Below, in pieces: positions 1-15,247 of a stretch of DNA of 15,247 nt. The stretch comes from a virus. The stretch is taken from the UHGV virus genome UHGV-0194282; one strand, given 5' to 3'. Positions within the stretch are counted from its first letter, which is position 1. The number at the start of each line of letters is the position of its first letter. Both the position numbers and the translations under genes were made by a program. Under the pieces are notes generated by a model that saw only the letters and a program-made list of their open reading frames with translations, was not told the DNA's origin and made no database searches.

Positions 1-330
1 GTTCCACTTCTGAAACTCCCCTTCCGGCGATAACCAGGTAACATTTTCCGGTAACGGACCGAGTTCAGAAATAAATAACTCGTCCCCTGACGCTACGTCA
101 TAAACCGTTTTCCCCCGATGGTCTTCAACGAGATGCCACGATGCCTCATCACTGTTGAAAACAGCCACAAAGCCAGCAGGAATATCTGGTGGTGCAATAT
201 CGGTACTGTTTGCTGGCAGACCTGTATGAGGCGGAATATATGCGTCACCTTCACCAATAAATTCATTAGTTCCGGCCAGCAGATTATAAATTTTTATGGT
301 CCGTGCTTGTTCACTCATTCTGAATGCCAT
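1..330 (-). CDS. tfa: Tail fibre assembly protein Tfa, N-terminal ~110 codons; 3' end lies beyond the window
   Basis: Minus-strand translation from the ATG at 330-328 reads [54 protein letters not shown]..., near-identical to lambda Tfa as I recall it. The start overlaps the stf stop (TAATG). Not in the ORF track because it runs off the window. Confidence 0.88.
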
Positions 331-3300
331 TATGCAAGCCTCACAATATAGTTAAATGCGATGTTTTTGACGGTGTTTTCCGCGTTACCCGCAGCGTTAA
401 CGGTGATGGTGTGTCCATGTGAACCAATCGCAACGGAGTGCGTATGCGCACCAATACCTACAGTATGTGCATGTGCGCCAGAACTTGCTGCAGTACCAGA
501 CAGCGAGTGGGTATGAGCACCTGCTGACTGTGTCTGAATACGTTGATAATACGATCTATAGGAAGAAGTCTCCGGGCTTACTTGATACTGTGAATTCTGG
601 ACATAAGTGAACCCACCGCCATCATAAAATGCTAACGCAGAACCGCCGCCTCCTGGCCAACGAATACCATTACCATGAGTATGAACACCGGCAGACCCCG
701 TAGAGCCACTCAGACTGTGCGTATGCGCCCCGGTGTTATTCGTGGATTTAGTGCCGTAATCAAACGACGATGTGGTTTTCGTCCCCAAATCCGTACTGGA
801 TGCGCTGGCGCTGTGGGTGTGCGATTTTATGCCGTCCTGTTCCTGAGACAATACGGCCCGGCCACTAGCGGGTTTGCCCTTGATTGTCCAGCCGCGCATA
901 TCTGGAATAACACCTGAAGGATAGGCAATAGCCAGTTTCGGATATGCTGCCTTATCAAACGTCTGCCCCTGCATGATCGCATAACCTGCAGGTGGTGTAT
1001 CTGATGGCCACGGCAGCGGAACACCTGGCGGAAACGCTTCAATATTTGCCGAGCCGTCAAATTTTACGCCGTTAATTGTCCTTGCAGTTTGCAATTTGGT
1101 TGCTGTGCTTGCATTACCCGATAAAGATCCAGTGATACCACCACTCGCGTTTAATTTAGTTGCAATTGTAACATTGCCAGTATGGTTACTAATTATAAAC
1201 GGCCTTAAGCTATTGTGCGTACCAAGACTGTTACCCGAATCTGTCAACATAAAATATGTGTTTGATCCATCATTTCGGATAAAGAATCCATAGTTGCCAT
1301 AGGCAATACGCAGACCATTTGCTGACCTTGAAATAACCTCACCAGCAGCAGTTAAACCACCTGAAAGAGTCCCTCCAGTTAATGCCAATGCCCCAATATT
1401 TGAAGGGGTCAATGTGATATTTGCACTACCATCAAATGACACACCGTTAATCGTTCTGGCTGCCTGAAGTTTCGTAGCGGTCGCAGCATTACCTGTAGTG
1501 TTTTGATTACCGGTAGCGTTGACTCCAGGCAAGTTGATATCTGCCGATCCATCAAATGCCACGCCCCCAATCTTACGTGCTGTCTTGATCTTGGTCGCAG
1601 TATCTGCGTTTCCGGTCAAATTACCAGTAACACTACCACCAACTTTTAGTCCATTACCGATGGACACCAACCCTGATCTTAAGTTTATAGAGAATGGTCT
1701 TAATGAACCGATGTCTCCATTTTCCCCCTCCCCTTCATTAGTCGGAATAAGATGAAGATGATCTTCGGAACGCCTAAAAATAAGGCCAAAGGCTTGGTTG
1801 AATATTCGAAGAGCATTTATCGTGCTGATTTTTAACTGCCCTCCCATTGTGTCGCCAGTTTTTTGAACTGAACTATCTTTAACAGTTTTAACTGCCTTTG
1901 GCGTTGCCGCCAGCTTTTCACTGGTGCTGTTTGTTGCACTGCTGAGCTGTACTATCCCCTTTTTCGTCGTGCTCGCATCCTCCAGCGCCACGGCGGATGC
2001 AATATCCTCTGCCCGTTTTGCTGCTGTCTCGGCGCGCGTTGCCGCGGATTCAGCAGCAACTTTGCTCTGAGATGCAGCCGTCGCACTGCCTGCCGCCTCT
2101 GATGCTTTCGCTGTTGCTGTCGTGGCACTACCTTTCGCTGCTGACGCTTGTCTGGTCGCCTCATCTTTTGAAGCAGACGCAGATGATGCCGATGACGCCG
2201 CTGAACTGGCTGACGATGCGGATGCCGCCTTAGAGGAAGCAGCATTGTCTGCTGAAGTCTTTGCATTTGTTTCAGAGGTTTTTGCTGCAGAAGCAGACCT
2301 CGCTGCTGCAGTGGCTTGCTCAGTGGCTTTGCCAGCCTTCGTTGTGGCTGTTGAAGCGGATGATGCGGCGCTTTCTGCCGATTTTCCGGCGGCGGTGGCA
2401 CTGGCTGAGGCCTGCCCGGCACTTGTTGACGCGGCACTGGCAGATAATGCAGCCGCTGTTTTTGAACCTGCCGCAGCTGAGGCGCTCTGTCCCGCTGCTG
2501 TTTCAGAAGACTTAGCGTTCGTCTCGGACGTTTTTGCCGCCTTCGCGGAATTTCCTGCCGCCGTTGCCGAGGAAGCTGCACTACTGGCACTTGATGATGC
2601 ATTCGTTTCTGAAGATTTCGCTGCCTCTTTTGAGGCCGCCGCACCCCGTGCCGAGGTGGCAGCTTCTGACGCCTTCGTGGTCGCTGTGGATGCAGAAGTG
2701 GCTGCCGATTTTTGTGATGCTGCGGCATTCGTTTCTGACGTTTTCGCGGCACTGGCGCTGGTAGCTGCCGCGCTTTTTGATGACTCTGCAGCAGCAGCAC
2801 TTTTTGCTGCTTCACGGGTCTTTGTCGATGCCGTTCCTGCGCTGGAAGACGCTGACTGAGCCGACGACGCGGCCTGTCCGGCTGACGTGCTGGCGGCACG
2901 TGCTGAGGCTGCAGCATCGGTTGCATGAGTTGCCGCCTCGCTGGCTGATGCACTGGCATCGCTGGCTGATTTTTTCGCGGCTGCCGTATTCTGTGCAACC
3001 GCGGAGGCGTTACGTGACACCTCTTCCACCATCTGCTCAAAGCGGCGCAGTGCCTCCGGTCGGACATCATCCTCCGTCATGGCACCGAGAAAATCATTCA
3101 GCGTACCTGATCTGGAACCTTCATAGACGGTAATGGTCCCGGCATGTGAAGGCGGAAAACCTTCAACCAGCAGGGTGACGCTGTACTGGCCATGCTCAAC
3201 ATCCATGCTGTAACGTCCGGCTTCATCCGGATTTTCAGAGGCCACCGTGTTCACCACCACCGTGCTGCTGGTTCGTCTGGCCTTCAGCACAATGGTGCAG

Positions 3301-3356
3301 TTCTGTACTGGTTTTCCTGTGCCATCTTTAAGCACGCCAGAAATTTTTACTGTCAT
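330..3356 (-). CDS. stf: Side tail fibre protein Stf (1008 aa)
   Basis: N-terminus [22 protein letters not shown]... and C-terminus ...[31 protein letters not shown] match lambda Stf. Ala/Ser/Thr-rich central rod, three tail-fibre repeats, His-rich C-terminal motifs. Confidence 0.93.
1040..1625 (-). repeat. Three copies of a ~27-aa phage tail-fibre repeat (GNxxTATKLQxARTINGVxFDGSANI) inside stf
   Basis: Translations of about 1040-1125, 1421-1500 and 1534-1625 give [55 protein letters not shown] and [28 protein letters not shown]. Confidence 0.7.
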
Positions 3357-3375
3357 ACTTTTCCACCAATAAAAA

Positions 3376-3403
3376 AAGCCCGCAGCAGTGACGCCACGGG
3401 CTT
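3376..3403 (-). terminator. Intrinsic terminator-like hairpin between lom and stf
   Basis: 7-bp stem aagcccg (3376-3382) / cgggctt (3397-3403) around a 14-nt loop; on the minus strand the stem is followed by a run of seven U (3371-3377 are A on +). Confidence 0.45.
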
Positions 3404-3507
3404 CAGGACAGTGTAACTTTACGTTTCCTCAAACGCAGTTCACCCCATAAGGTGGATGAACCTGCGTATCATAACAATATTTACAGAAGATAAATCGGCG
3501 TCTGTTG

Positions 3508-4107
3508 TCAGAAACGGTATCCGATACCAACAATAAATGCATCCGTTCGCCAGTCGCCACTACCGGAACCTTCATAAGCAAGGTCAATGGTTACGGATTC
3601 GGTCGGGTTAAACTGCACGCCAGCCCCCCACGCCAGAGACGTGTTGCTGTGGCGACCGTCATCACTTCCGGTCAGCACATCGTGCGTTTTCCCCTTGTTG
3701 TCAGTTACGCGGAGATAATCCCCGGAGAAAGTCGACACACGGCTGTAAGCCACACCCACCATCGCATACGCGCTGAACCATTCATTCACGCGTACAGACG
3801 GCCCCGCCATCACGCTGAACCAGCGGTTACGCACGGAATCTTCATGCCAGCGGGTATCGCTGTAGTGCGTTTTTTGCTCATCCTCAGCATTGGCATAACT
3901 GAAGGACGTAATCAGCCCCAGCGCGTCCGTAAACTCATAACGGTATTTCACGTTAATCCCGTTCAGATTATCGCTGCCGGGAGCGTTCGTACGGGCATGA
4001 AGATACCCCGCGCTCAGTGTGGACTGATGTTCAGACGCCCATGCAGGCGCACCGGATACGGACAGACAGATGGCTGCGGACAAAATGGCTGCACAAACTT
4101 TACGCAT
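3508..4107 (-). CDS. lom: Outer-membrane protein Lom (Ail/Lom family beta-barrel), 199 aa with signal peptide
   Basis: MRKVCAAILSAAICLSVSGAPAWASEHQSTLSAGYLH...IVGIGYRF matches lambda Lom almost along its full length; C-terminal aromatic residue typical of OM beta-barrels. Confidence 0.95.
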   Translation of the reverse strand: MRKVCAAILSAAICLSVSGAPAWASEHQSTLSAGYLHARTNAPGSDNLNGINVKYRYEFTDALGLITSFSYANAEDEQKTHYSDTRWHEDSVRNRWFSVMAGPSVRVNEWFSAYAMVGVAYSRVSTFSGDYLRVTDNKGKTHDVLTGSDDGRHSNTSLAWGAGVQFNPTESVTIDLAYEGSGSGDWRTDAFIVGIGYRF

Positions 4108-4131
4108 AATTACCTCTCGCTTTTCTGCAAT

Positions 4132-4155
4132 AAAAAAGGCGCCATTTCTGGCGCC
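4132..4155 (-). terminator. Intrinsic terminator between J and lom
   Basis: GGCGCC (4138-4143) / GGCGCC (4150-4155) 6-bp GC stem with a 6-nt loop; on the minus strand it is followed by U6 (A6 at 4132-4137 on +). Confidence 0.55.
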
Positions 4156-4174
4156 CGTATTGGGGTTATAAAAT

Positions 4175-7100
4175 TCAGCTAATCGTGATGCCTGCAGTGG
4201 CTTTCTTCATCACAACAACCAGCAAATCGCTGATACTTGCTGTGGGATACCAGCCATTTACCCACCATGCTGATACAGAAAACTCCAGCGTCATGTGGCC
4301 GCGACCAGCAGGCATATCAATAACACCACTGTAAATCAGCGTATTATCCAGCGCGGTACGGTTATAAATTTCAGCACCGTTTTTCCGTACTATCAGGCGG
4401 CATGACGAATAAGTATCGCTGTTCTCCCGCTCATGTCTGGCACCGCTGAAAGCCACCGCCGGAATAACAATCTGCCGGTTAAACGGCTGATCGTCATAAA
4501 CCCTGACGGTAATGGTTCCTGATGGCCAACGCTCCGGTGCACGGGAGTCACGGGGGAAAGCCTTACCCACTGTTTTAACGAGATCGCCTTCAATCTGGTT
4601 TGCAGACAGTTTCCCTCTGATGACACAGTTCTCGTTAATGGTGACATTATTGAGCGTGCCGGTATTCGCCGTGATGGCTCCACTGATATCCGCATTGCGG
4701 GCTGTCAGCCTGCCATCCGGCGTCAGGGAAAACGTAGGAGGATTGCCGGATGACGTGATGCTCACCGCAAACAGTCGCTTCAGGAACACGTCGTTCATGA
4801 ACAGCTGATTCCCCTGCGCCACAAACAGCGGCGTGGTGTTGCCGTTCTCCGGGGTAATCATCGCGATACGGTCCGCCTGCAGCAGAATACTGCTCAGCGT
4901 CTGACCATCAACATCCTCAATCCCCGCGCCAATCCCGGCCACATAGGGAATACCGTTTTTTGTTTTCTGCACCTTCAGCATATACATGGCATTCAGCTCA
5001 TTGCGCGTGTCTGACTGAACCCGCTGGATTTGCTGTATGGTCACGGCCTGGTCACCCAGCTTTTTATCCGTGGTCGAGGTAATTTCACTCCCTTTTTTAT
5101 CCACGTACTGGCGGACCTGTGCTATCTGTCGGGCGTTTTCTGACTGCCCCTGGCTGACAGTCTGTGAGATTTCACTGCTCACCCGGTCCACTTTCTGGCT
5201 CACCTGCGCGATGGCCAGTGTCTGGTCCTCATTCTTTTTCGCAACCAGCTGCGTGAGGCTGTTTTCCGCCTTCCCGATTTTCCGGGTCACTTCTGCGATA
5301 TCCGTGTCCATCCGCTGACGGATGTCTTCTTCCAGTTGCGTGACCTCCGTACGCAGCGCTGAAGCATCAATGCGCTCTTTCAGTGCCTGGCCCAGAAGCG
5401 TCTCATCTATCAGCCCCCGGAAAATTTCCAGATACCCTTCACCATCATTGCTGGGCTGCCCGCTGGCTTCCACAAAAGCAGATTTTCCCACCAGGTTGAC
5501 GCTTCGCACGTAAAACCAGAAATCCGTCCCCGGCTTAATCCGGCTCCCATGGACAGTCCACTGACTGCCGGTCCCCAGATAACGGGCAGATTTTTCCACC
5601 TGTGCTGTGTTCGTGATGCGTTTTTCTGAGAACCAGAATTCAAACTGTACCGTCGGGTCATACACCGCAAGACGCGGGACCGCCGTTATCTGAAAATACC
5701 CCGGCGTCAGCTCAATGGTGGCGGGTTTTGCAGGTGCGTTAATCCTGAACGTGGTGGTGGCCGGTTCGCCCTGCTGGCCATAACTGTTAATCGCCCTGAC
5801 CGTCAGGGTGTATTCCCCCAGTGGCAGGCCGCTGAAACGGTGCTCCGTGTCTGCGGTGCTGGCGGTGCTCACCAGACGGCTGTCTTCTCCGCTTCCGCTG
5901 GTCAGACGCAGACTGAAGCGCACACCCTTCACCACCCGCGGCGTGTCCCATTTCGCCTGTGCCAGATACTGACCGTCAGCTGCACTCACCTCCACCGTCA
6001 GGTGCTGCACTGCCGGTGGGATAACGCTGTTCAGGGTGCCTGACTGCGGCTCAAAGCGGGCCCCGTTATCCACGATGGCTTCTTTTTCAGGTACGTGCTG
6101 CACCGCCGTGATGGCAAAGGTGCCGTCCGTGTTTTCCCGGATGGAGACACAGCGGAACAGGCGACGACGCAGTGACGGCAGGGAGAGTCCCCACACACCG
6201 TATGTCTCCACACCATCCGGCAGGGTGCTGACCTGTATCCGGTCAGGCGCGGGGTGTGCGGTGATGGCCACGCTCGCCGGCTTACCGCTGCCGTTAATCA
6301 GATTAACAGTGGCCGTGCCGGTCTCCGGCAGTGTCACCTCCCGGTCCAGCGTCAGGGTACGGCTGGCGGCATCGATGGACAGGACACGTCCGCCGGTCAT
6401 GGTCCCGGCATAGTCGTTATCACAGATTTCAATGATGTCACCGGGTGTGTGACGCAGCCCCTGTGACCCGAGCGTGAAATCCACCGTCTGCGTTTCCAGC
6501 AGTTCGGTCTTTATCACCCACAGCCCGGCACGGTGGGCCTGACCGCGGCTGGTACAGCCGAACGCGTCCATCTTCAGCAGGTTGCGTCCGTAGCGCAGTA
6601 TGGCTTCCGGGTCTTCCACCAGTTCCGTGGAGGTCTGCCAGCCGTTCTGCGGGTCGGTGTAATTCACCTCCACTGCCGTGTGCCGGTCCTTCAGGGCACT
6701 GAAGCTGTAGCGGAAACCCACGCCGTTATCATCCACCACCACATCGCTGTTGGTGTACGGCCACACCACATCCGACGGACGGTCCTGAACGAACGTCAGC
6801 GTCTGGCCGTTCCATACCGGCATACAGCGCATCGCAGAGCAGAAATCACTGAGAACGTCCCACGCCTTACGCTGTTGTGCCAGGTACGCATTAAAGGTCA
6901 TCCGCGGCTCGGTCCCCCCGAAACCATCCGGGGCCGTCTGGTCGCAGTACTGCCCGATGGCATACAGCGCCCACTTGTCCACATCCGCCGCCCCCAGACG
7001 TTTTCCCATGCCGTAGCGCGGGTGAGTCAGCATGTCCCACAGACACCAGGCCGGGTTGTTGCTGTATGCCGGTTTCAGGCTGCCGTCCCAGATACCACTG

Positions 7101-7867
7101 TACGTGCGTTTTTCCGGGTCATAGTTTGACGGCACCTGGATGATGCGACCGCGGATATGGTAGTTCACCGTCATCTGCTGGCCGCCGAACTGCTCCGCAT
7201 CCACCTGCAGCCCCACAATGGCCGTGTTCGGGTAGCACTGTTTCACATCGATGATTTCGGTGTATGACGACCACAGCGTCTTATTCTGCAGCTGGTCCGT
7301 GGTGCTGTCCGCCGTCTCCCTGACCATCCGGATGTTAAAGGGCCGGGGAGGCAGATTATCCAGAATCACCGAGGCCAGGAACTGCGAGGTGGTCTTGCCG
7401 TTAATGGTGACATCCTTTTCCGTCACCCAGCGGCCATTACGCTGTAACTGAATCAGAATCCGGACAGAGGAAGGATTACGGTCGCCCTTTGACGTGGTCT
7501 GCACCAGTGACTGCACCCCGAAGGTAACCCGCAGGCGGTCAATGTTCGCGGACGTAATGGTGCGCGTCACCGGTTTTGCCTTCGTCACTTCCACGCCCAG
7601 TCCGGTTTCAGCACCGGAGGACTCAAAGCCTTCCGGTGGTGTCTGCTCCTGCTCCCCGGCGCGCCAGACCGCCGTCACACCGTGTATCACGGGATTACCG
7701 TCCGTGTCCGTCAGCGGGGTTTTGTTCACCAGGATACTCTGCAGTCCCTTCACCGGACCTTCTATCGGTCCCTCACCAATCGCATCAATCACGCTCATCA
7801 TCTGCGTGGATTTGAGATTATCCTTCGCCTCACGAGGCGTGTGTGCCTTACCGCCACCTTTTCCCAT
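4175..7867 (-). CDS. J: Tail tip / host-specificity protein J (1230 aa)
   Basis: [22 protein letters not shown]... and long colinear similarity to lambda gpJ. Shine-Dalgarno GGGGAAGG upstream of the ATG. About 100 aa longer than lambda J, with an expanded coiled-coil segment and a divergent C-terminal ~150 aa. Confidence 0.95.
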
Positions 7868-7970
7868 ACAGCCTTCCCCTGAATAAATTAACCGCCACTT
7901 GCCATTCCGTACAGAAGTCGGATATCCTTCGCCCGAAAAGCATGAAACACATTTCTGCCATGCTAAAGAG

Positions 7971-8008
7971 AAACCCCGGTATCAGCAGATACCGGGGTTT
8001 TCTTTCAT
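7971..8008. terminator. Bidirectional terminator-like hairpin in the I-J spacer
   Basis: 13-bp stem aaaccccggtatc (7971-7983) / gataccggggttt (7988-8000) with a 4-nt loop; T-rich on the + side (ttttctttc) and U-rich on the minus side. Confidence 0.45.
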
Positions 8009-8072
8009 GCCCACCGATAATCCTGTTGGTTAAAACCGGTAATGGCATAAAAATTCTGAATATCTTCACATT

Positions 8073-8100
8073 TTCACAAACTGACTGTGGCGCGTATAAT
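8073..8100 (+). promoter_or_regulatory. Sigma70-type promoter candidate: TTCACA, 16-bp spacer, TATAAT
   Basis: -35 TTCACA at 8073-8078 and a perfect -10 TATAAT at 8095-8100, pointing rightward into a terminator about 70 bp downstream. Confidence 0.45.
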
Positions 8101-8106
8101 TTCTCT

Positions 8107-8203
8107 GCGTTAATTTTTTTGTCGTGATATAAGAATAATTCCTTACACTTAATCTTCGTAACTCTCCCGCAGTTCCTGTCCGCGATCACTGCGGGATTTT
8201 TTT
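8107..8203 (+). ncRNA. Candidate prophage small RNA (~97 nt) antisense-oriented to the tail operon, in the I-J spacer
   Basis: Bounded by the promoter at 8073-8100 and the intrinsic terminator at 8165-8203. No ATG or plausible ORF inside. AU-rich body with A-R-N-like stretches (AAGAAUAAU), then terminal hairpin and U-tract. Confidence 0.4.
8165..8203 (+). terminator. Intrinsic terminator, + strand only
   Basis: 9-bp stem tcccgcagt (8165-8173) / actgcggga (8188-8196) followed by TTTTTTT (8197-8203). The reverse complement has no U-tract after the stem. Confidence 0.55.
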
Positions 8204-8210
8204 ATTCTTT

Positions 8211-8891
8211 TTACCCCTGCCGCCCGATAACCACGACCTTTCCGCCCCCGCCTTCATCACGGGTGCTGATGTCCTGGGATATACGGCGGGAGCCAACCAG
8301 CATTTCCCCGTAAGGCACCGGCATCGGGTTCCCCTGGGCAATCATGTTATCCAGTGAGGAAAAGTACGTGTTCTGTCTGCCGTTATCCGTTGCGCGGTAA
8401 TCCGGTGTTTTTGCCTTCGGGGCCAGCATCTGGGCCACACCGCCCAGAATCATGCTGGCTCCAAGTGAAAACAGCATCGTGGTGGCAGAAAAACCACCGG
8501 CTGCCAGGGCTGAACCCCATAACGCCATTGATGCCCCGGCAGTGAAGAAAGAGCCCACGATGGCTGCCGCCCCCAGCACAATCTGCAGTCCACCCTTTCC
8601 GACCCCGGCCAGTCGCGGCACAATGTGGATGACCGTTCCCTCACCCAGCTGTTCGTGAAGACGGGCGTACACCGCCTCCGGTGCCGTGTCATCACCGGCA
8701 ATACGTATCTGGTACCAGCCTTCGTTCATCTGACGGCGAAAGCCCGGCATCTGCATCGACAGGGCGCGAATGGCTTCCGCTGCCGTGTTCACATACAGGC
8801 TGAGGCGGCGGCCAAATCGTTGTAAATCCCCGTGAAGGCAGATGCGTGCCAGTGGCGGTGACGCCAGACTGAATGCGTTCGTCGTTGCCAT
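8211..8891 (-). CDS. I: Tail assembly protein I (226 aa)
   Basis: MATTNAFSLASPPLARICLHGDLQRFGRR...QNTYFSSLDNMIAQGN matches lambda gpI; overlaps the upstream K fragment as in lambda. Confidence 0.93.
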   Translation of the reverse strand: MATTNAFSLASPPLARICLHGDLQRFGRRLSLYVNTAAEAIRALSMQMPGFRRQMNEGWYQIRIAGDDTAPEAVYARLHEQLGEGTVIHIVPRLAGVGKGGLQIVLGAAAIVGSFFTAGASMALWGSALAAGGFSATTMLFSLGASMILGGVAQMLAPKAKTPDYRATDNGRQNTYFSSLDNMIAQGNPMPVPYGEMLVGSRRISQDISTRDEGGGGKVVVIGRQG

Positions 8892-9057
8892 TTTTCGGAA
8901 TACCTCTCCCGTTTACTCAGTTGTTCAGGCAGATGGTGAAGCAGCTCACCGTTGCCGCAGTAAATGGCGGCATGGTTCGGTACCGAAGCACCAAAGCAGC
9001 ACAGCAGAATATCGCCCGCCTGTGCAGAGGACAGGGGCACCCGGTAAAAGCCGGTGC
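8789..9057 (-). pseudogene. K: Tail protein K, C-terminal ~88-codon fragment (5' part deleted)
   Basis: ...TGFYRVPLSSAQAGDILLCCFGASVPNHAAIYCGNGELLHHLPEQLSKRERYSEKWQRRTHSVWRHRHWHASAFTGIYNDLAAASACM matches only the C-terminal part of lambda gpK (~246 aa); the N-terminal part with the metalloprotease motif is absent. Confidence 0.85.
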
Positions 9058-9270
9058 CTGTGCCGGTAAAAACACCTCAATATGCAGTGTGGCCCGCCAG
9101 GTATCTGCATCCAGCTCTTCACCGGTATACTCTGCATCCGTCAGATAAACCGCGATCGCAGGAAAATCCTCTTCGTCAAAAACAACGGGGCGACCATCAA
9201 ACAGCGTCGCCCCGTGTTCATGCTGCTCGAGTGCATCCAGCACTGCAGCACGGATATCAGTGTGTTTCAT
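9058..9270 (-). pseudogene. U: Tail protein U, N-terminal ~72-codon fragment fused out of frame to the K remnant
   Basis: MKHTDIRAAVLDALEQHEHGATLFDGRPVVFDEEDFPAIAVYLTDAEYTGEELDADTWRATLHIEVFLPAQ matches lambda gpU residues 1-72, then the frame runs into K sequence. ATGA overlap with the Z stop as in lambda. Confidence 0.85.
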
Positions 9271-9800
9271 CGTTTTATCGCAATCCTCAGTTGTTGTTTC
9301 AGCGCGGATGCCAGTTCTCCGGGCAGGCGTTCACGCCGGATACGGTCAACATTCTCATCAAACGCCTGTTTCAGTGGGGCCGCCATCGGGATTTTCACCA
9401 CATCAATAGGGTAACGGTTTTTCCCGGCCACACGCTGCATGACATGCCAGCGACCGTTTTTTAATCGCTGAATGAATGCCCGCTGATACCGATGCTGACC
9501 GGCTTTAAGTATGCTGTTCGGACGACGGCCCAGCATCCTGATCCCCAGCTTAATCACTGGAAGATCACCGCGGTTAACGATAATTTTTGCGTTCGGATTT
9601 CTGACCGTCGCCCGTTTCAGTCTGGACCGTTCCTTAACCAGTTTCCGGCGTACCTTTGTCTCCCGGGCAACCTGTGATGAAGACTGATTAATCGCCGTTG
9701 TGGCCACGCGGTTAATCGTCATTGCTGAAGCCGCCGGAATGGCGTTTTTACGAACCCGGCTCAGATTATCAATCGCCTGATCAAGCCCTTTTATCGCCAT
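9267..9800 (-). CDS. Z: Tail protein Z (177 aa)
   Basis: MAIKGLDQAIDNLSRVRKNAIPAASAMTINRVATTAINQSSSQVARETKVRRKLVKER...RIRRERLPGELASALKQQLRIAIKR matches lambda gpZ; Shine-Dalgarno GGGGGA upstream of the ATG. Confidence 0.9.
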   Translation of the reverse strand: MAIKGLDQAIDNLSRVRKNAIPAASAMTINRVATTAINQSSSQVARETKVRRKLVKERSRLKRATVRNPNAKIIVNRGDLPVIKLGIRMLGRRPNSILKAGQHRYQRAFIQRLKNGRWHVMQRVAGKNRYPIDVVKIPMAAPLKQAFDENVDRIRRERLPGELASALKQQLRIAIKR

Positions 9801-9815
9801 AATTTCCCCCTGCGT

Positions 9816-11411
9816 TTATCGTCGCCGGTTAACAGCGGGTGGTTGCCCACGGTTGTCCGTCCCCACTTCACACAGATAAACGCCCCGCTGATTGCGGGTT
9901 TTCGGCATGGTGATCACCGGCTTGCCATAGACAGACGCGCCTTTTACCGGCAGCACACGGAAAACACCGTGTTTTTTTGACCTCTGGTAGACGATTTCAC
10001 CATCGATCCCCCCGGTGTCCCAGCAGACACGGGAAATGGTCATTTCGGTGCCATCCGCATGGCGGTATTTTTTGTTGATCGCCGCATCCACACGTAACAG
10101 CGTCTCTTCCTCATCAGGACGCCCCATAATGATGATTTTATCCACCAGAAAAGCTTCCTCTCCCGGTGCCCATCCCCAGACATACATCTCAAAACGGTTT
10201 CGCTGCGAGTCAATGCCCGCCGTCAGATAAACCACCCGGGCAGGCACCGCCGCCGTGTAACGCACAACCTTATCCATCAGCACCTGGTGATCGAGTTTTT
10301 CGCCCACGGCCTCTTCCCAGGTCTCGCCCAGCGTGGTGTTCACAAAGGTTTTCAGGCCGTTGGGATCTTTCAGTGCATCCAGCCAGTCATAGACTATCTG
10401 TACCCAGGTGGTGAACGGACTGTACGCTGTCCAGATATGGAACGTGATGGAGCGCGGCGGCGGAATTTCATTATCCGCGGCGCTGAAAAACGTCAGACCG
10501 TCACGGGTCCACATCCCCGTGTTTTCACAGATCCACCGCCCGTTGCTCTGGTCAAGCTCAGACTGATGGATCACGCAGCCATGATGTTCACAGAGGTAGA
10601 AAACGCTTTCGGGGCTGTCCTTCTCCCATTTAAGGCCAAAAGGCGTGGATTCATCGCCAAATTTCAGATACTGCTCCTCCCCACAGTGTGGGCAGGGCAC
10701 ATAAAAACGCATGAAATGCGCCGACTCGTTGGCCGCTTTTTCGATCTGGCAGGTGCCTTTGATTTTAGGCGTCGAGCCGCGAATGGATTTGGGCCATACA
10801 GAGCCCTCAATACGTTTATCCCCAAGCAGGGTTGGCGAACCCTCTTTTTCGACATCCGGTTCGAACGAGGAAAGTTCGTCATAGCAGACCACGTCCACGG
10901 ATTTTTCACGGTAGTTTTTGGCGGCAGCGCCGCCCAGGCACCAGAAACCCACACCCGATGAAAAGCGTTTCAGCGTGAGGGTATTGTCACGATGTTTACG
11001 CCCCAGCCATGGAAAAAGGTCTTTCAGACATGGCACATCCCGAATCGTCGCCTCCACGTGAGACTTCATAAAATCTTCAGCGGCAGAATCCGTGGGCTGA
11101 AAAAGCAGACTGTTTCGGGATTTATGCTCAATAAAATACCCGACCACCCCCAGCAACATCTTTGTATAGCCAACACGGGCAGATTTAATCAGATTAACAG
11201 TCCGGATCTGATCATTCCCCATGCTGTTCATGATGGCGATCTGGAACGGCAGCGTTTTCCATTCTCCCTCACCATATGAAGATTCTTTAGGCAGATAATA
11301 ATTTTGATCAGCCCATTCAACTGGCGTCACCGGCAATGCCCTTATCAGGGGCTGTAATGCTGTTGTGACAGCACTCATCATATTATTCAGTTGTTGCTCT
11401 GATATATTCAT
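9816..11411 (-). CDS. A: Terminase large subunit gpA, C-terminally truncated (531 aa; roughly 120 C-terminal residues replaced by 12 unrelated codons)
   Basis: From the internal ATG at 11411 (MNISEQQLNN...VEWADQNYYLPKES...) colinear with lambda gpA up to ...GVYLCEVGTD, then NRGQPPAVNRRR and stop, 15 bp before Z. The ORF-track start at 11468 is an upstream extension. Overlaps the Nu1-like gene by 29 nt, as in lambda. Confidence 0.85.
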   Translation of the reverse strand: MNISEQQLNNMMSAVTTALQPLIRALPVTPVEWADQNYYLPKESSYGEGEWKTLPFQIAIMNSMGNDQIRTVNLIKSARVGYTKMLLGVVGYFIEHKSRNSLLFQPTDSAAEDFMKSHVEATIRDVPCLKDLFPWLGRKHRDNTLTLKRFSSGVGFWCLGGAAAKNYREKSVDVVCYDELSSFEPDVEKEGSPTLLGDKRIEGSVWPKSIRGSTPKIKGTCQIEKAANESAHFMRFYVPCPHCGEEQYLKFGDESTPFGLKWEKDSPESVFYLCEHHGCVIHQSELDQSNGRWICENTGMWTRDGLTFFSAADNEIPPPRSITFHIWTAYSPFTTWVQIVYDWLDALKDPNGLKTFVNTTLGETWEEAVGEKLDHQVLMDKVVRYTAAVPARVVYLTAGIDSQRNRFEMYVWGWAPGEEAFLVDKIIIMGRPDEEETLLRVDAAINKKYRHADGTEMTISRVCWDTGGIDGEIVYQRSKKHGVFRVLPVKGASVYGKPVITMPKTRNQRGVYLCEVGTDNRGQPPAVNRRR

Positions 11412-11892
11412 CGAGTAAATCCGGTAATTTATCCCCCGCCCGCGCACACTGATTTGCCCCCTTCGCAATAAGGGTTTTCAGATGGTCAAGATGGCGCGGT
11501 GTTAAATCAGGAAACTGTCGCTGCATGGATAAAGGGATGGAATCAAGCGTACTGGATAACGCCATTGCCAGCTTGCTGAGGGCAAAAATACAGAACCCGG
11601 TATCAATAAGTTTTCCTTTTGACACCTCATTTTTTAACTGCTGTGTAACAGCCTGTTCTGCTGTCAGTTCCCATCTGGCAATAAGCAATTTCTCCTCATA
11701 GTCGTCTTCGCTATCGCCATCAGGCACATCGTTTTTACTTCTTCTCAGATACGATATGTAAAAATCGCGCCAGGCATCCAGATCCAGTTGCCCTCGCTTA
11801 TTCGATATCGGGGCACCCGGCAATTTCTGCAATCTGCGAAGCTGGCGATCGGTCAGACTTAAATGCCTGGCAACTTCAGTCTGCGTAGCCAC
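11383..11892 (-). CDS. nu1: Terminase small subunit (Nu1-like; non-lambda N-terminal DNA-binding domain), GTG start
   Basis: C-terminal half (...TGFCIFALSKLAMALSSTLDSIPLSMQRQFPDLTPRHLDHLK...LLDEYI) matches lambda Nu1; the N-terminal ~60 aa differ from lambda. GTG at 11892 preceded by GAGGTGAGGA. Sits next to cos. Confidence 0.85.
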   Translation of the reverse strand: MATQTEVARHLSLTDRQLRRLQKLPGAPISNKRGQLDLDAWRDFYISYLRRSKNDVPDGDSEDDYEEKLLIARWELTAEQAVTQQLKNEVSKGKLIDTGFCIFALSKLAMALSSTLDSIPLSMQRQFPDLTPRHLDHLKTLIAKGANQCARAGDKLPDLLDEYIRATTE

Positions 11893-11939
11893 TCCTCACC
11901 TCGCAAAAACTCTCACTTCACAATCACAACAAAACCGGT

Positions 11940-12038
11940 CATGTCCGGCTTACATGTCTATTTTTTGTGCATGTCCGGTTCACAGAAGACCTCTTTTTTT
12001 ATTTTTCATATAGTTAACTTGAAGAGAAACCGGACATG
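11940..12038. repeat. cosB-like array: three copies of CATGTCCGGyTy (two direct, one inverted) around an AT-rich spacer
   Basis: catgtccgg at 11940-11948 and 11970-11978, inverted ccggacatg at 12030-12038; AT-rich 11990-12029 between the second and third copies (IHF-site-like position). The layout cosN-R3-I1-R2-R1-Nu1 mirrors lambda cosB but the repeat sequence is not lambda's. Confidence 0.6.
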
Positions 12039-12075
12039 GTTCCCGGAAAATTTTCATAAATAGCGAAAACCCGCG

Positions 12076-12087
12076 AGGTCGCCGCCC
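12076..12087 (-). other. cosN cohesive-end site (lambda-type 12-nt GGGCGGCGACCT on the minus strand)
   Basis: Window 12054-12120 is the reverse complement of the lambda cos junction as I recall it (ggaaaattttcataaatagcgaaaacccgcgaggtcgccgccccgtaac...gatcaccggaaaggacccg). Confidence 0.85.
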
Positions 12088-12310
12088 CGTAACGGTCTGG
12101 ATCACCGGAAAGGACCCGCCAACGACTTTCGCGTGCAGGCATTAAAAATTTTGCAGTTCCATGCCTAGTTGAAACCTCGATTTCTATAACATCCAATTTT
12201 GTAAATTTAGATATAGCTCAACTTTTCCCAATGTTTTCAAGTGTATAAAAACAATTGGCGTTACGCCATAACACTATACTTAGGATAAGTAAAGATTTTA
12301 AGGAGTTTTA

Positions 12311-13378
12311 ATGAGTCAACATCAATATTATCCACAGCTGAAATGGAAGCCTGCTGAATATGAATCTCTGATGCTTTTAGATCAAACTACGCTCTCTGGT
12401 TTTACTCCGATCATTACCATTCCAGACATAGACTGGGATTATGAAAACGAATGCTACAAGAAGAGTTTGAGTTCTTACTTATCTGACTTCGGTATTAACC
12501 TTGCGGCATCCTGGAAAGCCAATCGTCCTGTTTTGCTGGATGTTAAATATTTAGATAAACATGGTTCGAGCCGCCATCATCCTCTAGATATGTGTATCCA
12601 AGATGCTAGAGTAAATGGTAAGGAAATTATCCCTGTTGTTTCTCCCGCATATTCAACAAACTATATACATGCTGTTCAACGCAACTTAATCAATGGGCTC
12701 GCTATATCTATCACCCCCCAGACATGGCACCAATTCACAAGTCTGGTTAACCACTTAAATATTCATCCTAGTTTAATTGATGTAATCATTGATTTTGGAG
12801 ATATTCAAAACGCAACTGATAGTTTAAAACAACAAGCATTAAGCATGGTCAACACATTATCAGGCCAAGCTCCGTGGAGAAACTTGATTTTATCTTCAAC
12901 CGCATACCCAGCATCACAGGCAGGGATACCGCAACATCAAGTTCATCATATTCCGCGCCATGAATACGATCTTTGGATGTACGTAGTACAGAATTTTAGC
13001 AATGGAAGAACGCCAAGTTTTAGTGATTATCCCACCGCTAGCTCTACCATTACGAGCGTAGACCCACGCTTCATGTCTCAGTATGTCTCAGTGAGATATT
13101 CGAACGATACCTCATGGATCTTTGTAAAAGGTACCGCAGTTAAAGGAAATGGATGGGGCCAAACTAAAAACTTATGTACTACCCTTGTTAGTTCGCCAGA
13201 GTATCAAGTCTTTGGTTCCAAATTTAGTTGGGGGGATGATTACATTTACCAAAGATCATTAGGCGCTAACAAATCTGGCGGCTCTAAAGAATGGCGTAAA
13301 GTTGCACATACGCACCATATTACGTTAGTCGTGAGACAGCTTTATTGGTTGGCGCAGACTCAGCCTGCCAAGCCTTAA
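12311..13378 (+). CDS. Hypothetical protein, 355 aa, low-GC cargo gene; function unknown
   Basis: Long + strand ORF with a strong Shine-Dalgarno (AAGGAG, 6 nt before the ATG) and AT-rich upstream region with -10-like hexamers. GC content clearly below the flanking phage genes. No catalytic motif I can name. Confidence 0.8.
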   Translation: MSQHQYYPQLKWKPAEYESLMLLDQTTLSGFTPIITIPDIDWDYENECYKKSLSSYLSDFGINLAASWKANRPVLLDVKYLDKHGSSRHHPLDMCIQDARVNGKEIIPVVSPAYSTNYIHAVQRNLINGLAISITPQTWHQFTSLVNHLNIHPSLIDVIIDFGDIQNATDSLKQQALSMVNTLSGQAPWRNLILSSTAYPASQAGIPQHQVHHIPRHEYDLWMYVVQNFSNGRTPSFSDYPTASSTITSVDPRFMSQYVSVRYSNDTSWIFVKGTAVKGNGWGQTKNLCTTLVSSPEYQVFGSKFSWGDDYIYQRSLGANKSGGSKEWRKVAHTHHITLVVRQLYWLAQTQPAKP

Positions 13379-13940
13379 CTTTCCAGCCTACGCGTTTCTT
13401 TAAGGCTGTTCTGACTTCAAGCCTGAGATTCGCTATTGGAATATTTTCCGCAATAATATTCCATAACTCAAATCGGGGCTTGCTTTTGATTCCTTTGGAA
13501 TAGCCCCATCGTTCAAGTACGTCGATACATTCATCTTTCCAAAGCAATTGAGCGAGCATCAATGTGTCATGGTTTCGATTAAGCTTTTCTCCACGCATGT
13601 GCTTTATAAGAATGGCGCCTTTTGGCCCAACAGAAACCGTTTTAACGCCCCACCAACCTGGGATTAACTTTAATGCTCCCTCAAGATGTTTCTCAGCTAC
13701 GACAAGAGTAACCTTGTCCATTACAGAAGAATAATGCTTGATTTGAAGAGGCAAACGCTCCAAAGAGTCATATTCACTTTTGAGCTCGTACCCGTGTATA
13801 ACACCATTTATTACAGCAATGTCTGCTCTACTGGCGCCAAGGGATATGGAAAATTCATCGACCACAAGGCAGTCTGGATCTAAATGCGATTCTTTCAAAA
13901 GCTTATGATGCACCGCGAACCTAACATCTTGATCTTTCAT
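13320..13940 (-). CDS. Hypothetical protein, 206 aa, with a PD-(D/E)xK nuclease-like motif
   Basis: Minus-strand ORF with AAGGAG 5 nt before the ATG. The N-terminal region has acidic residue E29 (VVDEF), D40 (RADIAV) and E52-x-K54 (GYELK), the spacing typical of PD-(D/E)xK nucleases. Convergent with the 355-aa gene; 3' ends overlap by 59 bp. Low GC. Confidence 0.8.
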   Translation of the reverse strand: MKDQDVRFAVHHKLLKESHLDPDCLVVDEFSISLGASRADIAVINGVIHGYELKSEYDSLERLPLQIKHYSSVMDKVTLVVAEKHLEGALKLIPGWWGVKTVSVGPKGAILIKHMRGEKLNRNHDTLMLAQLLWKDECIDVLERWGYSKGIKSKPRFELWNIIAENIPIANLRLEVRTALKKRVGWKVKAWQAESAPTNKAVSRLT

Positions 13941-14290
13941 GACTTCTCCTTACTCCCTCCGTTATTGAATTATAGCGCACTGCATTTTACTGCATTTGAG
14001 AGATTTGACCACTTCAATCACAAAATGCTTATCTGCAGCAACAAGATTCATAGCCATACGACTATGGTGATTACCTTTTGTCTGGAAAACTGACCATTCC
14101 ACGAAGATCAGATAGGTCTATAGAATCTTGGTTTGTCATAGCGTTCGCCTTACTTTGAGATGAACCTTTGCTGCATAGGAGATCAGCCCGTCAAGGCTCA
14201 CCAGCACTAACTGACTACTCAAAGGCTCATTCCAAAGGGTTTGGTTCGACGTGGTTGAGTGCACTGCGGTGCGCGGTGAAATACCTGTAC

Positions 14291-14317
14291 AAAAATGCCC
14301 CGCATCTGCGAGGCATT
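14291..14317 (-). terminator. Intrinsic terminator ~40 bp downstream of Rz/Rz1
   Basis: Stem aatgcc (14294-14299) / ggcatt (14312-14317) with a further internal cgca/tgcg pairing; on the minus strand it is followed by U5 (A5 at 14291-14295 on +). Confidence 0.55.
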
Positions 14318-14356
14318 TTCCTGAAAGTCACGTATTAAATTTCAGTGAAATTAAAA

Positions 14357-14794
14357 TTATTTTAAGCACTGCGTCCTGATGTACTCCTGCAGGTAGTTGA
14401 CCTGCGCGGTTATCTTGTCGATTCCACTTCGGAGACGGTAATAATTGAGTTCAGCATCTGCTGTAAGTCTTGGGCTTTCTCCATTGCCCATGCCGCTGGC
14501 TCCGGTCGTTGACTTTGCACAGGTAGCGGCGACTTGCAGGCGCTTACGCCCAGCAGAAACATCAGCACGGAGGCTTTCGATAGTCGCGTTAGCATCAGCA
14601 AGCTCCTTTGTATATCTGGCATCGAGTTCTGCTACGTCACGTTGACGCTTCTGCATATCAGCGATTGTGGATGTGGCTTTATCGCGCTGCTCTTTGTAGG
14701 TTATGGCGTTATCACGGTAATGATTCAGCCCCAGACTAAGCGCACCACAGGCCACCAGCAGGGCAATGATGACCACGCACAGTACGCGGTTCAT
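14357..14794 (-). CDS. Rz: Spanin inner-membrane subunit Rz (145 aa)
   Basis: MNRVLCVVIIALLVACGALSLGLNHYRDNAITYKEQRDK...DVAELDARYTKELADA...GRKRL matches lambda Rz; N-terminal transmembrane segment then coiled coil. Confidence 0.93.
   Translation of the reverse strand: MNRVLCVVIIALLVACGALSLGLNHYRDNAITYKEQRDKATSTIADMQKRQRDVAELDARYTKELADANATIESLRADVSAGRKRLQVAATCAKSTTGASGMGNGESPRLTADAELNYYRLRSGIDKITAQVNYLQEYIRTQCLK
14410..14595 (-). CDS. Rz1: Spanin outer-membrane lipoprotein Rz1 (~61 aa), embedded in the +1 frame of Rz
   Basis: From the internal ATG at 14595 (AAGGAG 8 nt upstream): MLTRLSKASVLMFLLGVSAC, a signal peptide with a lipobox, then a proline-rich mature region KSPLPVQSQRPEPAAW. The ORF track shows the longer 14410-14622 frame. 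Confidence 0.8.
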   Translation of the reverse strand: MLTRLSKASVLMFLLGVSACKSPLPVQSQRPEPAAWAMEKAQDLQQMLNSIITVSEVESTR

Positions 14795-14795
14795 T

Positions 14796-14894
14796 TCACC
14801 ACCAGCGTATCTGACCGATGAAATAACCGGAGGCCATAATCACAAACACCAGCCAGATAAGAATGAACTTCCAGGTGGATAATTTTTCAGCCAT
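14796..14894 (-). CDS. Possible small membrane protein (32 aa) translationally coupled to Rz
   Basis: ATG at 14894 preceded by GGGAGA about 8 nt upstream; product MAEKLSTWKFILIWLVFVIMASGYFIGQIRWW has one hydrophobic helix; its TGA stop lies 1 nt before the Rz ATG. The upstream part of the 89-aa track ORF spans a terminator hairpin and is not credited. Confidence 0.3.
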   Translation of the reverse strand: MAEKLSTWKFILIWLVFVIMASGYFIGQIRWW

Positions 14895-14969
14895 CACTCG
14901 AATCTCCCGAATCAGTTTGCTAAAATCAAACACACTTTCTCCTTTGACTTTTCCGGAGTCAGGAAACAC

Positions 14970-15003
14970 AAAACCCCGCTTGCAGCCAACAAACGGGGTT
15001 TTT
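14970..15003. terminator. Bidirectional terminator-like hairpin between the endolysin gene and the small ORF/Rz
   Basis: aaaaccccg (14970-14978) / cggggtttt (14994-15002) with a partly paired loop; T-tracts on both flanks. Confidence 0.4.
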
Positions 15004-15092
15004 ACTTTTATTCTCTTAGTTTTTGTCAGTTCGCAGGATTTCGTGTTATCCGTCCGTGTGAGCAAACCGCATTTTTCAGCAAAATATTCTGC

Positions 15093-15247
15093 TTATCTGT
15101 CAATTCCCCAGCACGCCAGCGCACTCTCCTGGTCGCGACGGGATACCTGACCGTAACAGTTGTTTGAGCGAATACGGCAGTCTCTGCCACCGTCCTTAAT
15201 CCACCAGCGAATCGCCTCACACGCTCCCCTGCGATCACCTGCATTAA
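15093..15247 (-). CDS. R: Endolysin (phage lysozyme R), C-terminal 50 codons; 5' part lies beyond the window
   Basis: Minus-strand frame reads ...NAGDRRGACEAIRWWIKDGGRDCRIRSNNCYGQVSRRDQESALACWGIDR then stop at 15093-15095, matching the C-terminus of lambdoid-prophage lysozymes as I recall them. Not in the ORF track because it is window-truncated and out of frame with the listed 72-aa ORF. Confidence 0.85.
   Translation of the reverse strand, partial: NAGDRRGACEAIRWWIKDGGRDCRIRSNNCYGQVSRRDQESALACWGIDR

Follow-up and report, generated by a model that had tools for sequence, protein, structure and literature searches.

The DNA analysed here, referred to as the window, is a stretch of 15,247 nt from the viral genome UHGV-0194282 in which lambdoid tail genes are located on the minus strand. 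The tail tip gene J (4175-7867, minus strand) and the tail assembly gene I (8211-8792 in RefSeq, minus strand) are separated by a spacer of 343 bp, and lom and the side tail fibre genes lie at coordinates lower than those of J, i.e. downstream in the tail operon. The spacer had been described as non-coding in the original prediction, which is borne out by the coordinates and by the absence of PHROG matches: no PHROG family matched the open reading frames of 94, 113 and 44 amino acids that overlap the spacer, unlike I, which is a strong match to PHROG tail-assembly families. A protein-coding spacer was rejected on the basis of these missing matches and of an alignment of the alleles described below, in which all reading frames are broken by indels. 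Comparison with ATCC 25922 revealed that the prophage in the window has lost the stretch that runs from within K to within U, has a truncated large terminase subunit and no longer carries the head genes. The prophage is defective, and the small RNA (sRNA) gene located in the spacer is a passenger that has been retained.

A promoter was identified on the plus strand of the spacer. It comprises the tandem repeat TTCACA-TT-TTCACA (8065-8078), identical in the PasB locus of enteropathogenic Escherichia coli (EPEC) strain E2348/69, of which the second copy (8073-8078) serves as -35 hexamer, and the -10 hexamer TATAAT (8095-8100) at a distance of 16 bp. The two hexamers match the σ70 consensus at 11 of 12 positions, and TTCACA-16-TATAAT (8073-8100, plus strand) is the only match of this quality on either strand of the 15.2-kb window, as expected from the near-consensus promoter postulated for these coordinates. 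In dinucleotide shuffles, 11/12 sites arose by chance with a mean of 0.145 per window, corresponding to about 0.003 per 343 bp. Based on the usual distance of 7 nt to the -10 hexamer, transcription is predicted to start at G8107.

The stem of an intrinsic terminator (8165-8203, plus strand), recognized in the sequence, in a scan and in a fold, begins 65 bases downstream of the promoter. Its 9-bp stem is formed by TCCCGCAGT (8165-8173) and ACTGCGGGA (8188-8196) and is followed by seven T residues (8197-8203), i.e. U7 in the RNA. The terminator is specific for the plus strand because no T-run follows the hairpin on the reverse strand; sequence and fold thus agree with the strand-specific terminator that had been proposed. 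Alignments and folds support a predicted sRNA of about 97 nt (8107-8203, plus strand), to which we refer as allele W of the PasB/EcOnc22 family. The transcript was correctly predicted to be devoid of a start codon: no ATG is present within 8107-8203, and frames opened by GTG or TTG reach stop codons after 2-3 codons. Regarding its length, the positions of promoter and terminator are as proposed; however, the RNA may be only 83-85 nt long, as PasB measures 83 nt and EcOnc22 about 85 nt. If the 5' end equals the published PasB coordinate, allele W would start near 8121 and have a length of 83 nt, so that the RNA originating from allele W may comprise 83-97 nt.

A strong hairpin flanked by T-rich runs on both sides (7971-8006; relevant to both strands) was found by folding between the sRNA promoter and J. 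The hairpin proper (7971-8000) together with its T-rich tail has a predicted folding energy of -32 kcal/mol (z = -6.6). It would terminate tail-sense (minus-strand) transcription before J as well as plus-strand transcription arriving from the J side. Three forms of the spacer were compared at this position, namely the 197-nt form of the window, the 95-nt form of E2348/69 and the form present in Sakai prophage Sp15, and a tail-sense terminator hairpin lies between sRNA promoter and J in all three. E2348/69 and Sakai share one hairpin and that of the window is unrelated to it in sequence. Among the three forms, the window's hairpin is the only one with a plus-strand T-run, and hence the only bidirectional one. 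The suggestion that a bidirectional hairpin insulates the sRNA gene from J is therefore supported only in part, since the recurring feature is the tail-sense terminator, which would stop tail-sense transcription before J unless it is antiterminated.

Whether the putative sRNA corresponds to one already described had been left open initially. It does: the gene is a homolog of pasB, and also of the genes for EcOnc22-24. The Pas sRNAs were discovered by Hfq RIL-seq in EPEC O127:H6 strain E2348/69 (Pearl Mizrahi et al. 2021, PMC8550237). PasB is an 83-nt RNA encoded in prophage PP6 (NC_011601.1, minus strand, 1466343 to 1466261; PMC8550237 Table S6) which gives rise to a northern band, is reduced in an hfq mutant (log2 fold change -6.8 and -2.4), and is commoner under the 'non-activating' growth condition (PMC8550237). 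It engages in 37 RIL-seq interactions, nearly always as RNA2 of the chimera, and a common target motif is absent from the published report (PMC8550237). We located the PasB coordinates in the E2348/69 record between I and gpJ, antisense to both genes, which is the same spacer and the same strand with respect to the tail operon as for allele W. The two loci also share the identical 11/12 promoter TTCACA-16-TATAAT, with only two differences in a promoter block of 36 nt. Likewise, the last 25 nt including terminator and U7 are identical. This region takes in the site of the PasB northern probe, AATCCCGCAGTGATCGCGGAGCT (PMC8550237 Table S6), whose reverse complement maps on the terminator of the window with its 3' 20 nt being identical there.

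Between promoter and terminator the similarity is much lower. The transcribed regions of W and PasB can be aligned end to end with 72% identity over the 83-nt PasB span (89 columns); without the 3' 25 nt, the identity of the body drops to about 61% with several indels, and the longest common word has 25 nt. Both RNAs have AA-N repeats, UCCUU and AUCUUC, and the conserved blocks AAnAAnAAnUCC, AUCUUC and UCU are all found in W. Allele W is also distinct from PasB-2, the C27A variant. Across the wider region, the window and the E2348/69 prophage are 95-100% identical in I and in the promoter, compared to 64-82% in 8087-8206. According to this alignment, W and PasB diverge in an island that has the transcribed body at its centre. 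Because the body is only about 61% identical, the targets of PasB are not transferable to W.

A second connection leads to enterohemorrhagic E. coli (EHEC) strain Sakai, in which EcOnc22, EcOnc23 and EcOnc24 are encoded in prophages Sp15, Sp14 and Sp11, respectively (Tree et al. 2014, PMC4104026 Table S2). They were documented by Hfq-CRAC peaks, a northern band of about 85 nt and the attribute 'Destabilised' in an hfq mutant (PMC4104026 Table S2), and a review of 2021 classed them as Stx1-phage sRNAs. The old Sakai coordinates had to be shifted by +127 nt, an offset that was checked on HnrS/EcOnc11, which could be placed exactly by sequence. In the current Sakai record, all three EcOnc22/23/24 peaks fall in I-J spacers of 240 bp and are antisense to the tail genes, and the shifted EcOnc22 peak is inside the element homologous to PasB and the window. 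Body and terminator of EcOnc22-24 are homologous to those of W, and slot and strand are alike; they represent, however, a third body allele, and EcOnc22 differs from W in its poorer -35 region, which was missed by the promoter scan. PasA and PasD were assigned EHEC homologs when the Pas sRNAs were described, but PasB was not (PMC8550237), and EcOnc sRNAs are not mentioned in the 2026 census of Pas sRNAs (Zhu, Shabalina and Storz, bioRxiv 10.64898/2026.05.13.724894). In our literature search, no paper connecting EcOnc22 with PasB came up. Based on sequence and location, PasB (EPEC, 2021) and EcOnc22-24 (EHEC, 2014) appear to constitute one family, and experimental evidence for this PasB/EcOnc22 family comes from two pathotypes. 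That the promoter-terminator unit of the window arose by chance is also excluded, given its homology to RNAs that have been detected in experiments.

No other known sRNA accounts for the locus. Rfam 15 contains no family matching the window at gathering score, and nothing meaningful was obtained for 8100-8203 at E values up to 10. The Rfam search that had been recommended hence gave no match, and this includes AgvB (RF02702), AsxR (RF02703), Esr41 (RF02676) and STnc100 (RF02076). The latter four, of which AgvB and AsxR are anti-sRNAs, resemble W in being prophage-encoded, Hfq-associated sRNAs of pathogenic E. coli. Similarly, the PasB, EcOnc22 and sodC-type loci (see below) retrieved no Rfam family at gathering score or at E values up to 10. 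HnrS (EcOnc10-12) is encoded by prophages, represses hha and pairs with the 3' end of mazF and with the ribosome-binding site of hha (Poudyal et al. 2026, PMC13502914). It shares with W the short length, the association with Hfq, an intrinsic terminator, a location in the late-gene region of a lambdoid prophage, and the string UAAUCUUC. Its locus, however, is downstream of the Rz lysis gene, unlike the I-J spacer that accommodates W, and its sequence is unrelated. The different locus and the lack of a sequence match in the window rule out that W is HnrS. Targeting of hha via UAAUCUUC was also rejected: on visual comparison, no more than 4 bp form between W and the ribosome-binding site of hha, a match of 8 nt located further upstream is at chance level, and folding of the full-length duplex was uninformative.

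Comparison of the alleles reveals which parts of the RNA are conserved. Directly 5' of UCCUU, W contains AAG-AAU-AAU (8131-8139, plus strand), three A-R-N triplets that could be bound by the distal face of Hfq. The corresponding nine-base A-rich tract reads AAA-AAC-AAC in PasB and AAA-AAU-AAC in EcOnc22, and all three variable columns fall on the N (third) position of a triplet. With three allele states compared, this distribution suggests that an Hfq distal-face motif of the A-R-N type is being preserved. It is followed by a candidate seed region (8140-8157, plus strand) which stands out by its conservation and is predicted to be single-stranded, being unpaired or weakly paired in the minimum free energy (MFE) and centroid folds. 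Within this region, UCCUU (8140-8144) is kept in all alleles except EcOnc22-24, which have UCCAU, and AUCUUC (8152-8157), which precedes the terminator by a few bases, differs in the short S type only. The 5' GCGUUA and the U-tract are invariant or nearly so in the W, PasB, S and X alleles.

The hairpin and a tail of U6-8 are kept across alleles, the terminator being the sole consensus structure. No covariation was detected in the family; the terminator stem offers none because it is invariant, and the remainder is unstructured. In the MFE fold of W, no pairing is seen from 8149 up to the terminator, and in the centroid fold of the 83-nt form this applies to the entire region preceding the terminator. 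The features expected of an Hfq-binding sRNA, i.e. the 3' hairpin, the U7 tail, the A-R-N tract and a U-rich 5' segment, are recognizable as predicted parts. Independently, a seed just 5' of the terminator was proposed for PasB by Zhu et al. 2026 (bioRxiv 10.64898/2026.05.13.724894). W and PasB have different nucleotides at several sites between the conserved motifs and next to them, and it is therefore plausible that W has a partly different set of targets which overlaps with that of PasB without being identical to it. Within the window, the complementarity of W is limited to 9-nt stretches, which is at chance level.

The sRNA gene belongs to a module (8047-8205, plus strand) comprising promoter, transcribed body and terminator that is conserved in lambdoid and Stx phages. 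Matches of Stx1a and Stx2c phages to the window are confined to 8047-8202, the alignment with E2348/69 starts near 8047, and the DNA to the left of the module varies by spacer type. For a census of alleles, we used 122 IMG/VR contigs that carry the promoter, i.e. at least 120 promoter-bearing contigs. Allele W accounts for 46 copies in this set, the PasB-2-like (C27A) allele for about 40 and the PasB allele for about 21; a short form, S, and a hybrid form, X, are represented by 13 and 2 copies, respectively. The alleles are mosaic with three types of left and two types of right flanks. Among 5426 complete E. coli genomes, PasB-type sequences occur in 956, W-type sequences in 800 (637 records with at least 99% identity) and EcOnc22-type sequences in 542. 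The latter are usually multicopy in Shiga toxin-producing E. coli (STEC), with 1246 copies in the 542 genomes (median 2). The I-J spacer of the window was recovered from 1662 of the 5426 genomes as well as from lambdoid phages, Stx-converting ones among them. No annotation was found for it in any of these many occurrences, nor are copies of the family annotated in RefSeq. Allele W is also present in the E. albertii type strain and in the plaque-forming phage PhiR5_1. Its carriers include strains ATCC 25922 and S88 and E. albertii NBRC 107761. A scan of species-representative genomes yielded a true match in E. albertii only, two others being due to chance, and in a phage collection all 66 records with the family (of 50,697) are lambdoid or Stx phages of Escherichia.

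These numbers can be compared with the 2026 census, which required a coverage above 75% with megablast at word size 28 in bacteria, and above 50% at word size 11 in phages, and which reports that PasB varies by few nucleotides only (bioRxiv 10.64898/2026.05.13.724894). When we aligned the published 83-nt PasB query with the window, megablast at word size 28 gave no match, and blastn at word size 11 recovered only the 25-nt terminator, which corresponds to 30% of the query. Allele W would therefore have been missed by that census, because the PasB query fails at the word sizes and coverages applied, which fits with the statement about few nucleotide differences. The EcOnc22 type is probably undetectable by the published method, too. 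Our counts of 956 PasB-type, 800 W-type and 542 EcOnc22-type genomes put the spread of the family at about two to three times the published figure, and the family is frequent among extraintestinal strains and in E. albertii. A literature search with strings from the W allele retrieved no paper. W is an allele of a known sRNA family that is both frequent and strongly diverged, and that surveys have not covered so far.

Taken together, we consider it very probable that 8107-8203 (plus strand) is a gene of the PasB/EcOnc22 family, namely its allele W, for an Hfq-dependent sRNA acting in trans. Homology to PasB and EcOnc22-24 supports the original prediction of a prophage-encoded, Hfq-binding, trans-acting sRNA. 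In the model we propose, the σ70 promoter (8073-8100) would fire antisense to the prophage tail operon, and transcription would end at the intrinsic terminator, the U-tract of which is 8 nt away from the stop codon of I. An RNA of about 85-97 nt would be made in the lysogen without the need of phage late transcription. It would consist of a 3' hairpin with U7, an (ARN)3 tract and about 45 nt of AU-rich, unstructured RNA containing UCCUU and AUCUUC, and would pair in trans, aided by Hfq, with host and prophage mRNAs. Expression, Hfq binding and targets of allele W are deduced from its relatives. Likewise, UCCUU and AUCUUC are the putative seed by virtue of their conservation, and the altered body of W may lead to a partly different target set.

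An alternative or additional role has to be considered because of the geometry: each promoter-bearing copy that we examined is convergent with the I-J spacer and lies entirely inside it. The RNA is perfectly complementary to about 97 nt of the late I-J transcript, and it may act as a cis-antisense RNA that triggers processing or decay of this transcript, be it that of its own prophage or of a superinfecting phage with the same allele; such a function could add to the role in trans or replace it. It is compatible with the recurrence of the adjoining tail-sense terminator in unrelated sequence forms and with the sharp island of divergence in the body, as could result from allele-specific recognition under frequency-dependent selection. 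However, the duplex would be more than 200 nt away from the ribosome-binding site of J in the window and hence would not block translation directly, the 37 trans partners of PasB in RIL-seq are typical of a trans-acting sRNA, and the tail operon of the window is broken by the deletion. We therefore regard the cis-antisense role as rather unlikely.

Somewhat less probable still is that the gene, in this particular genome, is a functionless passenger in a defective prophage that has yet to decay. The loss of part of K through part of U and of the head genes would agree with this, and the sRNA region, which matches copies in intact prophages at 100% identity, has had no time to diverge. Nevertheless, promoter, terminator and motifs are all intact, allele W is frequent, being found in hundreds of genomes and in E. 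albertii, and PasB is often kept where the neighboring phage genes are degraded (Zhu et al., bioRxiv 10.64898/2026.05.13.724894). These findings argue against a functionless passenger.

Related copies exist in a different arrangement. Matches to the W type at 90-95% identity were obtained in 141 records, two of which were inspected. In strain 14EC047, the I-J spacer accommodates a sodC moron on the strand of the sRNA; the sodC terminator and about 60 nt are followed by a W-like body that is 94% identical and has a terminator of its own. No recognizable σ70 promoter was found in the approximately 60 nt preceding this body, and the part of the window that is homologous starts precisely at 8102, right after the -10 hexamer. 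In the O111:H2 strain 12A, IS679 is inserted just upstream of the sodC-type sequence. Sakai EcOnc05, EcOnc08 and EcOnc21, which were considered as further sodC-linked copies, are unrelated and map to a tRNA region.

The original prediction had named the finding that the spacer is the untranslated region or the remnant of a degraded moron in related prophages as evidence against an sRNA gene, and the answer is divided: a sodC-linked, promoterless relative does exist, but in the window the unit comes with a promoter of its own and no remnant of sodC is present. It is highly improbable that the spacer derives from a protein-coding moron such as sodC, with the promoter-terminator unit being incidental, as 14EC047 might suggest, given that no sodC-related sequence is present in 7869-8101, the open reading frames of the spacer have no homologs, the 11/12 promoter is shared with the experimentally expressed PasB, and the sodC-linked form is better explained as an sRNA unit placed 3' of a moron. 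Given the presence of a W-like body behind sodC without the promoter of the window, the transcribed unit is the conserved module and is able to sit behind different upstream sequences.

It is tempting to speculate that the sRNA locus between I and J is a modular cassette whose body is exchanged, the alleles being held by selection, either because they specify different regulons in the lysogen or via antisense action on the late transcript of superinfecting phages with the same allele. We put this forward tentatively, as a doubtful possibility. There are at least three major body alleles, and the PasB-, EcOnc22- and W-type bodies are each present in 10-18% of complete E. coli genomes. All three share the terminator, the candidate Hfq-binding and seed motifs and the genomic slot, and most also share the promoter, and the divergence between W and PasB is limited to about 100 bp of transcribed sequence within near-identical DNA. 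In the antisense version of the cassette model, rare alleles would be favored against superinfecting phages with the same allele. The model would further allow for transfer of the body to a site 3' of a sodC moron and for its expression there without a promoter of its own.

Our analysis contributes to the characterization of a validated class of prophage sRNAs, of which allele W appears to be a functionally ordinary member; the kind of element is not new. What is new here are the link between PasB and EcOnc22, the census of alleles, and the sodC-linked form. The confinement of divergence to the body, together with the promoterless copy behind sodC, makes the family a tractable natural experiment on how seed and mode of expression change in horizontally acquired sRNAs.

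EcOnc22, EcOnc23 and EcOnc24, listed by Tree et al. 2014 (PMC4104026), lie in the I-J spacers of the Sakai prophages Sp15 (L133:2330-2426), Sp14 (L134) and Sp11 (L135), respectively, and are homologous to PasB, the Hfq-dependent sRNA of EPEC E2348/69. No statement that PasB and EcOnc22/23/24 are equivalent was found in the literature. In the window, the -35 region (8065-8078) consists of a tandem repeat with a period of 8 nt, TTCACA-TT-TTCACA, which is kept in the window's allele and in PasB but is absent from the Sakai allele. This repeat may represent a binding site for a regulator. Although no good -35 hexamer precedes the Sakai allele, an RNA of approximately 85 nt has been reported for it (PMC4104026).

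All three spacers compared (those of the window, E2348/69 and Sakai Sp15) contain a hairpin in tail direction that is placed between the sRNA promoter and the start of J. E2348/69 (L002:5431-5454) and Sakai Sp15 (L133:2242-2265) have a common form of this hairpin, to which that of the window (7971-8006) is unrelated in sequence. Both forms, which lie inside the late operon, are predicted to act as intrinsic terminators of transcription running in the direction of the tail genes. The window hairpin is bidirectional, and about 45 nt upstream of it, on the plus strand, a weak promoter-like site is present (TTGCCA-18-TATCCT, 7899-7928) whose 9/12 match to the sigma-70 consensus corresponds to chance expectation. 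Together, site and hairpin could delimit a second short RNA that would run antisense to J's 5' untranslated region.

The prophage of the window is defective. At a deletion junction (9048-9056) a truncated K gene (NlpC/P60) is joined to a truncated U gene, with approximately 5.9 kb of tail genes gone in comparison with ATCC 25922; moreover, the large terminase subunit is cut short (9816-11468) and the head genes are absent. Between the gene for the small terminase subunit and an Rz-like lysis gene there are two convergent, overlapping genes annotated in RefSeq as encoding a beta family protein (12311-13378, plus strand) and an sce7726 family protein (13320-13940, minus strand). The former matches the PADLOC model PD-Lambda-2_C (E = 4e-32) and also the 'beta' model, the latter the 'cll' model (E = 4e-31). 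The pair looks like an anti-phage defence moron.

In some prophages, such as that of E. coli 14EC047 (L132:891-1601), the I-J spacer is filled by a moron carrying sodC, which encodes a Cu-Zn superoxide dismutase. An sRNA body 94% identical to window positions 8102-8203 follows 3' of the sodC terminator and has no recognisable sigma-70 promoter; the sequence shared with the window begins exactly past the -10 hexamer, at 8102. In E. coli O111:H2 12A (L137:780-900), IS679 (IS66 family) sits immediately upstream of an sRNA body of this sodC type, which resembles that of the window. The sodC-linked copies may represent a 3'UTR-type form of the sRNA family.

Follow-up and report, generated by a model that had tools for sequence, protein, structure and literature searches.

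A U/K deletion junction in a decaying lambda-like prophage of Escherichia coli, with illegitimate recombination at short imperfect homology as its probable origin

In phage lambda the tail genes follow the order Z-U-V-G-T-H-M-L-K-I-J, and the same order and gene families are found in the intact relatives of the element described here. In the window, by which is meant the whole 15,247-nt stretch of virus genome UHGV-0194282 that was analysed, U instead stops short after codon 71, K begins only at codon 160, and all that lies between them in lambda is absent. The question raised by this locus is how the 5′ part of U (9270-9057 on the minus strand) came to abut the 3′ part of K (9056-8789), out of frame with it. 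The join is very probably the scar of a single deletion of 5,878 bp within one lambda-like prophage adjoining potB, produced by illegitimate recombination at short imperfect homology. The features on which this reading depends are as follows.

9267-9800, minus strand: intact Z-like minor tail gene, 177 aa (Pfam Minor_tail_Z, full profile, E 8e-58)
9057-9270, minus strand: 5′ remnant of U (tail terminator), codons 1-71 and the first base of codon 72
9056-9057, no strand: U/K deletion junction, placed by three-way alignment (window, U parent, K parent) and BLAST block ends
8917-9270, minus strand: chimeric 117-codon open reading frame, 71 aa of U followed by 46 aa of out-of-frame K
8789-9056, minus strand: 3′ remnant of K (tail-tip assembly), 1 nt, then codons 160-247 of 247 and the stop
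8211-8792, minus strand: intact I-like tail assembly gene, 193 aa (Pfam Lambda_tail_I)

On the U side, the minus-strand ATG at 9270 opens a frame, MKHTD...HIEVFLPAQ, that encodes MKHTDIRAAVLDALEQHEHGATLFDGRPVVFDEEDFPAIAVYLTDAEYTGEELDADTWRATLHIEVFLPAQ and then continues through unrelated residues to a stop at 8917. The U piece matches Pfam Phage_tail_U (PF06141) over profile positions 1-74 of 130 (E 5e-31) and is 81% identical to lambda gpU over residues 1-73. The preliminary description had claimed a match to gpU over 72 residues of this frame; the match stands, while the U-derived part shortens to 71 codons and one nucleotide. Residues 72-73 (AP) are specified by GCA, a hybrid codon, and by CCG from K, the latter restoring the proline of U by chance. 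Whereas an intact relative spans positions 1-130 of the roughly 130-aa domain, the U piece covers little more than half of it, and it is a gene remnant rather than a member of the gpU family. The family match of the chimeric frame as a whole is limited to residues 1-73, residues 72-117 being out-of-frame K sequence; PADLOC returned no match for it, no sign of function was found, and it should not be mistaken for a new protein. Directly upstream lies the Z-like gene, which PGAP names ‘phage tail protein’ (WP_000974996.1). The Z-U stretch at 9048-9855 is 99.5-99.75% identical to the intact prophages of strains 582 and WP5-S18-ESBL-09, and the part from 9057 to 9800 occurs at 100% identity in many other genomes.

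On the K side, the K frame reads TGFYRVPLSSAQAGD..., that is TGFYRVPLSSAQAGDILLCCFG...AAASACM*, to its end at 8789. Pfam NlpC/P60 is matched in its C-terminal part (profile positions 46-105 of 105), and the frame is 83% identical to residues 112-197 of lambda gpK, which bears out the earlier claim that some 88 C-terminal codons of gpK follow the U sequence in another frame: there are 88 codons, and they end at 8789. The intact K of this lineage is annotated with 247 aa, as against 199 aa for lambda K, and carries in the relatives a Prok-JAB domain at 3-105 and an NLPC_P60 domain at 111-224 (Pfam). Starting at residue 160, the remnant contains no JAB/MPN domain and lacks the first 45 positions of the NlpC/P60 profile. 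The cysteine of the TDCYTLF motif, probably the catalytic residue of the NlpC/P60 domain, is residue 121 of intact K and lies inside the deleted part. The U and K remnants stand in different frames, and therefore no U-K fusion protein would be expected, nor any K fragment with a function.

The stop codon of K is overlapped by the I-like gene (PGAP WP_001090032.1), the identical protein of which is found in intact relatives. The gap between I and J (7868-8210) measures 343 nt compared with 61 nt in lambda and is conserved in the intact relatives; a minus-strand open reading frame of 113 codons in this gap, at 7848-8189, has no Pfam or NCBIfam match. J in the window encodes 1,230 aa. A scan of the whole window against Rfam gave nothing at gathering score, a scan for sigma-70-like promoters between 8500 and 10000 gave none, and terminator-like candidates were found at the level of shuffled sequence, with none near the junction.

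At 100% identity the window matches E. coli AST46 (NZ_AP043639.1, 1201249-1216495, reverse strand), where the annotation and Pfam matches of the late genes reveal a lambdoid gene order within a bacterial chromosome: a Q-like antiterminator, lysis genes, nu1, A′, Z, U′, ′K, I, J, lom, tail fibre and tfa, with the element adjoining potB. Three tRNA genes (Ile, Arg, Arg) and hokD, dicB, ydfB and ydfC belong to the element outside the window. An intact version is found in strain 582 (NZ_CP120568.1), in whose prophage the end genes seen beside potB in AST46, for a methyltransferase and tail fibre assembly, recur together with a complete late operon in lambda order, consisting of nu1, A, W, B, C, D, E, FI, FII, Z, U, V, G, T, H, M, L, K, I, J, lom, tail fibre and tfa. 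In WP5-S18-ESBL-09, where V-G-T-H-M-L is also intact between U and K, the tail cluster is closer still. Against the strain 582 locus, the window falls into three collinear blocks.

Window 1-9056: collinear with strain 582 locus 1001-10051
Window 9048-9855: collinear with strain 582 locus 15921-16728
Window 9850-15247: collinear with strain 582 locus 22573-27969

The first of these, on the J side, is 98.5% identical to strain 582, and the others 99.5-99.8%. The preliminary description had proposed an alignment to intact prophages, and it is this comparison that yields the breakpoint at 9057/9056 and the loss: relative to strain 582, 5,878 bp are absent at the U/K join and, by alignment, no bases are inserted. 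What was lost comprises U codons 72-131, V, G, T, H, M, L and K codons 1-159 of 247. V is the tail tube, G and T are chaperones and H is the tape measure. The view that the tail tube, tape-measure and tail-tip assembly genes are missing between U and K is accordingly borne out, since intact relatives carry V-G-T-H-M-L at this place.

The junction was resolved by aligning the window with U and K parent sequences taken from loci L003 (strain 582) and L004, the parental sequence being represented by close relatives at 98.5-100% identity. With the join marked by a slash, the U parent reads ...GTGTTTTTACCGGCACAGG/TACCGGATTCAGAG..., the K parent ...AATATGGCGGT/CACCGGCTTTTACCGGGTGCCC..., and the window ...GTGTTTTTACCGGCACAGG/CACCGGCTTTTACCGGGTGCCC..., which is U to the left of the join and K to the right. 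The final U-derived base is 9057 (G) and the initial K-derived base is 9056 (C). Every base at the junction is attributable to U or K, with no filler DNA. A position of about 9055-9060, in the string gcacaggc, had been proposed before; the string was right (gcacagg/c), and the three-way alignment narrows the position to exactly 9057/9056.

A 9-bp direct repeat lies close to the join, in the two copies that the preliminary description had placed on the minus strand at 9041-9049 and 9063-9071.

9063-9071, minus strand: direct repeat TTTTACCGG, copy 1, native to U (codons V-F-L-P)
9041-9049, minus strand: direct repeat TTTTACCGG, copy 2, native to K (codons G-F-Y-R)

U and K each contributed one copy of their own, with the crossover falling between the two, in agreement with the earlier judgement that the repeat is not sufficient to explain the deletion. 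At the crossover itself, 9057/9056, no base is exactly shared by both parents and retained in one copy, as microhomology would require, although ACCGG is common to them from one base inside the join and GGT from just before it. Taken together these form an imperfect patch, GGT-ACCGG in U and GGTCACCGG in K, in which 8 of 9 positions match with a 1-nt gap. An ancestral U reading CAGGCACCGG, which would supply an exact microhomology of 6 bp, was considered and rejected: a 96-nt synthetic query carrying the T-to-C change had a best full-length match of 95/96, and no perfect full-length match, among about 1,590 genomes with this type of U. As C was found at the junction base in none of the U alleles of these genomes, the junction C comes from K.

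Whether such a patch could arise by chance placement was assessed against 20,000 simulated random deletions of the intact prophage, a test that was chosen after seeing the data. Exact microhomology was lacking in 55% of the simulated deletions, so that its absence alone is uninformative. The configuration ‘one mismatch then 5 or more matches’ appeared at 0.15% of simulated junctions (post hoc), and a direct repeat of 9 bp or longer within the retained 30-bp flanks at 0.36%. On this post hoc test, the breakpoints lie in local similarity beyond what chance placement would give, and the join combines non-random placement with the lack of filler that is looked for in a microhomology-mediated deletion; use of the label ‘microhomology-mediated’ depends on the imperfect patch and on a significance test made post hoc.

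We propose that the U and K ends would have been joined by illegitimate, RecA-independent recombination, guided by the short imperfect homology (U ...CAGG-T-ACCGG..., K ...CGGT-C-ACCGG...) rather than by the nearby 9-bp repeat. Two routes could lead to the observed CAGG/CACCGG. In one, a slipped or annealed intermediate would form over ACCGG and the adjacent T/C mismatch would be fixed as the K base, for example if a nascent strand ending in ...CCGGTG re-paired on the U template with a terminal G:T mismatch. In the other, resected ends would be brought together by end-joining. On sequence alone, the candidate pathways would include replication slippage, topoisomerase-mediated joining and the joining of ends that follows a double-strand break. 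For slippage of the simple kind, a distance of 5.9 kb would be long. In E. coli, illegitimate recombination has a likeness to microhomology-mediated end joining (PMC11372144), and the U/K join is like the short-homology events of the lambda Spi- assay and like alternative end-joining in having neither long homology nor an insert, and in the position of its breakpoints within a patch of short similarity (PMC11372144). It differs from microhomology recombination in that no exact base is shared at the join, the 5 nt of identity starting one base in.

Could the K breakpoint itself have been predisposed to break? A variant of this mechanism holds that the quasi-palindrome CACCGGCTTTTACCGGGTG stalls replication or is cleaved, seeding deletions at a hot spot. 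In its favour, a fourth genome, that of E. coli SJ7 (NZ_CP044315.1, locus ~7030-7036, corresponding to window ~9038), covers the junction query by way of a different, independent deletion, in which V (the tail tube gene) is fused to K; in K it ends 18 bp downstream of the U/K deletion, and the two K-side ends bracket CACCGGCTTTTACCGGGTG. However, the predicted hairpin is weak (-5.3 and -7.0 kcal/mol; z -0.6 and -1.1 against shuffled sequence), and DNA folding at the K breakpoint on either strand of both parents was likewise weak and no different from shuffles (z -0.6 to -1.4). Moreover, there are two events only, and the SJ7 assembly is full of frameshift errors that leave its junction uncertain. 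We regard the variant as unlikely. The broader proposal, that the lambdoid K site is a recurrent structural hot spot for loss of the tail module with I-J-lom-tail fibre kept, is distinctly unlikely too; if it held, E. coli prophages would recurrently shed their tail module at this site. Weaker still than the hot-spot reading, which itself falls within a small joint probability, is the idea that the 71-aa U fragment might be expressed and might poison tail completion of superinfecting lambdoid phages.

A deletion within one prophage has also to be set against a join between two lambdoid prophages, or the import of the join from another defective prophage. E. coli genomes hold several similar prophages and exchange between prophages is documented (PMC2669165), and the J-side block is, as noted, more diverged from strain 582 than the others. 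Yet both sides of the join are collinear with, and 99.75-99.9% identical to, the single prophage of WP5-S18-ESBL-09, the prophage-end genes match strain 582, and no chromosomal rearrangement is visible around the prophage. With both sides so close to one intact element, a two-prophage origin is unnecessary, and we consider it very improbable.

Recombination between the two TTTTACCGG copies would, for its part, make use of a repeat that is real and whose flanking position, by the simulated 0.36%, is unlikely by chance, but such an event would leave one copy, whereas both remain with 13 nt of unique U/K sequence between them and the crossover is 6 nt away from each, downstream of the one in U and upstream of the one in K; we attach almost no probability to it, and the three-way alignment rules out the deletion as repeat-mediated. 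Deletion mediated by an insertion sequence was rejected as well, the junction being purely U and K sequence with no IS end or target-site duplication; the nearest annotated IS is more than 11 kb from the U/K junction.

The U/K join was found in 3 of 5,426 complete E. coli genomes, those of AST46, TOE17 and DLI.5a. TOE17 differs from the window at about 2 positions and DLI.5a has the same junction. One carrier is from a human in Japan, one from human faeces in Myanmar and one from marine sediment in Hong Kong, and they represent three independent assemblies; in pairwise comparison there are 1-3 substitutions per aligned block, and never more than 4 in a pair, across 17-25 kb. Because the carriers are near-identical, with 2 SNPs in 21-25 kb, and two additional deletions are private to DLI.5a, the U/K deletion predates their split; the comparison with sister strains, proposed in the preliminary description as a means of dating it, thus gives an event common to the three carriers and older than their divergence. 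On this evidence the join is inherited from their recent common ancestor. The deletion, its exact endpoints, its gene content, its effects on reading frame and its descent in three strains can all be read directly from these alignments.

The same three genomes bear on the suspicion that the tail genes are really present and were collapsed out of the assembly. Several similar lambdoid prophages per E. coli genome (the junction query matched a median of 3 places) can confuse assemblers, and a single window would not by itself be sufficient against such an artefact. However, an identical junction in three complete assemblies that differ in country and type of sample, together with breakpoints that share only 5-9 bp of sequence, far too short for a collapse, and sides that are both collinear with one intact prophage, make this explanation scarcely credible and uphold the earlier description of the join as a true deletion.

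No supporting point was found for a natural arrangement, that is, a phage lineage in which short U-like and short K-like genes are adjacent by design, a reading to which next to no likelihood is given: none of the 238 matching phage records covers at least 80% of the junction query, the three carriers alone have the join among the 5,426 genomes, the domains are truncated (U profile 1-74 of 130, NlpC/P60 46-105 of 105) and the pieces out of frame, and near-identical intact genes are found in related prophages, including that of strain 582. The outcome is in favour of the preliminary description, which had named an intact phage with such an adjacency as counter-evidence. The exact 38-nt junction string likewise had no match in GTDB species-representative genomes or JGI metagenome contigs.

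The single intra-prophage deletion that we favour is not an isolated event in this element. A second deletion lies just upstream of Z, and it truncates the gene for the large subunit of terminase.

9853-9856, no strand: second deletion junction, 5,849 bp missing, with a 2-bp ‘CA’ microhomology
9855-11411, minus strand: truncated terminase large subunit gene, 519 of 642 codons (Pfam; PGAP pseudogene, ‘missing C-terminus’)

This deletion removes W, B, C/Nu3, D, E, FI and most of FII (portal, protease/scaffold, decoration, capsid) and fuses codon 519 of 642 of the terminase large subunit to the 3′ end of FII. The truncated terminase retains a complete GpA_ATPase domain and positions 3-212 of the 294 in the GpA_nuclease profile. 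The near-equal sizes of the two deletions, 5,849 and 5,878 bp, are probably coincidence. Measured against strain 582, two deletions have left essential genes missing or broken, and the genes that remain intact are Z, I, J, lom, tail fibre, tfa, an Rz-type lysis gene and a Beta-protein/sce7726 pair. Since U and K are both broken, the prophage would be unable to build tails, and since the second deletion has removed head genes, it would be unable to build heads; from the loss of V, H and the portal and capsid genes, no particle production by the element is to be expected. By its gene content the element appears to be a decaying, defective lambda-like prophage. Insertion sequences have also entered it. 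IS421 and ISKpn26 features are found in AST46 at 36538-38936 and 43531-45065 (locus coordinates, outside the window), IS421 splitting the prophage DNA methyltransferase gene and, in the early region, the ISKpn26 transposase gene adjoining a DUF977 gene that is truncated.

The decay can be followed further in sister strains, which carry other, independent deletions in the same prophage. DLI.5a has lost 1,004 bp within J at a 7-bp ATTCCCC microhomology (AST46 locus ~21815-22811; window ~4815-5811) and 2,133 bp that extend from the SASA esterase gene into Rz (AST46 locus ~31617-33745; window ~14617 onward), with loss of the holin, YdfR and lysozyme genes and a [T/C]ATC junction that repeats the mismatch-then-match pattern of the U/K join. 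Neither deletion is present in AST46 or TOE17, which shows that decay is continuing. Strain B-JRPT-4119 (NZ_CP106756.1, locus ~16984-18570) has the same end genes and an intact tail cluster, together with a truncated lysis gene and a different head deletion in which the portal gene is fused to FII, and represents an independent decay path in another lineage. The short-homology junctions of the U/K, CA, ATTCCCC and [T/C]ATC deletions are a signature of RecA-independent illegitimate recombination, and the sister deletions resemble known short-homology recombination in their 2-7 bp of microhomology.

Deletions, frameshifts and IS insertions are common in the lambdoid prophages of E. coli (PMC2669165), and the element described here resembles the Sp-series defective prophages of Sakai O157 and Rac, Qin, DLP12 and e14 of K-12 in losing morphogenetic genes through deletions and IS (PMC2669165) while keeping lysis, tail-tip and fibre genes, lom and accessory cargo. 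The dicB, ydfB, ydfC and hokD genes of Qin/Rac-type early regions are likewise present in the AST46 element. It differs from the Sakai and K-12 prophages in being another element at another site, adjoining potB, and in the recency of its decay, as intact copies at 98.5-99.9% identity exist in other strains and the deletion is confined to three near-identical ones. The U/K scar is ordinary prophage decay. In all three carriers PGAP already records a ‘gpU phage tail terminator protein, incomplete, missing C-terminus’ and an ‘NlpC/P60 family protein, incomplete, missing N-terminus’, so that both fragments are flagged as partial pseudogenes in public annotation and the scar is not new in kind. The correct annotation is two pseudogene fragments in a defective prophage, with little importance beyond this. 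What the locus does offer is a base-resolved view of stepwise decay, in which near-identical strains have one prophage intact, with a single deletion or with several, and this series may be of modest use for the study of deletion junctions in natural E. coli populations. The join can also be used as a lineage marker for the AST46/TOE17/DLI.5a clade.

One further observation concerns the DNA between Rz and nu1, where a convergent, overlapping gene pair (12311-13378 on the plus strand and 13320-13940 on the minus strand) is also present in intact relatives. One gene of the pair encodes a Beta_protein (PF14350, E 8e-56) with PADLOC matches to PD-Lambda-2_C and ‘beta’, and the other a sce7726-family protein with the PADLOC match ‘cll’. 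The pair looks like accessory prophage cargo, possibly with a role in anti-phage defence.

Follow-up and report, generated by a model that had tools for sequence, protein, structure and literature searches.

A candidate lambda-type cos site of Gifsy-like specificity and its matched small terminase subunit in a recently gutted prophage

Introduction

The closest described counterparts of the locus analyzed here are the cos sites of the lambda-like phages. Across these phages the 7-bp cosQ is highly conserved (PMC4669245), and the I2 segment spans bp 18-50, of which bp 30-35 are critical (PMC4856287). Gifsy-1 is counted by Feiss and co-workers among the lambda-like cos phages with a complex cosB; its cos has the order R3-I1-R2-R1 (PMC9026076), with R1 in the R3 orientation in the published layout. 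The cos sites of PICIs, on the other hand, contain no repeated R sequences and lie next to rpp, not next to a gene for the small terminase subunit (TerS) (PMC9026076).

The window, which is the whole stretch of DNA that was analyzed, comprises 15,247 nucleotides of the UHGV virus genome UHGV-0194282, and all positions given below refer to it. Judged from its sequence, the minus strand of 11935-12117 appears to be a complete lambda-type cos, with Gifsy-like specificity, of a lambda-like phage packaging module. Read along the minus strand, the order of elements is cosQ, cosN, I2, cosB (R3, an IHF-like site, R2, and R1), and then the TerS gene. We consider it probable that the locus as a whole represents a lambda-like cos with its own matched box/TerS pair, carried as a passenger in a recently gutted prophage.

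cosQ, cosN, and I2

The heptamer GGGTCCT, which can be read directly in the sequence at 12111-12117 (minus strand), is what we take to be cosQ, the packaging-termination subsite (lambda coordinates 48473-48479). As in lambda, it is located 30-24 bp ahead of the first base of the cohesive end, the 30 bp in question being 12088-12117. The sequence GGGTCCTTTC is invariant in 40 unique variants of the site, and divergence is complete upstream of it. The cohesive-end segment of cosN, GGGCGGCGACCT, occupies 12087-12076 on the minus strand (base 1 is 12087) and is identical to the ends of lambda and phage 21. Since it is identical to lambda, cleavage would be expected in cosN at 12076-12087. Both cosN and its right flank had been described as lambda-like. 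Positions 12043-12087 are 100% identical to lambda bp 1-45. This stretch includes an I2-type A+T-rich segment between cosN and cosB (12043-12075, minus strand), which equals lambda bp 13-45.

The cosB boxes and the IHF-like site

The initial annotation of the region noted three copies of CATGTCCGGyTy, two direct and one inverted, around an A+T-rich spacer; exact copies were found, and their flanks match this description. The core, CATGTCCGG, has three exact copies in the whole 15.2-kb window, all of them within the site, at 11940-11948 and 11970-11978 on the plus strand and at 12030-12038 on the minus strand. With their flanks, the copies read CATGTCCGG-CTT, CATGTCCGG-TTC, and CATGTCCGG-TTT. 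The 51-nt stretch from the inverted copy to the nearer direct copy is 75% A+T. A fourth CATGTCCGG-like copy with one mismatch, CATGACCGG (11935-11943, minus strand), overlaps the outer box, and the overlap gives the near-palindrome CCGGACATGACCGG. In first-order Markov simulations in which non-overlapping copies were counted, the chance of at least three copies of any 9-mer in 183 nt was 1/40,000 with the composition of the window, and 44/40,000 with the region's own composition.

The inverted copy at 12030-12038 (minus strand) corresponds to R3, at bp 50-58 from the cohesive end, and is the proposed primary TerS-binding site. This box is invariant across the 40 variants, and its position (13-mer start at bp 49 +/- 1) is the same in seven relatives from other genera; R3 is found at bp 53-64 in lambda and at bp 53-60 in phage 21. 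Beyond R3 lies a putative IHF site of the I1 type, TAACTATATGAAA (12004-12016, minus strand; bp 72-84), which agrees with YAANNNNTTGATW at 7 of 9 specified positions. The best match to the IHF consensus occurs 13 nt after R3 in 11 of 12 family loci (taken from Escherichia, Salmonella, Klebsiella, Citrobacter, and Enterobacter), where it scores 7-9 of 9. In phage 21, bp 74-86 read TAACTTTTTG and are annotated as I1; the corresponding lambda sequence is TAACTTAATG. The R2 box (11970-11978, plus strand; bp 109-117) is inverted relative to R3 and shows rare point variants (CCGGGCATG in L033, L038, and L070). The distance from R3 to R2 is identical in 12 of 12 family loci despite differing spacer sequences. 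Likewise, a comparison of the 40 unique variants (78 loci) shows little or no change in the boxes and the IHF-like site, and it is the spacers that vary.

The outermost box, R1, is less regular. It covers 11935-11948 (plus strand), where the exact copy (11940-11948) has the R2 orientation and overlaps CATGACCGG in the R3 orientation. Its conserved half is the R2-oriented copy, the other half being lost in L020 and L024, and in L085 a deletion fuses R2 with R1. In relatives, R1 is absent or stands at another spacing, and it is often missing altogether. R1 is probably an accessory site. The repeats had been compared initially to the layout of lambda cosB with different boxes. Both the layout and the difference in boxes hold, with an amendment for the exact copy of R1: in lambda and phage 21, R2 is the only inverted box, whereas in the window the exact copies of R2 and of R1 both run opposite to R3.

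Repeats of this kind might instead be unrelated to packaging, as hairpins or terminators, or as operators for the late operon or the adjacent cargo gene. A terminator-like scan does detect hairpins with T-rich tails at R1 and R3 (3 found vs 0.8 +/- 0.8 expected). However, it is the CCGG palindrome within the boxes that gives rise to these hairpins, R2 is left without a partner, and R1 is missing in many relatives. A terminator was rejected as the main explanation on account of this origin and because relatives do not preserve the hairpin structures. Folded as RNA, the cosB strand of the region does no better than shuffled sequences (z = -0.86), and Rfam has no family in 11700-12400 at E <= 1; readings as an RNA element were dropped on these two results. 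In addition, the spacing of the boxes, both to cosN and among themselves, is constant, and their sequence changes together with the TerS helix described below. We regard a role outside packaging as extremely unlikely.

The small terminase subunit and its pairing with the boxes

The TerS gene (11383-11892, minus strand) is intact and encodes a protein of 169 aa from a GTG start (WP_000235436.1). By BLASTP, only residues 73-164 align with lambda Nu1 (46% identity), and only residues 64-166 align with gp1 of phage 21 (40% identity). The Pfam family Phage_Nu1 (PF07471) scores 67.9 bits against a cut-off of 30, in a match limited to residues 49-150 (profile positions 62-163). The alignments to Nu1 are thus confined to the part of TerS beyond the N-terminus, which agrees with the original description of a lambda-like C-terminal half joined to a different N-terminus. 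The N-terminal 64 residues, when searched alone, gave no match to a Nu1 or HTH profile, and NCBIfam contained no model matching TerS.

The N-terminal ~55 aa are predicted to form a helix-turn-helix-wing-helix domain, which is unlike those of lambda, phage 21, and N15; the C-terminal ~100 aa are Nu1-like. The AlphaFold model of TerS has a pLDDT of 81-84 in the N-terminal part, with helices at residues 4-10, 15-22, and 38-55. A phmmer search of the PDB with TerS returned no meaningful match, and the nearest folds found by Foldseek for the model are of the MerR-type winged-HTH class at non-significant E values (0.3-3); for both reasons the winged-HTH domain is a predicted one. Neither in sequence nor in fold did the N-terminal domain significantly match the DNA-binding domain of lambda Nu1.

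Across the compared loci, residue 20 of TerS tracks base 4 of the box. The helix ..RQLRRLQK.. (R20) is paired with [C/G]ATGTCCGG in 5 of 5 loci, and the helix ..R[R/W/Q][L/V/F]R[D/N]LQK.. (D/N20) is paired with CA[T/C]TTCCGG in 6 of 6. In L007 and L008, cosB and the N-terminal domain have been swapped as a cassette, with cosQ/cosN and the C-terminal half of TerS unchanged. These two loci carry an N15-like N-terminus together with GGTTGTTGTT repeats, and GGTTGTTGTT is the published R3 motif of N15 (PMC4669245).

A co-adapted pair of box and TerS had been suggested from the window alone, and the idea gains from several sides: the boxes are constrained, the geometry of R3, R2, and the IHF-like site is fixed, helix and box co-vary, and the cassette swap in L007 and L008 moves the two together. 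It is well supported by these comparisons that the box sequence and the putative recognition helix of TerS would form a matched pair. The two helix/box classes may each be one clade, in which case the co-variation itself could stem from a single evolutionary event. Because it differs from the pairs of lambda, phage 21, and N15/Monarch, the pair in the window most likely constitutes a separate packaging specificity. A bolder proposal, for which we see the arguments as evenly balanced, is that CATGTCCGG/R20 and its sister CATTTCCGG/(D/N)20 are one or two further specificities beyond the three documented experimentally (lambda, phage 21, and N15), present in roughly a fifth of complete E. coli genomes, and that residue 20 reads base 4 of the box. 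If true, residue 20 and base 4 would make up a simple, switchable recognition code. A defective prophage with cos and TerS still in place, such as the one in the window, would then serve as a packaging sink, or as a launch site for recombination, that acts specifically on incoming phages of its own class.

Proposed packaging mechanism

By analogy with lambda and phage 21, a series of steps can be proposed. A TerS dimer would bind the inverted R3 and R2 boxes (CATGTCCGG) via its N-terminal winged helix-turn-helix domain, and a bend induced by IHF at the A+T-rich spacer would join R3 and R2. The complex bound to R3 and R2 would then anchor the large subunit (TerL), leading to the nicking of cosN at 12076-12087. 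Packaging would subsequently proceed toward Nu1, that is, toward low window coordinates.

The invariant R3-I1-R2 geometry, taken with the residue/base pairing, offers a compact test system for how TerS reads DNA. The two features could also predict cross-packaging or interference between resident prophages and incoming lambdoid phages, including relatives of Stx phages. Together, geometry and pairing also provide a sequence rule by which cos sites and packaging classes could be annotated in prophage catalogues.

Distribution of the packaging module

The module is widespread, as it is present in 1163 of 5426 complete E. coli genomes (about 21%). By its sequence it appears to be a member of a TerS family whose Salmonella members show the cohesive-end pattern of Gifsy-1. 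The same cosB and TerS are carried, at 97% identity, by PhiR12_1 to PhiR12_5, whose deposited host is K-12 or E. coli C; a literature search found no paper describing the PhiR12 phages. Going by these deposited hosts, the module presumably works in propagating phages. What the initial annotation had taken for a possible helper-dependent packaging site is, then, the standard cos of a common prophage family. The site is ordinary biology, not a special device for the transfer of host DNA.

A scan of genome contigs yielded four loci. In two of them, L005 and L006, the TerS gene is truncated by an IS and no cos is present, so that they had nothing to tell about cosB.

Decay of the prophage

Downstream of TerS, the TerL gene is truncated (9855-11411, minus strand). 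Its 519 codons are colinear with residues 1-519 of gpA at 69% identity; the protein is cut at residue 519 of 641, so that the last ~122 residues are deleted, and the Pfam GpA_nuclease match reaches only as far as position 212 of the 294 in the profile. Strain 582 carries an intact sibling prophage at the same potB/potC locus; it is 99.8% identical over 9850-15247, a region that contains the TerL remnant, TerS, cos, and the cargo. Two deletion joints, both with short microhomology, were mapped against this sibling. At joint 2 (9850-9855), ~5.8 kb has been lost, namely the TerL C-terminus, W, B, C/Nu3, D, E, FI, and FII. At joint 1 (9048-9056), the loss of ~5.9 kb removes the 3' part of U, V, G, T, H, M, L, and the 5' part of K. 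The element is without capsid genes and a full-length TerL, as had been noted from its sequence.

Of the 5426 genomes, only 3 have both joints, at 100% identity. The element measures ~37.7 kb in all, with int and xis annotated as intact and a replication region broken by ISKpn26. The deletions are recent, and they have taken the head genes, half of the tail genes, and the C-terminus of TerL. Since the prophage is a recent double-deletion derivative in 3 genomes, no selection is needed to account for the intact cos and TerS. Both are unmutated by descent, and the intact cos by itself is no evidence of a role.

Possible mobilization of neighboring DNA

A different reading gives the intact cos a continuing function, in which the element is a helper-dependent passenger whose infectious particles move the J/stf alleles and the cargo pair. 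Several observations could be taken in its favor. Both cos and TerS are intact in sequence. With int and xis annotated as intact and a length of ~37.7 kb, which is close to the lower packaging limit of lambda, the element could in principle be packaged after excision and multimerisation. Helpers of the same class are common, given the number of genomes that carry the module. Furthermore, recombinant progeny can arise when packaging starts at a prophage cos and a crossover then occurs downstream (PMC4669245).

However, lambda-type terminases need a second cosQ-cosN to terminate, and no other cosN/cosQ was found in strain AST46 over a range of 54 kb upstream and 70 kb downstream. When packaging initiates at the cos of an unexcised prophage, the product to be expected is a stalled, tailless, non-infectious particle (PMC4669245), and this is also the product expected for the proposed helper and passenger. 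The DNA said to be moved fits in part, as J and stf do lie in the packaging path. The cargo pair (12311-13940) would not be taken, because it is upstream of cosQ, opposite to the direction of packaging. There is no sign of retention by selection: the deletions are both recent and rare, and mutations are equally absent from the flanking pseudogenes. The ISKpn26 insertion interrupts the replication region, a 1.2-kb TerL/Z/U/K probe covering the TerL/tail part was placed at a single place in AST46 by a search that reports one place per record, the one and indirect indication that this strain may have no resident helper of the same class, and the locus is without the PICI hallmarks (PMC9026076).

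We therefore judge infectious transfer through a helper to be unlikely, and the mobilization of adjacent chromosome that had been raised at first is left mostly unsupported. A co-infecting phage of the same class could start packaging here, and, as no second cos is in range, the outcome would be a stalled, non-infectious particle. Such a start would at most drain the yield of the helper or seed recombinants, with no transfer of chromosome. The preferred reading is that of a passenger cos in a gutted prophage: an intact cos is expected in such a prophage soon after deletion, and alone it is not enough for a lambda-type terminase to move host DNA.

Comparison with known cos systems

Elements that resemble the gutted prophage in outline are the cos-type PICIs of E. 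coli, which hijack the TerS of a helper by means of Rpp. They are likewise chromosomal, lack capsid genes, and have a lambda-like cosN; as neither they nor the element in the window have capsid genes, both would depend on the heads and TerL of a helper. Identity with a PICI was rejected on the three R boxes, the TerS/TerL/tail gene order, and the intact sibling in strain 582, which together make the element a decayed prophage.

N15 and Monarch share the modular design of the window, but their recognition helix and R sequence differ from it. Repeats of the N15/Monarch type accompany a different N-terminus on a window-type C-terminal half of TerS in L007 and L008, and N15 itself has a single R3, as opposed to the three boxes of the window. 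Lambda, with its gpNu1 cos (found also in phi80 and 434), agrees with the window in the cleavage region, where the cosQ heptamer is the same and bp 1-45 are wholly shared. It has the same complex type of cosB, in which R3 and R2 are inverted to each other and flank an IHF site. In contrast, its R consensus is CGTTTCC(t/g)TTCT, compared with CATGTCCGG in the window, where in addition TerL is truncated, the head genes are absent, and the N-terminal domain of TerS is unrecognized by Pfam Phage_Nu1 and BLASTP.

Phage 21 (OL657228, M81255) resembles the window in cosB, which is R3-I1-R2-R1 in that phage, and its cosQ and cosN are identical, with the same order of subsites. That R3, I1, and R2 of the window fall within 2-3 bp of the positions annotated there speaks for the identity of the site as a cos. 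The start of its TerS gene is ~190 bp from the cohesive end, as in the window. It could thus be asked whether the site simply has phage 21 specificity, with CATGTCCGG as a drifted form of the R box CATGTCGG that is used by a phage-21-type terminase, including the DLP12/Qin-type Nu1 homologues. The two boxes do resemble each other, with CATGTC..GG in common; R3 and R2 are 59 bp apart from centre to centre in both; and the I1 core TAACT...TG is shared. On the other hand, the window box has one extra C, and the whole cosB of the window is 2-3 bp nearer to cosN. The exact R1 copy of the window is inverted relative to R1 of phage 21. The C-terminal halves of the two TerS proteins are homologous (40% identity), yet the N-terminal 63-72 residues have no detectable similarity to gp1, and the helices differ (TDRQLRRLQK in the window vs DPRTIERWQS in phage 21). 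Differences smaller than these suffice for a more than 1000-fold discrimination between lambda and phage 21 (PMC4669245). A check against phage 21-type specificity had been recommended at the outset, and it turned up neither the phage 21 core C[A/G]TGTCGG, nor the phage 21 positions, nor a gp1-like N-terminus. Phage 21 specificity is accordingly held to be very unlikely, and Gifsy-like specificity is the reading that we prefer.

The Gifsy-1-type systems of Salmonella have a TerS of the same N-terminal family (MATQxEVAxHL...), and their R3 position, R3-R2 distance, and I1 offset are equal to those of the window. The link to Gifsy-1 itself rests on the published cohesive-end differences: cosN of the Salmonella locus L098 differs at positions 8, 9, and 11, in full agreement with what was published for Gifsy-1 (PMC4669245). 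Within this family, the Gifsy-like branch combines the box CATTTCCGG with N or D at residue 20 of TerS, whereas the window combines CATGTCCGG with R20 and has a cohesive end identical to that of lambda.

Organization of the cos site

Because its Nu1-like gene lies on the minus strand, the locus is read on that strand. The cosQ heptamer GGGTCCT (12117-12111) is separated by a 23-bp spacer from the cohesive-end sequence GGGCGGCGACCT (12087-12076), which is followed by an A+T-rich segment and the R3 box, CATGTCCGG (12038-12030; bp 50-58 from the first cohesive-end base). An IHF-like element, TAACTATATGAAA (12016-12004), lies in an A+T-rich spacer, and two boxes inverted relative to R3, R2 (11978-11970) and R1 (11948-11940), both CCGGACATG, complete cosB. 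A Shine-Dalgarno sequence then precedes the GTG start (11892) of the small terminase subunit, TerS (169 aa). The lambda-like cosN flank and the three repeats around an AT-rich spacer, described in the initial annotation, are real: lambda bp 1-45 is 100% identical to 12043-12087, and three exact copies of CATGTCCGG occur in the entire 15.2-kb window, every one inside the cos region. At least three non-overlapping copies of any 9-mer arose within 183 nt in 1 of 40,000 simulations using the composition of the window, and in 44 of 40,000 using that of the region. R1 is a near-palindrome, as it is overlapped by CATGACCGG (11943-11935), a one-mismatch copy in R3 orientation. Lambda and phage 21 invert R2 alone, whereas here both distal exact copies are inverted. 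Terminator or RNA readings of these repeats were unsupported. A 66-aa ORF (11863-12063, plus strand) overlaps cosB, as does an annotated "hypothetical protein" in phage PhiR12_1 (L002 4056-4178, minus strand); both are probably artifacts of gene calling across a protein-binding site.

Conservation of cosB among relatives

Close relatives were represented by 80 IMG/VR loci, fetched from 264 confirmed TerS relatives, and PhiR12_1. A usable cos in 78 loci gave 40 distinct cos sequences, that of the window included. Across these, little or nothing changes in R3, the IHF-like element, R2, and R1; substitutions are concentrated upstream of cosQ and in the cosQ-cosN, I1-R2, and R2-R1 intervals. More distant relatives were compared through the DNA upstream of TerS homologs of 60-80% identity from Klebsiella, Salmonella, Citrobacter, Enterobacter, and E. 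coli (12 loci, including the window and PhiR12_1). All 12 have an R3-like box, with an inverted copy at exactly equal distance from it; in the seven relatives whose cohesive end could be placed, the start of the 13-mer is bp 49 ± 1, matching the window. In 11 of the 12 loci, the IHF consensus is matched best at the same offset, 13 nt after R3 (score 7-9 of 9). R1 is found in only some, at varying distances, a patchiness that fits the accessory role published for lambda R1 (PMC4669245). Both levels of comparison, close and distant, show constraint on cosB.

Rearranged sites were also seen in IMG/VR loci. In L085 (around 2940), R2 and R1 are fused (GTGAACCGGACATGACCGG; compare window 11940-11978), apparently through unequal crossing-over between the 30-bp-spaced direct repeats, leaving a two-box cosB. 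This is a small-scale analog of the derivation proposed by Feiss, in which the simple N15 cosB arose from a Monarch-like one. In L020 (around 1867) and L024 (around 2914), approximately 80 bp of unrelated DNA, beginning within the R1 near-palindrome (CCGGACATATGCGTGCG...), takes the place of what normally lies distal to R1, so that the R2-oriented half of R1 alone is kept.

The TerS N-terminus and its pairing with the R box

TerS is lambda-like in its C-terminal part and different N-terminally, as had been proposed. BLASTP aligns only residues 73-164 with lambda Nu1 (46%) and only residues 64-166 with phage 21 gp1 (40%), and the Pfam Phage_Nu1 match covers residues 49-150. With the N-terminal 64 residues alone, none of the Nu1 or HTH models was matched, in contrast to the strong match given by the lambda N-terminus. 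The DNA-binding domain of lambda Nu1 is a MerR-like winged HTH. The conserved N-terminus in the family alignment reads MATQxEVAxHLxLTxRQLRxLQKxPGAP...DAWRYFY, and an AlphaFold model built on that alignment places helices at residues 4-10, 15-22, and 38-55, with a loop or wing before the last (pLDDT 81-84). Its closest solved folds are the MerR-type winged-HTH DNA binders CadR, SoxR, RdfS, RacA, and BldC, none of them significant (E 0.3-3). A winged HTH is the probable fold. With residues 1-82 as query against the phage collection, the domain family reaches beyond the Enterobacteriaceae at 45-58% identity, to Aeromonas phages including phiARM81ld, Pseudomonas phages LPPA33 and Y8, and Escherichia phage vB_EcoM-705R4. 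In Shigella flexneri and E. coli ECMA0423 (L005/L006 2977-3306), an IS element truncates the same gene at residue ~68, the end of its transposase ORF lying immediately upstream; the N-terminal domain and the whole cos are removed.

Helix and box vary together. A second helix of the form ..RQLRRLQK.. always accompanies [C/G]ATGTCCGG boxes (5/5 loci: the window, L102 from Salmonella, L099 from Citrobacter, L100 from Enterobacter, and L104), and ..R[R/W/Q][L/V/F]R[D/N]LQK.. always accompanies CA[T/C]TTCCGG boxes (6/6 loci: L095 from Klebsiella, L096 from E. coli, L097, L098, L105, and L103), although each class may be a single clade and the difference hence one evolutionary event. An independent swap that points the same way is seen in E. 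albertii (L007) and Escherichia sp. (L008), where cosQ/cosN and the C-terminal half of TerS are the same as in the window, and the N-terminus is N15-like (MAFLLNKSDMASS...), with three GGTTGTTGTT repeats in forward, inverted, and forward orientation. The published N15 R3 is GAGGTTGTTGTT, and a tripartite cosB of N15-type repeats is the published Monarch arrangement (PMC4669245). Thus, cosB is exchanged along with the TerS N-terminus as a cassette, the behavior predicted of a matched specificity pair. From these comparisons, the co-adapted pair suggested in the initial annotation appears well supported. The reusable result is the family-wide R3-I1-R2 geometry, together with the pairing of TerS residue 20 with box base 4.

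Directly against cosQ lies a pair of cargo genes (12311-13940). The first encodes a Beta_protein (PF14350; PADLOC matches PD-Lambda-2_C and "beta") and the second a sce7726-family protein (PADLOC match "cll"); as a pair they look like an anti-phage defense moron. In L007 (1253-1640), the Beta_protein 5' end abuts the same cosQ/cosN, followed by the N15/Monarch-type cosB; therefore, cargo and cosQ-cosN recombine independently of the cosB/TerS N-terminus cassette.

Prophage context and decay

E. coli AST46 carries the window in its chromosome at 100% identity, as part of a prophage of ~37.7 kb between potC and potB. This prophage contains int, xis, a lysis cassette, and two IS insertions, and TerS is followed by a truncated large subunit (TerL) and then tail genes. 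Strain 582 carries this prophage too, in the same position; its head/tail module is full, and its TerS protein and cargo pair are unchanged. Alignment of the two mapped two deletions of ~5.8 kb each: one (joint at 9850-9855) removed the TerL C-terminus through FII, and the other (joint at 9048-9056) everything from the 3' part of U to the 5' part of K. Both joints carry short microhomologies of 4-6 bp. With most head genes and half the tail genes gone in these separate events, gpZ and part of gpU are left as an island between. Lambda gpA aligns colinearly with the TerL remnant over gpA residues 1-519 of 641 (69% identity), and the Pfam nuclease-domain match of the remnant stops at profile position 212 of 294. 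Of 5426 complete E. coli genomes, only 3 contain the whole of a probe across both joints, each at 100% identity, and 9850-15247 (TerL remnant, TerS, cos, and cargo) matches the intact sibling at 99.8% identity. These figures place the gutting of the element in the recent past, and no selection need be invoked to explain an intact cos and TerS. The strains sharing both joints are AST46, TOE17, and DLI.5a only. Outside the window, the AST46 prophage shows further signs of decay: IS421 splits a DNA methyltransferase gene (L001 31538-33936), and a DUF977 gene of the early or replication region (L093 38432-39966) is truncated by ISKpn26.

Possible packaging from the cos

Lambda-type packaging starts at cosN-cosB and proceeds toward Nu1, and its termination requires a downstream cosQ-cosN. 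Packaging in the window would run toward low coordinates, through the TerL remnant, tail genes, J, lom, stf, and tfa, then potB, potA, pepT, phoQP, purB, and beyond. The tail genes, J, and stf thus lie in the path, as had been anticipated, but the cargo pair, expected to be carried along, is upstream of cosQ on the opposite side and would not be taken. Scanning 54 kb upstream and 70 kb downstream in AST46 revealed no second cos, only chance 2-mismatch 12-mers lacking cosQ context. A phage of the same specificity can initiate at a prophage cos, package adjacent bacterial DNA, and stall at a full head, which produces a particle that is tailless and non-infectious and reduces the yield of the helper; alternatively, recombinant progeny arise through a downstream crossover (PMC4669245). 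The AST46 cos presents exactly the situation described there. A closely related resident helper is unlikely, as a 1.2-kb probe covering TerL/Z/U/K maps to only one place in AST46. In principle, the 37.7-kb unit could instead be excised, multimerized, and packaged, int and xis being annotated as intact; however, ISKpn26 interrupts its replication region, and the data give no indication of this route. Mobilization of neighboring DNA, as initially envisaged, is largely contradicted by the direction of packaging, the missing second cos, the recent deletions, and the established lambda mechanism.

Comparison with known packaging systems

At 80% coverage or more, the segment spanning cosB and the TerS N-terminus was recovered from 1163 of 5426 complete E. 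coli genomes; among 50,697 phage records, the five PhiR12 phages alone carry it at 97-99% identity. The PhiR12 records give K-12 or E. coli C as host, so the packaging module probably functions in propagating phages. PICIs lack R repeats and have rpp beside cos (PMC9026076); the window locus is without any published PICI feature.

In phage 21 records, R3 occupies bp 50-65, I1 74-86, R2 107-122 (inverted), and R1 150-166, with box cores CGTGTCGG and CATGTCGG. The window boxes and a TAACT...TG element sit at the same places, 2-3 bp nearer cosN, and the R3-R2 center distance is 59 bp in both. Phage 21 specificity is nevertheless unlikely, as this comparison, proposed at the outset, found the box different and shifted and the TerS N-terminal domain unrelated to gp1 at the sequence level. 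The cohesive end of the Salmonella locus L098 differs at positions 8, 9, and 11, exactly those published for Gifsy-1 (PMC4669245), whose cosB is R3-I1-R2-R1 according to Murialdo and Feiss (PMC9026076). Only three specificities, those of lambda, phage 21, and N15, had been documented experimentally by 2015 (PMC4669245), and the literature searched nowhere described the CATGTCCGG box or linked it to TerS residue 20. Systems of this kind are nevertheless thoroughly known.

Follow-up and report, generated by a model that had tools for sequence, protein, structure and literature searches.

A Beta–cII gene pair in the Rz–cos interval of a lambdoid prophage: a likely two-gene form of a known kind of anti-phage system

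RESULTS

Location and borders of the cargo segment

We analyzed a stretch of 15,247 nucleotides (UHGV virus genome UHGV-0194282, hereafter the window), which represents a lambda-like prophage that is defective and past making particles. A cargo segment occupies positions ~12126–14135, between a lambda-type cos site and the terminator of Rz/Rz1, and contains two open reading frames (ORFs), which converge and overlap at their 3' ends. The features discussed below are as follows.

12066–12090, no strand: lambda-type cosN with cohesive end 12076–12087; left border of the cargo slot, belonging to the backbone and lying outside the module
12126–12310, plus strand: AT-rich, cassette-specific leader of the Beta gene, with ribosome-binding site AAGGAG at 12300–12305
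12311–13378, plus strand: Beta-family gene, 355 aa (Pfam PF14350)
13320–13378, no strand: antiparallel coding overlap of 59 bp, a length of 2 mod 3
13320–13940, minus strand: cII/sce7726-family gene for a predicted PD-(D/E)xK nuclease, 206 aa (NCBIfam NF033832)
13941–14135, minus strand: region preceding the nuclease gene; ribosome-binding site at 13945–13950, promoter-like site at 14011–13984
14291–14316, minus strand: intrinsic terminator after Rz/Rz1; right border, belonging to the backbone

The first-pass annotation, made from the letters alone, had described this region as a low-GC pair of convergent genes at 12140–14290, horizontally acquired as cargo into the Rz–cos slot, the position of bor in lambda. 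The gene pair and the acquisition were borne out, and the 59-bp overlap was added. The GC content is 41.0% within 12140–14290 and 53.2% elsewhere in the window; for 12091–12310 it is 36.8%. The extent had to be narrowed, because backbone homology stops at ~12125 and is picked up again at ~14136. Of 5426 E. coli genomes, 4462 have prophage DNA that matches positions 11893–12125; past ~12125, DNA matches are confined to module-bearing genomes. Similarly, positions 13945–14135 are present only in module-bearing genomes, and 14136–14360 is ~86% identical to other lambdoid prophages. For cassettes of other genera, homology begins only at ~12298 on the left and reaches 14025–14046 on the right. The flanks had been described as tail genes; the immediate neighbors proved to be lysis and terminase genes.

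The site at 12066–12090, the reverse complement of which is GGGCGGCGACCTCGCGGGTTTTCGC, was assigned as cosN by its likeness to the lambda cos sequence, and the distance from cos to the start of the Beta gene is only 220 bp. At the other border, the minus strand forms the terminator hairpin AUGCCUCGC-AGAU-GCGGGGCAU followed by UUUUUG, in which a G-U pair in the stem makes termination strand-specific. Rz lies at 14357–14794 on the minus strand (PHROG Rz-like spanin, 3e-69) with an embedded Rz1-like ORF.

Both genes have the strong ribosome-binding site that had been attributed to them, AAGGAG at 4–5 nt before the ATG. For the nuclease gene, a promoter-like site (TGGTCA-16-TAAAAT) lies inside the region that is homologous to the cassettes of other genera. 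A scan of the plus strand of 12126–12310 with the sigma-70 consensus found no site for the Beta gene, and promoter-like sites in the consensus scan were fewer than in shuffled sequence, so that the promoters are considered putative. An Rfam search of 11800–14500 with E values up to 1 returned no non-coding RNA match, and no PADLOC model matched any of six small flanking ORFs.

Within its lambdoid prophage, the segment is cargo of the moron type, and it resembles lambda bor and other Rz–cos morons in cargo position, in the logic of its own promoter and terminator, and in a GC content below that of the backbone, but its proteins and their functions are unrelated to those of the other morons. We found the identical cassette flanked by diverse Rz (79–100% identity) and diverse Nu1 (34–99%) genes in mosaic prophages. 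Near-identical DNA was present in prophages of bacterial genomes and in IMG/VR contigs only, with none in the 'phages' collection. The cassette has been kept intact in the defective prophage of the window, an observation in line with a role in defence.

Family membership and predicted folds of the two proteins

The 206-aa protein matched the NCBIfam sce7726 family (NF033832) with E = 2e-54 and a score of 184.1 bits, compared with the curated cut-off of 70 bits, and the PADLOC cll model at 4e-31. Pfam PF26915 (Phage_P4_cII) is the precomputed label both of the 99%-identical cluster P0001 and of each of the 120 listed homologues, and the identity to P4 cII itself is 27% (E = 1e-18). Residues E29, D40 and E52-x-K54, in which the first-pass annotation had seen a PD-(D/E)xK signature, are invariant among 53 aligned homologues including P4 cII, and among 75 sequences drawn from many phyla, the same four residues are retained by 95% or more. 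The predicted fold agrees: the AF2 model (pLDDT 89.8, with a disordered tail at 192–206) displays the restriction-endonuclease-like alpha/beta core of PD-(D/E)xK enzymes. Motif and predicted fold both place the protein among the PD-(D/E)xK nucleases. The core fold and the catalytic motif are shared with MmcB-like/SPO1766 (PDB 3dnx), NucS and the nuclease domain of Can2; however, these proteins have no detectable sequence similarity to the 206-aa protein, and their partner proteins and gene contexts are different. Except for a small helical C-terminal part, we recognized no obvious DNA-recognition domain.

The 355-aa protein, for which no motif had been named in the first-pass annotation, carries a full-length Beta_protein domain (Pfam PF14350, E = 8e-56, profile positions 1–342 of 342; 190.4 bits against a gathering score of 27 bits), a family of ~4300 clusters at 50% identity. 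It also matched the PADLOC models PD-Lambda-2_C (4e-32) and beta (3.5e-10). Its identity to P4 beta is 22%, and both proteins are 355 aa long. An unverified hint of the P4 Beta family, given in the first-pass annotation, was thus upheld by the profile searches, which placed the smaller protein in the sce7726/P4 cII family as well.

The AF2 model of Beta (pLDDT 94.6) predicts a divergent TIM barrel that is extended by helices at its C terminus. Foldseek returned TM-scores only up to 0.42 and no specific match to any named TIM-barrel superfamily, a search by sequence found no relatives in the PDB, and in a Pfam scan of 46 family members Beta_protein was the only convincing domain, the other hits being weak and scattered noise. 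Matches to DpdA and TGT did not stand out from those to dozens of unrelated TIM barrels. The conserved residues are Y6, E16, D77, D161, R216, D239, D309 and H336. The acidic, arginine and histidine residues of this set suggest catalysis, and given its likeness to an active site, Beta may be an enzyme instead of a passive regulator.

Pairing of the Beta and cII genes across phyla

We next consider how regularly the two genes occur together. Of the 5426 complete E. coli genomes, 127 (~2%) already carry a RefSeq annotation of the Beta–cII pair. A check on co-occurrence, which had been proposed along with the first-pass annotation, was run starting from cII, and a convergent Beta gene was found in 77 out of 80 species-level loci from many phyla. 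Starting from Beta, all seven homologues that were looked up individually (7/7) and all sampled viral contigs (41/41) had a convergent cII-family gene. These results show that the pairing of Beta and cII genes is near-obligate across phyla.

The junction between the two genes is frozen in its spacing. The 3' ends overlap in 75 of 77 homologous pairs, and every overlap has a length of 2 mod 3. The enterobacterial subfamily that includes the cassette of the window is distinguished by a 39-nt insertion at the junction and by a longer disordered tail of the nuclease. Pairwise identities of Beta and of the nuclease are correlated (r = 0.82), which indicates co-inheritance, and dN/dS values of ~0.04–0.08 for both genes, computed against homologues from Klebsiella and Edwardsiella, indicate strong purifying selection. 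These values and the full-length family matches rule out pseudogenes or chance ORFs.

A clustering of neighbors at the 77 loci revealed no universally conserved third gene; additions were specific to lineages. At some loci, genes like P4 gop or the A and B genes of PD-lambda-2 are added upstream of the pair. No such gene accompanies the pair in the window: a tblastn search with P4 Gop gave nothing below E = 3.5, and ORFs for the HigB-like A and the Xre-peptidase B, which are readily recognized at other loci, are absent. The lack of the P4 toxin Gop in the window is an observation against a defence role.

The pair is present on many mobile elements beside integrases, and also in non-phage islands, and in many phyla with no phage genes nearby. 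Such a distribution does not favor the possibility that the genes serve the life cycle of the phage itself, through control of lysogeny or through DNA processing or recombination near cos, with no role in defence against other phages. This possibility is suggested by the historical name cII, by the labels 'regulatory protein' and 'MmcB-like DNA repair protein' that homologues of the nuclease bear in some databases, by the position of the cassette, which adjoins cos in the window as it does in P4, and by the orientation of the nuclease gene, which runs in the direction of the late operon. However, the terminases of the prophages that carry the identical cassette are unrelated, P4 can dispense with the region (PMC9122126), and the cassette of the window persists in a prophage that has lost the ability to make particles. 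We therefore regard a function in the phage's own life cycle as very improbable.

Other neighbors of the pair are defence genes, namely type I and MvaI/BcnI restriction-modification (RM) systems, GmrSD, and SMODS with S_4TM (CBASS-like). The adjoining RM systems raise the possibility that the pair is itself RM-like, in which case Beta would mark self by modification of DNA or of the nucleotide pool, and the nuclease would directly cut unmarked, or specifically marked, incoming DNA with no death of the cell. The conserved residues of Beta that suggest catalysis would suit such a role, and the fold of the nuclease matches many restriction enzymes. Convergent gene pairs are also common in RM systems. 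On the other hand, the DpdA and TGT matches of Beta do not stand out among TIM barrels, the nuclease is poor in candidate parts for DNA recognition, and neither the antidote to a membrane protein that Beta is in P4 nor the abortive infection of PD-lambda-2 (both described below) suits a modification enzyme. An RM-like mode of action is accordingly doubtful, and we consider it unlikely.

Comparison with known anti-phage systems

The gop-beta-cII system of P4 has been shown experimentally to protect against the phages lambda and P1 (Rousset 2022, PMC9122126; Ghisotti 1990 is the earlier source, as cited there). The demonstrated toxin of this system is Gop, a membrane protein, and Beta is its antidote (PMC9122126). 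Killing is triggered by the phage gene orf184, which encodes an accessory protein of the lambda family (Silas 2023, bioRxiv 10.1101/2023.04.06.535777). The cassette of the window shares with P4 a homologous Beta and a homologous cII-family nuclease with the catalytic E/D/ExK residues, and in both cases the two genes are convergent and lie directly beside cos in an E. coli mobile element. The differences are as follows: gop is lacking in the window; protein identities are as low as 22% for beta and 27% for cII; P4 cII has a C-terminal extension of ~70 aa that the 206-aa nuclease does not have; a 27-bp gap with a terminator separates the genes of P4, whereas those of the window overlap; and P4 is a satellite phage, whereas the element studied here is a lambdoid prophage.

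PD-lambda-2 consists of a HigB-like protein (A), an Xre-peptidase (B) and a Beta-like protein (C). PD-lambda-2C is needed for defence and is not needed for toxin neutralization, and the system behaves as abortive infection (Vassallo 2022, PMC9519451). Beta of the window matches the model of C, but the match spans only the C-terminal half, and A and B are lacking. The published PD-lambda-2 has no nuclease component; at 14–16 of the 77 sampled loci, however, a convergent cII-family gene lies behind a full A-B-C operon and overlaps it, so that the same Beta–cII core is present. The PD-lambda-2 clone that was tested reaches only 396 bp past gene C, which may speak against a need for the nuclease: if ECOR42 has a convergent cII gene at this place, the clone defended with no intact copy of cII.

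Finally, the sce7725/sce7726-type arrangement, a stand-alone Beta_protein gene, for which RefSeq uses the name 'beta family protein', convergent with a sce7726-family gene, was observed in Sorangium and at most of the 77 loci, and it is structurally the same as the cassette of the window. The first-pass annotation had proposed a novel, uncharacterized defence system. A defence role is plausible from these comparisons, but the novelty did not hold, since curated models exist and RefSeq names the pair in E. coli. By homology, the cassette is a two-gene variant of a known system and not a new one.

Proposed function of the cassette

From the above comparisons, we propose that the function of the cassette is most likely prophage-borne anti-phage defence. 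More specifically, the cassette is probably the two-gene core of the gop-beta-cII/PD-lambda-2 kind of system, in which the nuclease would be the effector and Beta the sensor or regulator, and possibly an enzyme. A lysogen would express both proteins, each from its own promoter, and Beta would either keep the nuclease inactive or be required for its activation. An infecting phage would supply a cue, as orf184 is for the P4 system, that alters the state of Beta; the nuclease would then cut DNA and abort the infection, by which the lysogenic population and its prophage would be shielded from competitors. The genes leave no space for terminators between them, so the 3' ends of the two mRNAs must be complementary, and this complementarity may couple the mRNA levels. 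In other lineages, the same core would have recruited extra toxins, either Gop or the pair of HigB-like protein and Xre-peptidase. The literature searched contained no experiments on the two-gene, gop-less form and no documentation of cII toxicity.

The same pair could be read as an addiction module of the toxin-antitoxin type, with the nuclease as toxin and Beta as antidote, which would stabilize the prophage or island and have no dedicated anti-phage function. In P4, Beta does neutralize a toxin, and gop/beta has been called toxin-antitoxin-like by the authors (PMC9122126; PMC9519451). The obligate linkage and overlap of the two genes, the survival of the pair in a decayed prophage and its frequent association with mobile elements and integrases would all be expected of such a module. 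However, both of the related systems that have been tested do protect against phage. Moreover, type II pairs are usually co-transcribed, whereas these genes are convergent with separate putative promoters, and a TIM barrel of 355 aa, with its conserved polar residues, does not resemble the known small, labile antitoxins. Addiction as the sole function thus has a rather low probability.

Returning to a defence function, we tentatively suggest a broader possibility, which is less secure than the assignment of the cassette itself. The Beta–cII pair might be a self-sufficient, ancient two-gene immune module that forms the common core of gop-beta-cII and PD-lambda-2. Beta would then be a new TIM-barrel sensor or enzyme in control of a PD-(D/E)xK nuclease, with other toxins also under its control in derived systems, and the switch would include antisense coupling of the mRNAs through the frozen overlap. 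Two anti-phage systems validated by experiment contain Beta-family proteins, and a Beta gene lies tail-to-tail with a nuclease gene in every lineage sampled. Gop and the HigB/Xre-peptidase pair have the look of optional add-ons to this core. With two genes and putative native promoters in 2 kb and a presence in 2% of complete genomes, the E. coli cassette offers the simplest setting for asking what Beta senses or catalyzes and whether the nuclease is the effector. Defence-system finders, if they require gop or the A and B genes, would overlook this common two-gene form.

A convergent gene pair between cos and Rz

The window contains a lambdoid prophage, the late genes of which lie on the minus strand in the orientation given. 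The features that define the cargo slot are as follows:

12066–12090: lambda-type cosN, left of the cargo
12311–13378, plus strand: Beta-family ORF, 355 aa
13320–13940, minus strand: nuclease ORF, 206 aa
14291–14316, minus strand: terminator hairpin after Rz, specific to this strand
14357–14794, minus strand: late gene Rz, with an embedded Rz1-like lipoprotein ORF

Both cassette ORFs are located between cos and the Rz terminator; the genes for both terminase subunits, small and large, are also found left of the cargo. The two cassette genes converge, sharing 59 bp at their 3΄ ends (13320–13378), and each ATG is preceded by an AAGGAG ribosome-binding site at 4–5 nt. The GC content of 12140–14290 is 41.0%, compared with 53.2% for the rest of the window. 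Against 5426 complete E. coli genomes, the cargo could be delimited to approximately 12126–14135: the phage backbone left of ~12125 is common to thousands of prophages, and that right of ~14136 is ~86% identical to prophages with other cargo in the same slot. The first-pass annotation, which had described a low-GC convergent pair with ribosome-binding sites in the Rz–cos slot, was thus borne out in all material points.

Two further observations concern the edges of the cargo. The segment that separates the cassette from the Rz terminator (14136–14290) is ~86% identical to DNA adjoining or within a gene annotated as ‘Rha family transcriptional regulator’ in other E. coli prophages, and probably derives from cargo that occupied the slot before. 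A leftward terminator-like hairpin on the minus strand (12256–12268; TGGCGTAACGCCA followed by a T-rich tail) lies a short way upstream of the Beta start; it could keep antisense transcripts that cross the entire Beta gene from reaching cos.

Identity of the two proteins

Profile searches placed the 355-aa protein, over its full length, in Pfam Beta_protein (E = 8e-56), a family at which the first-pass annotation had hinted; it also fits two PADLOC models, PD-Lambda-2_C and beta, and its identity with the beta protein of satellite phage P4 is 22%. Residues Y6, E16, D77, D161, R216, D239, D309 and H336 are kept down to ~20% identity, a pattern that resembles a catalytic or ligand-binding site more than a surface serving only to bind protein. 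The 206-aa protein matches NCBIfam sce7726_fam (E = 2e-54) and PADLOC cll (4e-31), Pfam labels its homologues PF26915 Phage_P4_cII, and it is 27% identical to P4 cII. The PD-(D/E)xK signature proposed for it is well founded: E29, D40, E52 and K54 are identical in all 53 aligned homologues, among them P4 cII, and are conserved in at least 95% of 75 sequences drawn from a wide range of phyla. Sequence searches found no solved relative for either protein.

These assignments run against the earlier expectation of a novel system, as the proteins are bona fide Beta_protein and sce7726/Phage_P4_cII members and RefSeq already names the pair ‘beta family protein | sce7726 family protein’.

Conservation of the pair and of its junction

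The cassette was found in 127 of the 5426 complete E. coli genomes, always chromosomal and at ≥99% identity. To sample from the nuclease side, we scanned one genome per species with an alignment of the nuclease and analyzed the best 80 of 389 confirmed matches; these cover Proteobacteria, Firmicutes, Myxococcota, Bacteroidota, Acidobacteriota, Melainabacteria-like lineages and several candidate phyla. A convergent Beta-family ORF lies beside the nuclease gene in 77 of these 80 loci, and two of the remaining three stop at a contig edge. The third, from Xenorhabdus koppenhoeferi (L015 5001–5567), is the only sampled locus away from a contig end that has a cII-family gene without a convergent Beta gene, and may represent either a nuclease that naturally occurs alone or the remains of a module. 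Starting from Beta gave the same picture: each of the seven homologues looked up (25–77% identity) has a convergent downstream gene, which is labelled cII-family in six; in the seventh it is unlabelled and runs off the contig. A convergent cII-family gene was likewise present on each of the 41 viral contigs in which Beta is complete. Pairwise identities for one protein correlate with those for the other across loci (r = 0.82), and both genes are under strong purifying selection (dN/dS 0.04–0.08). The two genes form a near-obligate pair in many phyla.

The 3΄ ends overlap in 75 of the 77 pairs, by 11–158 bp (median 56 bp), and in all 75, drawn from many phyla (L009–L088), the length of the overlap is 2 mod 3. 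In 61 of 70 loci, the codons for a conserved Trp in the nuclease (W186 here) and a conserved Leu in Beta (L344) lie exactly 1 nt apart on opposite strands; in the enterobacterial subfamily of the window, 40 nt separate them, a 13-codon insertion in the same phase. The tail-to-tail junction is frozen across phyla. The overlap has therefore never been lost in these lineages, no terminator can fit between the genes, and we infer that the 3΄ ends of the two mRNAs must be complementary. P4 departs from this pattern: a 27-bp gap with an annotated terminator separates its beta and cII.

Relationship to gop-beta-cII and PD-lambda-2

In P4, the anti-phage system gop-beta-cII directly adjoins cos, with gop and beta (355 aa) on the plus strand and cII on the minus strand; beta and cII are therefore convergent there as well. 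No gop was found in the window by a search with P4 Gop and a scan of flanking ORFs, which places the locus outside gop-beta-cII; having neither gene A (HigB-like) nor gene B (Xre-peptidase), it also falls outside PD-lambda-2, of which the Beta-like gene is C. HigB-like and Xre-peptidase genes do lie immediately upstream of Beta in 14–16 of the 77 loci, matching PD-Lambda-2_A at 1e-40 and PD-Lambda-2_B at 2e-150. The loci with these operons, and those in which other lineage-specific genes are closely coupled to Beta on its upstream side, are as follows:

L044 5001–8122 (also L052, L060, L064, L067–L070, L077, L079, L081–L085): PD-lambda-2-type operon with a convergent overlapping nuclease gene
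L073 6602–7087, L088 3149–3649, L058 2211–2750: small protein in which coiled coil flanks a single hydrophobic helix, upstream of Beta
L133 1513–3112: two unannotated genes (328 and 203 aa), upstream of Beta

The cII-family gene after the A-B-C operon lies outside the published three-gene definition of PD-lambda-2; because loci were sampled through the nuclease, they do not give the fraction of PD-lambda-2 loci that possess it. The published PD-lambda-2 clone (ECOR42) reaches only 396 bp past gene C, which leaves no room for an intact convergent nuclease gene. The small membrane/coiled-coil proteins in a few loci are reminiscent of Gop in architecture but not in sequence. In approximately 55–60 of the 77 loci, among them every close relative of the window cassette in the enterobacteria, no third gene is tightly linked to the pair, indicating that the stand-alone pair is the common form. 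The window locus is a gop-less two-gene form of a known kind, and gop-beta-cII and PD-lambda-2 look like elaborations of the Beta–cII pair. What may be new is the recognition of this core common to both published systems, together with the frozen junction.

Possible function and mobility

The gop-beta-cII system protects against lambda and P1, and its Gop is toxic without Beta (PMC9122126); the phage accessory gene orf184 triggers cell killing by the system (bioRxiv 10.1101/2023.04.06.535777). In the other system, PD-lambda-2C is required for defence and dispensable for toxin neutralization (PMC9519451). On these reports and the anatomy of the locus, we favor, with some reserve, an anti-phage role for the cassette, most likely as a prophage-borne abortive-infection or restriction-like module. 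With less confidence as to the division of labor, the PD-(D/E)xK nuclease would be the effector, Beta would sense infection, or make or destroy a signal, and thereby control the nuclease, and the convergent overlap would couple expression of both genes. That the pair serves purely as an addiction module seems unlikely. Our literature search found no paper testing the two-gene form or explaining the mechanism of any member, and the cassette offers a compact, common and experimentally tractable way into this unsolved defence family.

Elsewhere, the pair adjoins type I RM genes, an MvaI/BcnI RM system, GmrSD, a SMODS + S_4TM pair or integrases. A modification–restriction pair with Beta as the modifying enzyme is somewhat less probable still than an addiction module. 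The window prophage is defective: its large terminase ends prematurely at about residue 530, it lacks the portal, protease and head genes and most of those for the tail shaft, a tail-terminator gene, itself truncated, is fused onto tail-assembly gene I, and the profile match of J begins only at position 263 (defects within 330–11892). Despite these defects, the cassette is intact, as are Lom and the gene for a 1008-aa side tail fibre; we regard a phage life-cycle function as very improbable.

The cassette is also mobile. The identical E. coli copy always lies between Rz and Nu1 (the small terminase), and the flanking Rz proteins are 79–100% and the Nu1 proteins only 34–99% identical; because the flanks vary around an identical cassette, we conclude that it moves among mosaic lambdoid prophages. 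Between genera, homology spans 12298–14025/14046, namely the two genes together with ~90 bp ahead of the nuclease gene, where a promoter-like site lies; the leader of Beta falls outside. Insertion sequences occur near the cassette in some strains with the identical copy: IS3 splits the small terminase gene of E. coli 14EC017 (L001 3939–5800), and the annotation of strain 1532MA (H15) places an IS1 between the two genes of the cassette.
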